Translations under genes and position numbers: made by a program | From: Escherichia coli | GTDB lineage: Bacteria; Pseudomonadota; Gammaproteobacteria; Enterobacterales; Enterobacteriaceae | Strand: one strand, 5' to 3' | Length of the DNA: 64,000 nucleotides | NCBI RefSeq assembly: GCF_003018255.1 | Contig: NZ_CP027440.1 | Shown here: positions 1-64,000 of the stretch, in pieces | How the letters are laid out: each line of letters begins with the position of its first letter | Numbering within the stretch: the first letter of the stretch is position 1 | Notes under the pieces: generated by a model | Told to the model about the DNA's origin: nothing | What the model saw: the letters and a program-made list of their open reading frames with translations, nothing else | The model's database searches: none

Positions 1-64
1 CTTTTCTGCCGTTTTTAGCCAGGATTAACGCTCAGTTAACTTTTAAGAGTATTGCGGAGCCGTT

Positions 65-1051
65 GTGACCAGGACCAACCTCATCACCGGTTTTCTCGGC
101 AGCGGGAAAACTACGTCGATTCTTCATCTGTTAGCCCATAAAGATCCCAACGAAAAATGGGCGGTACTGGTTAATGAATTTGGGGAAGTCGGAATTGATG
201 GTGCTTTGCTCGCCGATAGCGGCGCATTGCTGAAAGAGATCCCCGGCGGCTGCATGTGCTGCGTTAATGGTTTACCCATGCAGGTAGGATTGAATACCTT
301 ACTGCGTCAGGGAAAACCAGACCGCTTGTTGATAGAGCCGACCGGACTGGGTCATCCGAAACAGATCCTCGATCTCTTAACCGCGCCCGTGTATGAACCG
401 TGGATAGATCTGCGCGCCACGTTGTGCATTCTCGATCCACGCCTGCTGCTGGACGAAAAAAGCGCCAGCAATGAAAACTTCCGTGACCAGCTGGCTGCCG
501 CAGACATTATTGTCGCCAATAAATCCGACCGTGCGACGCCCGAAAGTGAGCAAGCGCTACAGCGCTGGTGGCAGCAAAATGGTGGCGATCGGCAATTAAT
601 TCACAGCGAGCATGGGAAAATTGACGGTCATCTTCTGGATTTGCCGCGTCGCAATTTAGCCGAGTTGCCCGCCAGCGCCGCGCATTCTCATCAGCATGGC
701 GTGAAAAAAGGGTTAGCAGCGTTAAGCCTGCCAGAGCATCAACGCTGGCGTCGCAGTCTGAACAGCGGGCAAGGATATCAGGCCTGTGGCTGGATATTCG
801 ACGCTGATACGGTATTCGACACCATTGGCATTCTGGAATGGGCGCGACTTGCACCGGTGGAACGCGTCAAAGGCGTGATGCGTATTCCCGAAGGGCTGGT
901 GCGAATCAACCGTCAGGGCGATGACCTGCACATTGAAACGCAAAACGTTGCGCCACCGGACAGTCGTATTGAGCTGATTTCCAGCAGCGAAGCTGACTGG
1001 AATGCCTTGCAGAGCGCGCTGTTGAAGCTTCGTTTAGCGACCACCGCGTAA
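65..1051 (+). CDS. yeiR: CobW/COG0523-family zinc-associated GTPase
   Basis: ORF of 328 aa from a GTG start; P-loop GFLGSGKTT at N-terminus, Cys cluster GGCMCC, His-rich segment; length and sequence match E. coli YeiR as recalled. Confidence 0.9.
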   Translation: MTRTNLITGFLGSGKTTSILHLLAHKDPNEKWAVLVNEFGEVGIDGALLADSGALLKEIPGGCMCCVNGLPMQVGLNTLLRQGKPDRLLIEPTGLGHPKQILDLLTAPVYEPWIDLRATLCILDPRLLLDEKSASNENFRDQLAAADIIVANKSDRATPESEQALQRWWQQNGGDRQLIHSEHGKIDGHLLDLPRRNLAELPASAAHSHQHGVKKGLAALSLPEHQRWRRSLNSGQGYQACGWIFDADTVFDTIGILEWARLAPVERVKGVMRIPEGLVRINRQGDDLHIETQNVAPPDSRIELISSSEADWNALQSALLKLRLATTA

Positions 1052-1089
1052 GGTTGCCTGCGTTTTTCAGTAAGATAATTAGAGAAAAT

Positions 1090-1803
1090 ATGATTAAAAA
1101 TTTGCCGCAAATAGTGTTGTTGAATATTGTCGGCCTCGCGCTGTTTCTTTCCTGGTATATTCCCGTTAATCATGGATTCTGGTTGCCGATTGATGCGGAT
1201 ATTTTTTATTTTTTTAATCAGAAACTGGTCGAAAGTAAGGCCTTTTTGTGGCTGGTTGCATTGACCAACAATCGCGCTTTCGACGGTTGTTCACTGCTGG
1301 CGATGGGAATGTTGATGCTGAGTTTCTGGCTGAAAGAAAACGCCCCAGGCAGACGACGTATCGTGATTATTGGTCTGGTCATGCTATTAACTGCAGTGGT
1401 ATTAAACCAGCTGGGTCAGGCATTAATTCCTGTAAAACGGGCCAGCCCAACATTGACTTTTACCGATATTAACCGCGTCAGCGAACTGCTCTCTGTTCCC
1501 ACGAAAGATGCCTCACGAGATAGCTTTCCCGGCGATCACGGTATGATGCTGCTTATTTTTTCGGCATTCATGTGGCGTTATTTCGGCAAAGTTGCAGGCC
1601 TTATCGCCCTTATTATTTTTGTGGTTTTTGCGTTTCCCAGAGTAATGATTGGCGCACACTGGTTTACTGACATCATTGTCGGTTCGATGACCGTGATATT
1701 GATCGGTTTGCCCTGGGTGTTGCTGACGCCATTAAGTGATCGATTAATCACCTTTTTTGACAAATCACTACCGGGAAAAAACAAACATTTCCAAAACAAA
1801 TAA
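1090..1803 (+). CDS. lpxT: lipid A 1-diphosphate synthase / undecaprenyl-pyrophosphate phosphotransferase (PAP2 family)
   Basis: ORF track gives 1054-1803; internal ATG at 1090 (MIKNLPQ...) gives 237 aa, the recalled length of LpxT/YeiU; polytopic membrane protein with PAP2-like motifs (PGDHG, HWFTD). Confidence 0.85.
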   Translation: MIKNLPQIVLLNIVGLALFLSWYIPVNHGFWLPIDADIFYFFNQKLVESKAFLWLVALTNNRAFDGCSLLAMGMLMLSFWLKENAPGRRRIVIIGLVMLLTAVVLNQLGQALIPVKRASPTLTFTDINRVSELLSVPTKDASRDSFPGDHGMMLLIFSAFMWRYFGKVAGLIALIIFVVFAFPRVMIGAHWFTDIIVGSMTVILIGLPWVLLTPLSDRLITFFDKSLPGKNKHFQNK

Positions 1804-1817
1804 CTCACAGTAATTAA

Positions 1818-1860
1818 CATCATCAGGGTTATTTTTATAGTGAGGATAATCCTGATGATG
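1818..1860 (+). other. 15-bp stem / 13-nt loop hairpin just downstream of lpxT stop; the 3' arm covers a GAGGA Shine-Dalgarno-like motif and tandem ATG codons
   Basis: catcatcagggttat (1818-1832) pairs with ataatcctgatgatg (1846-1860) with one G-U wobble; no U-tract follows. Confidence 0.5.
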
Positions 1861-2214
1861 CGCACCGTGCTTTCATCCATCGCGCGCAAAAATCATTCTC
1901 TAAGTAAATGAATGGATTGCATGCGTTTCACTCAATCGTACTTTAATTGACCAATCCCGTTTATTAACTTTCTGTATCACTTTTTCTTATAAAGAATCAT
2001 GTAAAACCGCTCGCCAAGACCGCACCAATCGGGTAATCTCGAACTCGTTTTGCCTCGGCGGTAGATTATCCTCACAGCATATAATTTTGTGCGTTAGTCC
2101 ACAGATTTGGCCTTAAGGAATTGTTTCAACATGCCCAGGTAATTAGTCTCGTGTCGCTTGGCATTTTTTTATAACGATATTTGTCGTTAAGGACTTCAAG
2201 GGAAAACAAACAAC

Positions 2215-2781
2215 ATGGTCAAATCTCAACCGATTTTGAGATATATCTTGCGCGGGATCCCCGCGATTGCAGTAGCGGTTCTGCTTTCTGCATGTAGTGC
2301 AAATAACACCGCAAAGAATATGCATCCTGAGACACGTGCAGTGGGTAGTGAAACATCATCACTGCAAGCTTCTCAGGATGAATTTGAAAACCTGGTTCGT
2401 AATGTCGACGTAAAATCGCGAATTATGGATCAGTATGCTGACTGGAAAGGTGTACGCTATCGTCTGGGTGGCAGCACTAAAAAAGGCATCGATTGTTCTG
2501 GTTTCGTACAGCGTACATTCCGTGAGCAATTTGGCTTAGAACTTCCGCGTTCGACTTACGAACAGCAGGAAATGGGTAAATCTGTTTCCCGCAGTAATTT
2601 GCGTACGGGTGATTTAGTTCTGTTCCGTGCCGGTTCAACAGGACGCCATGTCGGTATTTATATCGGCAACAATCAGTTTGTCCATGCTTCCACCAGCAGT
2701 GGTGTTATTATTTCCAGCATGAATGAACCGTACTGGAAGAAGCGTTACAACGAAGCACGCCGGGTTCTCAGCCGCAGCTAA
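2215..2781 (+). CDS. mepS: NlpC/P60 murein DD-endopeptidase lipoprotein (Spr/MepS)
   Basis: 188 aa; lipoprotein signal (LLSAC), catalytic Cys in DCSGF, His in GRHVGIY; matches MepS length. Confidence 0.95.
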
Positions 2782-2828
2782 TAAACCGTTTGGATGCAAT
2801 CCCTTGGCTATCCTGACGAGTTAACTGA

Positions 2829-2859
2829 AAGCACTGCTTAGGCAGTGCTTTTTTGTTTT
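2829..2859 (+). terminator. rho-independent terminator of mepS
   Basis: aagcactgc / gcagtgctt stem with 4-nt loop followed by TTTTTTGTTTT. Confidence 0.75.
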
Positions 2860-2961
2860 CATTCATCAGAGAAAATGATGTTTCCGCGTCTTGATCCAGG
2901 CTATAGTCCGGTCATTGTTATCTTTTAAATGTTGTCGTAATTTCAGGAAATTAACGGAATC

Positions 2962-4518
2962 ATGTTCATACGCGCTCCCAATTCTGGACGTAAGCTCCTG
3001 CTTACCTGCATTGTTGCAGGCGTGATGATTGCGATACTGGTGAGCTGCCTTCAGTTTTTAGTGGCCTGGCATAAGCACGAAGTCAAATACGACACACTGA
3101 TTACCGACGTACAAAAGTATCTCGATACCTATTTTACCGACCTGAAATCCACTACTGACCGGCTCCAGCCGCTGACCTTAGATACCTGCCAGCAGGCTAA
3201 CCCCGAACTGACTGCCCGCGCGGCGTTTAGCATGAATGTCCGTACGTTTGTGCTGGTGAAAGATAAAAAAACATTCTGTTCATCTGCGACTGGTGAGATG
3301 GACATTCCACTAAAAGAATTGATTCCGGCGCTCGACATTAATAAAAATGTCGATATGGCGATCTTACCCGGTACGCCGATGGTGCCGAACAAACCCGCAA
3401 TCGTCATCTGGTATCGCAACCCGTTGTTGAAAAATAGTGGCGTGTTTGCCGCGCTGAATCTCAATCTGACGCCTTCTCTCTTTTATAGTTCACGGCAGGA
3501 AGATTACGATGGCGTCGCCCTCATTATTGGTAATACTGCGCTATCTACCTTTTCTTCACGTTTGATGAACGTTAATGAATTAACCGACATGCCGGTCCGT
3601 GAAACTAAAATTGCGGGCATTCCTCTGACCGTTCGGCTTTATGCAGATGACTGGACATGGAACGATGTGTGGTACGCATTTTTACTGGGTGGCATGAGTG
3701 GAACTTTCGTTGGACTTCTCTGCTATTACCTGATGAGTGTGCGTATGCGCCCAGGCAGAGAAATCATGACCGCCATCAAGCGCGAACAATTTTACGTGGT
3801 GTATCAACCGGTGGTGGATACACAAGCTTTGCGGGTAACGGGCCTGGAAGTACTGCTACGCTGGCGGCATCCAGTAGCAGGAGAAATCCCCCCGGATGCC
3901 TTCATTAACTTTGCCGAAGCGCAAAAGATGATTGTGCCACTGACTCAGCACCTGTTTGAGTTGATTGCCCGCGATGCCGCAGAATTAGAAAAAGTACTGC
4001 CGGTAGGCGTCAAATTTGGCATTAACATTGCGCCGGCCCACTTGCACAGCGAAAGCTTTAAAGCGGATATCCAGAAACTGCTCACTTCCCTGCCCGCACA
4101 CCATTTCCAGATTGTGCTGGAAATTACCGAGCGCGATATGCTGAAAGAGCGAGAAGCCACACAACTCTTCGCCTGGCTGCATTCGGTCGGCGTAGAAATT
4201 GCTATTGATGACTTCGGCACCGGGCACAGCGCGCTTATCTATCTTGAGCGTTTTACGCTCGATTATCTGAAAATTGATCGTGGATTTATCAACGCCATCG
4301 GTACGGAAACGATCACTTCACCCGTACTTGACGCGGTGCTGACGCTGGCGAAACGCCTCAATATGCTGACGGTTGCTGAAGGGGTCGAAACGCCAGAACA
4401 GGCACGATGGCTAAGCGAACGCGGCGTTAATTTCATGCAAGGCTACTGGATTAGTCGCCCGTTACCGCTGGACGATTTTGTTCGCTGGCTGAAGAAACCG
4501 TATACGCCGCAGTGGTAA
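2962..4518 (+). CDS. rtn: membrane-anchored EAL-domain c-di-GMP phosphodiesterase (Rtn/PdeN)
   Basis: 518 aa; N-terminal TM segment, CSS-type periplasmic region, EAL-like motif (EVLLRW) and downstream DDFGTG motif. Confidence 0.9.
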   Translation: MFIRAPNSGRKLLLTCIVAGVMIAILVSCLQFLVAWHKHEVKYDTLITDVQKYLDTYFTDLKSTTDRLQPLTLDTCQQANPELTARAAFSMNVRTFVLVKDKKTFCSSATGEMDIPLKELIPALDINKNVDMAILPGTPMVPNKPAIVIWYRNPLLKNSGVFAALNLNLTPSLFYSSRQEDYDGVALIIGNTALSTFSSRLMNVNELTDMPVRETKIAGIPLTVRLYADDWTWNDVWYAFLLGGMSGTFVGLLCYYLMSVRMRPGREIMTAIKREQFYVVYQPVVDTQALRVTGLEVLLRWRHPVAGEIPPDAFINFAEAQKMIVPLTQHLFELIARDAAELEKVLPVGVKFGINIAPAHLHSESFKADIQKLLTSLPAHHFQIVLEITERDMLKEREATQLFAWLHSVGVEIAIDDFGTGHSALIYLERFTLDYLKIDRGFINAIGTETITSPVLDAVLTLAKRLNMLTVAEGVETPEQARWLSERGVNFMQGYWISRPLPLDDFVRWLKKPYTPQW

Positions 4519-4599
4519 GGTGTGCTTACGTCCCTTATTATTCATAGTGAAAGCATGCCGGATTGCGGCTAATGATGAGTAAAAGGAAATCCGTTGCAG

Positions 4600-6414
4600 A
4601 TGATTGTGCGCATACTGCTGCTGTTTATCGCTCTGTTCACCTTTGGTGCGCAGGCGCAGACTATCAAGGAAAGCTATGCCTTTGCCGTACTGGGCGAACC
4701 CCGGTACGCATTTAATTTCAACCATTTTGATTATGTGAACCCCGCCGCGCCAAAAGGTGGGCAAATAACGTTGTCTGCGCTCGGCACCTTCGATAATTTC
4801 AACCGCTATGCACTGCGCGGCAATGCGGGCGCACGCACCGAGCAGCTGTACGACACGCTATTTACGACTTCCGATGACGAACCAGGCAGTTATTACCCGC
4901 TGATTGCTGAAAGCGCACGCTATGCTGACGATTATTCCTGGGTGGAGGTCGCTATTAATCCACGCGCCCGTTTTCATGATGGTTCGCCCATTACTGCCCG
5001 CGATGTAGAGTTTACTTTTCAAAAATTTATGACCGAAGGCGTGCCGCAATTTCGTCTGGTCTACAAAGGCACCACCGTCAAAGCCATTGCGCCGTTAACC
5101 GTGCGCATTGAGTTAGCGAAACCCGGCAAAGAAGATATGCTGAGCCTGTTTTCGCTGCCGGTCTTTCCAGAAAAGTACTGGAAGGATCACAAACTTAGCG
5201 ACCCGCTCGCCACGCCTCCGCTTGCCAGTGGTCCGTACCGAATTACGTCCTGGAAAATGGGGCAAAATATTGTCTATTCCCGCGTGAAAGATTACTGGGC
5301 AGCAAACTTACCGGTAAACCGTGGACGCTGGAATTTCGACACCATTCGCTACGATTATTACCTCGATGATAATGTCGCCTTTGAAGCGTTTAAAGCCGGT
5401 GCCTTTGATTTGCGTTTGGAAAACGACGCCAAAAACTGGGTCACGCGCTATACCGGTAAAAATTTCGATAAGAAATACATCATCAAAGATGAGCAAAAGA
5501 ACGAATCAGCCCAGGATACGCGCTGGCTGGCGTTTAATATCCAACGTCCGGTATTCAGCGATCGCCGGGTGCGGGAAGCAATCACTCTCGCCTTTGACTT
5601 TGAATGGATGAACAAGGCGTTGTTTTATAATGCCTGGAGTCGCACGAACAGTTATTTTCAGAATACCGAATATGCGGCCAGAAATTACCCCGACGCCGCG
5701 GAGCTGGTGCTTCTGGCACCAATGAAAAAAGATCTACCGCCAGAAGTCTTCACGCAAATCTACCAGCCGCCGGTATCCAAAGGCGATGGCTACGATCGTG
5801 ACAACCTGTTAAAAGCCGACAAACTTCTCAACGAAGCGGGCTGGGTGCTGAAGGGTCAGCAACGCGTAAATGCCACAACGGGTCAGCCGCTCAGCTTTGA
5901 GTTATTGCTACCTTCGAGCAGCAATAGTCAGTGGGTATTGCCGTTCCAGCACAGCCTGCAACGGCTGGGTATCAACATGGACATTCGCAAAGTGGATAAC
6001 TCGCAAATCACCAACCGCATGCGCAGTCGCGACTATGACATGATGCCGCGCGTATGGCGGGCGATGCCGTGGCCCAGTTCCGATTTACAGATTTCCTGGT
6101 CATCGGAATATATCAATTCCACTTATAATGCCCCCGGCGTGCAAAGCCCGGTTATCGACTCGCTGATCAACCAAATTATTGCCGCGCAGGGAAATAAAGA
6201 AAAATTACTGCCGTTGGGGCGAGCACTGGATCGCGTATTAACGTGGAATTATTACATGCTGCCAATGTGGTACATGGCGGAAGACCGTCTCGCCTGGTGG
6301 GATAAATTCTCCCAACCCGCTGTACGCCCTGTTTACAGCCTGGGTATTGATACCTGGTGGTATGACGTTAATAAAGCGACGAAACTGCCGTCAGCCAGAC
6401 AACAGGGAGAGTAG
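4600..6414 (+). CDS. yejA: periplasmic substrate-binding protein of peptide/microcin C ABC importer (SBP family 5)
   Basis: ORF track 4594-6414; ATG at 4600 gives 604 aa as in YejA; signal peptide then large SBP; first gene of yejABEF. Confidence 0.9.
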   Translation: MIVRILLLFIALFTFGAQAQTIKESYAFAVLGEPRYAFNFNHFDYVNPAAPKGGQITLSALGTFDNFNRYALRGNAGARTEQLYDTLFTTSDDEPGSYYPLIAESARYADDYSWVEVAINPRARFHDGSPITARDVEFTFQKFMTEGVPQFRLVYKGTTVKAIAPLTVRIELAKPGKEDMLSLFSLPVFPEKYWKDHKLSDPLATPPLASGPYRITSWKMGQNIVYSRVKDYWAANLPVNRGRWNFDTIRYDYYLDDNVAFEAFKAGAFDLRLENDAKNWVTRYTGKNFDKKYIIKDEQKNESAQDTRWLAFNIQRPVFSDRRVREAITLAFDFEWMNKALFYNAWSRTNSYFQNTEYAARNYPDAAELVLLAPMKKDLPPEVFTQIYQPPVSKGDGYDRDNLLKADKLLNEAGWVLKGQQRVNATTGQPLSFELLLPSSSNSQWVLPFQHSLQRLGINMDIRKVDNSQITNRMRSRDYDMMPRVWRAMPWPSSDLQISWSSEYINSTYNAPGVQSPVIDSLINQIIAAQGNKEKLLPLGRALDRVLTWNYYMLPMWYMAEDRLAWWDKFSQPAVRPVYSLGIDTWWYDVNKATKLPSARQQGE

Positions 6415-7509
6415 ATGGGCGCTTATCTGATTCGCCGTCTGTTGCTGGTGATCCCAACGTTATGGGCGATTATCACTATCAACTTTTTCATCGTGCAAAT
6501 TGCGCCTGGCGGTCCGGTCGACCAGGCCATCGCCGCCATTGAGTTTGGTAATACTGGTGTATTACCCGGTGCAGGCGGTGAAGGTGTTCGCGCCAGCCAT
6601 GCACAAACGGGCGTCGGTAATATCAGCGACAGTAATTACCGTGGCGGACGCGGATTGGATCCAGAAGTGATCGCCGAGATCACTCATCGCTACGGTTTCG
6701 ATAAGCCGATCCACGAACGTTACTTCAAAATGCTCTGGGACTACATCCGTTTTGATTTTGGCGACAGCCTTTTTCGCAGCGCCTCGGTGCTGACGCTGAT
6801 TAAAGACAGTCTGCCGGTCTCCATCACCCTCGGATTGTGGAGCACGCTGATTATCTATCTGGTGTCGATTCCGTTAGGCATTCGCAAAGCTGTTTATAAT
6901 GGGAGCCGTTTTGACGTCTGGAGTAGTGCATTTATCATCATCGGCTACGCCATTCCGGCCTTTTTGTTTGCCATCCTGCTGATTGTCTTCTTCGCGGGCG
7001 GCAGCTATTTCGACCTGTTCCCTCTGCGCGGCCTGGTTTCCGCTAACTTTGATTCGCTGCCGTGGTATCAGAAAATCACCGATTATCTGTGGCATATCAC
7101 GCTGCCGGTGCTGGCGACAGTGATTGGCGGCTTTGCGGCTCTGACCATGCTGACAAAAAACTCATTCCTTGATGAAGTGCGTAAGCAATACGTGGTGACG
7201 GCACGTGCGAAAGGGGTAAGTGAAAAAAATATTCTCTGGAAACATGTGTTCCGCAACGCCATGCTGCTGGTGATTGCCGGTTTTCCGGCGACGTTTATCA
7301 GCATGTTTTTTACCGGCTCGCTGCTGATTGAGGTGATGTTTTCACTCAATGGTCTTGGCTTACTGGGCTACGAAGCGACCGTCTCGCGCGATTATCCTGT
7401 AATGTTTGGTACCTTGTATATTTTCACCCTGATTGGCCTGCTGCTGAATATTGTCAGTGATATCAGCTATACGCTGGTCGATCCGCGTATAGATTTTGAG
7501 GGACGTTAA
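6415..7509 (+). CDS. yejB: ABC importer permease
   Basis: 364 aa polytopic membrane protein; start adjacent to yejA stop; OppB-like. Confidence 0.9.
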
Positions 7510-8534
7510 TGTCGCGACTCAGCCCCGTCAATCAGGCCCGTTGGGCGCGTTTTCGTCATAACCGTCGCGGCTACTGGTCGTTATGGATTTTCCTCGTCTT
7601 GTTTGGTTTGAGTTTGTGTTCTGAACTTATCGCCAACGATAAACCGTTGCTGGTGCGTTATGACGGCAGTTGGTATTTCCCGTTGTTGAAAAACTACAGC
7701 GAAAGCGATTTTGGCGGCCCGCTGGCAAGTCAGGCTGATTATCAGGACCCGTGGCTGAAACAACGGCTGGAAAATAACGGCTGGGTACTGTGGGCACCGA
7801 TTCGCTTTGGTGCTACCAGTATCAACTTTGCTACCGATAAGCCCTTCCCTTCTCCACCCTCCCGGCAAAACTGGCTGGGAACGGATGCCAATGGCGGCGA
7901 TGTGCTGGCGCGCATTCTCTATGGCACGCGGATCTCGGTTCTGTTTGGCCTGATGCTGACTCTCTGTTCCAGCGTGATGGGCGTGCTGGCGGGGGCGCTA
8001 CAAGGCTATTACGGCGGTAAAGTCGATCTCTGGGGGCAACGCTTTATTGAAGTATGGTCAGGGATGCCGACGCTGTTTTTGATTATTTTACTTTCCAGCG
8101 TCGTACAGCCTAACTTCTGGTGGCTGCTGGCAATTACCGTCTTGTTTGGCTGGATGAGTCTGGTCGGCGTGGTGCGGGCGGAGTTTTTACGTACCCGTAA
8201 TTTCGACTACATCCGCGCGGCGCAGGCGCTTGGCGTCAGCGATCGCAGTATCATCCTGCGTCATATGTTGCCAAATGCCATGGTCGCTACCCTCACCTTT
8301 TTACCGTTTATTTTATGTAGTTCGATAACCACCCTGACCTCACTCGATTTCCTCGGCTTCGGTCTGCCGCTCGGTTCACCGTCACTCGGCGAACTGCTGT
8401 TACAAGGGAAAAATAACCTTCAGGCCCCGTGGCTTGGGATCACCGCCTTCTTGTCGGTGGCGATATTGTTGTCTTTGCTGATCTTTATTGGTGAAGCCGT
8501 CCGCGACGCATTTGATCCTAATAAGGCGGTGTAG
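7509..8534 (+). CDS. yejE: ABC importer permease
   Basis: 341 aa polytopic membrane protein; start overlaps yejB stop; OppC-like. Confidence 0.9.
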   Translation: MSRLSPVNQARWARFRHNRRGYWSLWIFLVLFGLSLCSELIANDKPLLVRYDGSWYFPLLKNYSESDFGGPLASQADYQDPWLKQRLENNGWVLWAPIRFGATSINFATDKPFPSPPSRQNWLGTDANGGDVLARILYGTRISVLFGLMLTLCSSVMGVLAGALQGYYGGKVDLWGQRFIEVWSGMPTLFLIILLSSVVQPNFWWLLAITVLFGWMSLVGVVRAEFLRTRNFDYIRAAQALGVSDRSIILRHMLPNAMVATLTFLPFILCSSITTLTSLDFLGFGLPLGSPSLGELLLQGKNNLQAPWLGITAFLSVAILLSLLIFIGEAVRDAFDPNKAV

Positions 8535-8535
8535 C

Positions 8536-10125
8536 ATGACGCAAACTCTGTTAGCGATTGAAAATTTGTCGGTGGGTTTTCGCCATCAGCAAACCGTACG
8601 CACAGTAGTCAATGATGTTTCACTTCAGATTGAGGCTGGCGAAACGCTGGCGCTGGTGGGTGAGTCAGGTTCAGGCAAAAGCGTTACCGCGCTGTCAATT
8701 TTACGCCTGCTCCCTTCCCCGCCGGTTGAATATCTCTCCGGCGATATTCGTTTTCATGGCGAATCGCTGCTTCATGCCAGCGATCAAACGTTGCGCGGTG
8801 TACGCGGTAATAAGATCGCCATGATTTTTCAGGAGCCGATGGTGTCGTTAAATCCATTACATACCCTGGAAAAACAGCTTTATGAAGTACTTTCACTCCA
8901 CCGCGGGATGCGTCGGGAAGCGGCTCGTGGCGAAATTCTTAACTGCCTTGATCGCGTCGGTATCCGCCAGGCGGCAAAACGGCTGACAGATTATCCGCAT
9001 CAGCTCTCCGGCGGCGAACGCCAGCGGGTGATGATTGCGATGGCGCTGTTAACGCGACCGGAATTATTAATTGCCGATGAACCAACCACCGCGCTGGACG
9101 TCTCTGTCCAGGCGCAGATTTTACAGCTGTTGCGCGAACTGCAAGGCGAGCTGAATATGGGTATGCTGTTTATTACTCATAACCTCAGCATTGTTAGAAA
9201 ACTGGCCCACCGCGTGGCGGTAATGCAAAACGGTCGCTGTGTCGAGCAAAATAACGCCGCTACGCTATTTGCCTCACCCACTCATCCTTACACACAAAAG
9301 CTACTCAACAGTGAACCGTCAGGCGACCCGGTCCCATTGCCAGAACCTGCCTCAACGTTGCTGGATGTTGAACAGCTTCAGGTTGCCTTCCCCATTCGCA
9401 AAGGGATTTTGAAGCGCATTGTGGATCATAATGTGGTGGTGAAAAACATCAGTTTTACGCTACGAGCGGGTGAAACACTGGGTTTAGTGGGCGAGTCTGG
9501 TTCCGGGAAAAGCACGACGGGACTGGCGCTGCTGCGACTGATTAACTCTCAGGGCAGCATCGTCTTTGACGGTAAGCCACTGCAAAATTTAAATCGCCGC
9601 CAGCTGTTACCTATTCGTCATCGCATTCAGGTGGTATTTCAGGATCCAAACTCCTCGCTCAACCCACGACTCAACGTTTTGCAGATTATTGAGGAAGGCT
9701 TACGGGTTCACCAGCCGACGCTTTCTGCCGCGCAACGCGAACAACAAGTGATAGCCGTGATGCATGAAGTGGGATTAGATCCTGAAACACGCCACCGTTA
9801 TCCGGCGGAGTTCTCTGGTGGTCAGCGGCAACGTATTGCGATTGCCAGGGCGTTAATTCTTAAGCCCTCGCTGATCATTCTTGATGAACCAACATCATCA
9901 CTCGACAAAACGGTGCAGGCGCAAATATTGACGCTATTGAAATCATTGCAACAAAAGCATCAACTGGCCTATTTGTTTATCAGCCACGATTTGCACGTTG
10001 TCCGCGCGTTATGTCATCAGGTTATCGTACTGCGACAAGGGGAAGTAGTGGAACAAGGACCGTGCGCGCGCGTGTTTGCCGCACCGCAGCAGGAGTATAC
10101 GCGTCAGCTACTGGCGTTGAGCTGA
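8536..10125 (+). CDS. yejF: ABC importer ATPase with two fused nucleotide-binding domains
   Basis: ORF track 8488-10125; ATG at 8536 ([11 protein letters not shown]) gives 529 aa; two Walker A motifs (GESGSGKS twice) and two LSGG signature motifs. Confidence 0.9.
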
Positions 10126-10128
10126 CGC

Positions 10129-10473
10129 TTAAAAAGGATTGTAGTTTGAAAAGGGTTCGGCAATTGCCACACCAAAATTTTTCAATCGGCATGTTGCAGC
10201 AAATTCGTCCTGGCGATTTACAAACAGGCACGGCTCACCTTCACACTCCAGCACCGAACATGGAACTTCGATGTCGCTTAACGCCTGGCTTAGTTTGTAC
10301 ATCACCGACCATGCATTATCACCATCCGGGCTAAGCAATTTAAGCGCCACCAGGCTGTTGTCACCGCACGGTCCATTTTGCGGAATCGGTTCAACCTTCG
10401 AACCTGCGAAACCAGCAGACCAGCGATAGTTCTGCGGCAGTCGATGGACGATTGAGAGTTGTAATGAAGTCAC
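10129..10473 (-). CDS. yejG: conserved protein of unknown function YejG
   Basis: 114 aa ORF, length and sequence match YejG. Confidence 0.85.
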
Positions 10474-10806
10474 TTATTTTCCCCGGAAGTACATTTTACT
10501 TCACAATTTGTTTACATCAATTTTAACACATCATCAACAATCCGTCTTTATACAGATCGTAAAGATTGATGCCTCGCCTGCGTGGCCTCTATGGCTCTGA
10601 TTTAAATAATATCTGCGGGCGTGGTCACGTTTGCGGGGCTATATGTACCCGTTTCTGCGATCTAACTCAACCTTTTTAACTACAATGATGTGACTTTTTA
10701 CATAAATTGATTTTACATAAAATAAACATATATCGGGGGAATGATAGATTTGTGGTTGACATGCATCAACAAAGGAAGCCTTTTAGCTTCCTCGTTGTGC
10801 AATAGA

Positions 10807-22018: not shown

Positions 22019-23958
22019 ACAGCCTCCGGCGCAGTTTTCTGCGGGTTCACGCGCTTACGATAGCGAGGATCAAACAGGCACAGCAGCCCGCCCAATGCCA
22101 TCATCAGCCCGCCCGCCCAAATCCAGCGAACAAACGGTTTGTAGTAAAGACGCACGGCCCACGCGCCGTTTTCCAGCTCTTCACCGAGCGCGGCGTACAG
22201 GTCACGCGTGATGCCGCCGTCAATTGCCGCTTCGGTCATCATCGACCCGGCAGTGTTGTAATAACGTTTTTCCGCATACAGCACCGTTTCCGGCTTGCCA
22301 TCTCGCGTTACGCCGATAGTCGCCACACCGCCGCGCCAGTTCGGGCCAGTCACCTCTTTGACATCACGGAAGGTGAAGCGATATTCATGAATATCGACAC
22401 TATCGCCGGACTTCATGCGCACATCACGCTCAACGCTATAGTTCTGGCTAAAGGCAATACCAACAATTGTCACTGCCAGCCCCAGGTGAGCCGCCACCAT
22501 TCCCCAATAACTGAAGGTGGTTTTCGTGCCGCGTGAAATACGCAGCGCAGCTTCCGCAATTGCCAGCACCGCAATCCAGCAGGCCATTGCCAGGCCGAGC
22601 ACCGTCATCGCCACAACTTTGCTTTCGAACAGCCACGGCAGCAGCAGCGACAGCACCAGCGTTGAGATGAAGGCGATAATCAATAAATTGCGGATTTTAA
22701 GTGGGCGATCGCGCCCCCAGCGCACCAGAGGACCGACACCGAGCAGCAGCGCAAACGGCACCATCAGCCAGGTAAACATGGTGTTGAAGAACGGTTCGCC
22801 AATCGAAATACTGCCCAGTCCCAGTTGCTTGTGCACCAGCGGCAGCAGCGTCCCCAGTAATACCACCAGCATCGCGGCGACCAGCAAAACGTTGTTCGCT
22901 AACAGCAGAGATTCCCGCGACCACAGCGCATTGTTTACGCGTGAGCGAACTTTGTGTCCACGCGCGGCAAACAGCAGCAGCGAACCGCCAATCACCAACA
23001 CCATAAAGGCGAGGATAAACATACCGCGCGCCGGATCAGAGGCAAACGCGTGTACCGATACCAGCACGCCGGAACGCACGAGGAAAGTCCCCAACAGACA
23101 CAACGAGAAGGCACTGATTGCCAGCAGTAATGTCCACGCTTTGAAGCTGGCGCGTTGTTCAGTGACCGCCAGTGAGTGCATCAGCGCAGTCCCCACCAGC
23201 CACGGCATAAACGAGGCGTTTTCTACCGGATCCCAGAACCACCAGCCGCCCCAGCCGAGTTCGTAATAGGCCCATGCGGAACCGAGCACAATGCCGAGCG
23301 TCAGGAAGATCCACGCCGCCAGCGTCCACGGGCGGGTAAAACGCGCATAGGTGCTGTCCAGACGCCCACTCAACAAAGAAGCAATGGCGAAAGCAAACGC
23401 CACCGAGAAACCGACGTACCCCATATAGAGCAGAGGCGGATGGAAGATCAGCCCCGGATCCTGCAACAGCGGGTTAAGATCGCGCCCTTCAATCGGGAAA
23501 TTCGGCAGCGTGCGTGAGAATGGGTTAGAGGTAAAGAGAATGAACAGCAAAAAGCCGACACTGACCATCCCCATTATCGCCAGTACGCGGGCCACAATAT
23601 CCAGCGGAATACGCTGACTAAAAATCGCCACCGCAAAGGTCCAGCCGCTCATCAGCAGCACCCACAGCAGGAGCGAGCCTTCATGCGCGCCCCAGGTAGC
23701 CGCCACGCGATACCACACCGGAAGCTGGGTATTGGAGTTGCTGGCAACATAGGTGACGGTGAAGTCGTTGACCACGAAAGCATTGACCAGCACCAGAAAT
23801 GCGCCAGCCACAGACATAAACAGCAGCCAGGCAAACAAGCGGGAAGACGCCATCATGCGCGCATCTCCGCGCGCCACGCCCCATAGCGGATACACGGACA
23901 GCAGCAGCGCAATTCCCAGCGCCAGGCACAGCAGCCCGTTACCAATTTCCGGCATCAT
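22015..23958 (-). CDS. ccmF: cytochrome c heme lyase subunit CcmF
   Basis: 647 aa polytopic membrane protein; tryptophan-rich WGGWWFWD motif. Confidence 0.9.
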
Positions 23959-24434
23959 GATGCTGGGTCCTTATAAACACTCGCCGGGCGACGGTGGTTA
24001 GCTTCCATCGCTTTCTCAACTTCTGGCGGCGTATAGTTTTCATCATGTTTCGCCAGCACTTCTTTCGCGAGGATATGATTGCCTTTTTCCAGCTCGCCCT
24101 GCACCACAACGCCCTGCCCTTCACGGAACAGATCCGGCAAAATGCCTTCGTAAGAAACATCCACTGAGCCTTCAGCATCGTAAATGGTGAAGGTCACTTT
24201 CAGCGAATTGGGATCGCGCTGCACACTCCCCGGCATCACCATCCCGCCAACGCGCAGACGCTGACCGACTTCCGGCATTTGCTGAGTTTCACGCTTGCCG
24301 TAGAGAATTTCCCCCGGCGTATAAAAGAGATCGATATTCGAGCGCAGCGCATATAGCACCAGACCGATAGTCAGCGCCAGCCCTGCCAACACGGCACAGG
24401 CAATCCACAAGCGGTTTTTACGGCGAATATTCAT
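23955..24434 (-). CDS. ccmE: heme chaperone CcmE
   Basis: 159 aa; N-terminal TM anchor; operon position. Confidence 0.9.
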
Positions 24435-24640
24435 GCAGCCTCCTGCTGTTGCGCAGCACGTAAACGCGCCTCACGCGCCCGCTGTTGCGCCACGCCACGC
24501 AGAATTGCGCGATGTTGCATCACCGAGTGCACGACCAAAACCACCAGCGGAATAACGGTCATCACCACCGCCAACCAGACAAAAAAGGCGTAACCGCCCA
24601 TTGCGAAAAATTCATTCCAGGAAGCAAATGCAGGGGTCAT
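24431..24640 (-). CDS. ccmD: heme exporter small membrane protein CcmD
   Basis: 69 aa single-TM protein; operon position. Confidence 0.85.
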
Positions 24641-25374
24641 TTACGGCCTCTTTTCAGTATCAGTTCACTCACCCACGGACGGCGTTTTTCCATCAGCAAA
24701 ATCAAATTACGCATCCGCATCAGCGTCAGCGTGGCAGACAGGAGCAGGAAGCCAAAAATCGACCAGCGCAGCGGCGAACGCATCGCCGGATCGATACTTT
24801 GCTGCATCCGCGTTGATCCCTGATGCAGGGTGTTCCACCACTCAACGGAGTAATGAATAATCGGCAGATTCACCACGCCAATCAGCACCAGGATACCTGC
24901 CGCACGGCCAGCCAGACGACGGTCGTCGAAGGCGTGCCACAGGGCAATGACACCAACATACAGAAACAGCAGCACCAGTTCAGAAGTCAGACGTGCATCC
25001 CATACCCACCAGGTGCCCCACATCGGTTTTCCCCATGCAGAGCCGGTAACCAGGGCAATAAAGGTAAACACGGCACCAATGGGGGCCATCGCCGCCACCG
25101 CCAGGTTGGCCATTTTCATCTGCCAGACCAGGCCAATAAACGCTGCCACCGCCATTGATGCATAAATGCCCATCGACCAGATCGCCGCAGGCACATGCAG
25201 GTAGATAATGCGGTAGCTATTTCCCTGCTGATAATCAGCCGGAGCAAAGCCGAACCCCCAGATCCAGCCGACGGTAAGCACGACCACACTGGCAATTGCC
25301 AGCCACGGTATAAACCAGCCACAGATTTGATACAGCCGTGGTGGGATCGCCAGTTGATGCAGTGTTTTCCACAT
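24637..25374 (-). CDS. ccmC: heme exporter protein CcmC
   Basis: ORF track 24637-25398; start at MWKTLHQL gives 245 aa; WGTWWVWD (WWD) motif. Confidence 0.9.
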   Translation of the reverse strand: MWKTLHQLAIPPRLYQICGWFIPWLAIASVVVLTVGWIWGFGFAPADYQQGNSYRIIYLHVPAAIWSMGIYASMAVAAFIGLVWQMKMANLAVAAMAPIGAVFTFIALVTGSAWGKPMWGTWWVWDARLTSELVLLFLYVGVIALWHAFDDRRLAGRAAGILVLIGVVNLPIIHYSVEWWNTLHQGSTRMQQSIDPAMRSPLRWSIFGFLLLSATLTLMRMRNLILLMEKRRPWVSELILKRGRK

Positions 25375-25415
25375 AGTTTCGATACCAGACTCGAACAAAA
25401 ATCAGTAATCCAGCG

Positions 25416-26078
25416 TTATTGAATGCTGATTCGTAACGCTGCCGCCGTCGCAAAAGGACTTAATGTCGCGGTGCCTGCCAGCAACGCGCCTAAAATTGCC
25501 AGATACCCATCAACGGGCAAATGCATAGAAGCCGCGTCCATCGCGGCGGTGGCAAAGATGAGTAATGGGATAGTCAGCGGTAACACCAGTATGCTGAGCA
25601 GCACACCACCGCGCTTAAGTCCCACTGTCAGCGCCACGCCCGGCGCACCAAGAAAGCCAAGCGTAGGGGTTCCCAGCAGTAGCGTTAACGCCATCACTTG
25701 CCAGCCATAAACATCCATTCCCAGTAGCATTGCTACCAGGGGCGAAAGGATGAGTAACGGCAGACCGGTTACCATCCAGTGCGCCATCACCTTCGCCAGC
25801 ACAGCGGCGGGCAAGGGTAACGGCAACAACATCAATTGTTCAAGACTGCCGTCCTGCAAATCGTCACGGAACAGTCGCTCGAGTGCCAGCAAGGATGAAA
25901 GCAGCGCGGCAACCCAGATAATGCCCGGCGCAATACGCGCCAGCAGTTGCGGCTCCGGACCGATACTGAGCGGAAAAAGGGTAATTACAATCAGGAAGAA
26001 CCACAGCGGGTTGGCGATTTCGGCGCTATGGCGAAACGCTACGCGCAGCTCAAGACGGAAAATGCGCCAGAACATCAT
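25416..26078 (-). CDS. ccmB: heme exporter permease CcmB
   Basis: 220 aa polytopic membrane protein. Confidence 0.9.
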
Positions 26079-26698
26079 GCGGCCCCCGTTTGCGTCAGTG
26101 AAATGCGGCGAATTTTACTTTCAGCAACGTTGAGCGGCTGGTGGGTAGTCAGAATCACAATCCCCCCCTGCTCCGTATGCTGCGCCATACGCTGGGTCAG
26201 ACGATCGACGCCGTTAACGTCAATCGCGGTAAAAGGCTCGTCGAGTATCCATAACGTGGCACGGGTCAACCACAGACGCGCTAAAGCGACGCGGCGTTGT
26301 TGCCCGGCAGAAAGTTGATTTACCGGAATATCTTCGAATCCGGCAAGCCCGGCCTGCGCCAGGGCTTCCAGACATTGTGCGGTATCGCCATCGCGATGAT
26401 AAAAGTGCAGATTTTCTAACGCCGTCAGCCGGGTTTTGATCCCCGGCTGATGCCCTATCCATAACAGGTTTTGATGGTAGCTGTCGCGTACCTGATGCAA
26501 GGGCTGCCCTTGCCAGAGAACGTCACCCGCATCAGGGCGAGACAACCCCGTCAGCAAACGGAGAAGCGTTGTCTTCCCCGCGCCGTTGCTACCGGTGATT
26601 TGTACCCACTCTCCTGCGTTCAGCGTAAATGACAAGCCACTAAATAAGGTTCGTTCATCCCGCTCGCAAAGTAACTCTCTGGCTTCAAGCATACCCAC
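26075..26698 (-). CDS. ccmA: heme exporter ATPase CcmA
   Basis: 207 aa; Walker [10 protein letters not shown] and LSAGQQRR signature. Confidence 0.9.
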
Positions 26699-26710
26699 GC
26701 AATAACCCTG

Positions 26711-27313
26711 TTAAAAACCTGGCTCGACTTCGCGCATATCGGGCAGCTTGTGCGCTATCCCTTTATGGCAATCAATACAGGTTTGCCCATCTTTCACCGC
26801 CTGGTCATGCATCTTCGCGGCAACCGATTTCTGGGCGGTTGTATCCATATACTCGAAGTTGTGACAGTTACGGCACTCCTGCGAGTTATTGTCCTTCATG
26901 CGCCGCCACTCATTCTGTGCCATCGTCAGACGATGAGCTTCAAATTTCTGCGGCGTGTCAATAACGCCAAAAATTTTACCATACAGCTCTTTACTTGCTT
27001 TGAGCTTGCGTATCATCTTCGGCACAAACTCGTGCGGAACGTGACAATCCGGACAGGTCGCACGGACGCCGCTACGGTTGTTGTAGTGCACGGACTCCAT
27101 GTATTCCTGATACACCGTGTTACGCATTTCGTGGCAGCTAATGCAGAACTCTTCGGTATTGGCTTTTTCCATCCCGGTGTTAAAGCCGCCCCAGAAGACA
27201 ATGCCGCCGACAAAACCGATCAACAGCAGCGTCCCCAGCGCCAGACGGCTGGGGGTACGCCACCATTTCCACAGGCGCTTAATCAGACCAGGCTTACGGT
27301 CAGAATTTCCCAT
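26711..27313 (-). CDS. napC: membrane-bound tetraheme cytochrome c NapC
   Basis: 200 aa; four CxxCH motifs (CISCH, CPDCH, CRNCH, CIDCH). Confidence 0.9.
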   Translation of the reverse strand: MGNSDRKPGLIKRLWKWWRTPSRLALGTLLLIGFVGGIVFWGGFNTGMEKANTEEFCISCHEMRNTVYQEYMESVHYNNRSGVRATCPDCHVPHEFVPKMIRKLKASKELYGKIFGVIDTPQKFEAHRLTMAQNEWRRMKDNNSQECRNCHNFEYMDTTAQKSVAAKMHDQAVKDGQTCIDCHKGIAHKLPDMREVEPGF

Positions 27314-27322
27314 AATAACCTC

Positions 27323-27772
27323 TTATTTCCCGTAACCTTTTGACGGGGTAAAGGTATTCCCCACGATTGGCGCGGTATCAGCCTGCGGCACGTGACATTG
27401 CAGACAGAAGTAACGACGTGGAGCAACTTCCGCGCCCACTTTGCCGTCGCTGTCCATAAAGTGAGTAGGACTTATGCGCGGCGCGCCAGTGGTGCGATAG
27501 CTTTCGACACCGTGGCACTGCAAGCAGCGGTTGGTATTGGTCGTTACCTGATAACCTTCAACGCTATGCGGGATCATTGGCGGCTGATTCACATAGTTCA
27601 GCGGCATCCGTTCCTGCTCTTTTGGCATCCGAATGGCCCCTTCCTGCGTCCCGGATACTTCCGGCGACTGGCTAAAATCGACGCCATTAGCCGCCCAAAC
27701 CGCGCCGCTCACCACCAGGGCCAGCATCGCCGTCCATTGACACAGCGCTTTCTTCAGGTCATGGCTTTTCAT
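27323..27772 (-). CDS. napB: periplasmic nitrate reductase diheme cytochrome c subunit NapB
   Basis: ORF track 27323-27793; start at MKSHDLKK gives 149 aa; two CLQCH heme motifs. Confidence 0.9.
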   Translation of the reverse strand: MKSHDLKKALCQWTAMLALVVSGAVWAANGVDFSQSPEVSGTQEGAIRMPKEQERMPLNYVNQPPMIPHSVEGYQVTTNTNRCLQCHGVESYRTTGAPRISPTHFMDSDGKVGAEVAPRRYFCLQCHVPQADTAPIVGNTFTPSKGYGK

Positions 27773-28632
27773 GATTTCGCTCCCGAACTCCATCGTGTAG
27801 TTATTGTAAATACATCCTCAGAACAGACATCCACGCAGCGACCGCACGTCATGCAATCGCGACTGGTGACCTGCACCGGGCTTTGTTCATCCAGCACCGG
27901 GGCACGTAGCACATGCGGTTCCGGGCAAACATGAAAACAATCCATACAGCGGTTACATTTCTGCCGATCGGTGGCCGCAACGGTAATCACACCTTTGCTA
28001 CCCAGCACGCCATACAGTGCACCAACCGGACAAATGTGCCCGCACCAGCCGTGTTCAACGACCAGTAGATCAAATAAAAACAGCGCGAGAATAAGCAGCG
28101 CGCCGCTGCCGAAGCCCATTACCAGGCTACGCCCCATCAGAGAAACGGGGTTGATCCATTCCCAGATGAGCGTGCCAGTTAAGGCCGATCCCACCAGAAT
28201 GACCACCAACAGCACGTAGCGAATATGGCGAGGGATCGTCGCAGACTGATTGAGGTCAAATCGTCTGCGTAACCAATTTGCTAAGTCGGTAATCGGGTTC
28301 AGCGGACAGACCCAGCTGCAAAATAATCGCTTTCCTGCCAGGGCGTAGAGCACGGTGATAATCACCGCACCGGTCAACGCCACCGTGGCAGGCAGATGAC
28401 CGCTGGCAAGACTTTGCAGCGTCATCAGCGGATCGGTCAGTGGAACGGTGTCGAATAACAGGCTACTGCTGTAGTTGCCGTGCAAGATCCACACACCAAA
28501 CCACGGACCGCTCAAAAACATCCCCAGCACGAAGAACTGACAAAGGCGACGTAACACCAGCCAACGGTGACTGCGCCACCAGCCTTTTTTCTCCAGCGCC
28601 TCGCGCCCGGCGTCACGTTTACGATTTGCCAT
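27769..28632 (-). CDS. napH: membrane ferredoxin-type protein NapH
   Basis: 287 aa; TM segments plus C-terminal Cys clusters. Confidence 0.9.
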
Positions 28633-29314
28633 TGTTCCCCTCCAGCCAGCCGAAGCGGTAATGGTGACCTAACTCCCCTTTCGCCAGTGACAGCGGTAAC
28701 ACCTTGATTGCCGGTTGTTCCAGCACGCACACTTTTTCGCACTTACCGCAACCGGTACAGGCGTCGCTGTGAACCGTCGGCAGAAAGCGGGCGTGCTTAC
28801 CGGTACGCGTGTTGCGCTCCAGCTCCAGGGTGATGGCCTCATCAATTTTCGGGCATTCGCGATAACAAACATCGCAGCGCAGCCCCTGAAAGTTGAGACA
28901 GTTTTCCTGGTCCACCAGTACCGCCAGCCCCATCCGCGCGTCGTCGATCGATTCGATCTCACGATCCAGCGCACCGCTCGGGCACACTTTGGCGCACGGA
29001 ATGTCCTCACACATTTCGCAAGGAATATCCCGCGCAACAAAGTATGGCGTACCTGCCGACAGGCCAGAGGCCAGCGTCGCCAGTTTTAAGGTGTCGTAAG
29101 GGCAAGCCTGAACACACTGACCGCAACGCACACAGGCACTGGCAAAGGCGTTCTCGTTTATGGCTCCGGGCGGGCGCAACCGCACGCCAGATGCGCGTGC
29201 GGTTTGCTGTTGTAACCCCAGCGCCACACCCACGGCAGCCAGCCCGCCTGCTGTGCGAACAACATCGCGCAGAAAGCGGCGGCGACCATTTTGAGGTTTC
29301 GCTGACCGGGACAT
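28619..29314 (-). CDS. napG: periplasmic ferredoxin-type protein NapG
   Basis: 231 aa; twin-arginine signal ([19 protein letters not shown]); multiple CxxCxxCxxxCP clusters. Confidence 0.9.
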
Positions 29315-29320
29315 AATGGC

Positions 29321-31807
29321 TTACACCTTCTCCAGTTTGACCGCGCACTTCTTGAAGTCCGTCTCTTTCGAGAGCGGATCGGTCGCGTCCAGCGTCAGTT
29401 TGTTAACCAGCTGTGCGGCATCGAAGAACGGCATGTACACCAGGCCCTGCGGCGGACGGTTACGACCGCGCGTTTCGACAATCGAGATCACTTCGCCACG
29501 GCGAGAAACCACTTTCACTTTGTCGCCACGGCGCAGATCGCGCGCTTTCGCATCCAGCGGGTGAATAAACAGGACCGCTTCCGGGAAGGCGCGGTGCAGT
29601 TCCGGTACACGGCGAGTCATACTGCCGGTATGCCAGTGCTCCAGAACGCGTCCGGTAGAGAGCCACAGGTCGTACTCTTCATCCGGTGCCTCCGCCGCCG
29701 GTTCGAACGGCAGCGCGAAGATCACCGCTTTGCCATCCGGTTTACCGTAGAACTTGTAGCCTTCGCCCGCTTTCACGTACGGGTCGTTACCTTCGCTGTA
29801 ACGCCACTGCGTTTCTTTACCGTTCACTACCGGCCAGCGCAGACCGCGTGCTTTGTGGTAATCATCGAACGGCGCCAGATCGTGACCGTGACCGCGACCA
29901 AACCATGCGTACTCTTCGAACAGCCCTTTTTGCAGATAGAAGCCTAGCTCGCGGGATTCATCGTTCAGCTGATCTTCCGCCAGTTCGGATAGCGGGTATT
30001 TGCTCACTTCCGGGGTGGCATACAGAATTTCGTACAGCGTTTTGCCACGCAGTTCCGGTTTCTTCGCCAGCAGATCTTCCGGCCATACTTCTTCAGTTTT
30101 GAAGCGGCGGGAGAACTGGACTAACTGCCAGAGATCCGATTTCGCTTCGCCCGGTGCCTGTACCTGCTGACGCCAGAACTGAGTACGGCGTTCGGCGTTA
30201 CCGTAAGCACCCTCTTTTTCTACCCACATTGCGGTCGGCAGGATCAAGTCGGCGGCCAGAGCACTGACTGTCGGATACGGATCGGAGACGATGATGAAGT
30301 TGCGCGGATCGCGCCAGCCCGGCATACGCTCTTCATTGATGTTCGGCCCGGCCTGCATGTTGTTGGTACACATGGTCCAGTAAACATTCAGCTTGCCGTC
30401 TTTCAGCGCACGGTCTTGTGCTACCGCATGCAGACCGATTTTTGCCGGAATGGTGCCGCTCGGGATATTCCACTTCTTCTCGCAGATATCACGATGTTTC
30501 TCGTTAGTCACCACCATGTCCGCAGGCAGACGGTGAGCAAAGGTGCCCACTTCACGCGCAGTACCACACGCGGAAGGCTGCCCGGTCAGGGAGAACGGAC
30601 CGCAACCCGGCTGGGAAATTTTGCCGGTCAGCAGGTGCAGGTTGTAGACCAGGTTGTTAGCCCACACGCCACGAGTATGCTGGTTGAAGCCCATCGTCCA
30701 GTAGGAGATGACTTTCTTGTTCGGATCGGCATACAGCTGCGCCAGTTGTTCTAACTGGTCTTTCGGCACGCCGGTCATTTCGGCAGTTTTTTCCAGCGTA
30801 TACTCAGCAACGAAGGCTTTGTAATCTTCAAAGCTCATCGGTTCGGAGGCGTCAGAACCCGGATTCTTCGCTGCTTTTTCCAGCGGATGGGTCGGACGTA
30901 AACCGTAGCCGATGTCCGTCGCCCCTTTGCGCAGGTTAACGTGTTTGCTGAAGAAGTCCTGATTTATCGCATTGTTTTGAATGATATAGTTGGCGATATA
31001 GTTCAGGATCACCAGGTCAGATTGCGGCGTAAAGATGATGCCGTTATCCGCCAGCTCGAAGCTACGATGCTGGTAGGTAGAAAGCACCGCCACGGTAACG
31101 TTCTGGTTAGAGAGACGACGGTTAGTGATGCGCGACCAGAGGATCGGGTGCATCTCCGCCATGTTTGCGCCCCACAGCACAAACGCGTCAGCCTGCTCGA
31201 TGTCGTCATAGCAGCCCATCGGCTCATCCATACCAAAGGTACGCATAAAGCCAACTACCGCCGACGCCATACAGTGACGCGCGTTCGGGTCGATGTTGTT
31301 CGAACGGAAGCCCGCTTTGAACAGCTTGGACGCGGCATAACCTTCCCAGATAGTCCACTGACCAGAACCGAACATACCGATCGATTCCGGCCCTTTTTCT
31401 TTCAGGGCGGTTTTGAATTTCTCTTCCATCACATCGAAGGCTTGATCCCAGGTGATTGGGGTAAATTCGCCTTCTTTGTCATATTTACCGTTTTTCATAC
31501 GCAGCAGCGGCTGCGTCAAACGGTCTTTACCGTACATGATTTTGGGCAGGAAATAGCCCTTAATGCAGTTCAGACCACGGTTAACCGGTGCGTCCGGGTC
31601 GCCCTGACAGGCCACCACACGCCCCTGCTGCGTTCCGACCAGAACGCCGCAACCCGTACCGCAGAAACGGCACGGCGCTTTATCCCATTTAATGGCTTCC
31701 TGCTGACCAACAACGGCGCGGGCAACGCCCGGCACGCTGAGACCGGCAGCCGCCGCAGCGGCCGCAACGGCGTTAGCTTTCATAAAGCTACGACGACTGA
31801 GTTTCAT
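29321..31807 (-). CDS. napA: periplasmic nitrate reductase catalytic subunit NapA (molybdoenzyme)
   Basis: 828 aa; Tat signal [23 protein letters not shown]; N-terminal Cys cluster [10 protein letters not shown]. Confidence 0.95.
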
Positions 31808-32067
31808 GGTGTTTCCTCACCTTGCTCTTCCTGCTGGTGATAAACCAGCGACACCGCCAGCACGCCCTCTACGTTGCGTACTGACTCAATGGTTTGAATC
31901 AGCGTTTCGCTGTCTTCTGCTTCCACCACCACAATCAACTGACCGCTCGGCGCGTCGCTGACAGCAACTTCACAGCCGGGAAAGGCGTTCAGTTGGGTGC
32001 TGATGTCTGAAATTCGTTCGCTTTTGGCCTGCACGACCAGGCTGCAAACTTGCCAGTTAGTGTGCAT
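31804..32067 (-). CDS. napD: NapA maturation chaperone NapD
   Basis: 87 aa; overlaps napA start. Confidence 0.9.
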
Positions 32068-32551
32068 GGAGATACTCCGCAGTTATGGCTGATACCGGAC
32101 AGCTGGCTGCACATGCTCCACATCCGTTGCAAAGTTGGCTATTAAGTTGCGGCTGGTAGATCCCGGAGAGCGTCGGGCGAAAGATAATTGCCATTGGCTC
32201 ACAGCTATCCTGACAGCGGCGGCATTCAACTGACTGATACGCCAGGCACGCCTCCCCGATGGTGAACAGCAAATCCCAGGCCCTGGTGTGGCGCGGAGAA
32301 AATAGCGATTCGGGGCAAGCCTGCGCGCAGGCGTAACAGAAGCTGCACTCGTTATTTTTGAAATTAACGCTCGGATAGCCACCCGCGCCGCGTTGCAGAA
32401 TGTTGTTTTCACAAGCATTAATACAGGCGTCGCAGCGAGTGCAATGGGTCAGAAAATGAGATTCATCACCGGACCAGGGCGGACGGATACCGTTACTGGC
32501 TTTGCGCCAGCGACCAGTGAGTATGCCCCGACGGGATGCATCAATCTTCAC
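32057..32551 (-). CDS. napF: ferredoxin-type protein NapF
   Basis: 164 aa with several 4Fe-4S Cys motifs; first gene of nap operon. Confidence 0.9.
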   Translation of the reverse strand: MKIDASRRGILTGRWRKASNGIRPPWSGDESHFLTHCTRCDACINACENNILQRGAGGYPSVNFKNNECSFCYACAQACPESLFSPRHTRAWDLLFTIGEACLAYQSVECRRCQDSCEPMAIIFRPTLSGIYQPQLNSQLCNGCGACAASCPVSAITAEYLHAH

Positions 32552-32659
32552 ATTGACCTTCCATCATTAACGCGCTCTGAAAATTGAGAGCGACCAAATA
32601 AACCGCATAATTAATAAGCCATTTTTATAGCCGCTAAGATATTAAAGGATGTGTCAAAG

Positions 32660-32824
32660 ATGCATACCCCGATCGGGGTAAAACCTGTAGCAGGATCAAA
32701 AGAGTGGCAGGAAGCGTGGCAAAAACGGGCTTTTGCTCACATTTCAAATGGTTATAAACATATTTATATAGCGATTAATTCGCCAGAGATATTTCTGCTG
32801 GTTTGTTTTCTCATCAGAATTTAA
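32660..32824 (+). CDS. yojO: small ORF (54 codons) in napF-eco intergenic region; coding status uncertain
   Basis: ATG at 32660 preceded by AAGGA; translation MHTPIGVKPVAGSKEWQEAWQKRAFAHISNGYKHIYIAINSPEIFLLVCFLIRI; I recall a 54-aa yojO annotated here in K-12; ORF overlaps the NarP/FNR sites. Confidence 0.35.
   Translation: MHTPIGVKPVAGSKEWQEAWQKRAFAHISNGYKHIYIAINSPEIFLLVCFLIRI
32665..32680. promoter_or_regulatory. NarP/NarL 7-2-7 heptamer pair in napF promoter
   Basis: Perfect palindrome TACCCCG-AT-CGGGGTA about 115 bp upstream of napF start codon. Confidence 0.75.
32686..32699. promoter_or_regulatory. FNR-like site in napF promoter
   Basis: TGTAG-N4-ATCAA (one consensus half-site TTGAT on the napF strand), centred 20 bp upstream of the NarP site centre. 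Confidence 0.55.
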
Positions 32825-32958
32825 CACTAAAAGAGCAGGTAAAATTATCTGAATGTTCTTTAAGTTATTCATAAAGCAAATTAATAAATCTGATGAATAT
32901 GTTAACCTTCAGCGACATCATCGGTGAAAACCTATAAATGAAGAAGGAAAGCAAAAAA

Positions 32959-33447
32959 ATGAAGACCATTCTACCTGCAGTATTGTTTGCCGCTTTCGCC
33001 ACCACTTCCGCCTGGGCGGCAGAAAGCGTCCAGCCACTGGAAAAAATCGCACCTTATCCACAAGCTGAAAAAGGCATGAAGCGCCAGGTGATTCAGTTAA
33101 CCCCGCAAGAAGATGAATCTACCCTGAAAGTAGAACTGTTAATCGGCCAGACGCTGGAAGTCGATTGCAATTTGCATCGTCTCGGCGGGAAGCTGGAAAG
33201 CAAAACGCTGGAAGGCTGGGGCTATGATTATTATGTCTTTGATAAAGTCAGTTCCCCGGTTTCGACGATGATGGCCTGCCCGGATGGCAAGAAAGAGAAG
33301 AAATTTGTCACCGCGTATCTGGGCGATGCCGGAATGCTGCGTTATAACAGCAAGCTGCCGATCGTGGTGTATACGCCAGACAATGTAGATGTGAAGTACC
33401 GCGTCTGGAAGGCGGAAGAGAAAATTGACAACGCGGTAGTTCGCTAA
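32959..33447 (+). CDS. eco: ecotin, periplasmic serine protease inhibitor
   Basis: ORF track 32938-33447; ATG at 32959 ([20 protein letters not shown]) gives 162 aa. Confidence 0.95.
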
Positions 33448-33461
33448 ACTGCTGTGAAGTG

Positions 33462-33592
33462 CTGCAACCGCCAGGTCGGATAAGGCGGTTACGCCGCATC
33501 CGACATCTAACGCCCGAGCCGGTTGCCTGATGCGACGCTGACGCGTCTTATCTGCATACGCCACATCCGGCATACCATGCCGGATGTGGCAC
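33462..33592. repeat. cluster of REP palindromes (BIME-like) between convergent eco and mqo
   Basis: gtcggataaggcg...cgccgcatccgac; tgcctgatgcgacgctgacgcgtcttatc; ccacatccggcat...atgccggatgtgg. Confidence 0.7.
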
Positions 33593-33596
33593 ATCA

Positions 33597-35255
<1,659 letters not shown>

Positions 35256-35422
35256 TTACTTTTAGTCGCTTTATTGCAGGTGAGATTTGCGCGGCATCAA
35301 CGGTAACACTTAAGTAACAACATTTAAATAATGTTTATAAATTATATTCTAATTTTAGAAACATTATAATTTCGTTGATTAATTATAGGGTTATTAGAAA
35401 TGAAGGGATTTTTAGCATATTA

Positions 35423-35447
35423 ACCTGGCGGCAGCAGTCCGCCAGGT
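35423..35447 (-). terminator. putative terminator hairpin downstream of yojI
   Basis: acctggcgg-cagcagt-ccgccaggt 9-bp stem; weak U-tract. Confidence 0.4.
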
Positions 35448-35460
35448 CAGCGTCGTAATA

Positions 35461-37104
35461 TTATGCCGTCCGGGCAACGGCATCACGCGAAGCAGCATCG
35501 CGCTCTTCGCCTGTCAGCTCGCTAAGTTGCCCGTTGCGCATTTCCAGCAGGCGGTCGGCGTGGATAAAGTAATGATCATCATGACTGATGGCGAAAATAG
35601 TTTTACCCATCTCCTGCATCAGCGGCAGCAGCACCTGATAAAACTCACGACGGAAGTGTGGATCCTGATCCGCCGCCCATTCATCCAGCAGGATAATATC
35701 GCGTTCTTCTGCCAGCGCCAGCAACAGCGCCACGCGTTTTTTCTGCCCTTTTGATAACTTCAGGTTAACAATACGCCCGTTGCTTAACTCAAGCTTATGA
35801 GCCATTTTCAGCTGCGCCAGCCACTTCTCAACCAGTTGCGGGTTAGCGGGTTGCCCCTCCGGCCCCAGCAGTTGATCAAACAGCCAGACATCGGTAAACA
35901 CTGCCGAAAACAGTTTTCGATAATCTTCCGGTTGTTCGCCGCTGACAGGTTTGCCATCCAGCAAGATTTCGCCATTTTGTGGCTGGTACAAGCCCGTCAG
36001 CAACATCGCCAGCGTCGATTTTCCACTACCGTTGCCACCAATCAGAAACAGCAGCTCGCCACGTTTGATGGTGAGGTTAATTGGCCCAACGGAAAACGCG
36101 TTATCCTGATAGCTAAACGTCACGTTACGCAGCTCCAGCGTTTGCCAGTTGGGAAAAGCCTGCGGGCGCGGAAACTCTGCTTTGAAAGGCGCGAGCGCGA
36201 ATTTGTTCAGCTTGTTAAACGCCACCTGCGCCGTCAGCAGCGTCGGCAATGCGCCAACCGCCGAAAGCAGCGGCGTACGCAGGAATAACAGCGTCAACGA
36301 ATAGGTCGCAGCAACGTTGGTATCAGCCCAACCGAGACTGTTCGCCATCCAGAACACCAGGCCGATAGCGCCCAGCATCATGATGTTTGACCAGTTCACG
36401 GCACTAAGATGGAAGGTGTCTGCGCGAATAATATGATGGCGATACTCTTGCGCATCAGGAATGTAGAGGTTGTTAAACACATACTCGGCGCGTTCACGGT
36501 TCAGAGTCAGCTCTTTGCGCCCTTCGAGTACAGTTTGAAAATCCGTGTACAGCTTATCTTCGGTTTCACGCAGGGTCGCCATATGTTTGTACACCCGCGC
36601 CACCAGCACAAAACCGCCCCAGATGGTGACTGCCATCCAGATAGCCGTTACCAGCAACATTTTGCCCGACAGCATCCACAAATACGCCGCTGAACCGATA
36701 GTGAGAATGATCCCCTGCACCAGTTCCGGCAGACGCACAAAAGCAATGGTGATATTGCGCACATCGCTGGTTAATCCCGCCAGCAACGAGGCGCTACCGA
36801 GTTGTTCAATGCGCTCGACGTGAGTATCGAGAATCCGCTTGATAAATTCACTACGCAGTCGGTAAACGAAGTGATGCCCCAAAGTGGTGAGCGCCAGTTG
36901 CGATCCGAGAGTGACGGCCATCAACAGCAGCAATAACCCCAGAAACTCCGGCAATACCAGCAGACTGGTATCCGCCGTTTCGATAAGGCGCTGATTGATA
37001 AAAGCAATTAAGCCAATGCCTAATGCCGCACTGGCGAGGCTTAGCGCCATCACACTGATAAATGGCCAGCGATACTGCCGCCAGACAAGTACAAGAAGTT
37101 CCAT
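35461..37104 (-). CDS. yojI: ABC exporter, fused permease/ATPase (microcin J25 efflux)
   Basis: 547 aa; N-terminal TM domain; Walker [10 protein letters not shown] and [12 protein letters not shown] signature. Confidence 0.9.
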
Positions 37105-37179
37105 GCAGAAAACCCGGACAATGAATTACAGCCCGCAGTTTAAACATCTTCGCGCGCACAGCAATAATAATTCTTATTT

Positions 37180-37830
37180 TTATTCTTTTTTACCTGCCTG
37201 ACGGAATGTCAGGTTGTAGCGGCAGTCGGTGGTGAGTGGATGAAACCCCGCTTTCAACGGTTGAATACCGTGATAAAACAGCCGCGATTCACCGCCCCAT
37301 ACCACCACATCGCCATGTTCCAGCAACAATCTTTTTAGCGGATCATTTCGTTTCAGGCCGCCAAATTGAAAAATCGCGGGTAAGCCCAGAGAAACAGAAA
37401 CAATCGGCGCGCGCAGATCCGGTTCGTCTTTATCCTGATGCAGCGACAGTTTCGCGCCAGGAGCGTAGCGGTTGATAAGACAAGCATCTGGCTGGAAATC
37501 TGGATAGCCCGCCGCCGTAGCCGCACGTTGACATAAATGATGAAAACTCTGCGGCATGGCGGGCCACGGTTTATTTGTTTGCGGATCAATGGGCGAATAG
37601 AGATAACCCTGCCGATGGGTGGTCCAGCCCAGACGCCCGCAGTTGGTCATCGCCACCGACATGGTATATCCGCCTGGAGTGACCATCTGGCGAAACGGCG
37701 ACTGGCTGGCAACGTCATTAATATCGCGGATCAGTTGCTCCGCAGCGTTAAAAGCAAAACGGTGCAAAATCACCGCTCCAGCCGCCAGTGGTTCTTGCCA
37801 CGGTTCAGCATCGGCAAACAGATCCAACAT
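37180..37830 (-). CDS. alkB: Fe(II)/2-oxoglutarate-dependent DNA/RNA demethylase AlkB
   Basis: 216 aa; immediately downstream of ada. Confidence 0.95.
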   Translation of the reverse strand: MLDLFADAEPWQEPLAAGAVILHRFAFNAAEQLIRDINDVASQSPFRQMVTPGGYTMSVAMTNCGRLGWTTHRQGYLYSPIDPQTNKPWPAMPQSFHHLCQRAATAAGYPDFQPDACLINRYAPGAKLSLHQDKDEPDLRAPIVSVSLGLPAIFQFGGLKRNDPLKRLLLEHGDVVVWGGESRLFYHGIQPLKAGFHPLTTDCRYNLTFRQAGKKE

Positions 37831-38894
37831 TACCTCTCCTCATTCTCAGCTTCGCGGCGCAGCAGTTGCGCTTTACGCGACACGCCCCAGCGGTAACCGG
37901 AAAGTGTGCCATCACCACGGACCACCCGATGACAAGGTATAACGATAGCTAGCTTGTTGGCGGCACAGGCGCTGGCAACGGCCCGTACCGCTTTCGGTTT
38001 GCCAATGGCGTTAGCCAGTTGCTGATAACTGACGGTTTCACCGCAAGGTATCGTGCGCAGTGCCTGCCAGACTTGTTGCTGAAAAGCAGTGCCGCGAATG
38101 TCCAGTGGTAACGTCAGCGGCGTATCGCGTTGATTGAGGCTGGCGATCACTTCACGCACATGTTGCTGAAACGTAAGATCGGCAGGCGCGCTGTCGGCAG
38201 CGGGAAACATCTGCTGTAACTCGCTGATTAGTGTCGCGTCATCATCGCCCAGTAATATCGCGCAAATCCCCCGCTCACTTTCTGCCACCAGGCAACGGCC
38301 CAGCTCACAATCAGCCAGCGCGTAACGCACCGCCAGATTTTCGCCACCGTGACGGAATTGTTTAGCCGTCATGCCCAGCGTTTCGTCGGCTTTGCGGTAG
38401 TAACTGCTGCTGTCGGGGAATCCGGCGTTAAGAATAGATGTAGTCACGCTCTCCCCTTTCGCCAGCAATTCGCGCAAACGGCGAGCGCGCCAGGCCTGTT
38501 GCCAGGCTTTAGGCGTCATTCCGGTAGTCGCTTTAAACAACCGATGCAAATGAAATGGACTCATCGCCACCTGGTCGGCTAAGGCTTCCAGCGTTACAGG
38601 CGTTTCCTGTTCCAGAAGTCGGCAGGCGTGGGTAATTTTATCAAGGCGATGTTGCAGGGGATTGGCTTTGTCTGGCTGACAACGTTTGCAGGGACGAAAG
38701 CCAGCGGCAAGCGCCTCGCTGGCATTTGCGTAGAAGGAGACATTTTCCCGCAAGGCATGTCTGGCGCGGCAAGACGGACGGCAAAAGATACCCGTGGTGC
38801 GCACGGCGAAAACGAATTCGCCGTCGGCGTTCGGGTCGCGGGCTAAGACAGATTGCCAGCGTTGATCGTCAGTTAAACATGTGGCGTTTTTCAT
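37830..38894 (-). CDS. ada: bifunctional Ada regulator / O6-methylguanine-DNA methyltransferase
   Basis: 354 aa; N-terminal Cys-rich methyl-phosphotriester domain, AraC-type HTH, C-terminal active site IPCHRVV. Confidence 0.95.
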   Translation of the reverse strand: MKNATCLTDDQRWQSVLARDPNADGEFVFAVRTTGIFCRPSCRARHALRENVSFYANASEALAAGFRPCKRCQPDKANPLQHRLDKITHACRLLEQETPVTLEALADQVAMSPFHLHRLFKATTGMTPKAWQQAWRARRLRELLAKGESVTTSILNAGFPDSSSYYRKADETLGMTAKQFRHGGENLAVRYALADCELGRCLVAESERGICAILLGDDDATLISELQQMFPAADSAPADLTFQQHVREVIASLNQRDTPLTLPLDIRGTAFQQQVWQALRTIPCGETVSYQQLANAIGKPKAVRAVASACAANKLAIVIPCHRVVRGDGTLSGYRWGVSRKAQLLRREAENEER

Positions 38895-38961
38895 AATCAG
38901 CTCCCTGGTTAAGGATAGCCGTTAGTCTGCCCGGTCACCATCGCGCAAAAACCAACAATCT

Positions 38962-38974
38962 TGCGCTTTAATTT
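38962..38974 (-). promoter_or_regulatory. Ada box of the ada-alkB promoter
   Basis: On the ada strand AAATTAAAGCGCA (AAANNAAAGCGCA consensus) about 70 bp upstream of ada start; overlaps the apbE stop codon. Confidence 0.6.
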
Positions 38975-40023
38975 TTTTCGCTGATAAGGAAGCTTTTAAA
39001 CTGCGGCGACATCCAGGTTTTAAAATTATCGCCCTCTTTGGTGATCATGTAGACCGCCAGTCCTTCCCGGCGAACAACCTCTTTGGCTTTCTCCGGCCCG
39101 AGCACCATTAAGCCAGTATCCCAGGCATCGGCTTCCAGCGCCGTCGGGGCAATCACCGTCACGGATACGAGATTGTGTTCGATAGGACGCCCGGTTTGCG
39201 GATCGATAACATGAGAAAGACGTTTGCCGTCCAGTTCGTAATAGTTACGGTAGCTGCCAGAGGTACTAATCCCATGACCGTTGATATCCACCACGGCCTG
39301 AACCGCGTTTTCTTTATCGGTTGGCTTTTGAATCGCTACCCGCCACGGCTTGCCAGCACCGTTCATACCACGGCTGTTCAGCGCGCCGCCCACCGACACC
39401 AGATAGCGGGAAATCCCTTCCTGCTCCATCAAGCGTGCCAGGTGATCCGCCGCATAACCTTCGCCGACGGTGGAGAGATCGACATATAAATCCGGCAGGT
39501 CTTTTTGCAGATATTGCTGATGCGACTGATTAATGACCGTCAGGTGCTGTAAGCCGGTTTTGGCTTTCATCGCATCGATCTGTTCCTGGCTCGGAATTTG
39601 AACCGGTTGTTGTTCCGGACCAAAGCCCCACAGATTCACCAGCGGCCCGACGGTTATATCCATCGCGCCATCGGTCTTCGCGCCAATGCGCAGCGAGGTA
39701 GTGACGATATCGGCCATCGCTTCACTTACCGGCCACGGCGACAAACTTTGCGAGTCGTTAAAGCGCATCAGCGCGGAATCTTTTTTATAGGTCGAAAGCA
39801 GCTGATCGTCAGCGTCCAGTTGGGTCTGAATCTTTTCTTTAAGTTCGGCACTGCGTTTGGCGTCAATGCCCGGGATGCTGGCACGCCAGAAGGTACCCAT
39901 GGTTTTGCCTTCAAGAACGGTAACTTCAGTAGCGTGGGTTTTGGCGGGTTGTGGTTTTTGATCGCAACCAACAAAGAAGAGCGCGGCAGCCAGCAGTGCC
40001 ACGCGGGTAAAGCTTATTTCCAT
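38968..40023 (-). CDS. apbE: FAD:protein FMN transferase lipoprotein ApbE
   Basis: 351 aa; lipoprotein signal (AALFFVGC); ApbE/Ftp family. Confidence 0.9.
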   Translation of the reverse strand: MEISFTRVALLAAALFFVGCDQKPQPAKTHATEVTVLEGKTMGTFWRASIPGIDAKRSAELKEKIQTQLDADDQLLSTYKKDSALMRFNDSQSLSPWPVSEAMADIVTTSLRIGAKTDGAMDITVGPLVNLWGFGPEQQPVQIPSQEQIDAMKAKTGLQHLTVINQSHQQYLQKDLPDLYVDLSTVGEGYAADHLARLMEQEGISRYLVSVGGALNSRGMNGAGKPWRVAIQKPTDKENAVQAVVDINGHGISTSGSYRNYYELDGKRLSHVIDPQTGRPIEHNLVSVTVIAPTALEADAWDTGLMVLGPEKAKEVVRREGLAVYMITKEGDNFKTWMSPQFKSFLISEKN

Positions 40024-40093
40024 ACGTGATTATCCTCATGCGAACGGTCGCAAGAGTACACCAAAAAACTGTGTTTGTACGCTGAAAACAATG

Positions 40094-40116
40094 AAAAAAG
40101 GGCCCGCAGGCCCTTT
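40094..40116 (-). terminator. rho-independent terminator of ompC
   Basis: gggcc-cgca-ggccc hairpin flanked by A-run (U-run on the ompC strand). Confidence 0.75.
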
Positions 40117-40134
40117 GTTCGATATCAATCGAGA

Positions 40135-41280
<1,146 letters not shown>

Positions 41281-41379
41281 TTATATGCCTTTATTTGCTT
41301 TTTTATGCCACTGCATACTGATTAACCCTCATTAATCAGTCGGCAAGTCCATTCTCCCCAAAAATGCAGAATAATCCAA

Positions 41380-41446
41380 CACGAATATGATACTAAAACT
41401 TTTAAGATGTTTCATTTATCGCTATAGATGTTTCAGAATGTAAATG
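41380..41446 (-). promoter_or_regulatory. OmpR-binding region (C boxes) of ompC promoter
   Basis: On the ompC strand TTTACATTCTGAAACATCTATAGCGATAAATGAAACATCTTAAAAG, tandem OmpR-type TTTAC/GAAACATCT repeats. Confidence 0.55.
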
Positions 41447-41544
41447 AAAGGGAACTTTTTAAGATTATTGCGGAATGACCAAATAAGCACCTAACATCAA
41501 GCAATATTAATTCAAGGTTAAAATCAATAACTTATTCTTAATTA

Positions 41545-41566
41545 TTTGACAGCACTGAATGTCAAA
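41545..41566. promoter_or_regulatory. 7-8-7 palindrome in micF promoter (-55 to -34)
   Basis: TTTGACA-gcactgaa-TGTCAAA perfect inverted repeat; -10 element TAGAAT at 41587-41592. Confidence 0.4.
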
Positions 41567-41599
41567 ACAAAACCTTCACTCGCAACTAGAATATCTTCC

Positions 41600-41692
41600 G
41601 CTATCATCATTAACTTTATTTATTACCGTCATTCATTTCTGAATGTCTGTTTACCCCTATTTCAACCGGATGCCTCGCATCCGGTTTTTTTT
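41600..41692 (+). ncRNA. micF: MicF antisense sRNA (represses ompF)
   Basis: GCTATCATCATTAACTTTATTTATTACCGTCATTCATTTCTGAATGTCTGTTTACCCCTATTTCAACCGGATGCCTCGCATCCGGTTTTTTTT; divergent from ompC; ends in hairpin plus U-tract. Confidence 0.9.
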
Positions 41693-42003
41693 ACCCTTCT
41701 TTACACACTTTTCATTATTCTGTGCTACCACAGATAAACTATAACGCTTGTTAACTATTTCACAAATAATTAACATCAGCATAATTTCCAGCAATCTTCG
41801 TTTATTTGCAATTAATTTCGTTAGGCTTTTTGTAGGTTATTTGTACAGCAAAATGGCGCTTGTACATCTATTTCCCCCAATGCAGGATGATAAATATCAC
41901 GGGAGAATAGAGAATCATCAATCCGGTAAGAGTCTGGAATTTCACACTGTACCCTTTATACTGCCCTATCACTTCGCGAAGTTTTAACAGGTCATAAACA
42001 CGA

Positions 42004-44676
42004 ATGCGTCAGAAAGAGACAACGGCCACGACCCGCTTTTCACTCCTACCGGGGAGCATTACCCGCTTCTTTTTACTGTTGATCATTGTGTTACTGGTGA
42101 CGATGGGTGTAATGGTACAAAGCGCCGTTAACGCCTGGCTGAAAGATAAAAGTTACCAGATTGTCGACATTACCCACGCTATCCAAAAGCGCGTCGATAC
42201 CTGGCGTTACGTGACCTGGCAGATCTACGACAACATTGCCGCGACGACCACCCCCTCCTCCGGCGAAGGTTTACAAGAGACGCGCCTGAAACAGGATGTC
42301 TACTATCTGGAGAAACCACGCCGCAAAACGGAAGCGTTAATCTTTGGCTCTCACGACAACTCAACGCTTGAGATGACTCAACGGATGTCCACTTATCTGG
42401 ATACATTGTGGGGCGCAGAAAATGTACCGTGGTCGATGTATTACCTGAATGGTCAGGATAACAGTCTGGTGCTGATCTCAACCCTGCCCCTCAAAGATCT
42501 CACCTCCGGATTTAAAGAATCGACCGTCAGCGACATTGTTGATTCACGTCGTGCAGAGATGTTGCAACAGGCCAACGCCCTCGATGAACGCGAAAGCTTT
42601 TCTAACATGCGCCGCCTGGCCTGGCAGAACGGTCATTACTTTACCTTGCGTACCACGTTCAACCAGCCGGGACATCTGGCAACGGTTGTGGCTTTTGATC
42701 TGCCGATTAATGATTTGATCCCACCGGGTATGCCGCTGGACAGTTTCCGCCTTGAGCCAGACGCGACGGCAACGGGAGACAATGATAATGAGAAAGAAGG
42801 GACGGATAGCGTCAGTATCCACTTTAACAGTACGAAGATTGAAATCTCCTCGGCACTCAACTCTACCGATATGCGCCTGGTCTGGCAGGTTCCTTATGGC
42901 ACCTTATTGCTGGATACGTTGCAAAACATTCTGCTGCCACTGCTGCTGAACATCGGTTTGCTGGCGCTGGCGTTATTTGGCTATACCACATTTCGCCATT
43001 TCTCCAGTCGCAGTACAGAAAGTCTACCCAACACGGCGGTCAATAACGAATTGCGCATTTTACGGGCAATCAATGAAGAGATAGTCTCACTGCTGCCGCT
43101 CGGCCTGCTGGTTCACGATCAGGAATCGAACCGCACTGTCATAAGTAACAAAATTGCCGATCATTTGCTGCCGCATTTGAATCTGCAAAACATCACCACC
43201 ATGGCGGAACAGCATCAGGGGATTATTCAGGCGACGATCAATAACGAGCTGTATGAGATCCGCATGTTCCGCAGCCAGGTTGCGCCGCGCACACAAATTT
43301 TCATTATTCGCGATCAGGATCGCGAAGTGCTGGTAAACAAGAAACTCAAGCAGGCGCAGCGTCTGTATGAGAAAAACCAGCAGGGGCGGATGACCTTTAT
43401 GAAAAACATTGGCGATGCGCTGAAAGAACCCGCACAGTCCCTGGCGGAGAGCGCGGCTAAACTCAACGCCCCGGAAGGCAAACAACTGACGAATCAGGCG
43501 GATGTGCTGGTGCGGCTGGTCGATGAAATACAGTTAGCGAACATGCTTGCGGACGATAGCTGGAAAAGTGAGACGGTGCTGTTCTCCGTGCAGGATTTAA
43601 TTGATGAAGTTGTGCCTTCAGTGTTGCCTGCCATCAAGCGTAAAGGTCTGCAACTGCTGATTAACAATCATCTGAAAGCACACGACATGCGCCGCGGCGA
43701 TCGCGATGCCTTACGACGTATTTTGCTGTTACTGATGCAATATGCCGTGACCTCAACGCAATTGGGAAAAATCACCCTTGAGGTTGATCAGGATGAGTCC
43801 TCCGAAGACCGCCTGACGTTCCGTATTCTGGACACTGGAGAAGGCGTAAGCATTCATGAAATGGATAATTTGCACTTCCCGTTTATCAACCAGACCCAAA
43901 ACGATCGCTATGGCAAGGCGGACCCGCTGGCATTCTGGCTGAGCGATCAACTGGCGCGTAAACTGGGCGGTCATTTAAACATCAAAACGCGGGATGGGCT
44001 TGGTACTCGCTACTCTGTGCATATCAAAATGCTCGCAGCTGACCCGGAAGTTGAAGAGGAAGAAGAGCGTTTACTGGATGATGTCTGCGTAATGGTGGAT
44101 GTTACTTCGGCAGAAATTCGGAATATTGTCACTCGCCAGTTAGAAAATTGGGGTGCAACCTGTATCACACCCGATGAAAGATTAATTAGTCAAGATTATG
44201 ATATCTTTTTAACGGATAATCCGTCTAATCTTACTGCCTCTGGCTTGCTTTTAAGCGATGATGAGTCTGGCGTACGGGAAATTGGGCCTGGTCAATTGTG
44301 CGTCAACTTCAATATGAGCAACGCTATGCAGGAAGCGGTCTTACAATTAATTGAAGTGCAACTGGCGCAGGAAGAGGTGACAGAATCGCCTCTGGGCGGA
44401 GATGAAAATGCGCAACTCCATGCCAGCGGCTATTATGCGCTCTTTGTAGACACAGTACCGGATGATGTTAAGAGGCTGTATACTGAAGCAGCGACCAGTG
44501 ACTTTGCTGCGTTAGCCCAAACGGCTCATCGTCTTAAAGGCGTATTTGCCATGCTAAATCTGGTACCCGGCAAGCAGTTATGTGAAACGCTGGAACATCT
44601 GATTCGTGAGAAGGATGTTCCAGGAATAGAAAAATACATCAGCGACATTGACAGTTATGTCAAGAGCTTGCTGTAG
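42004..44676 (+). CDS. rcsD: Rcs phosphorelay phosphotransfer protein RcsD (YojN)
   Basis: 890 aa; N-terminal TM segments, degenerate kinase-like core, C-terminal HPt region. Confidence 0.9.
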   Translation: MRQKETTATTRFSLLPGSITRFFLLLIIVLLVTMGVMVQSAVNAWLKDKSYQIVDITHAIQKRVDTWRYVTWQIYDNIAATTTPSSGEGLQETRLKQDVYYLEKPRRKTEALIFGSHDNSTLEMTQRMSTYLDTLWGAENVPWSMYYLNGQDNSLVLISTLPLKDLTSGFKESTVSDIVDSRRAEMLQQANALDERESFSNMRRLAWQNGHYFTLRTTFNQPGHLATVVAFDLPINDLIPPGMPLDSFRLEPDATATGDNDNEKEGTDSVSIHFNSTKIEISSALNSTDMRLVWQVPYGTLLLDTLQNILLPLLLNIGLLALALFGYTTFRHFSSRSTESLPNTAVNNELRILRAINEEIVSLLPLGLLVHDQESNRTVISNKIADHLLPHLNLQNITTMAEQHQGIIQATINNELYEIRMFRSQVAPRTQIFIIRDQDREVLVNKKLKQAQRLYEKNQQGRMTFMKNIGDALKEPAQSLAESAAKLNAPEGKQLTNQADVLVRLVDEIQLANMLADDSWKSETVLFSVQDLIDEVVPSVLPAIKRKGLQLLINNHLKAHDMRRGDRDALRRILLLLMQYAVTSTQLGKITLEVDQDESSEDRLTFRILDTGEGVSIHEMDNLHFPFINQTQNDRYGKADPLAFWLSDQLARKLGGHLNIKTRDGLGTRYSVHIKMLAADPEVEEEEERLLDDVCVMVDVTSAEIRNIVTRQLENWGATCITPDERLISQDYDIFLTDNPSNLTASGLLLSDDESGVREIGPGQLCVNFNMSNAMQEAVLQLIEVQLAQEEVTESPLGGDENAQLHASGYYALFVDTVPDDVKRLYTEAATSDFAALAQTAHRLKGVFAMLNLVPGKQLCETLEHLIREKDVPGIEKYISDIDSYVKSLL

Positions 44677-44692
44677 CAAGGTAGCCTATTAC

Positions 44693-45343
44693 ATGAACAA
44701 TATGAACGTAATTATTGCCGATGACCATCCGATAGTCTTGTTCGGTATTCGCAAATCACTTGAGCAAATTGAGTGGGTGAATGTTGTCGGCGAATTTGAA
44801 GACTCTACAGCACTGATCAACAACCTGCCGAAACTGGATGCGCATGTGTTGATTACCGATCTCTCCATGCCTGGCGATAAGTACGGCGATGGCATTACCT
44901 TAATCAAGTACATCAAGCGCCATTTCCCAAGCCTGTCGATCATTGTTCTGACTATGAACAACAACCCGGCGATTCTTAGTGCGGTATTGGATCTGGATAT
45001 CGAAGGGATCGTGCTGAAACAAGGTGCACCGACCGATCTGCCGAAAGCTCTCGCCGCGCTGCAGAAAGGGAAGAAATTTACCCCGGAAAGCGTTTCTCGC
45101 CTGTTGGAAAAAATCAGTGCTGGTGGTTACGGTGACAAGCGTCTCTCGCCAAAAGAGAGTGAAGTTCTACGCCTGTTTGCGGAAGGTTTCCTGGTGACCG
45201 AGATCGCTAAAAAGCTGAACCGCAGTATCAAAACCATCAGTAGCCAGAAGAAATCTGCGATGATGAAGCTGGGTGTCGAGAACGATATTGCTCTGCTGAA
45301 TTATCTCTCTTCTGTGACGTTAAGTCCGGCAGATAAAGACTAA
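44693..45343 (+). CDS. rcsB: Rcs response regulator RcsB (REC + LuxR-type HTH)
   Basis: ORF track 44648-45343; ATG at 44693 (MNNMNVIIADDHPIVLFG) gives 216 aa. Confidence 0.95.
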   Translation: MNNMNVIIADDHPIVLFGIRKSLEQIEWVNVVGEFEDSTALINNLPKLDAHVLITDLSMPGDKYGDGITLIKYIKRHFPSLSIIVLTMNNNPAILSAVLDLDIEGIVLKQGAPTDLPKALAALQKGKKFTPESVSRLLEKISAGGYGDKRLSPKESEVLRLFAEGFLVTEIAKKLNRSIKTISSQKKSAMMKLGVENDIALLNYLSSVTLSPADKD

Positions 45344-45346
45344 TCA

Positions 45347-45428
45347 CCTGTAGGCCAGATAAGACGCGTCAGTGTCTTATCTGGCATTTGCACGGATTGC
45401 CGGATGCGGCGTAAACGCCTTATCCGTC
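45347..45428. repeat. REP elements between convergent rcsB and rcsC
   Basis: ggccagataagacgcgtcagtgtcttatctggc and gccggatgcggcgtaaacgccttatccg palindromes. Confidence 0.7.
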
Positions 45429-48278
45429 CTACGATTCCCGCGATTTCCTGACCCTCTCGGCATATACCGTCAGCGTCTGTTTTATCACATCCAGCGTTAC
45501 CGGCTTCGACAGGCAGCTGTCCATACCGGACTCCAGACACCGCTGCTTCTCTTCAGCCAACGCATTAGCAGTTACTCCGATTACCGGCAACGTCAGTCCC
45601 AACTGACGAATGCGTTGCGTCAAGCGGTAACCATCCATATTTGGCATGTTGACGTCGCTAAGCACGATATCAATATGATTCTTGCTAAGTACATTAAGCG
45701 CATCGACGCCATCATTCGCGGTTTTACATTGATAGCCCAACGATCCCAACTGATCTGCCAGCAGACGCCGGTTAATCGGATGATCATCCACGACCAGAAT
45801 CATCATATCGTCATTATCGCTGACCGCTTTGTCCGTTAACGGCAGAGCGTTAGCAGGATCGTCGCTCTCCATCTCGATCAAATAAATACGCGCCAACAAT
45901 GCCGGTAGCTCATGCGGGGCAGCCACACTGTGTACCCACTCTCCTGGCGCTTTCTCCAGCGGAATACCAATATGGCGACGACAGAAGGTCACAACCGCTC
46001 TACCCTGCCATTTTTTGCTCACTACCTCGTCAGTGATTAACACATCTTCGGGAGTCGGTTCCTGCCCTTCGTATGTTGTAACGACGATGCCGCTGCGCTG
46101 CAAACTGGTTTCCAGGAACTGACAGAGCGACGCATTGCGGACCGCCAGCCAGCAACGTTTACCACTCAACCCTTCCACGCCTTTTTTCTGCGGGTACTGA
46201 GCGCCGTACAACGGAATACGCACGGTAAACTGGCTGCCCATTCCCGGTTCTGAATCTACCGAGATGTCGCCGTCCATCATGCTGATCAGTTTTTCACAAA
46301 TCGCCAGACCCAGACCGGTCCCCTGGAAGTTACGCTGTACGCCCGTTCCGACCTGGAAGAAGGGATCAAACAAGCGCACCACTTCTTTCGCCGGAATCCC
46401 TACGCCGGTATCGCGAACACGGATAGAGAGATAATCGCCATCAGCGCGAACATGCAGAACTATACAGCCGGTATCGGTGAATTTTATGGCGTTACTCAAC
46501 AGGTTGGAGATGACCTGCTGTAAACGCATCGGGTCGCCATTTAAGGCCACTGGCACATCCGGTTCAATAAAGCAGTACAAGCCTAGCTGCTTGCGTACCA
46601 CCAGCGGTAAATAGTTGGCGGTGATGTGGTTCATCACTTCACGCGGTGAAAACTCACGCGGTTCGATCTTCAACTGTTCCGATTCAATCTTCGAGAAGTC
46701 GAGAATATCGCTGATAATTTTCAACAACAGGCTGGAAGAGTTGTTCATTGCCGTCACCAGACGATCGACGCCTTTCGGTAACTCTTTGGTTTGCAACAGA
46801 TCCAGGTTACCGATAATGCCATACAGCGGCGTTCGCAGCTCATGACTGACGGTGGCAAGGAACATCGATTTTGACTGGCTCGCCTGTTCCGCTGCTTGTG
46901 CCATCTCCTGCAACGACTCTTCCATCTTCACGCGCGAAGAAACATCCACCAGCACACAAATGGCCACGTTTTCATTACGATAGCGCGAATGGACGAAGCT
47001 GATTTGCAGGTTGGTATTGTTGCTGGTCAGGACATCAACAAAATTGACCTGCTGCCCACAGATAATTTGTGTCAGCCGTTGGCGGTCCTCATGCGTAAGC
47101 ATATTGAGATAGGTATGCGCCAGTTCGTTACTTAAAATATTGACGCCATCAGCGGTACGCAAAATGCAGATACCCACTGGCGCGGAGGCGACAATCTTGC
47201 GATTAAACTGCTCATGTTCTTCCAGTCGCAGGGCGTCGCTTTCCGCCGGAATGAAAATACGCCGCTCGTACATCCGCGCGAGAGTAAACAATGCAGCTCC
47301 GGCAAGCACATTCAGCAAAATTGCGTTAAGGATCAACATGCGAATGCGTTCCAGCACCTTATCAACCGGCACCGAATACACGATGCTTAGCGATGAGGGT
47401 GGCAGATTTTTCTTCAGCACCAGCTCCCGGAACCCTTCCGTATAGCCAAACCAGGAGCGTTCCTGCATCCAGCGAGGATCGCCCTTAATTTTGCTTTCTG
47501 GTCCGGTAAGCGAAATCAGGGTATGACCATTTTCATCAAGAATGGTAACCCCCATCGGCAACGTACCAGGTAAGAAAAAGTTCTCCATCCGGATGGTCTG
47601 CTCGACACCCAAAAGCGCCTGCAACCGGTTCGCCAGATAAACTGGCGTCAAGGCGTAAAAATACCCGACGCCAGGGCGCGGACCTTCGCTGATCCAGTAG
47701 AGGTTACTGCCACTATCATCTTGTGGTGCATTTCGATATTTATTAATGCGTTCATGCAAAGCTTTTAACGCGGTATCGCGTTCCACTGGCATATCACGCA
47801 GACCGAAATTGGCCATGCAGAGGTTATCGCTGCCGATTAAAAATACCCGGTTGAGATCGTAAGCCGCAGAAAAATTATCGCGCCAGTAGCGCATAAACCA
47901 CGCCAATGACTCCAGAGAACCTCGCCAGGTGTTACTCATTGCGGAACAATCAGAGTCAGCAAATAGCGGTTCAAACGCAGGCACATCCGTCTGCGTTTCT
48001 CGTCCACGCGGGGAAAGCACACCGTTTTCTGCCGATAAGCGATTTTCAGCTATGTACTTCAGCTCTTTCATCACATCAGAGGTGCGTTGAATAAAGCGCT
48101 GAGCCTGATCGGAACTCAGATTAAATTCCTGACGAATTTCCGATTCTCGCTGATGTAACGCATTAACGATGTAAAAAACGGATGAAAAAGCAATCAACAG
48201 CCAGAGCACTAACGCCAATGCTCTGAACATGTAGCGCGAGGCTTTCAGGGTTGTACGAAAAGAAGCAAGGTATTTCAA
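45429..48278 (-). CDS. rcsC: hybrid sensor kinase RcsC
   Basis: 949 aa; TM segments, H-box SHELRTP, ATPase domain, C-terminal receiver domain. Confidence 0.95.
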   Translation of the reverse strand: MKYLASFRTTLKASRYMFRALALVLWLLIAFSSVFYIVNALHQRESEIRQEFNLSSDQAQRFIQRTSDVMKELKYIAENRLSAENGVLSPRGRETQTDVPAFEPLFADSDCSAMSNTWRGSLESLAWFMRYWRDNFSAAYDLNRVFLIGSDNLCMANFGLRDMPVERDTALKALHERINKYRNAPQDDSGSNLYWISEGPRPGVGYFYALTPVYLANRLQALLGVEQTIRMENFFLPGTLPMGVTILDENGHTLISLTGPESKIKGDPRWMQERSWFGYTEGFRELVLKKNLPPSSLSIVYSVPVDKVLERIRMLILNAILLNVLAGAALFTLARMYERRIFIPAESDALRLEEHEQFNRKIVASAPVGICILRTADGVNILSNELAHTYLNMLTHEDRQRLTQIICGQQVNFVDVLTSNNTNLQISFVHSRYRNENVAICVLVDVSSRVKMEESLQEMAQAAEQASQSKSMFLATVSHELRTPLYGIIGNLDLLQTKELPKGVDRLVTAMNNSSSLLLKIISDILDFSKIESEQLKIEPREFSPREVMNHITANYLPLVVRKQLGLYCFIEPDVPVALNGDPMRLQQVISNLLSNAIKFTDTGCIVLHVRADGDYLSIRVRDTGVGIPAKEVVRLFDPFFQVGTGVQRNFQGTGLGLAICEKLISMMDGDISVDSEPGMGSQFTVRIPLYGAQYPQKKGVEGLSGKRCWLAVRNASLCQFLETSLQRSGIVVTTYEGQEPTPEDVLITDEVVSKKWQGRAVVTFCRRHIGIPLEKAPGEWVHSVAAPHELPALLARIYLIEMESDDPANALPLTDKAVSDNDDMMILVVDDHPINRRLLADQLGSLGYQCKTANDGVDALNVLSKNHIDIVLSDVNMPNMDGYRLTQRIRQLGLTLPVIGVTANALAEEKQRCLESGMDSCLSKPVTLDVIKQTLTVYAERVRKSRES

Positions 48279-48444
48279 AGGGGCGAAGCTCCGCCTCAGG
48301 TGACCGATGGAGTGTGGTTAAGGTAGCGGTAAAAGCGTGTTACCGCAATGTTCTCTCTTCTCTGGAATATGATACACCGCCGAGAAATCATCACCTTAAC
48401 CTCTGATAATCGTCATATACCGGACAAGACTAGTGGATTTCAGC

Positions 48445-50271
48445 ATGCATTATATGAAGTGGATTTATCCACGCCGCTTACGCAATCAAATGATCCTGAT
48501 GGCAATCCTGATGGTCATTGTCCCAACGCTTACTATTGGTTATATCGTAGAAACGGAAGGACGTTCAGCAGTCTTATCTGAAAAAGAGAAAAAACTTTCT
48601 GCCGTGGTCAACCTGCTTAATCAGGCGCTAGGCAATCGCTACGATCTCTACATCGACTTACCGCGTGAGGAGCGTATCCGCGCATTAAATGCAGAACTTG
48701 CCCCCATTACCGAAAATATCACTCACGCCTTCCCTGGCATCGGCGCTGGTTATTACAACAAAACGCTGGATGCGATAATCACCTACGCGCCTTCAGCGCT
48801 ATATCAGAATAATGTGGGCGTTACCATTGCCGCAGATCACCCTGGTCGCGAAGTCATGCGTACAAATACCCCTTTGGTTTATTCAGGCAGACAGGTGCGC
48901 GGCGATATTTTGAATTCAATGATTCCCATTGAGCGTAATGGTGAAATCCTCGGCTATATCTGGGCCAATGAATTAACCGAAGATATTCGCCGCCAGGCCT
49001 GGAAAATGGATGTGAGGATTATCATTGTGCTCACCGCCGGTTTGCTGATAAGCCTGCTGTTGATTGTCCTTTTCTCCCGTCGCCTGAGCGCCAATATAGA
49101 TATCATCACCGATGGCCTCTCGACTCTGGCTCAAAATATTCCCACTCGATTACCACAATTGCCCGGTGAAATGGGGCAAATCAGTCAGAGTGTTAACAAC
49201 CTCGCCCAGGCACTGCGTGAAACGCGAACACTTAACGATCTGATTATTGAAAACGCTGCCGATGGCGTCATTGCCATTGACCGCCAGGGTGATGTAACCA
49301 CCATGAACCCAGCAGCAGAAGTCATCACTGGCTATCAACGTCATGAACTGGTAGGGCAGCCTTACTCCATGTTGTTCGACAATACTCAGTTCTACAGTCC
49401 CGTACTGGATACGCTGGAACATGGCACCGAACATGTAGCACTGGAGATCAGTTTTCCAGGCCGTGACCGCACCATTGAACTCAGTGTCACGACCAGTCGT
49501 ATTCATAACACGCACGGTGAAATGATAGGTGCTTTGGTGATTTTCTCTGATTTAACTGCCCGCAAAGAAACCCAGCGCCGCATGGCGCAAGCAGAACGCC
49601 TCGCCACACTGGGTGAGCTGATGGCTGGCGTGGCGCATGAAGTACGTAATCCGCTAACAGCTATTCGTGGTTATGTACAGATCTTGCGCCAACAAACCCG
49701 TGACCCAATACATCAGGAATATCTGTCCGTAGTACTCAAAGAAATCGATTCAATTAACAAAGTTATTCAGCAATTGCTCGAATTTTCACGCCCACGCCAC
49801 AGTCAATGGCAACAAGTCAGCCTCAATGCATTGGTTGAAGAAACTCTGGTACTGGTACAAACCGCCGGCGTACAAGCGCGGGTCGACTTCATAAGCGAAC
49901 TGGATAATGAATTAAGCCCGATTAACGCCGATCGTGAACTGCTCAAACAGGTACTACTGAATATCCTGATCAATGCCGTCCAGGCTATCAGTGCACGAGG
50001 GAAAATTCGCATTCGAACCTGGCAATACAGCGACTCACAACAGGCCATTTCGATAGAGGACAACGGCTGTGGCATTGATCTCTCGCTGCAAAAAAAGATC
50101 TTCGATCCCTTTTTCACCACCAAAGCCTCAGGAACCGGGCTTGGTCTGGCGTTAAGTCAACGCATCATTAATGCCCATCAGGGTGATATTCGCGTCGCCA
50201 GTTTGCCGGGCTACGGCGCAACCTTCACGCTTATTTTACCGATCAACCCGCAGGGAAATCAGACTGTATGA
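48445..50271 (+). CDS. atoS: sensor histidine kinase AtoS
   Basis: ORF track 48433-50271; ATG at 48445 (MHYMKWIYP) gives 608 aa; H-box AHEVRNP. Confidence 0.9.
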   Translation: MHYMKWIYPRRLRNQMILMAILMVIVPTLTIGYIVETEGRSAVLSEKEKKLSAVVNLLNQALGNRYDLYIDLPREERIRALNAELAPITENITHAFPGIGAGYYNKTLDAIITYAPSALYQNNVGVTIAADHPGREVMRTNTPLVYSGRQVRGDILNSMIPIERNGEILGYIWANELTEDIRRQAWKMDVRIIIVLTAGLLISLLLIVLFSRRLSANIDIITDGLSTLAQNIPTRLPQLPGEMGQISQSVNNLAQALRETRTLNDLIIENAADGVIAIDRQGDVTTMNPAAEVITGYQRHELVGQPYSMLFDNTQFYSPVLDTLEHGTEHVALEISFPGRDRTIELSVTTSRIHNTHGEMIGALVIFSDLTARKETQRRMAQAERLATLGELMAGVAHEVRNPLTAIRGYVQILRQQTRDPIHQEYLSVVLKEIDSINKVIQQLLEFSRPRHSQWQQVSLNALVEETLVLVQTAGVQARVDFISELDNELSPINADRELLKQVLLNILINAVQAISARGKIRIRTWQYSDSQQAISIEDNGCGIDLSLQKKIFDPFFTTKASGTGLGLALSQRIINAHQGDIRVASLPGYGATFTLILPINPQGNQTV

Positions 50272-51653
50272 CTGCTATTAATCGCATCCTTATTGTGGAT
50301 GATGAAGATAATGTTCGCCGTATGCTGAGCACCGCTTTTGCACTACAAGGTTTCGAAACACATTGTGCGAACAACGGACGCACAGCATTACACCTGTTTG
50401 CTGATATTCACCCTGACGTGGTGTTGATGGATATCCGCATGCCAGAGATGGACGGCATCAAGGCACTAAAGGAGATGCGCAGTAATGAGACCCGGACACC
50501 CGTTATTCTGATGACGGCCTATGCTGAAGTGGAAACCGCCGTCGAAGCGCTACGCTGCGGGGCCTTCGACTATGTTATTAAACCGTTTGATCTCGATGAG
50601 TTGAATTTAATCGTTCAGCGCGCTTTACAACTCCAGTCAATGAAAAAAGAGATCCGTCATCTGCACCAGGCACTGAGCACCAGCTGGCAATGGGGGCACA
50701 TTCTCACCAACAGCCCGGCGATGATGGATATCTGCAAAGACACCGCCAAAATTGCCCTTTCTCAGGCCAGCGTCTTGATTAGCGGTGAAAGCGGCACCGG
50801 GAAAGAGTTGATTGCCAGAGCGATTCACTACAATTCGCGGCGGGCAAAGGGGCCGTTCATTAAAGTCAACTGCGCGGCGCTGCCGGAATCGTTGCTCGAA
50901 AGTGAACTGTTTGGTCATGAAAAAGGTGCATTTACTGGTGCACAAACCTTGCGTCAGGGATTATTTGAACGTGCCAACGAAGGTACTCTGCTCCTCGACG
51001 AAATTGGCGAAATGCCGCTCGTACTGCAAGCCAAATTACTACGCATTCTGCAGGAACGGGAATTTGAACGGATTGGCGGTCATCAGACCATAAAAGTTGA
51101 CATCCGCATCATTGCTGCCACCAACCGTGACTTGCAGGCAATGGTAAAAGAAGGCACCTTCCGTGAAGATCTCTTTTATCGCCTTAACGTTATTCATTTA
51201 ATACTGCCGCCTCTGCGCGATCGCCGGGAAGATATTTCCCTGTTAGCTAATCACTTTTTGCAAAAATTCAGTAGTGAGAATCAGCGCGATATTATCGACA
51301 TCGATCCGATGGCAATGTCGCTGCTTACCGCCTGGTCATGGCCGGGTAATATTCGAGAGCTTTCCAACGTCATTGAACGCGCCGTCGTGATGAACTCAGG
51401 CCCGATCATTTTCTCTGAGGATCTTCCGCCGCAGATTCGTCAGCCAGTCTGTAATGCTGGTGAGGCAAAAACAGCCCCTGTCGGTGAGCGTAATTTAAAA
51501 GAGGAAATTAAACGCGTCGAAAAACGCATCATTATGGAAGTGCTGGAACAACAAGAAGGAAACCGAACCCGCACTGCGTTAATGCTGGGCATCAGTCGCC
51601 GTGCATTGATGTATAAACTCCAGGAATACGGTATCGATCCGGCGGATGTATAA
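50268..51653 (+). CDS. atoC: sigma-54-dependent response regulator AtoC (NtrC family)
   Basis: 461 aa; REC domain, AAA+ sigma-54 activator motifs GESGTGKE and ESELFGHEKGAF, C-terminal HTH; start overlaps atoS stop. Confidence 0.95.
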   Translation: MTAINRILIVDDEDNVRRMLSTAFALQGFETHCANNGRTALHLFADIHPDVVLMDIRMPEMDGIKALKEMRSNETRTPVILMTAYAEVETAVEALRCGAFDYVIKPFDLDELNLIVQRALQLQSMKKEIRHLHQALSTSWQWGHILTNSPAMMDICKDTAKIALSQASVLISGESGTGKELIARAIHYNSRRAKGPFIKVNCAALPESLLESELFGHEKGAFTGAQTLRQGLFERANEGTLLLDEIGEMPLVLQAKLLRILQEREFERIGGHQTIKVDIRIIAATNRDLQAMVKEGTFREDLFYRLNVIHLILPPLRDRREDISLLANHFLQKFSSENQRDIIDIDPMAMSLLTAWSWPGNIRELSNVIERAVVMNSGPIIFSEDLPPQIRQPVCNAGEAKTAPVGERNLKEEIKRVEKRIIMEVLEQQEGNRTRTALMLGISRRALMYKLQEYGIDPADV

Positions 51654-51664
51654 CGCCAAAACTT

Positions 51665-51705
51665 GCTATGCAGAAATTTGCACAGTGCGCAATTTTCTGC
51701 ATAGC
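51665..51705. promoter_or_regulatory. AtoC upstream activator site (40-bp palindrome)
   Basis: GCTATGCAGAAATTTGCACA / GTGCGCAATTTTCTGCATAGC inverted 20-mers about 100 bp upstream of the sigma-54 promoter. Confidence 0.7.
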
Positions 51706-51787
51706 CGCTCATTCTCCTTATGAATCCCCATCTAATTTATTCCTTTCTATTCAATTAGTTAAATAACAACATTCAATAATCTCATTC

Positions 51788-51802
51788 TGGCACTCCCCTT
51801 GC
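51788..51802 (+). promoter_or_regulatory. sigma-54 (-24/-12) promoter of atoDAEB
   Basis: TGGCAC-tcccc-TTGCT, GG and GC separated by 10 nt, 47 bp upstream of atoD start. Confidence 0.7.
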
Positions 51803-51848
51803 TATTCCCTGACTGTACCCACAACGGTGTATGCAAGAGGGATAAAAA

Positions 51849-52511
51849 ATGAAAACAAAATTGATGACATTACAAGACGCCACCGGCTTCTTTCGTGACG
51901 GCATGACCATCATGGTGGGCGGATTTATGGGGATTGGCACTCCATCCCGCCTGGTTGAAGCATTACTGGAATCTGGTGTTCGCGACCTGACATTGATAGC
52001 CAATGATACCGCGTTTGTTGATACCGGCATCGGTCCGCTCATCGTCAATGGTCGAGTCCGCAAAGTGATTGCTTCACATATCGGCACCAACCCGGAAACA
52101 GGTCGGCGCATGATATCTGGTGAGATGGACGTCGTTCTGGTGCCGCAAGGTACGCTAATCGAGCAAATTCGCTGTGGCGGAGCTGGACTTGGTGGTTTTC
52201 TCACCCCAACTGGTGTCGGCACCGTCGTAGAGGAAGGCAAACAGACACTGACACTCGACGGTAAAACCTGGCTGCTCGAACGCCCGCTGCGCGCCGACCT
52301 GGCGCTAATTCGCGCTCATCGTTGCGACACACTTGGCAACCTTACCTATCAACTTAGCGCCCGCAACTTTAACCCCCTGATAGCCCTTGCGGCTGATATC
52401 ACGCTGGTAGAGCCAGATGAACTGGTCGAAACCGGCGAGCTGCAACCTGACCATATTGTCACCCCTGGTGCCGTTATCGACCACATCATCGTTTCACAGG
52501 AGAGCAAATAA
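51849..52511 (+). CDS. atoD: acetate CoA-transferase alpha subunit
   Basis: 220 aa; operon position. Confidence 0.9.
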
Positions 52512-53161
52512 TGGATGCGAAACAACGTATTGCGCGCCGTGTGGCGCAAGAGCTTCGTGATGGTGACATCGTTAACTTAGGGATCGGTTTACCCACAATG
52601 GTCGCCAATTATTTACCGGAGGGTATTCATATCACTCTGCAATCGGAAAACGGCTTCCTCGGTTTAGGCCCGGTCACGACAGCGCATCCAGATCTGGTGA
52701 ACGCTGGCGGACAACCGTGCGGCATTTTACCCGGCGCAGCCATGTTTGATAGCGCCATGTCATTTGCGCTAATCCGCGGCGGTCATATTGATGCCTGCGT
52801 GCTCGGCGGTTTGCAAGTAGACGAAGAAGCAAACCTCGCGAACTGGGTAGTGCCTGGGAAAATGGTGCCCGGTATGGGTGGCGCGATGGATCTGGTGACC
52901 GGGTCACGCAAAGTGATCATCGCCATGGAACATTGCGCCAAAGATGGTTCAGCAAAAATTTTGCGCCGCTGCACCATGCCACTCACTGCGCAACATGCGG
53001 TGCATATGCTGGTTACTGAACTGGCTGTCTTTCGTTTTATTGACGGCAAAATGTGGCTCACCGAAATTGCCGACGGGTGTGATTTAGCCACCGTGCGTGC
53101 CAAAACAGAAGCTCGGTTTGAAGTTGCCGCCGATCTGAATACGCAACGGGGTGATTTATGA
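52511..53161 (+). CDS. atoA: acetate CoA-transferase beta subunit
   Basis: 216 aa; start overlaps atoD stop. Confidence 0.9.
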   Translation: MDAKQRIARRVAQELRDGDIVNLGIGLPTMVANYLPEGIHITLQSENGFLGLGPVTTAHPDLVNAGGQPCGILPGAAMFDSAMSFALIRGGHIDACVLGGLQVDEEANLANWVVPGKMVPGMGGAMDLVTGSRKVIIAMEHCAKDGSAKILRRCTMPLTAQHAVHMLVTELAVFRFIDGKMWLTEIADGCDLATVRAKTEARFEVAADLNTQRGDL

Positions 53162-54480
53162 TTGGTCGCATATCGCGTTTTATGACGCGTTTTGTCAGCC
53201 GGTGGCTTCCCGATCCACTGATCTTTGCCATGTTGCTGACATTGCTAACATTCGTGATCGCGCTTTGGTTAACACCACAAACGCCGATCAGCATGGTGAA
53301 AATGTGGGGTGATGGTTTCTGGAACTTGCTGGCGTTTGGTATGCAGATGGCGCTTATCATCGTTACCGGTCATGCCCTTGCCAGCTCCGCTCCGGTGAAA
53401 AGTTTGCTGCGTACTGCCGCCTCCGCCGCAAAGACGCCCGTACAGGGCGTCATGCTGGTTACTTTCTTCGGTTCAGTCGCTTGTGTCATCAACTGGGGAT
53501 TTGGTTTGGTTGTCGGTGCAATGTTCGCCCGTGAAGTCGCCCGGCGAGTACCCGGTTCTGATTATCCGTTGCTCATTGCCTGCGCCTACATTGGTTTTCT
53601 CACCTGGGGTGGCGGTTTCTCTGGCTCAATGCCTCTGTTGGCTGCAACACCGGGCAACCCGGTTGAGCATATCGCCGGGCTGATCCCGGTGGGCGATACT
53701 CTGTTCAGTGGTTTTAATATTTTCATCACTGTGGCGTTGATTGTGGTGATGCCATTTATCACCCGCATGATGATGCCAAAACCGTCTGACGTGGTGAGTA
53801 TCGATCCGAAACTACTCATGGAAGAGGCTGATTTTCAAAAGCAGCTACCGAAAGATGCCCCACCATCCGAGCGACTGGAAGAAAGCCGCATTCTGACGTT
53901 GATCATCGGCGCACTCGGTATCGCTTACCTTGCGATGTACTTCAGCGAACATGGCTTCAACATCACCATCAATACCGTCAACCTGATGTTTATGATTGCG
54001 GGTCTGCTGCTACATAAAACGCCAATGGCTTATATGCGTGCTATCAGCGCGGCAGCACGCAGTACTGCCGGTATTCTGGTGCAATTCCCCTTCTACGCTG
54101 GGATCCAACTGATGATGGAGCATTCCGGTCTGGGCGGACTCATTACCGAATTCTTCATCAATGTTGCGAACAAAGACACCTTCCCGATCATGACCTTTTT
54201 TAGTTCTGCACTGATTAACTTCGCCGTTCCGTCTGGCGGCGGGCACTGGGTTATTCAGGGGCCGTTCGTGATGCCCGCAGCCCAGGCGCTGGGCGCTGAT
54301 CTCGGTAAATCGGTAATGGCGATCGCCTACGGCGAGCAATGGATGAACATGGCACAACCGTTCTGGGCGCTGCCAGCACTGGCAATCGCCGGACTCGGTG
54401 TCCGCGACATCATGGGCTATTGCATCACTGCCCTGCTCTTCTCCGGCGTCATTTTCGTCATTGGTTTAACGCTGTTCTGA
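53158..54480 (+). CDS. atoE: short-chain fatty acid transporter AtoE
   Basis: 440 aa polytopic membrane protein. Confidence 0.9.
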   Translation: MIGRISRFMTRFVSRWLPDPLIFAMLLTLLTFVIALWLTPQTPISMVKMWGDGFWNLLAFGMQMALIIVTGHALASSAPVKSLLRTAASAAKTPVQGVMLVTFFGSVACVINWGFGLVVGAMFAREVARRVPGSDYPLLIACAYIGFLTWGGGFSGSMPLLAATPGNPVEHIAGLIPVGDTLFSGFNIFITVALIVVMPFITRMMMPKPSDVVSIDPKLLMEEADFQKQLPKDAPPSERLEESRILTLIIGALGIAYLAMYFSEHGFNITINTVNLMFMIAGLLLHKTPMAYMRAISAAARSTAGILVQFPFYAGIQLMMEHSGLGGLITEFFINVANKDTFPIMTFFSSALINFAVPSGGGHWVIQGPFVMPAAQALGADLGKSVMAIAYGEQWMNMAQPFWALPALAIAGLGVRDIMGYCITALLFSGVIFVIGLTLF

Positions 54481-54510
54481 CGGCAACCCTACAGACAGAA
54501 GGAATATAAA

Positions 54511-55695
54511 ATGAAAAATTGTGTCATCGTCAGTGCGGTACGTACTGCTATCGGTAGTTTTAACGGTTCACTCGCTTCCACCAGCGCCATCGACCTGGGG
54601 GCGACAGTAATTAAAGCCGCCATTGAACGTGCAAAAATCGATTCACTACACGTTGATGAAGTGATTATGGGTAACGTGTTGCAAGCCGGACTGGGGCAAA
54701 ATCCGGCACGTCAGGCGCTGCTAAAAAGCGGACTGGCTGAAACGGTGTGCGGATTCACGGTCAACAAAGTGTGCGGTTCAGGTCTGAAAAGCGTGGCGCT
54801 TGCTGCACAGGCGATTCAGGCAGGTCAGGCACAGAGCATTGTGGCGGGGGGTATGGAAAATATGAGTTTAGCGCCCTACTTACTCGATGCAAAAGCACGC
54901 TCTGGTTATCGTCTTGGAGACGGACAGGTTTATGACGTAATCCTGCGCGATGGTCTGATGTGCGCCACCCATGGTTATCATATGGGGATTACCGCCGAAA
55001 ACGTGGCTAAAGAGTACGGAATTACCCGTGAAATGCAGGATGAACTGGCGCTACATTCACAGCGTAAAGCGGCAGCCGCAATTGAGTCCGGTGCTTTTAC
55101 AGCCGAAATCGTCCCGGTAAATGTTGTCACTCGGAAGAAAACCGTCGTCTTCAGTCAAGACGAATTCCCGAAAGCGGATTCTACGACTGAAGCGTTAGGC
55201 GCATTGCGCCCGGCCTTCGATAAAGCAGGAACAGTCACCGCCGGGAACGCGTCTGGTATTAACGACGGTGCTGCCGCTCTGGTGATTATGGAAGAATCTG
55301 CGGCGCTGGCAGCAGGCCTTACCCCCCTGGCTCGCATTAAAAGTTATGCCAGCGGTGGCGTGCCCCCCGCATTGATGGGTATGGGGCCAGTACCTGCCAC
55401 GCAAAAAGCGTTACAACTGGCGGGGCTGCAACTGGCGGATATTGATCTCATTGAGGCTAATGAAGCATTTGCTGCACAGTTCCTTGCCGTTGGGAAAACC
55501 CTGGGCTTTGATTCTGAGAAAGTGAATGTCAACGGCGGGGCCATCGCGCTCGGGCATCCTATCGGTGCCAGTGGTGCTCGTATTCTGGTCACACTATTAC
55601 ATGCCATGCAGGCACGCGATAAAACGCTGGGGCTGGCAACACTATGCATTGGTGGCGGCCAGGGAATTGCGATGGTGATTGAACGGTTGAATTAA
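54511..55695 (+). CDS. atoB: acetyl-CoA acetyltransferase (thiolase II)
   Basis: 394 aa; active-site Cys in VNKVCGSG, C-terminal GGGQG. Confidence 0.95.
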
Positions 55696-55705
55696 TCAAT
55701 AAAAA

Positions 55706-55738
55706 CACCCGATAGCGAAAGTTATCGGGTGTTTTCTT
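55706..55738. terminator. bidirectional rho-independent terminator between convergent atoB and yfaP
   Basis: cacccgata-gcgaaagt-tatcgggtg hairpin flanked by A-run and T-run. Confidence 0.7.
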
Positions 55739-55768
55739 GAACATCGACGGCGAAGGTAACCCCATTAA

Positions 55769-56545
55769 TCACCAGTCAAAACTTTTCACCAGCGTCAGCT
55801 CGCCAGCATTACGCATCGGTACAATAAATGTTTCCTGTTTCTCATTGACCGATCCTTCATCGGTGATCAGCGTCAGTTGGGCGGTCGTCAATTCCGTTTC
55901 GCTGCGTCCGCCATAGTAGTTGATATACACCTGATAACGTCCGTGAATCGGCGCTGGCATGGCGAAAATCTCGGGTCCGTACCCCGTCGTGACATCCATA
56001 TCCAGTGCACCACTGTTTTTCAGCACCGTGTTACCGTACCAGGCGTGTTCGCCATCGGGCGTGACAACATGGAGATCGAGATCGGTATTGTCCGTATCCC
56101 ACGAGAGAACCAGCCGTAAACGTGCACGAATCGTTCCTGTACCCGGCGTTGAGTAAAACTGCATTTTTTGCCGGCTTTGCCCATCCGGGCTGATGACCTG
56201 CACGCTGTTGCTGCCTTCCGTGAAAATATAAGGGCGTGCAAATGAACCATCGGATTCAATTCTCTGCGGCATACTGGCACCGTTGACCACCAGCCGGCCC
56301 TGCTGAACTTTACCCGCCGCAGCATAATTCTTTATTTTGCCGCGGATCTGCGCTGAGATATTTTGATCATCTGCCATGTTGACGGACGACGCCGGGTAAT
56401 TGATCGATTGTGAAAAACTGGCATCTTCACCCTCTGCCGGATGCCAGCCAGAGAGCGGTGCATCAATCTCGACTTCCTGCACACCTTCACTGTGAGCGAC
56501 AGGCGAAAGCGCCACCAGTAACAACGGAAGAAAAATCTTTCGCAT
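55769..56545 (-). CDS. yfaP: secreted protein of unknown function YfaP (DUF2135 as recalled)
   Basis: 258 aa; signal peptide MRKIFLPLLLVALSPVAHS; last gene of yfa cluster. Confidence 0.8.
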   Translation of the reverse strand: MRKIFLPLLLVALSPVAHSEGVQEVEIDAPLSGWHPAEGEDASFSQSINYPASSVNMADDQNISAQIRGKIKNYAAAGKVQQGRLVVNGASMPQRIESDGSFARPYIFTEGSNSVQVISPDGQSRQKMQFYSTPGTGTIRARLRLVLSWDTDNTDLDLHVVTPDGEHAWYGNTVLKNSGALDMDVTTGYGPEIFAMPAPIHGRYQVYINYYGGRSETELTTAQLTLITDEGSVNEKQETFIVPMRNAGELTLVKSFDW

Positions 56546-56549
56546 AGCA

Positions 56550-64000: not shown

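Follow-up and report, generated by a model that had tools for sequence, protein, structure and literature searches.

A conserved hairpin downstream of lpxT in Escherichia coli, probably the 3′-terminal stem-loop of the lpxT mRNA

A strong hairpin lies immediately after lpxT in the 64,000-nucleotide stretch of Escherichia coli DNA analysed here (hereafter the window), within an lpxT-mepS interval that carries no annotated feature in K-12, and it raises the question of whether such a structure belongs to the end of one gene, to the control of the next or to something encoded in between. An earlier note on this DNA, made from the letters alone, had offered three possibilities: a 3′ stabilising hairpin for lpxT, a protein-binding palindrome, or a structured element controlling either an 18-codon open reading frame (ORF) or a long mepS leader. 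Our analysis favors the first of these. On the strength of an inverted repeat, an RNA fold, orthologous hairpins with covariation and a mapped RNA 3′ end, we consider it likely that the lpxT mRNA ends in a stem-loop formed by positions 1818-1860 of the plus strand, a family-wide hairpin in its E. coli form. It is an ordinary feature of a known class that had previously gone unannotated.

Locus and structure of the hairpin

The gene order of the window, yeiR-lpxT-mepS-pdeN, was established from the ORFs and the K-12 MG1655 annotation, which place yeiR at 65-1051, lpxT at 1090-1803 on the plus strand (K-12 2268854-2269567), mepS at 2215-2781 and pdeN at 2962-4518; coordinates of K-12 MG1655 (NC_000913.3) equal the window position plus 2,267,764. 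The lpxT stop codon TAA, which marks the start of the lpxT 3′ UTR, occupies 1801-1803 on the plus strand, and the hairpin starts 14 nt past it. The hairpin segment was found in 5,425 complete E. coli genomes, and among the matches listed from these genomes no annotated feature lies beneath it. A repeated palindromic element of the REP/BIME, ERIC or MITE kind was rejected, as the segment occupies a median of one place per genome across the 5,425; the second places correspond to a copy split by an insertion sequence. The surrounding lpxT-mepS spacer (1801-2214) is strikingly uniform in length at about 415 bp, most of the 78 species, which represent many genera, falling at about 413-430 bp. Its sequence is very highly conserved over 1975-2214, the part containing the leader of mepS and its promoters P2 and P1. 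The motif AATTAAC at 1811-1817, between the lpxT stop and the hairpin, is kept from Escherichia to Enterobacter, Lelliottia and Klebsiella, the Klebsiella form being AATTAAT, and the bases flanking it vary.

The inverted repeat consists of two 15-nt arms, 1818-1832 (CATCATCAGGGTTAT) and 1846-1860 (ATAATCCTGATGATG), which are 93% complementary and are separated by 13 nt, with G1828·T1850, a G·U pair in the plus-strand RNA, as the sole non-Watson-Crick position. The inverted-repeat search thus confirmed the 15-bp stem with one G-U wobble and a 13-nt loop described previously. Repeats of this quality are scarce: with arms of 14 nt or longer and a complementarity of 90% or more, the 64-kb window contains only about five. 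Two other strong ones lie at 51665-51705 (20-nt arms, 90% complementarity, 1-nt spacer) and at 33560-33590 (perfect 14-nt arms, GCCACATCCGGCAT, 3-nt spacer).

When folded as RNA, the stem extends to 20 bp (1818-1837 paired with 1841-1860) around a 3-nt loop and is composed of 5 G-C, 11 A-U and 4 G·U pairs. The plus-strand hairpin alone reaches -23.7 kcal/mol, and the 121-nt region around it has a fold z-score of -4.4, none of 200 shuffles folding as well. The best minus-strand hairpin of E. coli reaches -16.2 kcal/mol, leaving the plus-strand RNA 7.5 kcal/mol more stable because of the 4 G·U pairs in the stem. The earlier statement that the 3′ arm covers a GAGGA motif (1842-1846) holds in part: the motif is paired, together with the start codons of the ORF, in the G·U-extended RNA stem, but in the strict 15-bp stem it falls mostly within the 13-nt loop. 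The sequence following the stem, CGCACCGT, contains a single T in 8 nt and no T-tract, as the earlier note had also observed, and a consensus terminator scan of the region did not call the E. coli lpxT hairpin.

The stem is not invariant within the species. Position 1828 is polymorphic, with G (forming G·U) in the window and K-12, T (a U·U mismatch) in strains G749, PS10-3 and two other Escherichia, C in E. coli 20A24 and A (a Watson-Crick pair) in E. albertii, and many E. coli strains are mismatched there. E. coli 20A24 (L082:2233-3000) additionally carries an IS1A element inside the 3′ arm, at the equivalent of window 1851/1852, with a GGATAATC target-site duplication that leaves the two arms about 0.77 kb apart; the hairpin is therefore dispensable in that one strain.

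Searches for a known RNA or protein at the locus were negative. An Rfam scan of 1000-3000 at E ≤ 10 returned noise only, the best overlapping match being a plant miRNA model that scored 15.7 bits (E = 6) where the gathering score is 70. PmrR is a small inhibitor of LpxT; it is not encoded here, no matching ORF being present on either strand, and the Citrobacter pmrR sequence is unrelated. A 103-aa TTG-start ORF on the minus strand (1578-1889), antisense to the lpxT 3′ end and running through the hairpin, is probably spurious.

Conservation of the hairpin and of the adjoining spacer in Enterobacteriaceae

A scan for LpxT in our genome collection yielded 80 loci, 78 of them with mepS downstream; with the window and K-12 added, the analysed set comprised 80 intergenic regions. 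Counting the best hairpin within 100 nt of the lpxT stop at -11 kcal/mol or stronger, a hairpin after lpxT is present in 76 of these 80 Enterobacteriaceae sequences, with a median start 20 nt past the first base of that codon. The core (CAT)CAGGGATCG-TTTT-CGATCCCTG(ATG) is common to most genera, and the Escherichia stem is lengthened by an apical insertion. Salmonella and Atlantibacter carry unrelated stem sequences at the same position, with the pairing kept. This observation is further strengthened by an alignment of 49 sequences, in which compensatory double changes occur at 7 of the 9 consensus pairs, paired cells amount to 91.5% compared with 77.9 ± 1.0% in shuffles (0/500 reaching 91.5%), and the covariation score is 0.363 compared with 0.137 in shuffles (0/500) and at most 0.109 in slid controls. 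The covariation analysis proposed in the earlier note accordingly finds the pairing maintained by compensatory changes across the Enterobacteriaceae.

The sequence directly 3′ of the stem differs between genera. In 13 of the 80 sequences at least 5 T occur in the 8 nt after the stem, which is the architecture of a canonical intrinsic terminator; these belong to Klebsiella, Raoultella, Atlantibacter, Pseudenterobacter and some Enterobacter and Lelliottia, and their stems are shorter (median 10 versus 13 bp, Mann-Whitney p = 0.002). Escherichia, Citrobacter and Salmonella have a longer stem without a T-tract, and on this sequence comparison the group has either lost the T-tract at the lpxT hairpin or never had one. 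The 13 loci with T-tracts make the E. coli element homologous to bona fide lpxT terminators. A family-wide comparison of the best hairpin per strand favors the plus strand at 44 loci against 30 (p = 0.07); a previous asymmetry test (50 versus 12) was discarded as biased, the hairpins having been picked on the plus strand. Given this weak strand advantage, covariation by itself does not tell an RNA hairpin from a palindrome in DNA. An RNA hairpin is indicated jointly by the T-tracts in relatives, the replacement of the stem in two genera and a mapped RNA end.

Beyond the hairpin, the spacers of many relatives contain a Pho-box-like direct repeat (consensus CTGTCAT-N4-CTGTCAT; PMC3465305, PMC3511308) on the mepS-ward strand, 71-85 nt past the lpxT stop. 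It is present with at most 3 mismatches in 14 bases in 49 of the 80 sequences, among them Citrobacter, Enterobacter, Lelliottia, Kosakonia, Klebsiella and others (for example L009:3289-3306); 10 sequences match perfectly, and only 2.3% of shuffled spacers do as well. A -10-like NAWAAT hexamer stands 12 nt past the site in 28 of the 49. All Escherichia spacers have 5-7 mismatches to the Pho box, which is chance level, and the decayed site (window 1861-1900) falls in the same hypervariable stretch that gives rise to the 18-codon ORF. These patterns suggest that relatives have a putative PhoB-activated promoter about 300 nt before mepS, which Escherichia may have lost, and the silence of an E. 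coli PhoB ChIP-chip paper on lpxT and mepS is consistent with such a loss. A block conserved across the family, ATCATTCTCTAAGTAAATGAATGGATTGC (window 1895-1925), contains around 1904-1920 (GTAAATGAATGGATTGC) what would be the -10 and start region of this putative promoter, the -10-like hexamer reading TAAAAT in relatives and GTAAAT in the window. An ATG at 1908, overlapping the TGA of the 18-codon ORF (ATGA), opens a 12-codon ORF, MNGLHAFHSIVL. This candidate small ORF (MNGLHAF…) was rejected, since its length ranges from 2 to 53 codons in relatives, and the conservation therefore fits a -10/start region better than a coding sequence.

The RNA 3′ end at the hairpin and the mepS promoters downstream

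The check by 3′-end mapping that had been proposed for this hairpin finds an answer in published Term-seq data, which place an RNA end at the structure. Supplementary file 1 of Adams et al. 2021 (eLife, PMC7815308) lists a plus-strand 3′ end at K-12 2269627 with a score of 1323.37 and the class 'orphan'. This position, window 1863, is 3 nt past the last base of the stem and gives the steady-state lpxT RNA 3′ end; the flanking sequence, ATTAACATCATCAGGGTTATTTTTATAGTGAGGATAATCCTGATGATGCGC|ACCGTGCTTT, is identical to the window, and the register was checked on the mepS terminator entry (2270620, window 2856). In the same table the mepS terminator end lies 8 nt past its stem, inside a T-run. The label 'orphan' is explained by the distance of 60 nt from the lpxT stop, which exceeds the study's 50-nt rule for 'primary' ends. 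The peak at 1863 is weak, with a score of 1323 compared with about 10,000 for mepS (about 8-fold lower), and it appears in one of three condition lists, apparently that of LB at OD 0.4. Further plus-strand 3′ ends of these tables fall 4-6 nt before the mepS ATG (2269973 and 2269975; window 2209-2211), immediately 3′ of the site in the mepS ribosome-binding region at which OxyS has been reported to pair, and within mepS at +157 (K-12 2270136, window 2372).

How the end arises can be proposed from its position and from the composition of the spacer. RNA polymerase would transcribe past the hairpin, and termination or RNA cleavage would take place farther downstream, likeliest through Rho acting on an untranslated C-rich, G-poor stretch of the plus strand at 1920-2030. 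Across this candidate Rho-loading or termination zone, 60-nt windows have C/G ratios of 2.0-3.5 and only 4-7 G, and directly 3′ of the stem the ratio is 1.1-1.7. The supplementary tables of Adams et al. available to us list no Rho termination region at 22695xx-22699xx, an absence of little weight given the poor expression of lpxT and the low sensitivity. Exonucleases of 3′→5′ polarity would then trim the transcript back to the stable stem, leaving the end 3 nt past it; trimming is the most likely route because the stem has no U-tract and the end stands at +3 rather than at about +8. The stem would thereby define and stabilise the lpxT 3′ end and may set lpxT transcription apart from the mepS promoters about 190-300 nt downstream.

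Those promoters have been mapped by others. Mendoza-Vargas et al. 2009 reported a start of spr (mepS) at -169, preceded by the -35 element CGCTCGCCA and the -10 element GGTAATCT, which corresponds to window 2046. Elgrably-Weiss et al. 2024 described two mepS promoters, P2 giving a long mRNA and P1 a short one, with the OxyS site at G146-156 of the long and G37-47 of the short transcript. As C(-18) of that study corresponds to window 2197, this numbering puts P1 at about 2155 (about -60). The Cappable-seq supplements contain no entries in the lpxT-mepS interval. At least 186 nt separate the hairpin from the nearest mapped mepS start, and with both starts (2046 and about 2155) downstream of it the suggestion that it controls a long mepS leader does not hold.

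Alternative readings and comparison with known 3′ ends

A tempting alternative is a translational switch, in which the stem would hide the GAGGA motif together with both start codons of a genuine 18-codon gene for a small protein or leader peptide. The arrangement invites it, for the ORF does open, as claimed earlier, on two tandem ATGs (1855-1860, within the 3′ arm) and translates as MMRTVLSSIARKNHSLSK over 1855-1911 of the plus strand, GAGGA stands 8 nt before the ATG at 1855 with both paired in the extended stem, and its stop shares an ATGA (1908-1911) with a further ATG. The frame is not maintained, however: it has 18 codons in the window and in K-12 (which differ by A10E), 17 in Escherichia sp. 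MOD1 (MMRAVAFIHQTQKSFPK, frameshifted after codon 5), 12 in E. albertii, 9 in a divergent E. coli-labelled genome (L002) and 3-22 codons of unrelated sequence in other genera. Four E. coli strains differ by T4L, V5L, A10E and R11S plus one synonymous change, so the polymorphisms are mostly non-synonymous, and they fall in the least conserved and most variable part of the spacer (1861-1890). GAGGA belongs to the E. coli-specific apical insert and is absent from E. albertii, ATGATG is dictated by its pairing with the conserved CATCAT of the 5′ arm, and only three codons of the ORF precede the RNA end mapped at 1863. The ribosome-profiling small-ORF table of Stringer et al. does not list the ORF, the peptide is absent from the portion of the supplements available to us of the 'Cryptic Bacterial Microproteome', a survey of Enterobacteriaceae intergenic small ORFs, and an exact-sequence look-up of its 23-aa GTG-start version in a protein collection gave no match. 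A masked or controlled small ORF is accordingly very improbable, and the 18-codon ORF is most likely not a gene but, like GAGGA, an incidental product of the stem sequence. The earlier note had itself stated that 3′ ends at the hairpin together with an unconserved ORF would reduce the element to a plain 3′ stem-loop, and this is essentially what was found.

The remaining explanations turn on what the paired sequence does as DNA or as a stop for RNA polymerase. An operator bound as duplex DNA by a dimeric regulator, with an overlapping promoter TTAACA-16-TATAGT (1814-1841) firing into the spacer or towards mepS, could account for the perfect palindrome ATCAGGGATCG-N4-CGATCCCTGAT seen in many genera, for the AATTAAC conserved across genera just before the stem, which supplies the -35-like TTAACA, and for the 10/12 sigma-70-like match inside the hairpin; the covariation fits a palindrome equally, and the family-wide strand asymmetry is weak. 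Against this, the wholesale replacement of the stem by unrelated sequences in Salmonella and Atlantibacter, with pairing kept, would not be tolerable to a sequence-specific DNA-binding protein and speaks against the protein-binding palindrome proposed earlier, and the T-tracts after the stem in 13 loci and the RNA 3′ end at the stem base point to RNA. As for the promoter inside the hairpin, it was rejected: a single such match falls short of the chance expectation of 1.9 ± 1.3 per 900 bp, TATAGT belongs to the loop peculiar to E. coli and is unconserved even in E. albertii, and the mapped mepS promoters are elsewhere. An operator is thus quite unlikely. A working or conditional (attenuator) terminator that lacks a U-tract and sets read-through towards mepS is an explanation to which we give a modest, though still small, chance. 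It would agree with the orthology to canonical intrinsic terminators in other genera, with the precise 3′ end and with the lack of a reported Rho region here, but a single T stands among the 8 nt past the stem, the end lies at +3 compared with the +7 to +9 typical of intrinsic terminators and the +8 of mepS, and no anti-terminator pairing is seen in the fold. A hairpin lacking a U-tract is generally a poor stop for E. coli RNA polymerase, which also counts against this explanation. That the repeat is a functionless product of chance is hardly credible; its AU-rich stem (5 G-C in 20 bp), the polymorphism at 1828 and the tolerated IS1 insertion would fit, but the z-score of -4.4 with 0/200 shuffles folding as well, the hairpin at 76 of 80 loci with covariation and the RNA end mapped there do not.

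The 3′-terminal stem-loop of the lpxT mRNA is therefore the reading we prefer, and among the proposals of the earlier note the 3′ stabilising hairpin is the one supported, by the Term-seq end and by a conserved hairpin that is a canonical terminator in some relatives. Two elaborations were also considered, to which we jointly assign a slender probability. In one, the leaky hairpin would act as a conditional barrier instead of a passive cap, lpxT transcripts that read through would include the spacer, and ribosomes loading on the tandem ATGs when the stem breathes would modulate Rho access; if this were true, lipid A phosphorylation (lpxT) would be coupled to expression of a peptidoglycan endopeptidase (mepS). 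In the other, the orthologous site would have switched between intrinsic and Rho-dependent or processed 3′ ends within one family.

Under the preferred reading, a published 'orphan' Term-seq 3′ end is now assigned to lpxT, a tempting but spurious small ORF is removed, and the mepS leader is shown not to reach the hairpin. The importance is slight beyond correct annotation. The lpxT hairpin orthologues do form a natural series for the interconversion of intrinsic terminators and stem-loops without a T-tract, which is of mild evolutionary interest.

Comparison with known systems places the element most closely beside the stem-loops described by Dar and Sorek 2018 (PMC6061677), who reported precise E. 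coli 3′ ends just past stable stem-loops without U-tracts, the stem-loops shielding from PNPase and RNase II and rut sites lying downstream. The lpxT hairpin resembles this class in its precise steady-state 3′ end directly 3′ of a stable stem-loop, in the absence of both a U-rich tail and an upstream A-tract, in the excess of C over G downstream, which is mild to clear, and in its position in an untranslated spacer past a stop codon. It differs from the class in its unusually long (20 bp), AU- and G·U-rich stem and in its orthology to true intrinsic terminators in other genera, and its Rho dependence and trimming are here proposed by inference. With hairpin-masked starts of small ORFs or leader peptides it shares an SD-like motif and ATGs within a strong stem, but the ORF, SD and frame are unconserved, the ORF is cut short by the mapped 3′ end, and no mapped transcript places it ahead of a gene. 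With a canonical intrinsic terminator such as that of mepS (window 2832-2856) it shares a position directly after the gene, and its orthologues in Klebsiella, Raoultella, Atlantibacter and some Enterobacter and Lelliottia have the full canonical stem and T-tract, whereas the E. coli lpxT hairpin is set apart by one T in 8 nt, an end at +3 and 5 G-C pairs.

Follow-up and report, generated by a model that had tools for sequence, protein, structure and literature searches.

We analysed a stretch of 64,000 nucleotides of Escherichia coli DNA (contig NZ_CP027440.1), hereafter called the window, in which an earlier note had recognized the importer operon yejABEF and the exporter gene yojI. Gene positions were taken from the open reading frames and from a genome of 100% identity annotated in RefSeq, and for both loci they agree exactly with that note. 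The features are as follows:

4519..4599, + strand: pdeN-yejA spacer of 81 bp, 5' of the yej operon, 100% identical to K-12
4600-6414, + strand: yejA, periplasmic cluster-C substrate-binding protein, 604 aa (PF00496, E 4.7e-65)
4825..4827, + strand: yejA codon 76, GCG (Ala) here and CCG (Pro) in K-12, adjoining the microcin C contact residue Asn75
6415-7509, + strand: yejB, permease, 364 aa (NF011712, 793 bits, cut-off 445; PF00528)
7509-8534, + strand: yejE, permease, 341 aa (NF011596, 781 bits, cut-off 439; PF00528)
8536-10125, + strand: yejF, fused ATPase with two nucleotide-binding domains, 529 aa (NF011713, 1101 bits, cut-off 834)
8659..8682, + strand: YejF Walker A of domain 1, GESGSGKS, aa 42-49
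9004..9018, + strand: YejF signature of domain 1, LSGGE, aa 157-161
9490..9513, + strand: YejF Walker A of domain 2, GESGSGKS, aa 319-326
9811..9825, + strand: YejF signature of domain 2, FSGGQ, aa 426-430
35461-37104, - strand: yojI, half-size ABC exporter (membrane domain and one ATPase domain), 547 aa (NF007813, 1053 bits, cut-off 604)
37105..37179, - strand: alkB-yojI spacer of 75 bp, upstream of yojI, 100% identical to K-12

The identity, integrity and motifs of the genes, the conservation of their residues, their occurrence over genomes and the purifying selection on them were established directly, and since the NCBIfam scores lie far over their curated cut-offs chance is not an issue in the identification. 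No NCBIfam model reached its cut-off for YejA (the best was nikA with 84.6 bits against 393), so that its identity rests on Pfam, the PDB and synteny. The near-identical PDB chains 7ATR, 7Z6F and 8FSQ-S align with the window protein from residue 20 onwards, and residues 1-19 form the signal peptide, the sole hydrophobic segment of YejA in a hydrophobicity scan. YejB and YejE have about six hydrophobic segments each. The four genes are closely packed in a single operon between pdeN and yejG, in synteny with K-12: the yejB start directly follows the yejA stop and the yejE ATG overlaps the yejB stop (TAATG). In YejF the two Walker A and two signature motifs are accompanied by two Walker B motifs (aa 177-182 and 446-451) and by a Q-loop and an H-loop in each half, and Pfam finds two ABC_tran stretches. 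The earlier description of a complete Opp-like importer with a doubly fused ATPase is thereby borne out. Indeed the substrate-binding protein with its signal peptide, two distinct BPD_transp_1 permeases, two fused ATPase domains, a packed operon and the microcin C-binding residues together identify a peptide/nickel (Opp/Dpp-type) ABC importer, and specifically YejABEF.

YejABEF belongs to the same transporter family as the glutathione importer GsiABCD and the peptide permeases OppBCDF/DppBCDF (SBP_bac_5 plus two BPD_transp_1 permeases). GsiA likewise has two fused ATPase domains, with YejF scoring 547 bits on the GsiA model against a cut-off of 1077, whereas in Opp and Dpp the two ATPases are distinct proteins. 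YejA also sets the system apart from these relatives, by an N-terminal extension of 35 residues and by a cavity that is much larger. Fe-S clusters have been described in some Opp/Dpp ATPases; YejF has only 4 cysteines and these are scattered. A simple scan of the pdeN-yejA spacer gave no sigma-70-like site, and in a promoter/terminator scan of positions 4300-10700 there were 9 promoter-like sites (6.8 in shuffles) and 7 terminator-like sites (8.5 in shuffles). As a whole the region has no more sites than shuffles, and as none of them falls in the spacer we assigned no regulatory site. An Rfam scan of the whole window placed nothing in or beside yej or yojI.

The NF007813 match of YojI spans residues 1-546 of 547, and the protein also exceeds the cut-off of the cyclic peptide exporter model TIGR01194 (367 bits, cut-off 286). 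PF00005 covers aa 341-477, PF00664 falls just under its cut-off (26.8 bits, cut-off 28) and a crude scan gives 5 hydrophobic segments. The ATPase motifs are a Walker A (356-363), a Walker B (470-475), an H-loop (506-509) and a variant signature, LSKGQ (450-454), which is kept in K-12, Salmonella and Citrobacter. The gene lies downstream of ada-alkB and adjoins mqo; this position, the ATPase motifs and the fusion of a transmembrane domain to one C-terminal ATPase domain mark YojI as a type IV half-size ABC exporter. McjD is part of the gene cluster of the MccJ25 producer, where it is the plasmid-encoded self-immunity exporter, whereas YojI is chromosomal and core; the two have in common that they are half-size ABC exporters for which export of MccJ25 has been reported. 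Residues 1-320 of YojI found four weak matches only in the PDB (E 0.11 or worse), none named McjD; by this search no close relative of the membrane domain has been solved, and a link to McjD was not detectable by sequence.

The window is collinear with K-12 at 2.268-2.312 Mb. The five genes all have the K-12 length, no internal stops and 97.0-98.3% DNA identity, with dN/dS between 0.011 and 0.076, the highest value being that of yejA. For K-12 YejABEF (b2177-b2180) the genes, their order, lengths, junctions and flanks match the window and the proteins are 98.0-99.7% identical; K-12 YojI (b2211) has 547 aa, is 99.3% identical and matches in locus and upstream spacer. Among 5,426 complete E. coli genomes the yej locus is present in 5,425 and yojI in 5,421, so that both are found in >99.9%, in keeping with their earlier description as core genes. 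In public data the identical YejA protein occurs on 710 contigs, marking it as an established lineage allele, and the identical YejB, YejE, YejF and YojI occur on at least 1000 contigs each.

The earlier note had asked how the alleles compare with K-12 and had called its point moot should they be the same. They are not identical, with 23 amino acid differences (12 in YejA, 1 in YejB, 1 in YejE, 5 in YejF and 4 in YojI, thus 19 in YejABEF), while the published binding residues are unchanged. These residues are of two kinds. Those that contact McC or fMccA are Arg51, Asn57, Gln132, Tyr137, Asp161, Thr453, Arg457, Arg469, Ser476, Asp477, Ser481, Thr490 and Tyr491 in the numbering of PMC11725936, and all 13 are identical in the window and in K-12. 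The contacts of the self-peptide (PMC10924461) are conserved as well (13/13), and the self-peptide LGEPRYAFNFN itself is intact; numbering offsets were checked by the identities of all 26 residues. Outside YejA the substitutions are A47T in YejB, N110D in YejE, Y240N, I343V, Q347K, I498V and T516A in YejF, and I159V, A331S, S377N and K418Q in YojI, three of these four YojI changes lying at positions variable between genera. None of them touches a Walker A, Walker B, signature, Q-loop or H-loop. The natural resistance changes that have been reported, a yejB frameshift and YojI I91V, R313C and A430V, are absent here.

By comparison with other genomes many of the differences from K-12 are peculiarities of K-12's own lineage. 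At YejA positions 17, 215, 381, 578 and 600 the window residue is common to Salmonella and the other sampled E. coli lineages, and at position 273 it is matched by Salmonella only. For A21T, P76A, A281V, A439S and A594T Salmonella sides with K-12; in our sample A21T, P76A, A281V and A594T are restricted to the few closest relatives of the window, and A439S is also found in ECO-104. As far as sequence can tell, the differences are ordinary polymorphisms, common natural variants that lie outside every known functional residue.

Transport activities and substrates are taken here from the literature, which supports both assignments made earlier. YejABEF is the uptake route of microcin C (Novikova 2007, as cited in PMC10924461 and PMC11725936), and this role is backed by genetics and crystal structures; for K-12 both the import and the resistance that follows deletion are known. 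YojI together with TolC has been linked to the efflux of MccJ25 (Delgado 2005, as cited in PMC7285073 and PMC10926693). Following this work, YejA would be exported by means of its 19-residue signal peptide and capture periplasmic peptides, including the formylated heptapeptide of microcin C, before docking on the YejB/YejE membrane pair. Import would be driven by the two ATPase sites, both supplied by a single YejF chain. In the cell, processing would turn microcin C into a mimic of aspartyl-adenylate, which blocks aspartyl-tRNA synthetase. YojI would act separately as a half-size exporter, presumably a homodimer, that with TolC can pump out MccJ25.

We regard it as almost certain that the window carries ordinary, intact chromosomal orthologues of yejABEF and yojI, presumably functional, and that there is no functional link between the two loci. 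On sequence alone the strain is predicted to be sensitive to McC and to YejA-targeted conjugates, subject to outer-membrane entry, and to have a normal intrinsic efflux of MccJ25 by YojI. What is found at yejABEF and yojI is already known, and its significance goes little beyond annotation; the residue-level check is a useful negative for genome-based prediction of susceptibility.

It is rather probable that the microcin labels describe side activities, YejABEF being chiefly a general importer of longer peptides or a system that handles or senses antimicrobial peptides, and YojI an exporter of another cell metabolite. YejA, whose cavity is very large at 8,253 cubic angstroms, binds a peptide that stems from its own N-terminus, and yej mutants of Salmonella and Brucella show greater sensitivity to antimicrobial peptides. 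The natural role of YojI has one report behind it, and PMC13316013 still calls its function unknown. Moreover both loci are core, and strong purifying selection acts on them in strains that are not known to meet microcins. The uptake of McC by Yej nevertheless has its genetic and structural support, and a different natural cargo for the same machine would be compatible with the presence of ordinary yejABEF and yojI orthologues.

It is very unlikely that the alleles of this strain alter microcin susceptibility, in particular that YejA P76A changes the recognition of McC or similar peptides, perhaps because peptide antibiotics exert selection in this lineage. P76A is the only mildly unusual detail of the two loci. 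It adjoins Asn75 (Asn57 in the paper numbering), which forms a bond with the final residue of the McC peptide, and Salmonella YejA keeps Pro at position 76. The haplotype is rare: the 33-mer of the window at codon 76 is found in 5 of the 5,426 complete genomes and that of K-12 in 4,268, a count that resolves about 4,270 genomes and leaves about 1,150 with other synonymous variants unclassified. In DETEC-S792, the nearest relative, yejB carries a frameshift, and McC resistance is known to arise in nature by inactivation of yej. Still more doubtful is the idea that P76A might retune peptide or McC recognition and, together with the yejB loss of this relative, could mark a lineage selected by Trojan-horse peptide antibiotics. 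Against an effect of the allele, every ligand-contacting residue is unchanged, Asn57 itself has been described as highly variable across YejA homologues and a change from Pro to Ala in a loop is mild. The dN/dS of yejA (0.076) and the wide occurrence of its exact protein also speak against such an effect.

The earlier note had set importer and exporter side by side. Their co-presence about 25 kb apart stands, the measured gap from the yejF stop to yojI being 25,335 bp, but one joint system does not, as the microcins differ (McC for Yej and MccJ25 for YojI). We give almost no credence to the view that yejABEF and yojI form one neighbourhood of peptide-antibiotic susceptibility that is kept or regulated together, although yejABEF, bcr, yojI, ompC and micF, all related to peptide or antibiotic transport or to the envelope, lie within these 64 kb, McC crosses the outer membrane through OmpF, whose gene MicF regulates, and the order is the same in K-12. 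This shared order follows from the collinearity of the whole chromosome. Between the two loci, which are on opposite strands, lie about 20 unrelated genes of housekeeping operons, including bcr, rsuA, radD, rplY, yejK, yejL, lapC, narP, ccm, nap, eco and mqo. MccJ25 enters through FhuA, TonB and SbmA, and genes for these were not seen among those of the window. The known regulators differ too, RydC for yej and Lrp with ppGpp for yojI. A peptide-antibiotic island was accordingly rejected, given the unrelated genes between the loci, their different substrates and regulators and a proximity within chance; the genes make up no functional unit. The proximity is inherited gene order and does not exceed chance: if 10-20 microcin-related loci (our own estimate) lie on a chromosome of 4.64 Mb, one expects 0.6-2.5 pairs of them at distances of up to 30 kb. 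Nor does the spacing show a sign of constraint, as it shifts by 3.7 kb between strains, the gap being 29,082 bp in K-12.

The yejABEF and yojI genes are well-described core genes, standing here in their usual and already known state. Positions 236-40501 of the window are collinear with 2.268-2.312 Mb of K-12 MG1655 (the part of K-12 that was compared), and a 6-kb query around yej finds a match in 5,425 of the 5,426 complete E. coli genomes. Coordinates for yej were obtained by transferring the RefSeq annotation of strain JNE112863, which is 100% identical to this query, and a mechanical ORF list gives the same genes when the annotated ATG starts are taken in place of upstream TTGs. An earlier note had described a microcin C (McC) importer and a microcin J25 (MccJ25) exporter in this DNA; the ORFs and the transferred annotation show its coordinates to be exact, confirm the observation and support its interpretation.

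4600-6414, + strand: yejA, substrate-binding protein
6415-7509, + strand: yejB, permease
7509-8534, + strand: yejE, permease
8536-10125, + strand: yejF, ATPase
35461-37104, - strand: yojI, 547-aa ORF

The importer is of the peptide ABC type, with every part present and intact. YejA is a family-5 solute-binding protein (Pfam PF00496, E 4.7e-65) whose signal peptide (aa 1-19) is its sole hydrophobic segment and which aligns from residue 20 with the solved YejA structures 7ATR, 7Z6F and 8FSQ/R/S. YejB and YejE are binding-protein-dependent permeases, to which the NCBIfam models named 'microcin C ABC transporter permease' give 793 and 781 bits (cut-offs 445 and 439), and YejF reaches 1101 bits on the NCBIfam YejF model (cut-off 834). 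The two fused nucleotide-binding domains noted before in YejF are indeed two full ATPase domains with every motif doubled: Walker A GESGSGKS (aa 42-49 and 319-326), Q-loops (aa 97-100 and 367-370), signatures LSGGE (aa 157-161) and FSGGQ (aa 426-430), Walker B (aa 177-182 and 446-451) and H-loops (aa 213-216 and 482-485). The yejB ATG directly follows the yejA stop, the yejE ATG overlaps the yejB stop and the yejF ATG lies one base from the yejE stop. The half-size ABC exporter YojI is likewise intact in every part. It passes the cut-offs of NF007813 (1053 against 604 bits) and of TIGR01194, the cyclic-peptide-exporter subfamily (367 against 286 bits), and has Walker A at aa 356-363, Walker B at aa 470-475 and the H-loop at aa 506-509. 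Its variant signature LSKGQ (aa 450-454) is common to the Salmonella and Citrobacter orthologues and is therefore a family trait.

According to published work, E. coli becomes McC-resistant when any one of the yej genes is deleted. YejA binds the formylated heptapeptide of McC and not the nucleotide part, and removal of the peptide in the cytoplasm releases an inhibitor of aspartyl-tRNA synthetase. The physiological ligands of YejA are unsettled; its cavity is very large and a peptide from its own N-terminus is bound. The small RNA RydC targets yej mRNA. YojI together with TolC lowers intracellular MccJ25 and yojI expression rises with Lrp and ppGpp; a 2026 paper still lists the function of YojI as unknown, apart from the single MccJ25 report (PMC13316013).

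Each of the five genes is as long as in K-12 and free of internal stops. DNA identity to K-12 is 97.0, 97.4, 98.3, 98.1 and 97.8% for yejA, yejB, yejE, yejF and yojI respectively, with 12, 1, 1, 5 and 4 amino-acid differences and dN/dS values of 0.076, 0.011, 0.019, 0.061 and 0.048, a range that indicates strong purifying selection. The spacers 5' of yejA (81 bp) and of yojI (75 bp) have the K-12 sequence. Alignment of the YejA binding residues with K-12, as the earlier note had proposed, showed 13 of 13 McC/fMccA contacts to be unchanged; contact residues were taken from PMC11725936 (precursor = n+18) and PMC10924461 (precursor = n+19), and with these numbering offsets 26 of 26 residues proved identical, which validates both. 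The same holds for all 13 contacts with the undecapeptide that derives from YejA itself, and the self-peptide LGEPRYAFNFN is intact. YojI is not identical to K-12, yet its four substitutions leave the ATPase motifs untouched, as do those of YejF. Changes reported from naturally microcin-resistant isolates (a yejB frameshift and YojI I91V, R313C and A430V) were sought in the window and all were absent.

The sole substitution near a functional residue is YejA P76A, Ala in the window and Pro in K-12 and Salmonella. It adjoins Asn75, numbered Asn57 in PMC11725936. That residue forms a bond to the end residue of the McC peptide, and the contact position is itself described as highly variable among homologues (PMC11725936). 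Among 5,426 complete genomes the 33-mer around codon 76 occurs in the window form in 5, in the K-12 form in 4,268 and with the alternative Ala spelling in 0, counts that leave about 1,150 genomes with other synonymous variants unclassified. As far as the sequences go, P76A is rare and is the only loose end of the comparison.

The exact YejB, YejE, YejF and YojI sequences are each found in at least 1000 public contigs and that of YejA in 710; the yejA allele is uncommon, with at least 99% identity in 3 of 5,426 complete genomes. We compared yejA with K-12, 11 other E. coli genomes and three Salmonella YejA proteins. Where the window departs from K-12, Salmonella and the other sampled E. coli lineages share the window residue at five of 12 positions (17, 215, 381, 578 and 600), and at 273 Salmonella alone does so in the sampled set. 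Salmonella sides with K-12 and not with the window at A21T, P76A, A281V, A439S and A594T; A439S is found in ECO-104 too, and the other four are confined in this set to the few closest relatives of the window. The last 121 bp (6294-6414) exist in two versions within E. coli, the window differing at 16 positions from that of K-12, NCTC9008 and Mali-200164 and at 0-6 from the remaining sampled genomes. Of the four differing residues at this end, Salmonella agrees with the window at 578 and 600 but not at 594, and 601 differs in all three. By these patterns yejA looks mosaic, for example in its two-form 3' end. In DETEC-S792, the nearest non-identical relative, yejB is frameshifted (2016-3109 of its fetched locus, L003), and in APEC O2-211 (match H44) an ISVsa5 element splits yejA; both losses are natural and should confer McC resistance.

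There is no sign that the co-location of yejABEF and yojI has meaning. They lie on opposite strands, concern different microcins (McC and MccJ25) and are separated by bcr, rsuA, radD, rplY, yejK, yejL, lapC, tRNA-Pro, narP, the ccm and nap operons, eco and mqo. If 10-20 microcin-related loci (our own estimate) were scattered randomly over the chromosome, chance alone would bring 0.6-2.5 pairs to within 30 kb of each other. We take the gene order in Salmonella to be the same. The gap is 25,335 bp here and 29,082 bp in K-12, mainly because of yejO decay and a repeat array.

18653-19347: remnants of the autotransporter gene yejO, one of 362 bp (90.7% identity to a piece of K-12 yejO) and one of 339 bp (94.1%)
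33444-33552: eco-mqo spacer, with a repeat unit of about 110 bp present once

The yejO remnants hold no ORF above 121 aa and no IS5, whereas K-12 yejO has another defect, being split by IS5K. The K-12 eco-mqo spacer has five tandem copies, 89-92% alike, against one here, which explains about 0.45 kb of the difference in gap length.

MicF represses ompF, and OmpF is the outer-membrane entry route for microcins C and B17, which adds micF to yejABEF and yojI as a third element of the window with a bearing on microcins. At E 1e-10 no NCBIfam model matches the 1539-aa ORF at 58200-62819; by position it is probably yfaS, presumably a pseudogene in K-12.

10129-10473: yejG, between yejF and bcr, converging on yejF with 3 bp between the stop codons
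10807-11997, - strand: bcr, Bcr/CflA multidrug efflux pump (704 bits), two genes after yejF
14708-14733, + strand: L25 ribosomal-protein leader (Rfam), 5' of rplY
18449-18522, + strand: tRNA (Rfam) at the position of K-12 proL (tRNA-Pro)
40135-41265: ompC, 376-aa ORF (757 bits on the OmpC model), adjoining micF
41599-41692: micF small RNA gene (Rfam, 116.8 bits)
45353-45429, - strand: naRNA4 (Rfam), beside rcsC
58200-62819, - strand: probable yfaS

Follow-up and report, generated by a model that had tools for sequence, protein, structure and literature searches.

The napF (aeg-46.5) control region of Escherichia coli K-12, studied in the Stewart and Gunsalus laboratories, is the closest described system to the DNA considered here, together with the small gene yojO (b4604) of the same strain, which is annotated as "uncharacterized protein YojO" and assigned to the Pfam family PF28594. 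According to published work, FNR and NarP co-activate napF, and NarL competes. A 7-2-7 site has been located at -40 to -49 of napF (PMC4549865), an FNR ChIP-seq peak has been assigned to this gene (PMC3688515), and napF is activated by ModE (PMC8139620). The product of yojO was labelled transmembrane and placed in a genus-specific cluster by Fesenko et al. 2024 (PMC11188072).

Databases already contain the yojO ORF as well as the napF control sites, and the two overlap in the window, the whole stretch of 64,000 nucleotides of E. coli DNA that we analysed. The ORF in the window is this strain's allele of the K-12 gene at the same locus, and the region beneath it is the napF control region of K-12, with no difference in kind. 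From our analysis, the 54-codon frame is, with a probability of roughly 80%, a fortuitous and evolutionarily young ORF that runs over the control region upstream of napF, the operon divergent from it.

The yojO frame and the napF control elements beneath it

The ORF occupies positions 32660–32824 of the plus strand, with 54 codons from the ATG at 32660 to the TAA at 32822–32824, and encodes MHTPIGVKPVAGSKEWQEAWQKRAFAHISNGYKHIYIAINSPEIFLLVCFLIRI. The RefSeq annotation coincides exactly with these limits, in agreement with the sequence-only reading of this DNA, which had recognized yojO here. In the 100%-identical strain DETEC-S792 the ORF is listed as "hypothetical protein" WP_001561685.1, and in K-12-like strains the same ORF is annotated as "yojO: protein YojO". 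The allele in the window and the K-12-type allele are of equal length and identical at 51 of 54 residues (94%); it is because of the three substitutions, R17Q, Y34H and S50F, that RefSeq uses the label "hypothetical protein" instead of YojO. The PF28594 tag is found on every homologue of the ORF.

The gene order napF-yojO-eco, with yojO divergent from napF, is common to DETEC-S792, HS30-1 and MG1655. On the K-12 record NC_000913.3 the ORF spans 2303614–2303778 of the plus strand, its ATG being at 2303614. In the window, napF, which opens the periplasmic nitrate reductase operon and whose promoter is controlled by the overlapped sites, lies on the minus strand at 32057–32551. The ecotin gene eco follows on the plus strand at 32959–33447, 134 nt past the yojO stop, so the position of the ORF, divergent from napF and upstream of eco, had been read correctly. 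An in-frame GTG at 32651–32653 (plus strand) would give a 57-aa version, which appears in P0024, in P0049 and in the table of Fesenko et al. We rejected GTG 32651 as the true start: it begins 1 nt past an AAGGA motif and is a poor initiation site because of this short separation.

Just downstream of the yojO ATG lies a NarP/NarL site of the 7-2-7 type (TACCCCG-AT-CGGGGTA), a perfect 16-bp palindrome TACCCCGATCGGGGTA at 32665–32680. Its centre at 32672.5 corresponds to about -44.5 of napF P1, and both halves agree with the NarL/NarP heptamer TACYYMT in 6/7 positions each. Fifteen of its 16 columns are invariant in Escherichia and 13/16 across three genera. The palindrome had been described at exactly these coordinates. 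The ORF had also been said to start inside the site; it does overlap it, but the ATG adjoins the palindrome from 5 nt upstream. From the -44.5 geometry, the napF P1 start is deduced to be at 32628, with the -10 hexamer TATCTT at 32641 to 32636 on the minus strand, and TAAGATATT in this -10 region is invariant in 11/11 aligned sequences.

The FNR site at 32686–32699, TGTAGCAGGATCAA (TTGATCCTGCTACA on the napF strand), is read through by the ORF, as had been noted. Its match to TTGATNNNNATCAA covers only 7/10 specified positions, equivalent to one perfect half-site, and matches of this quality are common in the window (347 found versus ~238 expected). The centre at 32692.5 lies at about -64.5, which we take to be the known position of the napF FNR site, and 20 bp upstream of the NarP centre in the napF sense, or two helical turns. 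The half-site with its flank, GGATCAAAAGAGTG (32693–32706), is invariant across three genera in 12/14 columns. After coordinate conversion with a genome-version offset that we assume to be correct, the FNR ChIP peak of napF falls on this site.

Between the FNR site and the next conserved block follows an unconstrained spacer at 32707–32728 (ORF codons 17–23), in which 1/22 columns is invariant across three genera. The block GCTTTTGCTCACATTTCAA at 32729–32747, at about -110 of napF P1, has 13/19 columns invariant in Escherichia, Salmonella and Citrobacter. Next to it, at 32748–32775, lies a ModE-type palindrome, ATGGTTATAAA-N6-TATATAGCGAT, whose arms are kept across genera. Its centre at 32761.5 is 89 bp upstream (napF sense) of the NarP palindrome and at -133.5 from the deduced P1 start. 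This is presumably the napF ModE site, which McNicholas and Gunsalus reportedly placed at -133.5 in 2002. The NarP palindrome, the FNR half-site and the ModE palindrome are all consistent with the single start at 32628.

The conserved blocks of the napF-eco spacer are the NarP, FNR and ModE elements. A scan of the spacer for the IscR type-2 motif gave no match, although IscR repression of napF is reported. Rfam, searched at a permissive threshold over 32300–33700, had no match within the spacer, and scans for tandem and inverted repeats found nothing beyond the ModE palindrome arm.

Substitution pattern and disruption of the frame

Among seven Escherichia lineages, the variable sites of yojO are distributed evenly over codon positions 1, 2 and 3 (24/24/24), compared with 8/7/52 in napF and 8/1/62 in eco (yojO versus the flanking genes, Fisher P = 2e-12). 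The same holds for 13 E. coli alleles, with 6/6/5 in yojO, 2/1/13 in napF and 2/1/17 in eco (P = 3e-4). There is no third-position excess in yojO, either across the genus or within E. coli, and ten amino-acid positions vary among the 13 alleles. Within E. coli, pN/pS (non-synonymous to synonymous differences per site) is 0.13 for napF, 0.04 for eco and 0.50 for yojO; the last value, which is not 1, comes from very few sites and is confounded by the constraint on binding-site DNA.

The length of the frame is within chance, because an ATG-initiated ORF of at least 54 codons was found in 919 of 5000 (18%) dinucleotide-preserving shuffles of the 407-bp napF-eco spacer (35% G+C). As a control, we looked at the opposite strand over the same sites, where a 41-codon stop-free stretch is open in 7/7 Escherichia lineages. 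The codon adaptation index of yojO, calculated with 30 long ORFs of the window as reference, is 0.595, below all 30 reference genes (0.631–0.785) and within the range of spurious small ORFs. Rare codons in yojO are ATA (twice) and AGA.

A search for NapF in genome contigs yielded at least seven enterobacterial loci, and the loci of E. marmotae, Escherichia sp. E1130, Salmonella and C. amalonaticus were obtained via exact-protein look-ups. E. fergusonii is not among the relatives compared, and one locus (L029) was excluded for its frameshift-ridden assembly. In Citrobacter, the frame first meets a stop at codon 17 (C. youngae) or codon 22 (C. amalonaticus). In Escherichia, the first stop is codon 18 for E. 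coli MFDS1006657, codon 21 for both E. albertii and L004 (a genome from a divergent lineage that was deposited as E. coli) and codon 34 for E. marmotae. All of these first stops fall into unconserved stretches, either between binding sites or in the centre of the ModE palindrome, and those of MFDS1006657, L004, E. albertii, C. amalonaticus and C. youngae are all within the spacer at 32707–32728. The codon 21 stop of E. albertii and L004 is a natural CAA to TAA change at window position 32720, outside all binding sites. Close relatives keep the NarP and FNR sites with the frame broken at codons 17–34, the very outcome that the sequence-only reading had named as refuting, and the comparison with related genera, which the sequence-only reading had proposed as a check, likewise finds the sites kept and the frame closed.

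The 3′ third of the ORF (32776–32824) is hypervariable, with 16/49 columns invariant within Escherichia and 5/49 across genera, and in other Escherichia lineages this tail diverges from the window by 31–46%. A pyrimidine tract at 32806–32811 has acquired independent +1 and -1 indels, and three independent tail frameshift alleles persist naturally. The +1 C allele occurs in E. coli W, KO11FL, LY180 and AQ15, where NCBI PGAP calls the ORF a pseudogene. The -1 allele (63 aa, 316 contigs) belongs to a lineage of Shiga-toxin E. coli (STEC), and the +1 T allele (71 aa, 95 contigs) to Shigella flexneri.

Within E. coli the frame is mostly intact. A CDS is called at the locus in 59/60 genomes sampled evenly from 5421, and we found only ~25 complete genomes in which the allele is frameshifted or replaced. 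With E. coli divergence at yojO of at most 5%, no selection is needed to explain this. The nonsense target size of yojO is 5.2%; for the 17 segregating E. coli sites, 0.85 nonsense changes are expected and 0 were seen. In a neutral simulation, which placed random substitutions at the observed numbers of differences, the frame stays open with P = 0.21, 0.26, 0.20, 0.12 and 0.09, predicting 0.9 open frames in five, and 1/5 was observed.

Because the ORF evolves like non-coding DNA and spans the NarP, FNR and ModE sites of the napF promoter, the most likely reading of yojO is an annotation artefact rather than a genuine gene for a small protein. The sequence-only reading had left this choice open; the artefact is the side now favoured, and the even 24/24/24 distribution, the stops and the frameshifts speak against a real small protein under anaerobic or nitrate control. 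The sequence would be held by DNA-level functions, namely the napF core promoter, NarP/NarL at about -44.5, FNR at about -64.5, the block at about -110 and ModE at about -133.5. These conserved blocks would be stop-free in this frame by happenstance, and the unconstrained DNA separating them would likewise have become stop-free by chance in the E. coli lineage, giving the ORF that was annotated yojO. Judging from these sequence comparisons, the peptide is most likely not under selection and without function. Were there a plus-strand transcript with occasional ribosome loading, the product would be a by-product.

Start signals, plus-strand transcription and alternative readings

A Shine-Dalgarno-like AAGGA at 32645–32649 (plus strand) is separated from the ATG by a 10-nt gap. 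It had been called a plausible ribosome-binding site, and the motif stands, but it lends a protein little support, being part of the napF core promoter at about -17 to -21 of P1. The yojO ATG corresponds to about -32 to -34 of P1, in a block kept in Salmonella and Citrobacter. In the same genera, where the ORF is closed, AGGATGTGT around AAGGA is kept as well. The position of ATG and AAGGA within the -35 region and spacer of napF accounts for the conservation of both. In a fold prediction, the AUG is paired in a stem that AAGGA adjoins, and a hairpin of the NarP palindrome (-9.6 kcal/mol) spans +6 to +21. Going by this model, yojO would be poorly translatable.

A sigma-70 promoter-like element, TTGAGA-16-CATAAT, lies in the napF 5′ leader at 32584–32611 (plus strand), 49 nt upstream of the yojO ATG and on the same strand, with a 10/12 match to the consensus. 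Its predicted start at ~32618–32620 is ~10 bp from the deduced napF start. Shimada et al. 2014 proposed this yojO-strand element from in vitro RNA polymerase SELEX: the spacer is a constitutive sigma-70 site that the holoenzyme binds in vitro, and the sole consensus-like promoter proposed there faces yojO. Our promoter scan of the region gave 2 sites versus 1.3 expected by chance. The TTGAGA hexamer is not kept in E. albertii, E. marmotae or L004, and only in E. coli proper are good -35 (TTGAGA) and -10 (CATAAT) hexamers found together with an open frame. A further promoter-like element for eco, GCGACA-15-TATAAA at 32912–32938 (plus strand; Shimada et al. 2014), is conserved within Escherichia and lies 3′ of the yojO stop. 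No terminator-like site was found on the plus strand from the yojO ORF to eco.

We also considered yojO as a leader peptide or uORF for eco and rejected it, given the 134-nt gap, the lack of a terminator and the eco promoter-like element inside the gap. The record of the locus further contains counterpoints: the 10/12 sigma-70-like element, the long but usable AAGGA distance, the transmembrane label and the Pfam family PF28594.

Among the alternatives, the one that survives best, which we still consider unlikely, holds that the plus-strand transcription unit is what matters and the peptide is incidental. As long as FNR and NarP are inactive, such a unit could draw RNA polymerase away from napF P1; it could also provide a long-leader eco transcript. 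The placement of the element inside the napF leader fits competition, as its predicted start faces the deduced start of napF at a distance of ~10 bp, so that two polymerases could not occupy both promoters. The constitutive site of Shimada et al., with its only consensus-like promoter facing yojO, and the terminator-free plus strand up to eco are also consistent with it. The -35 hexamer, however, is not kept in other Escherichia species, eco has its own conserved promoter-like element 3′ of the ORF, and the number of sites in the promoter scan is near the chance expectation.

We regard it as very improbable that yojO is a real, very young de novo gene of E. coli and Shigella, transcribed from the promoter in the napF leader and encoding a small, possibly membrane-associated protein. 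Its expression would be inverse to napF activation, a coupling that would follow from the binding of NarP and FNR within the first 14 codons. The frame is indeed open in >99% of the sampled E. coli genomes, yet this retention equals the neutral expectation. The combination of TTGAGA, CATAAT and open frame in E. coli proper, the binding of the holoenzyme to the spacer in vitro at a 10/12 element and AAGGA 10 nt from the ATG would suit a new gene, but the initiation region is structured by prediction and the codon adaptation index lies under all reference genes. The hydropathy maximum of 1.79, the label given by Fesenko et al. and the two generic helices predicted by AlphaFold (mean pLDDT 70) could point to a membrane-associated product; against this, the hydrophobic run has 9 residues only, and the tail that carries it is the most variable part and frameshifted in E. 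coli W, STEC and S. flexneri. Even within E. coli a third-position excess is absent (6/6/5), with ten amino-acid positions varying in 13 alleles. The literature that we searched for yojO/b4604 consists of gene lists, SELEX tables and a codon-bias table, with no report of expression or function, and the readable supplements, ribosome-profiling ones included, contained no YojO expression data.

On the same evidence we give the least credence to early de novo gene birth, in which the frame over the binding blocks would have gained the sigma-70 promoter of the napF leader in the E. coli lineage and the hydrophobic peptide would be expressed when FNR and NarP are off its first codons. If true, the same DNA would serve both regulation and coding, its response to oxygen and nitrate would be the opposite of that of napF, and the locus would lend itself to studying how a gene emerges de novo within a promoter.

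The predicted product and comparison with known small proteins

The product had been described as having a hydrophobic C-terminus. This end is hydrophobic, but the uninterrupted run comprises 9 residues (IFLLVCFLI), and it belongs to the least conserved part of the spacer, in which several lineages are frameshifted. The Kyte-Doolittle maximum over 19 residues, among them N, S, P and E, is 1.79. The tail is not conserved, as frameshifts have replaced it in lineages of E. coli W, STEC and S. flexneri. AlphaFold2, run on the single sequence, gave two generic helices (mean pLDDT 70, pTM 0.32), and for an orphan 54-mer such a model is uninformative. When 1.84 billion representative proteins were searched exhaustively with HMMER, variants of the same ORF alone were returned, and a word-indexed search found the yojO family in Escherichia and Shigella only. 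No match to the product was found in a Pfam copy predating PF28594, none in NCBIfam except a meaningless one at E = 0.1, and no relative among PDB sequences.

If the frame is fortuitous, the napF core promoter and the binding sites for NarP/NarL, FNR and ModE account in full for the partial conservation through which yojO came to have a gene name and a Pfam family. The locus would then be a worked example of conserved regulatory DNA mistaken for a conserved small gene, and a caution for small-protein catalogues that take sequence conservation within a single genus as coding evidence. Beyond annotation hygiene this is of little importance; the useful result is a negative one.

Compared with validated small membrane proteins of E. 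coli (e.g. Hemm et al. 2008), yojO belongs to a similar size class and also has a hydrophobic C-terminus. The validated proteins possess a full-length transmembrane helix, an ORF conserved across enteric genera and detected products, whereas yojO has a 9-residue run, an ORF closed in sister species and a tail frameshifted within E. coli. With the intergenic smORFs of Fesenko et al. 2024 (PMC11188072) yojO shares that it is AT-rich, intergenic, genus-restricted, hydrophobic-leaning and domainless. Unlike those smORFs, it carries a gene name and a Pfam family and overlaps experimentally defined transcription-factor sites, and it is because of this overlap that its sequence is partially conserved.

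The yojO frame within the napF promoter

yojO lies in the 407-bp spacer (35% G+C) between the divergent genes napF (32057–32551, minus strand; gene order napA, napD, napF) and eco (plus strand, from 32959, with mqo next). The ORF runs on the plus strand for 54 codons, from an ATG at 32660 to a stop at 32822–32824. Inspection of the sequence bore out the placement of this ORF in the sequence-only reading, together with that of AAGGA upstream of the ATG (32645–32649, plus strand), the perfect NarP palindrome TACCCCGATCGGGGTA (32665–32680) and the FNR-like site TGTAGCAGGATCAA (32686–32699). RefSeq carries a CDS with the same coordinates, termed "hypothetical protein" in the lineage of the window strain; K-12-like strains, MG1655 among them, have it as "yojO: protein YojO". 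Three residues differ between the window allele and the common K-12-type allele. yojO is thus a genuine codon string that is already annotated. The window is chromosomal E. coli DNA; a 701-bp piece around yojO is 100% identical to DETEC-S792 and was found in 5421 of 5426 complete E. coli genomes.

According to published work, napF is activated by FNR jointly with phospho-NarP, NarL contests the same site, and a fragment from −85 to +19 carries this FNR/NarP/NarL control. The 7-2-7 site has been positioned at −40 to −49 (PMC4549865), napF is also activated by ModE (PMC8139620) and repressed by IscR (published work), and an FNR ChIP-seq peak was attributed to it (PMC3688515). Setting the palindrome centre (32672.5) to −44.5 puts the inferred napF P1 start at 32628 on the minus strand, with TATCTT (32641 to 32636, minus strand) as the likely −10 hexamer. 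Counted from there, the FNR site centre (32692.5) falls at −64.5 and that of a ModE-type palindrome, ATGGTTATAAA-N6-TATATAGCGAT (32748–32775), exactly at −133.5. These are also the positions reportedly published for FNR and ModE at napF by Darwin and colleagues in 1998 and by McNicholas and Gunsalus in 2002; the fit is a consistency check that leans on these reported positions.

Given this start, the −35 region next to the class II-type NarP site holds the yojO ATG (about −32 to −34), and the promoter spacer holds AAGGA (−17 to −21). By these positions, all translation signals proposed for yojO would therefore belong to the napF core promoter. In the predicted fold of the hypothetical plus-strand mRNA, the AUG is paired with GUGU located after AAGGA, the NarP palindrome forms a hairpin of −9.6 kcal/mol at +6 to +21, and the 61-nt initiation region is more stably folded than 196 of its 200 shuffled versions. 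These predictions suggest poor initiation at yojO.

Of shuffled spacers (n = 5000, dinucleotide-preserving, 407 bp), 18% carry an ATG-initiated ORF with 54 or more codons, and the length of yojO alone is not beyond chance. The FNR-like 14-mer matches 7 of 10 consensus positions, and equally good matches are common across the window; the NarP and FNR sites owe their credibility to their geometry, their conservation between genera and published work, and not to motif scores.

Conservation of sites and frame among relatives

The napF–eco spacer was aligned from 11 sources: the window, a K-12-like strain, E. coli MFDS1006657, L004 (a species-collection genome for a lineage deposited as E. coli), E. 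albertii, E. marmotae, Escherichia sp. E1130, Salmonella enterica, Citrobacter amalonaticus, C. youngae and Leclercia. Conservation comes in blocks. Counted over Escherichia, Salmonella and Citrobacter, invariant columns make up 13 of 16 in the NarP site, 12 of 14 in the FNR half-site with its flank, 13 of 19 in a block at 32729–32747, 1 of 22 in the spacer at 32707–32728 and 5 of 49 in the 3′ third of yojO. The arms of the ModE palindrome are likewise kept across genera. In Leclercia, the NarP-FNR module stays with napF despite the replacement of eco by tRNA-Arg; in the L. adecarboxylata MAG (locus L009), this tRNA-Arg(tct) lies at 2167–2243 upstream of napF.

The block at 32729–32747, about 110 bp upstream of the napF start, reads GCTTTTGCTCACATTTCAA. 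Overlapping it, TTTCAAATGGTTA (32742–32754) has in our reading one mismatch to the IHF core WATCAANNNNTTR and is a candidate IHF site. The right NarP heptamer (window 32676) is CGAGGTA, not CGGGGTA, in E. coli O157:H7, E. albertii and Salmonella (loci L031, L003 and L028), so a perfect palindrome is not shared by all; the O157:H7 substitution also produces Gly6Glu in the yojO ORF.

The yojO frame meets a stop at codon 17 in C. youngae, 18 in MFDS1006657, 21 in L004 and in E. albertii (a naturally occurring spacer nonsense change), 22 in C. amalonaticus and 34 in E. marmotae. It is open for 43 codons and closed after in Salmonella, and open over its full length, with a different C-terminus, in E1130. 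All first stops lie in unconserved stretches, either between binding sites or at the ModE palindrome centre. Broken frames in relatives that keep the NarP and FNR sites were what the sequence-only reading had named as evidence against a protein, and this is the pattern found. When the observed difference counts were laid down as random substitutions in a neutral simulation, the chance of an open frame was 9–26% per lineage for five non-coli-type lineages, with 0.9 open frames predicted vs 1 observed.

On the minus strand, a 41-codon stop-free stretch (32634–32760) covers the NarP/FNR region in 7 of 7 Escherichia lineages, and one of 43–45 codons lies there in a different frame in Salmonella and C. 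youngae. Annotated by nobody, it serves as a control for the ease with which conserved binding-site DNA keeps frames open.

Coding signature and variation within Escherichia

Variable sites at codon positions 1/2/3 across 7 Escherichia lineages number 24/24/24 in yojO, 8/7/52 in napF and 8/1/62 in eco (Fisher P = 2e-12 for the contrast). The E. coli sample, comprising 13 yojO alleles and 10 napF and eco sequences, gave 6/6/5, 2/1/13 and 2/1/17, respectively (P = 3e-4). The ratio of non-synonymous to synonymous differences per site (pN/pS) within E. coli is 0.50 for yojO, 0.13 for napF and 0.04 for eco, and 10 amino-acid positions vary across the 13 alleles. The codon adaptation index of yojO (0.595 vs 0.631–0.785 in 30 long ORFs of the window taken as reference) is below 30 of 30 and falls among the values of spurious small ORFs. 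A CDS is called at yojO in 59 of 60 evenly sampled E. coli genomes. Such near-universal openness is expected because divergence is 5% or less; with 5.2% of possible substitutions being nonsense, the 17 segregating sites would be expected to include only some 0.85 such changes.

The hydrophobic C-terminus had been singled out as a feature of interest, a view that does not survive the comparison within E. coli and Shigella. The tail is swapped by three independent indels: a +1 C in the pyrimidine tract 32806–32811 (11 complete genomes, including E. coli W, KO11FL, LY180 and AQ15, whose copy is flagged as a pseudogene by the NCBI pipeline PGAP), a −1 in this tract, carried by a Shiga-toxin E. coli (STEC) lineage with a 63-aa product (316 contigs), and a +1 T giving a 71-aa product in Shigella flexneri (95 contigs). 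The tail is thus under less constraint than any other part of the locus. The longest unbroken hydrophobic run in YojO is 9 residues, and AlphaFold predicted two generic helices from the single sequence.

An exhaustive HMMER search of 1.84 billion representative proteins matched yojO variants only, bar one spurious repetitive-protein match, and all named members among the 69 clusters from a word-indexed search were Escherichia or Shigella. The YojO family is an orphan.

The region from the ModE site to upstream of eco (32776–32830) is hypervariable in Escherichia, differing by 31–46% from the window, in contrast to 4–21% at third codon positions of napF and eco; independent +1 and −1 indels accumulated in its tract 32806–32811. 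Divergence above that of nearby synonymous sites suggests either a recombination mosaic or a local hotspot of mutation. MFDS1006657 (locus L027) has standard E. coli NapF and ecotin proteins and a spacer allele 27% diverged across the ORF, which is absent from the rest of the 5421 complete E. coli genomes (next best match <80% identical). This spacer (about window 32600–32860) looks like a short imported patch limited to the regulatory region; its NarP palindrome is intact, and changes fall in the left half of the FNR site and in the putative plus-strand −10.

Plus-strand transcription and the status of yojO

In favor of yojO expression, a sigma-70 promoter-like element, TTGAGA-16-CATAAT (32584–32611, plus strand), lies inside the napF leader and matches 10 of 12 consensus positions. 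Shimada et al. 2014 found the napF–eco spacer bound in vitro by RNA polymerase holoenzyme and proposed the same hexamers for yojO, with a separate eco promoter, GCGACA-15-TATAAA (32912–32938). The plus-strand start is predicted some 10 bp away from that of napF, which it faces, so the two promoters could exclude each other. Such an arrangement on the yojO strand would fit a functional divergent promoter at which transcription matters and the ORF or peptide is incidental, but the TTGAGA hexamer is kept in E. coli and E1130 and not outside them, and we consider this explanation unlikely. A weaker element, TTAACA-16-AATTAT (9 of 12; 32821–32848, plus strand), starts at the stop codon of yojO and precedes the promoter that Shimada et al. 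proposed for eco. Downstream of eco, a REP-type element (33474–33556) matches Rfam naRNA4 (RF02564) with 57.3 bits, just below the gathering score of 59.5.

No report of YojO translation, detection or phenotype was found in the literature searched, and yojO is absent from the profiling supplements examined; Fesenko et al. 2024 (PMC11188072) list it only among annotated small proteins, as a genus-specific cluster whose product is predicted as transmembrane. A young de novo gene is very improbable.

The best-supported reading, with a probability of about 0.8, is that yojO is a chance, lineage-restricted open frame annotated as a gene. Its conservation is that of the napF promoter and the NarP/NarL, FNR and ModE sites, and outside and between them it evolves neutrally or faster. 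Between a real small protein tied to nitrate and anaerobic control of napF and an annotation artefact, the alternatives first put forward for this ORF, the stops in relatives and the absence of a coding signature favor the artefact over the protein. Both the yojO ORF and the napF regulatory sites are already known.

Follow-up and report, generated by a model that had tools for sequence, protein, structure and literature searches.

The 386-bp gap between napF and eco in the Escherichia coli stretch analysed here (64,000 nucleotides in all, referred to below as the window) is very probably the control region of the napF operon as it has been characterised in K-12; we put the probability of this reading at about 95%, and no observation contradicts it. 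It contains an FNR-like dyad distal to napF and a 7-2-7 palindrome for NarP or NarL proximal to it, with exactly 20 bp from centre to centre (Table 1). The reading is carried by these sites and their spacing, by the identity with K-12, by the conservation across genera and by the identities of the surrounding genes, all of which were observed directly. The initial annotation, made from the letters of the window, had proposed that the pair fits the FNR plus NarP architecture of the napF promoter and that the FNR-like site is centred 20 bp further upstream than the palindrome. Both proposals hold: the centres are 20 bp apart with the dyad on the side away from napF, and order, spacing, K-12 identity and the published positions at -40/-49 all agree. 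Control of napF by FNR and NarP is already known and nothing in it is new. The value of the result lies elsewhere, namely in that a reading of raw sequence alone correctly recognised a textbook bacterial control region.

Table 1. Coordinates of the features discussed in the text. Positions are those of the window; signed positions are relative to the computed P1 transcription start; napF lies on the minus strand.
Feature	Position	Strand	Remarks
narP, response regulator for the 7-2-7 site	19730..20377	+	NF007708 equivalog, 455.5 bits (cut-off 343)
napFDAGHBC-ccmABCDEFGH, target operon	20412..32551	-	From the ORF list; gene order as in the K-12 annotation
P1 transcription start (inferred; the napF-strand base is A)	32628	-	Derived from the heptamer centres at -40/-49 (PMC4549865); corresponds to K-12 NC_000913.3 position 2303574
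Putative P1 (main promoter) -10 hexamer TATCTT	32636..32641	-	-13..-8
Putative P2 (overlapping minor promoter) -10 hexamer TAATAT	32639..32644	-	3 bp upstream of the P1 hexamer
NarP/NarL 7-2-7 site TACCCCG-AT-CGGGGTA (TACCCCGATCGGGGTA)	32665..32680	.	Centre 32672.5
Probable FNR site TTGAT-CCTG-CTACA (napF strand)	32686..32699	-	Centre 32692.5 (-64.5)
CRP-like stretch TGTGA-GCAAAA-GCCCG	32726..32741	-	Centre -105.5, upstream of the FNR site
ModE-like dyad CGCTATATA-N6-TTTATAACC	32750..32773	-	Centre -133.5, upstream of the FNR site

Gene map of the nap-ccm locus

According to the ORF list napF runs on the minus strand from a GTG start codon at 32551 to 32057, and its product is identified as NapF by the NCBIfam model TIGR00402 (244.5 bits against a cut-off of 102.2). 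The ORFs of NapD and NapA, both of which come after NapF, match equivalog models as well. On the other side the next plus-strand gene (eco) is divergent to napF and its ORF starts at 32938, which leaves the gap of 386 bp (32552..32937). The far end of the nap-ccm operon is occupied by narP, convergent with ccmH and 12.3-12.9 kb away from the 7-2-7 site. The coordinates claimed earlier for this gene, at a distance of about 12 kb, are right: its product matches NF007708 and is 99% identical to the NarP of K-12. It had also been suggested that regulator gene and target promoter bracket the operon. As a description of the map this is real, and the same order (narP-ccmH...napF-eco) is seen in K-12, but we found no evidence that it has a mechanistic role. 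A search of 19000..34000 for Rfam families gave no match.

One difference in the layout concerns the narP/ccmH interval, where K-12 has an extra 176 bp (REP-like) that are absent here (window 20378..20411 against K-12 segment 3149..3358). Similar GC-rich hairpins stand on both flanks of the K-12 insertion (TAGCCCGATGG...CATCGGGC). The single GC-rich hairpin kept in the window between narP and ccmH is probably a two-way terminator shared by both genes.

The NarP/NarL palindrome

The sequence TACCCCGATCGGGGTA is a perfect 16-bp palindrome, in which two inverted heptamers stand exactly 2 bp apart. Each heptamer (TACCCCG) fits TACYYMT at 6/7 positions, position 7 being a G and not a T. The term perfect heptamer pair, as used in the initial annotation, is consequently correct for the palindrome but not for the consensus. 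The exact 16-mer is found only once in the window, even with up to 3 mismatches allowed (0.11 expected). Less specific searches are less telling: TACYYMT-NN-AKRRGTA with up to 2 mismatches gives 2 sites in the window against 2.16 expected, i.e. no enrichment, and of perfect 16-bp palindromes, whatever their sequence, the window has 3 where shuffling gives a mean of 1.0.

Katsir et al. 2015 placed the 7-2-7 site of napF at '-40 to -49' (PMC4549865); these figures refer to the centres of the two heptamers, so that the site as a whole is centred at -44.5. Four genes with reported 7-2-7 sites are named in the MotifAdjuster paper (fdnG, napF, nirB and nrfA), along with the statement that NarP binds the 7-2-7 arrangement only (PMC2718512); napF is absent from the supplements of that paper. 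Binding of phosphorylated NarP and NarL has been published for the identical K-12 sequence and would be expected at TACCCCGATCGGGGTA in the window too.

It might be argued that the palindrome is mainly a NarL repressor site, with NarP playing a minor part. NarL and NarP share the 7-2-7 arrangement and the affinity of NarL for such sites is high (PMC2718512, PMC4549865); moreover, NarL-P bound at napF blocks the binding of NarP-P (PMC9262595). Still, we consider this highly improbable given that NarP-P is an activator and napF a NarP-dependent promoter (PMC9262595, PMC3688515). Repression by NarL is half of the accepted napF mechanism and no true rival to a control region at which NarP activates.

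The FNR-like dyad and its look-alike

Read on the plus strand, the FNR-like 14-mer is TGTAGCAGGATCAA (TGTAG-CAGG-ATCAA). It agrees with TTGAT-N4-ATCAA at 7/10 positions (3 mismatches), where one half-site is perfect and the other poor. As many as 347 sites in the window are equal or better (about 0.005 per position), and the chance of meeting such a site at exactly this offset is about 0.5%. On its sequence alone the dyad is unremarkable.

A closer match to the FNR consensus is present in the vicinity: TTGAGAGCGACCAA at 32584..32597 has 2 mismatches, against 3 for the functional site. It sits in the napF leader (+32..+45) and partly inside the least conserved stretch of the alignment, with an identity of 0.49. 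There is a reusable lesson here, since the functional FNR site scores below a non-conserved look-alike some 100 bp off. Left to a weight-matrix scan, the choice would fall on the wrong site; spacing and conservation across species lead to the right one.

An FNR ChIP peak of low motif score in the napF/yojO gap was reported by Myers et al. 2013 (PMC3688515). In Table S5 of that paper its centre is given as 2301669 (older K-12 numbering) and its PatSer ln(p) as -5.37, among the weakest in the table; the peak was called by only one of three ChIP-seq callers and by ChIP-chip (PMC3688515). Such a weak score is consistent with a site that matches at 7/10 positions. The older and the current K-12 numbering were calibrated on nirB, whose perfect FNR dyad could be located in the current record (offset of about 2,001, against a general figure of about 1,976). 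With offsets in this range the peak lies approximately 7-32 bp from the FNR-like dyad, and peak centres are good to about 25 bp. A DNase I footprint of FNR at napF was reportedly obtained by Darwin and co-workers in 1998.

The nirB promoter of E. coli is a useful comparison. It uses the same two regulator classes, through a single 7-2-7 site (TACCCATTAAGGAGTA) and a single FNR dyad, but there the FNR dyad (TTGATTTACATCAA) is perfect and next to the promoter, and the 7-2-7 site stands 28 bp further upstream. In napF the order is reversed: the weak FNR dyad is found 20 bp upstream of a 7-2-7 site that adjoins the promoter. This reversed arrangement is a recognised 'unconventional' feature of napF.

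Conservation in Escherichia coli and other genera

Alignment with K-12 MG1655 shows not one difference between the FNR-like site and the napF start codon, both included. The eight single-base differences that do occur all fall further upstream than the FNR site, at about -75 to -190, and neither these nor the K-12 insertion between narP and ccmH touch the two sites. Because of this identity, the mapping of the K-12 napF promoter applies base for base to the window. The same holds more widely within the species: of 5,426 complete E. coli genomes, 5,421 match an 801-bp stretch around the site; every match is chromosomal, and the annotations there are napF, yojO or hypothetical protein, and eco. 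An 86-bp core is identical in 4,947 of the 5,421 genomes, while the surrounding 801 bp reaches at least 99% identity in only 1,255.

To go beyond the species we searched for the locus with NapF, which gave at least seven usable orthologues (E. albertii, a divergent E. coli, four Citrobacter and Leclercia). A phylogenetic footprint of nine sequences from three genera (Escherichia, Citrobacter and Leclercia) was then scored per column. Among the matches listed, the 7-2-7 site shows a mean identity of 0.94 over the nine sequences and its outer TACC...GGGGTA is unchanged in 9/9; differences occur only at heptamer positions 5 and 7, the latter being G, A or C. Two Citrobacter sequences among these matches have position 7 altered symmetrically in both heptamers (TACCCCAATTGGGGTA), with the palindrome still perfect. 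For the FNR 14-mer the mean identity is 0.87 over the nine aligned sequences (again among the matches listed): the TTGATC half is constant in 9/9 and the poor half varies (CTACA, CAACA or CTACT). No indel is seen in the interval from FNR to NarP, and the 20-bp spacing is kept in all aligned orthologues among the matches listed. Stretches close to the napF sites fall to 0.49-0.56 identity in the same nine sequences, among the matches listed, while the motifs hold.

In summary of the promoter as a whole, Citrobacter and Leclercia share with E. coli the TTGAT half-site, the outer heptamer bases, the 20-bp spacing and TATCTT, but differ at heptamer position 7, in the right half of the FNR site and at the TAATAT hexamer, of which the first T is replaced by A (AAATAT). 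For Leclercia there is no alignment upstream of the FNR site.

An alternative source of this conservation would be coding constraint on yojO, a small divergent gene overlapping the control region, instead of the binding of regulators. A plus-strand ORF (32651..32824) does span the NarP, FNR, CRP-like and ModE-like sites, and in E. coli genomes it is annotated as yojO or hypothetical protein. However, stop codons shorten the frame in E. albertii, the divergent E. coli, all four Citrobacter and Leclercia, whereas the motifs persist; the ORF matches no NCBIfam family; and conservation tracks the boundaries of the motifs, not codon positions. We therefore give coding constraint very little credence. 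Probably yojO is no genuine gene, the conserved N-terminus of its frame being regulatory DNA read as codons.

The least credible view of all is that the two motifs match by coincidence and regulate nothing, the true napF elements being placed elsewhere in the napF-eco gap. The window counts for the FNR-like site (347 equally good at 3 mismatches) and the degenerate 7-2-7 consensus (2 against 2.16) and the better score of TTGAGAGCGACCAA speak for it, but motifs and spacing stay constant in all three genera where neighbouring sequence diverges (among the matches listed), TTGAGAGCGACCAA lies in the transcribed leader and partly in the 0.49-identity stretch, and the K-12-identical sequence has its site published at -40/-49 with an FNR ChIP peak nearby. 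What lifts the FNR/NarP pair above chance is the identity with K-12 together with the cross-genus conservation, and not the statistics within the window, which by themselves are weak to moderate.

Predicted transcription start and core promoter

From the heptamer centres at -40/-49 (PMC4549865) and the window coordinates we infer the P1 start given in Table 1. Counted from this start, the FNR dyad is centred at -64.5 and the ModE-like dyad at -133.5, TATCTT covers -13..-8, and the leader up to the GTG at 32551 is 77 nt long. The two sites had been predicted to lie near -44.5 and -64.5, and no start incompatible with these positions came to light: the computed +1 yields the -64.5 for FNR. The studies of Darwin and Stewart in 1995, of Darwin and co-workers in 1998 and of Stewart and co-workers in 2003 are said to place Fnr at -64.5 and NarP at -44.5; a pair of overlapping promoters, P1 and P2, separated by about 3 nt is reportedly described there too.

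By its position, and in keeping with the 2003 study of Stewart and co-workers, TATCTT would be the -10 hexamer of P1. Among the matches listed, the stretch -13..-7 (TATCTTA) is identical in 9/9 aligned sequences. The location of TAATAT, 3 bp upstream of TATCTT, agrees with a second start some 3 nt before the first, and TAATAT would accordingly be the -10 hexamer of P2. That such a second promoter exists is stated in the title of the 2003 paper of Stewart and co-workers, which PMC9262595 cites.

A generic sigma-70 scan made no call on the napF strand, which is expected, and uninformative, for an activator-dependent promoter without a match to the -35 element. A perfect TTGACA hexamer does occur on the napF strand (32657..32652, -29..-24) and was rejected as a -35 candidate: its distance to TAATAT is 7 bp and to TATAAA 22 bp, so that no -10-like hexamer has the right spacing to it. 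Only the ACA of this hexamer is unchanged across species (nine aligned sequences, among the matches listed).

Between NarP site and -10 element, the spacer (32642..32664 on the napF strand, -36..-14) is nearly invariant across the three genera, among the matches listed, and includes ACACATCCT. The conserved block reads TGCAyCTyTnACACATCCT, from about -36 to -18. Conservation of -36..-14 to this degree exceeds what a promoter spacer needs. IscR is described as a nap repressor in a 2021 review (PMC8139620), and NsrR, according to a 2025 review, also acts on nap (PMC12285233). The block might be an operator for one of these two reported repressors, although we regard this candidate as rather doubtful; if true, the core promoter would be a three-protein switch. 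A resemblance to an NsrR half-site (AAGATGCATAC, 32657..32667) was considered and set aside, with 19 matches in the window against 24.5 expected and a weaker match in Citrobacter.

Elements upstream of the FNR site

The operator consensus of ModE is CGnTATATA-N6-TATATAnCG. The ModE-like dyad departs from this consensus at 2 positions; allowing up to 3 mismatches brings up no other site in the window (0.03 expected). The alignment shows it to be conserved in Escherichia and Citrobacter, among the matches listed. Its 6-bp spacer contains one of the differences from K-12, with a G here against an A there. McNicholas and Gunsalus are said to have located the ModE site of nap at -133.5 in 2002. A role of ModE as activator of nap is stated in the 2021 review (PMC8139620).

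The CRP-like stretch matches the consensus in its left half only, at a mean identity of 0.86 over the nine aligned sequences (among the matches listed). A scan of the window for the CRP consensus at up to 2 mismatches did not recover the conserved TGTGA stretch, which makes a weak match by sequence. In 2009 Stewart and co-workers reportedly described a Crp site at napF, placed further upstream than the Fnr site.

Regulation of the napF operon

Protein binding, activation and the competition between NarL and NarP are drawn here from the literature. FNR and NarP-P activate napF, and NarL antagonises them (Brosse et al., PMC9262595; also PMC3688515). Transcription of nap via FNR requires co-activation by NarP (PMC3688515). 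As a reporter for NarP, Brosse et al. used a napF fragment from -85 to +19 (PMC9262595).

Applied to the window, these data would give the following sequence of events. Under anaerobiosis FNR would occupy the weak dyad centred at -64.5. At low nitrate, or with nitrite, NarQ would phosphorylate NarP, and a dimer of NarP-P would settle on the 7-2-7 palindrome at -44.5, overlapping the -35 region. FNR and NarP-P could then jointly activate the main promoter P1 (TATCTT, with +1 near 32628), from which napFDAGHBC-ccmA-H would be transcribed. At high nitrate NarL-P would compete for the same palindrome without activating, so that nap expression would peak at low nitrate. Additional input from upstream might come from ModE (-133.5) and probably from CRP (about -105).

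A minor observation concerns the inside of the operon. An FNR ChIP signal at napC (2296259, old K-12 numbering) is among the peaks that Myers et al. dropped from their analysis (PMC3688515). In the window napC corresponds to 26711..27313, and the signal is close to the place where an internal ccm promoter would be expected.

Follow-up and report, generated by a model that had tools for sequence, protein, structure and literature searches.

A total of 584 REPs are recorded in the literature for Escherichia coli K-12. A conserved GTAG tetranucleotide at the foot of the palindrome is a feature of these repeats, and BIMEs are bound and cleaved by TnpA(REP), a reaction in which both the GTAG foot and a mismatch in the stem are required (Ton-Hoang et al. 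2012). REP pairs mobilised by TnpA(REP) have been described as the REPIN/RAYT system, in which the paired REPs are inverted and carry GTAG feet. Variation in tandem BIME number from strain to strain has also been described already and is a property of the BIME-2 type.

The closest counterparts of the loci analyzed here are REP161, the eco/mqo BIME-2 of K-12 MG1655, and REP162, the K-12 element between rcsB and rcsC. Both names are taken from the supplement of Harris et al. 2026, which marks which of 306 published bidirectional terminators of convergent genes lie in REPs. REP161 consists of six tandem 113-bp units in 714 bp, and its terminal hairpin (K-12 positions 2305063-2305108) is listed in that supplement as the eco:mqo bidirectional terminator. 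REP162 contains two Z2-Y pairs in 199 bp, with the Z2 hairpins of both pairs listed as bidirectional terminators. For the K-12 eco>-<mqo element, a BIME-2, 6 gyrase cuts are also on record (Espeli and Boccard 1997).

Two further systems are related in structure. The bidirectional terminators mapped by SEnd-seq (Ju et al. 2019) are, like the palindromes described below, hairpins without U-tracts between convergent genes; in the model of Wang et al. polymerases are paused by such hairpins, which fixes the place where those arriving from opposite sides collide and terminate. Two of the hairpins reported here have K-12 counterparts on the published list. REP325 (yjdM-yjdN in K-12; Rfam naRNA4, RF02564), an array of six Y-Z2 repeats that share the Y-linker-Z2 architecture, acts as a partly Rho-dependent terminator and as an mRNA stabiliser (Harris et al.), but lies between tandem genes at another locus.

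REP elements in the analyzed window

The window is the whole stretch of E. coli DNA that was analyzed, 64 kb in length (contig NZ_CP027440.1). Exactly five REPs, and no other, were found in it with profiles built from K-12 units only (E-values from 1e-13 to 2e-6), and all five sit at the rplY/yejK, eco/mqo and rcsB/rcsC junctions, each of which (3/3) is a convergent gene pair. A head/tail consensus scan of the same 64 kb recovered four of them (15125-15158, 33471-33504, 45350-45385 and 45399-45432). The initial annotation had placed REP-type palindromes at these three convergent junctions and had regarded them as ordinary E. coli extragenic repeats. Both statements were borne out: the coordinates from the consensus scan and the profiles are the same as those given before or differ by a few bases, the five REPs match the Y or Z2 types, and unit-by-unit alignment with K-12 agrees with these assignments and with a pairing of the BIME-2 type. 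The description of all three sites as clusters does not hold, as rplY/yejK contains a lone REP.

Chance formation of palindromes in GC-rich intergenic DNA has only the small size of the elements in its favour. The consensus scan gave four REP-like matches against a mean of 0.14 in shuffled sequences (n=50), the profile E-values reach 1e-13, and not one perfect hairpin of at least 12 bp was seen in 20 shuffles; an origin by chance is therefore extremely improbable, and the alignments place the units in the K-12 Y and Z2 families far above chance. We consider it highly probable that the three sites belong to the E. coli REP/BIME family and are placed where convergent gene pairs share their 3' regions, and that they act by the mechanism proposed below from K-12 data. 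These elements and loci are already known (REP161, REP162 and the lone REP), and only small details of the alleles depart from the family.

All REP units lie between the stop codons of the flanking genes with the exception of the Y foot at rcsB/rcsC, which covers the rcsC stop and one base of the last sense codon. An internal stem bubble appears on both strands in the folds of all three Y units. The GTAG/CTAC foot is intact in both rcsB/rcsC units and mutated in the other three of the five REPs. Short queries containing a REP match 2-10 places per genome, with five copies inside the 64-kb window. The two REP pairs are inverted, with Y on the plus strand and Z2 on the minus strand at eco/mqo, and Z2 on the plus strand and Y on the minus strand at rcsB/rcsC; both arrangements are those of BIME-2. 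A BIME-1 assignment (RIP/RIB; Z1 and Y with a long L linker containing an IHF site) was rejected, as the second units are of Z2 type and the IHF core WATCAANNNNTTR is absent from all three intergenic regions. The tandem repetition of BIME-2 does not occur in the window, where a single unit is found at eco/mqo and at rcsB/rcsC, and the window carries the minimal allele of both loci.

Inverted pairs with GTAG feet are also the form of the REPIN/RAYT system, but in the window the foot is mutated in both eco/mqo REPs and in the rplY/yejK REP, and the copies at these two junctions should therefore be poor substrates for TnpA(REP), as judged from their feet. The K-12 TnpA(REP) gene is located outside this part of the chromosome.

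The eco/mqo intergenic region

The intergenic region between the eco stop (33445-33447) and the mqo stop, TGA (33597-33599), is 149 bp long and contains, in order, a 23-nt spacer, a Y REP, a 16-nt linker, an inverted Z2 REP and a perfect palindrome. The spacer (33448-33470, plus strand) lies directly 3' of the eco stop and corresponds by homology to the spacer between units in the K-12 array, as seen in the alignment with the six K-12 units. The Y-type REP (33471-33507, plus strand) is an inverted repeat with a fold of about -20 kcal/mol and gives the strongest profile match (33473-33507, E 1.2e-13); comparison across alleles shows that its foot is CCAG rather than GTAG in this lineage. The Y-Z2 linker (33508-33523, about 16 nt) is without an IHF core motif. 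The Z2-type REP (33524-33560, minus strand) matches its profile at 33524-33552 (E 8e-10) and has a degenerate foot, GTATGCAG in place of GTAGGCCTG, with GTAT for GTAG, as has the last unit in every E. coli allele examined. Its palindrome is imperfect on both strands and its stem is weak (-14.5 kcal/mol). When the whole intergenic region was folded, three hairpins formed on both strands (z-scores -5.7 and -5.2), and a simple consensus scan gave no hairpin-plus-T-run terminator in this region on either strand.

The locus, the genes, the Y and Z2 units, the spacer, the linker and the terminal hairpin are the same as in REP161. The differences are the number of units (one 113-bp unit in 149 bp in the window against six tandem 113-bp units in K-12), the Y foot (CCAG against GTAG), the terminal stem (14 pairs against 18 perfect pairs) and the mqo stop (TGA against TAA). 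The MG1655 record (NC_000913.3, 2301000-2308000) annotates no repeat features in the 714-bp eco-mqo cluster, so that the six-unit array would escape a comparison based on annotation only.

Loss of GTAG from the foot would put the unit out of reach of the transposase and was considered as a cause of the single unit at eco/mqo. It was ruled out because four other one-unit alleles keep GTAG, and because Escherichia sp. E1V33 has a CCAG foot in the first unit of its array of three. As both feet of the unit in the window lack GTAG/CTAC and the Z2 stem is weak, the effect of the region may come mainly from the terminal hairpin and only to a small extent from the REP part.

The Rfam naRNA4 model matches the eco/mqo unit at 57.3 bits, below its gathering score of 59.5, and the rcsB/rcsC unit (45353-45429, minus strand) at 70 bits; all six K-12 eco/mqo units are above the gathering score. 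These matches raise the question of a nucleoid RNA gene, in which the Y-linker-Z2 sequence would be transcribed and processed to a small RNA of the naRNA4 kind, which would bind the protein HU and condense the chromosome. The original proposal concerned REP325, whereas the eco/mqo unit occurs only once here, and the Rfam model describes a generic Y-Z2 unit. Later work gives the proposal no support, and with the Rfam match as its only starting point we find a nucleoid RNA at these junctions very unlikely. The matches are in line with the assignment of both pairs to BIME-2.

Two minor observations concern the flanking genes. The longest eco frame (32938-33447) encodes 169 amino acids and is so annotated in strain Rb-50, while K-12 and many other strains annotate eco as 162 amino acids from the second ATG; this is a difference in start-codon annotation and not a feature of the sequence. 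The last mqo codons (33603-33613, CGCAATATCCG) resemble a REP half-site; their complementarity with the Y REP is 82% in its 5' arm (33477-33487). No profile match points to an old REP in these codons, and the likeness is probably due to chance.

The hairpin next to the mqo stop

The last element of the eco/mqo region is a perfect palindrome (33560-33590) with a 14-bp stem and a 3-nt loop, found by an inverted-repeat search; it folds at -27.8 and -29.2 kcal/mol on the two strands and is the longest perfect hairpin in the window. This palindrome is a locus-specific hairpin and not a REP. A reading as a diverged REP was rejected: the Y profile fails (E 2.7), the stem is perfect without an internal mismatch, and the element is single-copy. 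One arm is 75% like the 3' half of Y. The initial annotation had counted at least three palindromic units at eco/mqo, the last abutting the mqo stop codon. There are indeed three hairpins with the last near the stop, but the third is not a REP and 6 nt separate it from the stop codon.

In the mqo-sense RNA, two G.U pairs lengthen the terminal stem to 18 bp, ending 2 nt from the stop, whereas in the eco-sense RNA the same two positions are C.A mismatches. The mqo frame ends in two successive in-frame stops before the hairpin (33591-33599), which are UGA UGA in the window and UAA UGA in K-12. The bases that differ from K-12 here convert two Watson-Crick pairs of the extended stem into the G.U pairs of the mqo-sense and the C.A mismatches of the eco-sense RNA.

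The terminal palindrome was found in 5414 of 5426 complete E. coli genomes (at least 90% identity), with a median of one place per genome. Compensatory base changes in the hairpins were not seen among the alleles, which contain single changes only (a loop-closing T-to-A change and a CC insertion). A first scan of species-representative genomes with the terminal palindrome gave no match, perhaps because the loop-closing base is not the same in all E. coli alleles. With a relaxed palindrome pattern, the only match among the species-representative genomes was in Escherichia sp. E1V33.

The position of this hairpin allows for a role in translation. A stable hairpin no more than 15 nt from a stop codon might stall the terminating ribosome, leading to mRNA cleavage, tmRNA rescue and a lower yield of the upstream protein; such a brake could apply to mqo, rcsB and rcsC alongside a role at the 3' end. 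According to Liang, Rudd and Deutscher 2015 (summary in PMC12306157), translation is down-regulated by REPs less than 16 nt from a stop codon, and the distances in the window are of this kind for mqo (2-6 nt past the stop), for rcsB (foot at 6 nt, stem at 10 nt) and for rcsC, where the stop is inside the foot. The great stability of the mqo hairpin (-29 kcal/mol) and the successive stops UGA UGA point in the same direction. However, the mqo hairpin is not a REP, and the REPs of eco (27 nt) and yejK (about 19 nt) are too far from their stops. On balance a translational brake is unlikely, and a function in setting the 3' ends of the transcripts remains the preferred reading for the hairpin.

The rcsB/rcsC and rplY/yejK intergenic regions

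The region between the rcsB stop, TAA (45341-45343), and the rcsC stop (45429-45431) is 85 bp long in the window. It contains a Z2-type REP (45350-45386, plus strand; profile E 5e-7; fold -25.3 kcal/mol) with an intact GTAG foot (45350-45353), a linker of about 11 nt (45387-45397) without an IHF core motif, and an inverted Y-type REP (45398-45432, minus strand), which was found by the consensus scan and by its profile (45401-45433, E 2e-9). The Z2 starts 6 nt past the rcsB stop with its first paired base 10 nt past it, and forms an uninterrupted stem of 14 pairs on the plus strand, being interrupted on the minus strand only. The rcsC stop (TAG on the minus strand) lies inside the CTAC foot of the Y unit (45429-45432). 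In the initial annotation the REP element ended at 45428; it is present as described there but extends to 45432 and overlaps the rcsC stop codon.

This locus is the same as REP162, and in both the Z2 lies 6 nt past the rcsB stop and the Y foot holds the rcsC stop, the TAG of the conserved GTAG foot serving as the stop in K-12 too (positions 2528-2531 of the extracted K-12 locus). Against the two Z2-Y pairs in 199 bp of REP162, the window has a single pair in 85 bp that resembles the first K-12 Z2 joined to the last K-12 Y.

The rplY gene ends at 15039 and the yejK stop, TAA, is at 15178-15180, giving an intergenic region of 138 bp, as in K-12. A canonical terminator that is not a REP (15053-15086), made of an A-tract, a hairpin and a T-tract, contains a 12-bp perfect stem and folds at -20.8 and -18.1 kcal/mol on the two strands; its hairpin (15056-15083) with the A and T tracts is separate from the REP. 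The K-12 counterpart (2282816-2282846) is listed as the rplY:yejK bidirectional terminator with no REP label (Harris et al. supplement). The lone Y-type REP (15125-15159, plus strand; profile match 15127-15159, E 1.6e-6) lies between this terminator and the yejK stop, and its foot is GCAG rather than GTAG, the same as in K-12. The REP is identical to that of K-12, with two substitutions in the intergenic region outside it, and in 5423 of 5426 genomes the region is colinear along the full query.

Variation among E. coli genomes

The one-unit form of eco/mqo aligned end to end in 3449 of 5424 matching genomes (about 64%). The number of units was read from the gap length between the joined flanks in an evenly spaced sample of 59 genomes, in which thirty seven have one unit, one has two, three have three, three have five, thirteen have six and two have seven. 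Eight alleles were confirmed by sequence, with 1, 1, 1, 2, 3, 5, 6 and 7 units. At rcsB/rcsC, one pair was found in thirteen and two pairs in forty six of 59 sampled genomes; these proportions, like those at eco/mqo, are rough, as the samples include many related laboratory strains. The window thus has the common state at eco/mqo and the less common state at rcsB/rcsC. That REP copy number varies between strains, as claimed earlier, is correct for eco/mqo (1 to 7 units) and rcsB/rcsC (1 or 2 pairs), while rplY/yejK is invariant; compared with K-12, the window has fewer copies at two of the three junctions and the same at rplY/yejK. The unit number at eco/mqo and at rcsB/rcsC is a possible simple typing marker.

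The sixtieth sampled genome (E. coli 2017-02-2CC, NZ_AP027764.1) contains a copy of IS621 (IS110-family) inside the Z2 REP foot of the eco-mqo BIME. The junction reads CTTATCAGGCCT / IS621 / ACACCGCTG (locus positions 1230-3000 of the extract), with one unit on the eco side of the insertion and three on the mqo side. Insertions of this kind may explain some of the 49 matching genomes in which the flanks could not be joined.

In Escherichia sp. E1V33 the eco/mqo layout is as in the window, with three units, and GTAG is intact in the foot of the Z2 beside the terminal hairpin. The first E1V33 unit (locus positions 415-527) matches the first-unit sequence of the window including the CCAG foot. 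As E1V33 shares the layout, the arrangement occurs outside named E. coli too. The eco/mqo region of the window is 100% identical to that of strain Rb-50, and the flanks are identical to those of strain DETEC-S792. The sequence 33300-33750 shows at least 99% identity to only 4 of 5424 matching genomes and 95-97% to most others. This divergence, together with the E1V33 match, suggests that the strain belongs to a divergent lineage or has imported a segment of such a lineage.

The wide variation in unit number among the sampled genomes would also be expected of selfish or neutral repeats, that is, of remnants mobilised by TnpA(REP) that are harmless at convergent gene ends and change in number by neutral recombination or slippage with no regulatory effect. 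TnpA(REP) acts on BIMEs, the foot is mutated in three of the five units in a manner that looks like decay, and the IS621 copy sits inside the eco-mqo BIME of another strain. Selfish or neutral repeats are less easily reconciled with the near fixation of the rplY/yejK REP and the mqo terminal hairpin in about 5400 genomes, with the coincidence of the K-12 counterparts with mapped transcript ends and gyrase cuts, or with the higher expression of convergent gene pairs with REPs across the genome (Harris et al.). We therefore regard a purely neutral origin as somewhat unlikely, and favour a function of the elements at the 3' ends of the convergent genes.

Transcript ends, gyrase cleavage and unit number

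We propose the following mechanism from the K-12 data. The palindromes, transcribed from either side, would form stable RNA hairpins without U-tracts. These hairpins would pause RNA polymerase and set the point at which converging polymerases collide and terminate, and by blocking 3'-to-5' exonucleases they would define and protect the 3' ends of the eco, mqo, rcsB and rcsC mRNAs. The functional evidence comes from K-12, with its six-unit eco/mqo allele, whereas the window allele has one unit, and it is from these data that we infer termination and stabilisation in the strain of the window. The initial annotation had attributed terminator and stabiliser activity to the repeats. Published K-12 data on the counterpart hairpins at eco/mqo and rcsB/rcsC are in agreement, but at rplY/yejK the mapped terminator, also on the SEnd-seq list, is the canonical hairpin and not the REP. 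Against a stabilising role in general, cited K-12 work found no genome-wide increase in mRNA half-life for genes with a REP at their end.

As DNA, the Y/Z2 unit is likely to be a site of gyrase binding and cleavage. In K-12, 11, 7, 2 and 5 gyrase cleavage sites were found at eco>-<mqo under four drug conditions, with Y units cut more often than Z2 units. The one-unit allele is expected to have one gyrase site and one REP pair, with the terminal hairpin kept. Changes in the number of units would arise when the 113-114-bp repeats recombine or slip, or possibly through TnpA(REP).

The K-12 eco/mqo BIME-2, the example with six gyrase cuts, is a minority expanded allele, about two thirds of the complete genomes having the one-unit form. 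Results on gyrase, termination and REP RNA therefore need a check of the unit number before they are transferred to other strains; beyond this and a good annotation, the significance of the elements is small. A more speculative and improbable extension is that the non-REP hairpin is a translation-coupled element which sets the output of Mqo through ribosome stalling and fixes the mqo 3' end, and that the number of BIME-2 units (1 to 7) is a heritable dial on eco/mqo expression and local supercoiling. If so, K-12, whose six-unit version is the only one to have been studied at this site, would be unlike the majority of natural E. coli.

Other features in the window

The window also contains, at 55702-55735, a perfect hairpin of 13 bp that carries A and T tracts (AAAACACCCGATAGCGAAAGTTATCGGGTGTTTT), and its sequence matches the K-12 bidirectional terminator atoB:yfaP:yfaQ (2327296-2327335; Harris et al. 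supplement). Three Rfam matches above the gathering score were also found in the window, namely the L25 ribosomal-protein leader upstream of rplY (14708-14733), a tRNA (18449-18522) that is likely proL as in K-12, and the MicF small RNA (41599-41692).

Follow-up and report, generated by a model that had tools for sequence, protein, structure and literature searches.

The segment at positions 38962–38974 of the window (the whole 64,000-nt stretch of Escherichia coli DNA analysed here) is almost certainly, judging by its sequence and surroundings, the Ada operator of the ada-alkB promoter, P_ada, and this identification is both secure and already known, as the Ada-binding block is base-for-base identical to that of E. 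coli K-12, where the operator has been defined experimentally. Its overlap with the end of the upstream gene, apbE, is likewise an ordinary and already-known arrangement; what the comparison of related genomes seems to add is a small new observation, namely, that throughout the family the operator and the stop codon of apbE are interlocked. The sequence features, gene identities, identity to K-12, conservation and absence of terminators reported below were computed, and the statements on Ada binding, on the A and B boxes and on induction come from the literature.

Locus and Genome Sample

The genes ompC, apbE (named ftp in K-12), ada, alkB and yojI follow one another on the minus strand of the window, with the identities of apbE, ada and alkB assigned by NCBIfam equivalog models and the RefSeq annotation of an identical genome in agreement (Table 1). 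ApbE is a periplasmic flavin transferase, encoded by a gene unrelated to ada and separated from it by an intergenic gap of 73 bp, and the start codon of alkB overlaps the ada stop by 1 nt (TAATG). The encoded Ada retains all of the residues C38, C42, C69, C72, R45, R71, F114, H115, R118 and C321, so that both methyl acceptors (Cys38 and Cys321) and the DNA-contacting residues are intact, and it matches the N-Ada structures deposited as PDB entries 1ZGW and 1U8B. In a K-12 tiling array, ada, alkB and yojI form a single MNNG-induced segment (PMC6505713), and a terminator-like site is absent from the alkB-yojI gap of the window (37104..37180); yojI, a microcin J25 efflux gene, may thus be co-induced by alkylation damage.

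A 301-nt query spanning the site found the locus in 5421 of the 5426 complete E. coli genomes, several of which were 100% identical to it. A megablast search with a 49-nt query for the box matched 3846 of the 5426 and missed ~1600, probably for technical reasons, and that count was left unused. For the wider comparison, one genome was taken per species, which resulted in 80 Enterobacteriaceae loci whose Ada proteins are 65 to 97% identical.

Table 1. Features of the apbE-ada-alkB locus in window coordinates.
Feature	Position	Strand	Basis or remark
ompC intrinsic terminator, strong, upstream of apbE	40097..40116	-	
apbE (ftp) CDS, FAD:protein FMN transferase	38968..40023	-	NF007774, 725 bits
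Conserved block GAAAAAAATTAAAGCGCAAGATTGTTGGTTTTT	38947..38979	-	Conservation; the T-run "-35 box" (38952..38947) forms its 3' end
Classical 13-nt Ada box AAATTAAAGCGCA	38962..38974	-	Sole match in the window; identical to K-12
A box AAT, last sense codon of apbE (Asn351)	38971..38973	-	Definition from PMC4437013, PMC3788762
apbE stop TAA, within the 6-nt A/B spacer	38968..38970	-	
B box GCAA	38961..38964	-	Preceded by C (38965)
T-run, putative "-35 box"	38947..38952	-	
Likely -10 hexamer CAGACT	38924..38929	-	C, A and final T invariant across the family
Putative ada transcription start, A of CTATCC, 22 nt before ATG	38916	-	Inferred
ada Shine-Dalgarno AGGGAG	38901..38906	-	
ada CDS, 354 aa	37830..38894	-	NF011964, 749 bits
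alkB CDS	37180..37830	-	NCBIfam AlkB model, 380 bits

The Operator and Its Overlap with apbE

Read on the ada strand, 38974..38962 gives AAATTAAAGCGCA, just as the preliminary description of this DNA had proposed for an Ada regulon box, and its further claims of a distance of about 70 bp to the ada start and of an overlap with the apbE stop codon hold as well, with 68 nt lying between the 3' end of the box and the ATG (38894) and the TAA sitting inside the box. The related statement that the promoter is embedded in the 3' end of apbE stands for the upstream edge only: the A box, the A-tract preceding it and half of the A/B spacer fall within the apbE open reading frame, whereas the B box, together with the -35, the -10, the start site and the leader, falls in the intergenic gap. 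Expressed in bases, 7 of the 13 box positions (one base of a Lys codon, AAT and TAA) belong to apbE, whose end reads ...AGC GAA AAA AAT TAA, and 6 are intergenic; of the conserved Ada-binding block as a whole, ~12 nt lie within the open reading frame.

The sequence AAAGCGCA is the Ada box of the ada promoter as given in the literature, according to which the A box, AAT, is contacted by R45 and R71 and the B box, GCAA, by F114, H115 and R118, with 6 nt between the two (PMC3788762, PMC4437013, PMC6505713). This currently accepted contact set, AAT-N6-GCAA, is present in the window as AATTAAAGCGCAA at 38961..38973 on the minus strand, meaning that the operator in current terms is 38973..38961, one base beyond the interval that had been described initially. 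The apbE stop makes up the first half of the A/B spacer, and the B box begins 3 nt past it.

Within the 3' end of ada (37866..37875, minus strand), ~35 nt before the alkB ATG, TAAAGCGCAA occurs a second time and matches 10 of the 13 operator positions, lacking the A box; Ada-box-like fragments upstream of E. coli alkB have been mentioned (PMC3788762). Furthermore, an inverted repeat of 8 bp with an 8-nt loop, GCGCAAGA ... TTTTGCGC (38966..38959 and 38950..38943, minus strand), links the B box to the T-run/-35 region.

Conservation across the Enterobacteriaceae

The gene order apbE-ada-alkB was found in all 80 species loci, and in 79 of them AAT-TAA-N3-GCAA occurs in the same register; the apbE-ada gap, once start codons are correctly assigned, spans 72 to 83 nt in 79 of the 80 species. 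Of 81 loci, 80 end apbE with AAT as the last sense codon and one with CAT, AAC being used in none, and the stop is TAA in all 81, while other synonymous sites of the gene are scrambled (two conserved Phe positions use TTC and TTT at 41:40 and 57:23, and a conserved Leu is encoded by five different codons). The sole CAT (His) is seen in Enterobacter asburiae INSAq146 (L033), where the ATT core of the A/T stretch is retained. Across the 75 distinct junctions, no variation occurs in ATTAAA, GCAAG (G19 C20 A21 A22 G23, from the B box on), two Ts of the downstream block, CA...T (-10 element), TA..CT (start site), AG (Shine-Dalgarno sequence) and the ATG.

An exact match to the classical 13-mer is confined to Escherichia and a handful of further genera, and the 13-mer therefore does not define the conserved site; most genera carry AAATTAAAAAGCAAG at its position, and most read AAATTAAAAAGCAAGATTGCGGGTTTTT. 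The definition conserved in the family is AAT-N6-GCAA plus the following ~14 nt (GATTGCGGGTTTTT) and not the older AAAGCGCA box.

Two loci of the sample deserve separate mention. Citrobacter sedlakii (L024) has a ~150-nt, highly structured insertion in the ada leader, between the promoter and the ATG, and the 250-nt junction RNA containing it folds at -83 kcal/mol; as the Ada box of this locus stays fused to the apbE stop, the operator travels with the end of apbE, not with ada. An assembly titled Chryseobacterium sp. 18061 (L076) contains an Enterobacteriaceae-type apbE-ada-alkB locus whose junction is nearly identical to that of the Pluralibacter group (L067, L070), and is probably mislabelled or contaminated.

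Comparison with K-12 and with the alkA and aidB Operators

The apbE-ada junction of the window is 97% identical to that of K-12, and everything from the A-tract through the T-run is the same base for base. P_ada of K-12 agrees with that of the window in its flanking genes, its distance from the ATG, its A and B boxes and the C before the B box, and the two differ at three intergenic positions, all of them downstream (-27 T>C, -10 C>A and -5 A>C), none of which amounts to a difference in kind. As these three positions belong to the core promoter, however, promoter strength could differ from that in K-12. The -10 change (38926) gives CAGACT in the window versus CAGCCT in K-12 (L002), the former being closer to the TATAAT consensus and common to all of the other Escherichia species sampled (L003-L008), and the ada core promoter may, therefore, be weaker in the K-12 reference strain; the -27 T>C change is shared with one further locus (L006), and -5 A>C is private to the window.

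The alkA and aidB operators are, like that of ada, reported to contain AAT (A box) and GCAA (B box) as the target of methylated Ada (PMC4437013), but have an A in place of the C before the B box, and Ada binds them ~10-fold more weakly; this C has been offered as the reason for the ~10-fold stronger binding of Ada to its own promoter (PMC4437013). Their distances from the respective start sites also differ from that of ada, and neither of the two lies in the window. We know of no description of either one as overlapping a neighbouring coding sequence.

Core Promoter and Transcription Start

Sakumi and Sekiguchi reportedly found in 1989 that methylated Ada protects -63 to -31, that its binding is lost with C>G at -47, a position within AAAGCGCA, and that binding of the polymerase is lost with T>G at -34, a position of the -35 box. 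We infer that 38916 is the only position fitting both of these mutant coordinates (-47 and -34), and with +1 placed there, the footprint of -63..-31 corresponds to 38979..38947, which is exactly the family-conserved block. With the K-12 start taken to lie 22 nt upstream of the ATG, the box occupies -57..-45, and a start located elsewhere, which would have spoken against the preliminary description, was thus not what emerged. The K-12 tiling array provides independent support, as the boundary between its apbE-level segment and its MNNG-induced ada-alkB-yojI segment falls ~20 nt before the ATG, ~2 nt from 38916 (PMC6505713). The supplementary data published with SMRT-Cappable-seq, Cappable-seq and Term-seq contain no entry for ada, apbE or the relevant coordinates, and a text search of the literature returned nothing relevant on the promoter sequence or on apbE together with ada.

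The hexamer TATCCT (38917..38912) was considered as an Ada-dependent -10 element, given the invariance of its T, A, C and T, and rejected: it would move the start ~11 nt downstream, which is incompatible with the reported mutants (-47 inside AAAGCGCA and -34 in the -35 box) and with a footprint covering the A box. The putative start site is itself spanned by GCTATCCTTAA (38909..38919, minus strand), in which T, A, C and T at 38917, 38916, 38913 and 38912 are invariant in 75 of 75 junctions and which agrees at 10 of 11 positions with KCTAYRCTTAA, the consensus of a sigma-S type -10 element; this motif could be a second promoter (basal or stationary-phase) or a constraint on the start site.

Proposed Operation of P_ada

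Taken together with the literature, the arrangement would work as follows. Upon repairing a methylphosphotriester, Ada would become methylated at Cys38 and, in this form, bind AAT-N6-GCAA at 38973..38961; methylated Ada at the ada promoter requires the RNA polymerase alpha subunit's C-terminal domain and sigma (PMC3788762, PMC4437013, PMC6505713), and together they would bring the polymerase to a weak core promoter made up of the T-run as -35 and CAGACT as -10. Transcription would then start ~22 nt before the ada ATG and give an ada-alkB mRNA that, when induced, would continue into yojI. An E. coli fragment covering -100..-1 relative to the ATG conferred strong MMS and MNNG induction on GFP in a reporter plasmid (PMC3788762). 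The distance from the end of apbE to ada is a mere 73 bp, so that the final sense codon of apbE serves as the A box at the same time and its stop falls into the operator spacer; this overlap, a reflection of how tightly the genes are packed, now holds both elements to a last codon AAT and a stop TAA.

Alternative Readings: Chance Occurrence and Read-Through from apbE

That the site might be nothing but a chance A/T-rich motif at a gene end, with no regulatory role, deserves next to no credence, even though motif statistics do lend it something. The consensus AAANNAAAGCGCA has a single exact match on both strands of the 64-kb window, at 38962..38974 (minus strand), against 0.14 expected, and at least one match turned up in 13 of 100 shuffles, so that the 13-mer match, taken alone, is only mildly unlikely; the 8-mer core was found 9 times (5.1 expected) and the minimal AAT-N6-GCAA 7 times (15 expected). 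Since such short cores are not rare, the case for the site rests on position and homology and not on the motif statistics. These are precisely what has already refuted the chance reading: the site is identical to the experimentally defined K-12 operator, A11-A16 and G19-G23 do not vary among 75 distinct junctions whose flanking intergenic sequence has diverged, and AAT and TAA are frozen at synonymous sites. Another possibility, and one that concerns the consequences of the overlap and not the identity of the operator, is that of a functional coupling, in which apbE transcripts run through the Ada box into ada-alkB and seed the positive feedback with Ada-independent basal expression; as a whole, we consider it rather unlikely. 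In the same vein, an elongating polymerase and bound methylated Ada might interfere with each other. Since the ompC terminator is strong, apbE must have its own promoter and be the sole source of read-through into the Ada box, and read-through into ada, a reasonable suggestion of the preliminary description, is plausible because no intrinsic terminator (a G+C-rich hairpin followed by a U-run) was found between 38967 and 38895; the structure predicted for the junction RNA is no more stable than those of shuffled controls (z = -0.31), and the hairpin GCGCAAGA/UUUUGCGC, considered as a terminator candidate, was rejected, as was the GCGCAAGA ... TTTTGCGC repeat as such, because a U-tail is absent. 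The K-12 tiling array further shows an apbE-level, MNNG-independent signal that continues beyond the apbE stop for ~54 nt, ending ~20 nt short of the ada ATG (PMC6505713 supplement), which indicates that apbE transcripts do cross the Ada box, and the gap length held at 72 to 83 nt in nearly all of the species would also accord with coupling, as would the need for an Ada-independent basal source of about one Ada molecule per cell, whose origin has been left unspecified (PMC6818145). On the other hand, basal Ada amounts to only ~1 to 3 molecules per cell (PMC4437013, PMC6818145) despite the clear apbE signal on the array, and productive read-through must therefore be small; the plasmid-borne -100..-1 fragment works without apbE transcription, and the array boundary is uninformative on the region beyond it. 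A sigma-70-like match, TCTACA-17-GATAAT (9/12), is present at 39025..39053 (minus strand) in the 3' end of apbE, ~130 nt before ada, and could be another source of Ada-independent transcripts, although such matches occur at chance frequency (1 found versus 0.6 expected).

Possible Fold-Back of Read-Through RNA onto the ada Shine-Dalgarno Sequence

If apbE transcripts do reach ada, they might still be kept silent, and for the window we regard it as quite unlikely, yet worth setting out, that the ada Shine-Dalgarno sequence is sequestered by a segment located upstream of the P_ada start, leaving read-through RNA untranslated and P_ada mRNA, from which this segment is missing, translated. The E. 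coli candidate pairs CGGCUAUCCU (38921..38912) with AGGGAGCUG (38906..38898), with the start site inside the 5' arm. The minimum free energy fold of the window junction has the Shine-Dalgarno sequence paired with CGGCU.UCCU, and opening the Shine-Dalgarno sequence costs 6.6 kcal/mol in the read-through RNA versus 4.0 in the P_ada RNA, but the pairing in the window is no better than chance (shuffle test p = 0.48, with an own-pair energy ranking 13 of 20), and the Escherichia junctions contain no informative variation. The wider sample is more favourable in part. When the junctions were folded one by one, those of many genera had the Shine-Dalgarno sequence paired with a segment of the -35/-10 spacer. 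Over 20 clades, complementarity of the segment to its own Shine-Dalgarno sequence is -11.4 kcal/mol versus -9.7 kcal/mol cross-clade (permutation p = 1.5e-4), the Shine-Dalgarno sequence costs more to open in read-through than in P_ada RNA in 19 of the 20, and helices 10 to 14 bp long, at -16 to -23 kcal/mol, are predicted in Kluyvera, Pseudocitrobacter and Klebsiella with the -10 element and start in the loop, accompanied in Kluyvera by one clear compensatory U-A to C-G change. Against this, RNAalifold returned no common structure and no pairs over the whole family, shuffle tests, run with a short context and mononucleotide shuffles, gave p < 0.05 in only 5 of the 20 clades (Fisher p = 0.0013), pairing of the Shine-Dalgarno sequence with bases upstream of it exceeds 50% in only 9 of the 20, and for the other genera the start site was presumed from the alignment.

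The helices in question are found in L027, L035, L036, L039, L047, L051 and L071 (Kluyvera), in L054, L055 and L060 (Pseudocitrobacter) and in L079 and L082 (Klebsiella), with a 5' arm ~25-50 nt and a 3' arm ~5-20 nt upstream of the ada ATG. The 5' arm reads UUCCUCCUUUU or ACGGACUUC in Kluyvera or Klebsiella, the compensatory pair in Kluyvera is CCTCCTTTT/AAAAGGAGG versus CCTCCCTTT/AAAGGGAGG, and Klebsiella and Raoultella display a G-C / G.U / A-U series at the pairing.

Similar arrangements are reportedly known from mobile elements, as fold-back inhibition of transposase translation on read-through transcripts is said to have been described for IS10 (Davis, Simons and Kleckner, 1985) and IS50 (Krebs and Reznikoff, 1986). 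In both cases, a segment upstream of the gene's own start pairs with the ribosome-binding site and silences externally initiated RNA only, and the predicted helices of Kluyvera, Pseudocitrobacter and Klebsiella share this geometry, although the gene concerned is a chromosomal regulator and not a transposase; the helix predicted for E. coli, in contrast, is short, split by the start site and no better than chance. It would be a rather unlikely generalization that the P_ada core promoter doubles as a translational insulator in the Enterobacteriaceae, with the -35/-10 spacer encoding an anti-Shine-Dalgarno segment which, lying before the aligned start site, read-through RNA alone would carry. The evidence for it is suggestive for Kluyvera, Pseudocitrobacter, Klebsiella, Raoultella and Pluralibacter and absent for E. 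coli, and fold-back is, accordingly, offered as a hypothesis for other genera and not as a property of the window. Were it true, the ada ribosome-binding site would be locked on apbE read-through RNA and basal Ada held near one molecule per cell, so that the self-activating response could not fire spuriously, and there would be a mechanism for the low, noisy basal Ada that underlies cell-to-cell variation in alkylation mutagenesis.

Conclusions

The operator itself is textbook material, and confirming it here adds nothing to the biology of the adaptive response. Its interlock with the end of apbE, as it appears from the family-wide comparison in every species sampled, nevertheless offers a clean natural case in which a regulatory site limits the coding sequence next to it (AAT and never AAC as the last codon, and always TAA as the stop), and may help explain why the spacing between apbE and ada is so fixed throughout the Enterobacteriaceae.

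Follow-up and report, generated by a model that had tools for sequence, protein, structure and literature searches.

Introduction

Does the spacer between atoC and atoD in this Escherichia coli chromosome hold an AtoSC-controlled sigma-54 control region for the atoDAEB operon, as an initial annotation had proposed from the sequence, and does the account given there name every element? Promoters of the class to which it would belong are activated at a -24/-12 element by an enhancer-bound regulator, as in NtrC/glnAp2 and in the IHF-assisted NifA/nifH and PrpR/prpBCDE systems. We approached the question within a window of 64,000 nucleotides, the whole stretch of DNA that was analyzed, by comparing the spacer and its flanking genes with those of E. 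coli K-12, with other E. coli genomes, and with orthologous loci in a divergent Escherichia and in Citrobacter. Our results indicate, with a probability that we place at about 0.93, that the region is the native control region of atoDAEB and a classical enhancer-dependent sigma-54 promoter, a feature that is already known and is textbook and ordinary in kind.

Results

A palindrome and a -24/-12 element identical to those of K-12 precede atoD

An inverted-repeat scan of the window (seed of at least 10, arms of at least 18, maximum distance 45) returned just two short-range repeats, the better of which lies at the start of the atoC-atoD spacer (Table 1). Its arms, at 51665-51684 (GCTATGCAGAAATTTGCACA) and 51686-51705 (TGCGCAATTTTCTGCATAGC), are 20 nt each with 1 nt between them and are complementary at 18/20 positions (90%). 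The inverted 20-mers of the initial annotation are therefore present, but the palindrome that they form measures 41 bp (20+1+20) rather than the 40 bp given there. The degenerate half-site GCTATGCAGAAAWTTGCRCA is found without mismatch at two places in the 64 kb, one on each strand, against an expectation of 0.02. All 41 bases are the same in K-12, and the 47 bp surrounding the palindrome recur exactly in 3,540 E. coli genomes. Counted from the atoD ATG at 51849, the first 20-mer occupies -184 to -165, which is the half-site position listed in Table 1 of PMC3118216; in that study the K-12 palindrome is an experimentally verified AtoC site, on which inducibility by acetoacetate and the binding of AtoC both depend; ChIP supports this in vivo, and atoDAEB expression is sigma-54-dependent and acetoacetate-inducible (PMC3118216).

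Downstream of the palindrome, TGGCACTCCCCTTGCT at 51788-51803 is the sole exact match to TGGCAC-N5-TTGCW within the 64-kb window. Since 0.19 such matches are expected in the window and at least one arises in 17/100 shuffles, the -24/-12 motif by itself is only mildly improbable, and its weight rests on position and conservation. The element is base-for-base identical to that of K-12, and the 77 bp surrounding the promoter recur exactly in 1,805 E. coli genomes and with one to three differing bases in 2,117 more. Its invariant dinucleotides, GG at 51789-90 and GC at 51801-02, stand 10 bp apart; the GG is 104 bp from the center of the palindrome, in agreement with the distance of about 100 bp first described, and the GC is 47 bp from the atoD ATG, exactly as had been annotated. 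The annotated end coordinate of 51802 needs a small correction, as it drops the last T of an element that ends at 51803. Elsewhere in the window, TGGCGCTTAAATTGCT at 10334-10349 on the minus strand resembles the sigma-54 consensus with one mismatch; it falls in the yejG coding sequence and is no more than chance predicts, 3.75 such sites being expected at no more than one mismatch.

Table 1. Positions of the genes and regulatory features of the ato module in the window
Feature	Position	Strand	Basis
atoS, acetoacetate-sensing histidine kinase, 608 aa	48445..50271	+	NF008468, 998 bits vs cut-off 646
atoC, sigma-54 enhancer-binding response regulator, 461 aa	50268..51653	+	NF008469, 1002 bits vs cut-off 714
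AtoC upstream activating site, inverted repeat of 20+1+20 bp	51665..51705	.	repeat scan and K-12 identity
IHF-like site ATTCAATTAGTTA between enhancer and promoter	51749..51761	+	consensus match, conserved position
Sigma-54 -24/-12 element TGGCAC-N5-TTGCT	51788..51803	+	consensus scan, K-12 identity, orthologues
Predicted transcription start	51811..51815	+	canonical spacing from the GG/GC dinucleotides
Leader segment ACUGUACCCACA, complementary to Spot 42 nt 1-12	51812..51823	+	duplex energy, conservation
Shine-Dalgarno-like AAGAGGGA before atoD	51835..51842	+	read from sequence; AGGGA invariant in 8 loci
atoD, acetate CoA-transferase alpha subunit, 220 aa	51849..52511	+	NF007394, 445 bits vs cut-off 315
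atoA, CoA-transferase beta subunit, 216 aa	52511..53161	+	TIGR02428, 307 bits vs cut-off 244; 1 aa from K-12
atoE, putative short-chain fatty acid transporter, 440 aa	53158..54480	+	TIGR00366, 748 bits vs cut-off 576; 2 aa from K-12
atoB, acetyl-CoA acetyltransferase (thiolase), 394 aa	54511..55695	+	TIGR01930, 493 bits vs cut-off 241; 5 aa from K-12
Terminator-like hairpin and T-run 3' of atoB (ACACCCGATA...TATCGGGTGT TTTTCTT)	55705..55738	+	read from sequence

Across the 195-bp spacer (51654-51848), the window differs from K-12 (MC4100) by nine single-base substitutions, none of which touches the palindrome or the -24/-12 element; the IHF-like core is likewise unchanged, as is the leader between -6 and the ATG. 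One of them, at 51807 (about -7), is C in the window, in 1,805 E. coli genomes, and in all of the Citrobacter and divergent Escherichia orthologues, and G in K-12; with C throughout the other lineages, the G of K-12 is the derived base. The K-12 promoter Pato (Matta et al. 2007, as described in PMC3118216) is thus matched here in locus, gene order, cis elements, and all spacings, and differs in the nine spacer bases and in two AtoC residues considered below. Published experiments on the K-12 sequence are consistent with this reading: genomic SELEX recorded in vitro binding of the RpoN holoenzyme to the atoC>atoD spacer (PMC8743547), and a Pato-GFP reporter that acetoacetate induces is inactive when atoS, atoC, or both are deleted (PMC7618054). 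A scan of 51400-52000 for sigma-70-like promoters returned no sites, and an Rfam search of the atoC-atoD spacer returned no family.

Conserved blocks across genera coincide with the published promoter layout

Using AtoC as the query, we recovered six orthologous loci from representative genomes, one from a divergent Escherichia (AtoC 90% identical) and five from Citrobacter (83-86%), and we aligned their atoC-atoD spacers with those of the window and of K-12. Four conserved blocks stand out amid otherwise drifting spacer sequence in the eight loci: the palindrome, the IHF-like ATTCAAnnnnTTA (51749-51761), TGGCA-N6-TTGC, and most of the leader. TGGCA-N6-TTGC is invariant in all eight, the palindrome starts 11 nt past the atoC stop codon in every one, the distance from its center to the GG of the -24 element varies only from 104 to 107 bp, and the -12 GC is separated from the atoD ATG by exactly 47 bp throughout. 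This cross-genus footprint constitutes independent sequence support for the published Pato architecture.

The second of these blocks was not part of the initial annotation. ATTCAATTAGTTA agrees with WATCAANNNNTTR at eight of nine specified positions, and because matches of this quality are near chance in the window (62 found, 50 expected), the case for an IHF-like site rests on position and conservation: a match occurs at an equal offset in 8/8 orthologous spacers, and the core TCAA-N4-TTA is intact in 6/8. Matta, in 2007, is said to have reported that the atoDAEB promoter requires IHF.

The same alignment bears on a different reading of the palindrome, in which it would act mainly or additionally as RNA, closing the 3' end of the atoSC transcript with a stem-loop that stabilizes the mRNA or limits read-through into atoDAEB. 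We consider this unlikely, though it has several features to recommend it: folded as RNA, the palindrome reaches -24.5 kcal/mol (z = -4.97), with none of 200 shuffles as stable; its start is fixed relative to the atoC stop in all eight loci; and in the divergent Escherichia a change from GCAGAAA to GCAAAAA appears in both arms, so that pairing is preserved. Such a symmetric change is, however, equally expected of a site bound by a protein dimer, and the arms are kept in sequence beyond what mere pairing would demand, as expected of a protein site. The hairpin moreover lacks a following U-tract, a terminator scan of the plus strand found nothing there, and promoter inducibility and AtoC binding have already been assigned to the bases of the palindrome (PMC3118216). 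A combined role, with the AtoC operator serving both as a DNA enhancer and as a 3' stem-loop of the atoSC mRNA, is suggested by the fixed 11-nt start and the very stable 20-bp RNA hairpin; it strikes us as improbable as well, and if true it would mean that the same 41 bp stabilize the atoSC transcript or insulate atoDAEB from read-through. Any RNA role would at most come in addition to that of the palindrome as the AtoC-bound enhancer of a sigma-54 promoter.

The atoD leader carries a candidate Spot 42 pairing segment

The fourth conserved block, also passed over in the initial annotation, includes a stretch of the leader with complementarity to the small RNA Spot 42 at its 5' end. The predicted duplex between ACUGUACCCACA and Spot 42 nt 1-12 has an energy of -15.7 kcal/mol, equalled by 7/2000 shuffles, but by 96/1802 genomic tiles (~5%). 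Within 51812-51823, CUGUACCC is a perfect 8-nt complement of Spot 42 nt 4-11, and GTACCCA is invariant in 8/8 orthologous leaders from Escherichia and Citrobacter; the Spot 42 sequence is itself 100% identical in 5,424 genomes, where it is annotated as Spot 42. With the full-length RNA, 412/500 shuffles formed a better duplex with the leader than the native sequence did, a comparison that is uninformative, so that only the 5' region was used. From complementarity and conservation, CUGUACCC in the atoD leader and GGGUACAG in Spot 42 can be put forward as candidate pairing partners.

This proposal fits published work in which atoD is a Spot 42 target repressed by that RNA and in which induction of a Pato reporter is lowered on glucose. 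Within the Spot 42 (spf) regulon, atoD is listed with gltA, nanC, paaK, galK, and xylF as having the 5'-region motif in common, and it differs in that its candidate site lies about 25-35 nt before the ATG rather than over the ribosome-binding site; that position is the very 5' end of the predicted atoD transcript, which counts against the pairing. We also considered a conserved leader hairpin as the cause of leader conservation and rejected it, as the fold reaches just -3.8 kcal/mol and substitutions between E. coli and Citrobacter break candidate pairs with no compensation.

The ato genes are full length, and residue 73 of AtoC is not conserved

The locus has the order rcsC / atoS-atoC / atoD-atoA-atoE-atoB / yfaP-yfaQ of the E. 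coli chromosome and matches strain JNE23-011, in which RefSeq annotates atoS, at 99.9% identity over 12.8 kb, and K-12 derivatives at about 98.3%. AtoS, AtoC, and AtoD pass NCBIfam equivalog thresholds, AtoA, AtoE, and AtoB pass family thresholds (Table 1), and each of the six genes runs its full length without an internal stop or a frameshift. AtoD is identical to its K-12 counterpart; AtoS differs from K-12 at five residues and has the H-box HEVRNPL; and AtoC carries H73N and V400A and no other change, retaining D55, the Walker A motif GESGTGK (173), GAFTGA (220), and the wild-type I129, whose replacement by serine (I129S) gives the constitutive atoC(c) allele (PMC5699524). The regulatory pair is accordingly as intact as the initial annotation had held it to be, in length as well as in key motifs.

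Several further features of the window came to light alongside the ato genes. The alpha-2-macroglobulin family gene yfaS (58200-62819, minus strand) is a single long open reading frame, annotated as intact in JNE23-011; in a K-12 derivative it is a pseudogene with an internal stop. A match to naRNA4, a nucleoid-associated noncoding RNA of REP type, lies between rcsB and rcsC (45353-45429, minus strand), and the antisense RNA MicF (41599-41692, plus strand), which Rfam scores at 116.8 bits, is encoded ahead of ompC and diverges from it. Before rplY, Rfam places an L25 ribosomal protein leader (RF03131; 14708-14733, plus strand), and at 18449-19410 a tRNA-Pro is followed by what is, in a near-identical genome, a degraded autotransporter beta-barrel pseudogene, frameshifted and truncated, a typical tRNA-adjacent remnant.

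Codon 73 of atoC (50484-50486) deserves separate consideration, as it reads AAT (Asn) here and CAT (His) in K-12. Lioliou, in 2005, reportedly proposed His73 as a second phosphorylation site of AtoC; our literature search on the His73/Asp55 phosphorylation sites of AtoC returned no relevant match. In the orthologues the residue is Arg or Gln, and with the cis elements conserved in those same loci, His73 is not required by the family. The exact 63-nt allele encoding Asn73 is present in at least 188 genomes, 188 of the 3,240 matched E. coli genomes. Residue 73 thus emerges as a non-conserved position, and H73N looks like a lineage polymorphism that is unlikely to disable the system.

These observations also weigh on the alternative that the module has fallen silent or changed its behavior in this lineage, with signaling impaired by H73N or by the AtoS substitutions and the locus decaying toward loss. 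The substitutions themselves (H73N and V400A in AtoC, five in AtoS), the minority status of the Asn73 allele, and the dispensability of a locus that is absent from about 1,500 genomes are what such a view would build on. We nevertheless judge it very unlikely: the six genes lack stops and frameshifts; D55, Walker A, GAFTGA, and every cis element are intact; Arg or Gln occupies residue 73 in orthologues with conserved cis elements; and the sharing of the Asn73 allele by many complete genomes argues against a recent defect. With all cis elements intact and six full-length genes, the ato module is very probably functional in this strain, to judge from its sequence.

The ato cassette is present in most but not all E. 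coli genomes

The initial annotation had described the ato locus as variably present among strains, and the genomes agree: the atoC-atoD spacer is found in 3,923/5,426 complete E. coli genomes (~72%), and the remaining ~28%, such as O157:H7, are without the whole ato block. In O157:H7 F7349, roughly 197 bp of different sequence stand between rcsC and yfaP in place of the segment corresponding to 48355-55767, which runs from the atoS promoter to the atoB terminator (7.4 kb). E. coli strain 4, from ground beef (NZ_CP045209.1, 1-17280), carries the ato cassette in an island rather than at rcsC/yfaP, with a tyrosine integrase, a phosphoethanolamine transferase, an outer membrane protein, and IS66 remnants as its neighbors; the junction between the outer membrane protein gene and atoS recurs in 48 genomes. 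This clean presence or absence, together with the island placement, indicates that the cassette behaves as a self-contained unit and suggests that it has moved horizontally as a whole.

Discussion

The evidence assembled here bears out the proposal of an AtoSC-controlled sigma-54 region upstream of atoD: its elements are identical to those of K-12, where the AtoC site has been verified (PMC3118216), RpoN binds the spacer (PMC8743547), and a reporter responds as the model predicts (PMC7618054). The description of the region as complete stands only in part, as the palindrome and the -24/-12 element are both present and two further features, an IHF-like site and a candidate segment of the leader for pairing with Spot 42, had been overlooked. 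That the motif matches are coincidental and that atoDAEB is driven by another type of promoter has a negligible chance of being correct, since the frequency of the -24/-12 motif among shuffles of the window (17/100) is the only point in its favor and is set against the lack of sigma-70-like promoters, a motif fixed 47 bp from the ATG and invariant across genera, RpoN binding to the K-12 spacer in vitro (PMC8743547), and a half-site expectation of 0.02.

As an enhancer-dependent sigma-54 promoter, the region would operate in a sequence of steps, the first two of which are established for the identical K-12 sequence: AtoS would sense acetoacetate and phosphorylate AtoC, and AtoC would occupy the palindrome (51665-51705), which is centered some 104 bp before the GG of the -24 element. 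By analogy with the NtrC family, and in keeping with the conserved layout and with the IHF requirement attributed to Matta in 2007, the AT-rich spacer with its IHF-like site may then bend so that the GAFTGA loop of the AtoC AAA+ ring reaches the sigma-54 closed complex. ATP hydrolysis by AtoC would open that complex at 51788-51803, as expected from its class of enhancer-binding proteins, and transcription from about 51811-51815, a position predicted from spacing, would read through atoD-atoA-atoE-atoB, supplying the CoA-transferase, the transporter, and the thiolase. The leader of about 35 nt may add a second, post-transcriptional layer, in which GUACCC, the candidate pairing site, engages the 5' end of Spot 42 and contributes to catabolite repression on glucose.

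Viewed against other systems of its class, the ato region resembles the NtrC/glnAp2 type in having a GAFTGA-containing AAA+ response regulator and a dyad enhancer about 100 bp before a -24/-12 promoter, and it would resemble IHF-assisted sigma-54 promoters in the AT-rich stretch with a putative IHF-like bend site between enhancer and promoter. It differs from the NtrC system in its single 41-bp dyad, where NtrC has tandem sites, and in its signal, acetoacetate perceived via AtoS. A further departure from the NtrC type follows from gene order: with atoSC immediately preceding the operon in the same orientation, the enhancer starts 11 nt past the stop codon of its own regulator.

Apart from its value for annotation, the finding is of small consequence; its relevance lies in the use of short-chain fatty acids and ketone bodies by E. 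coli in the gut and in the biosensors that are built on Pato.
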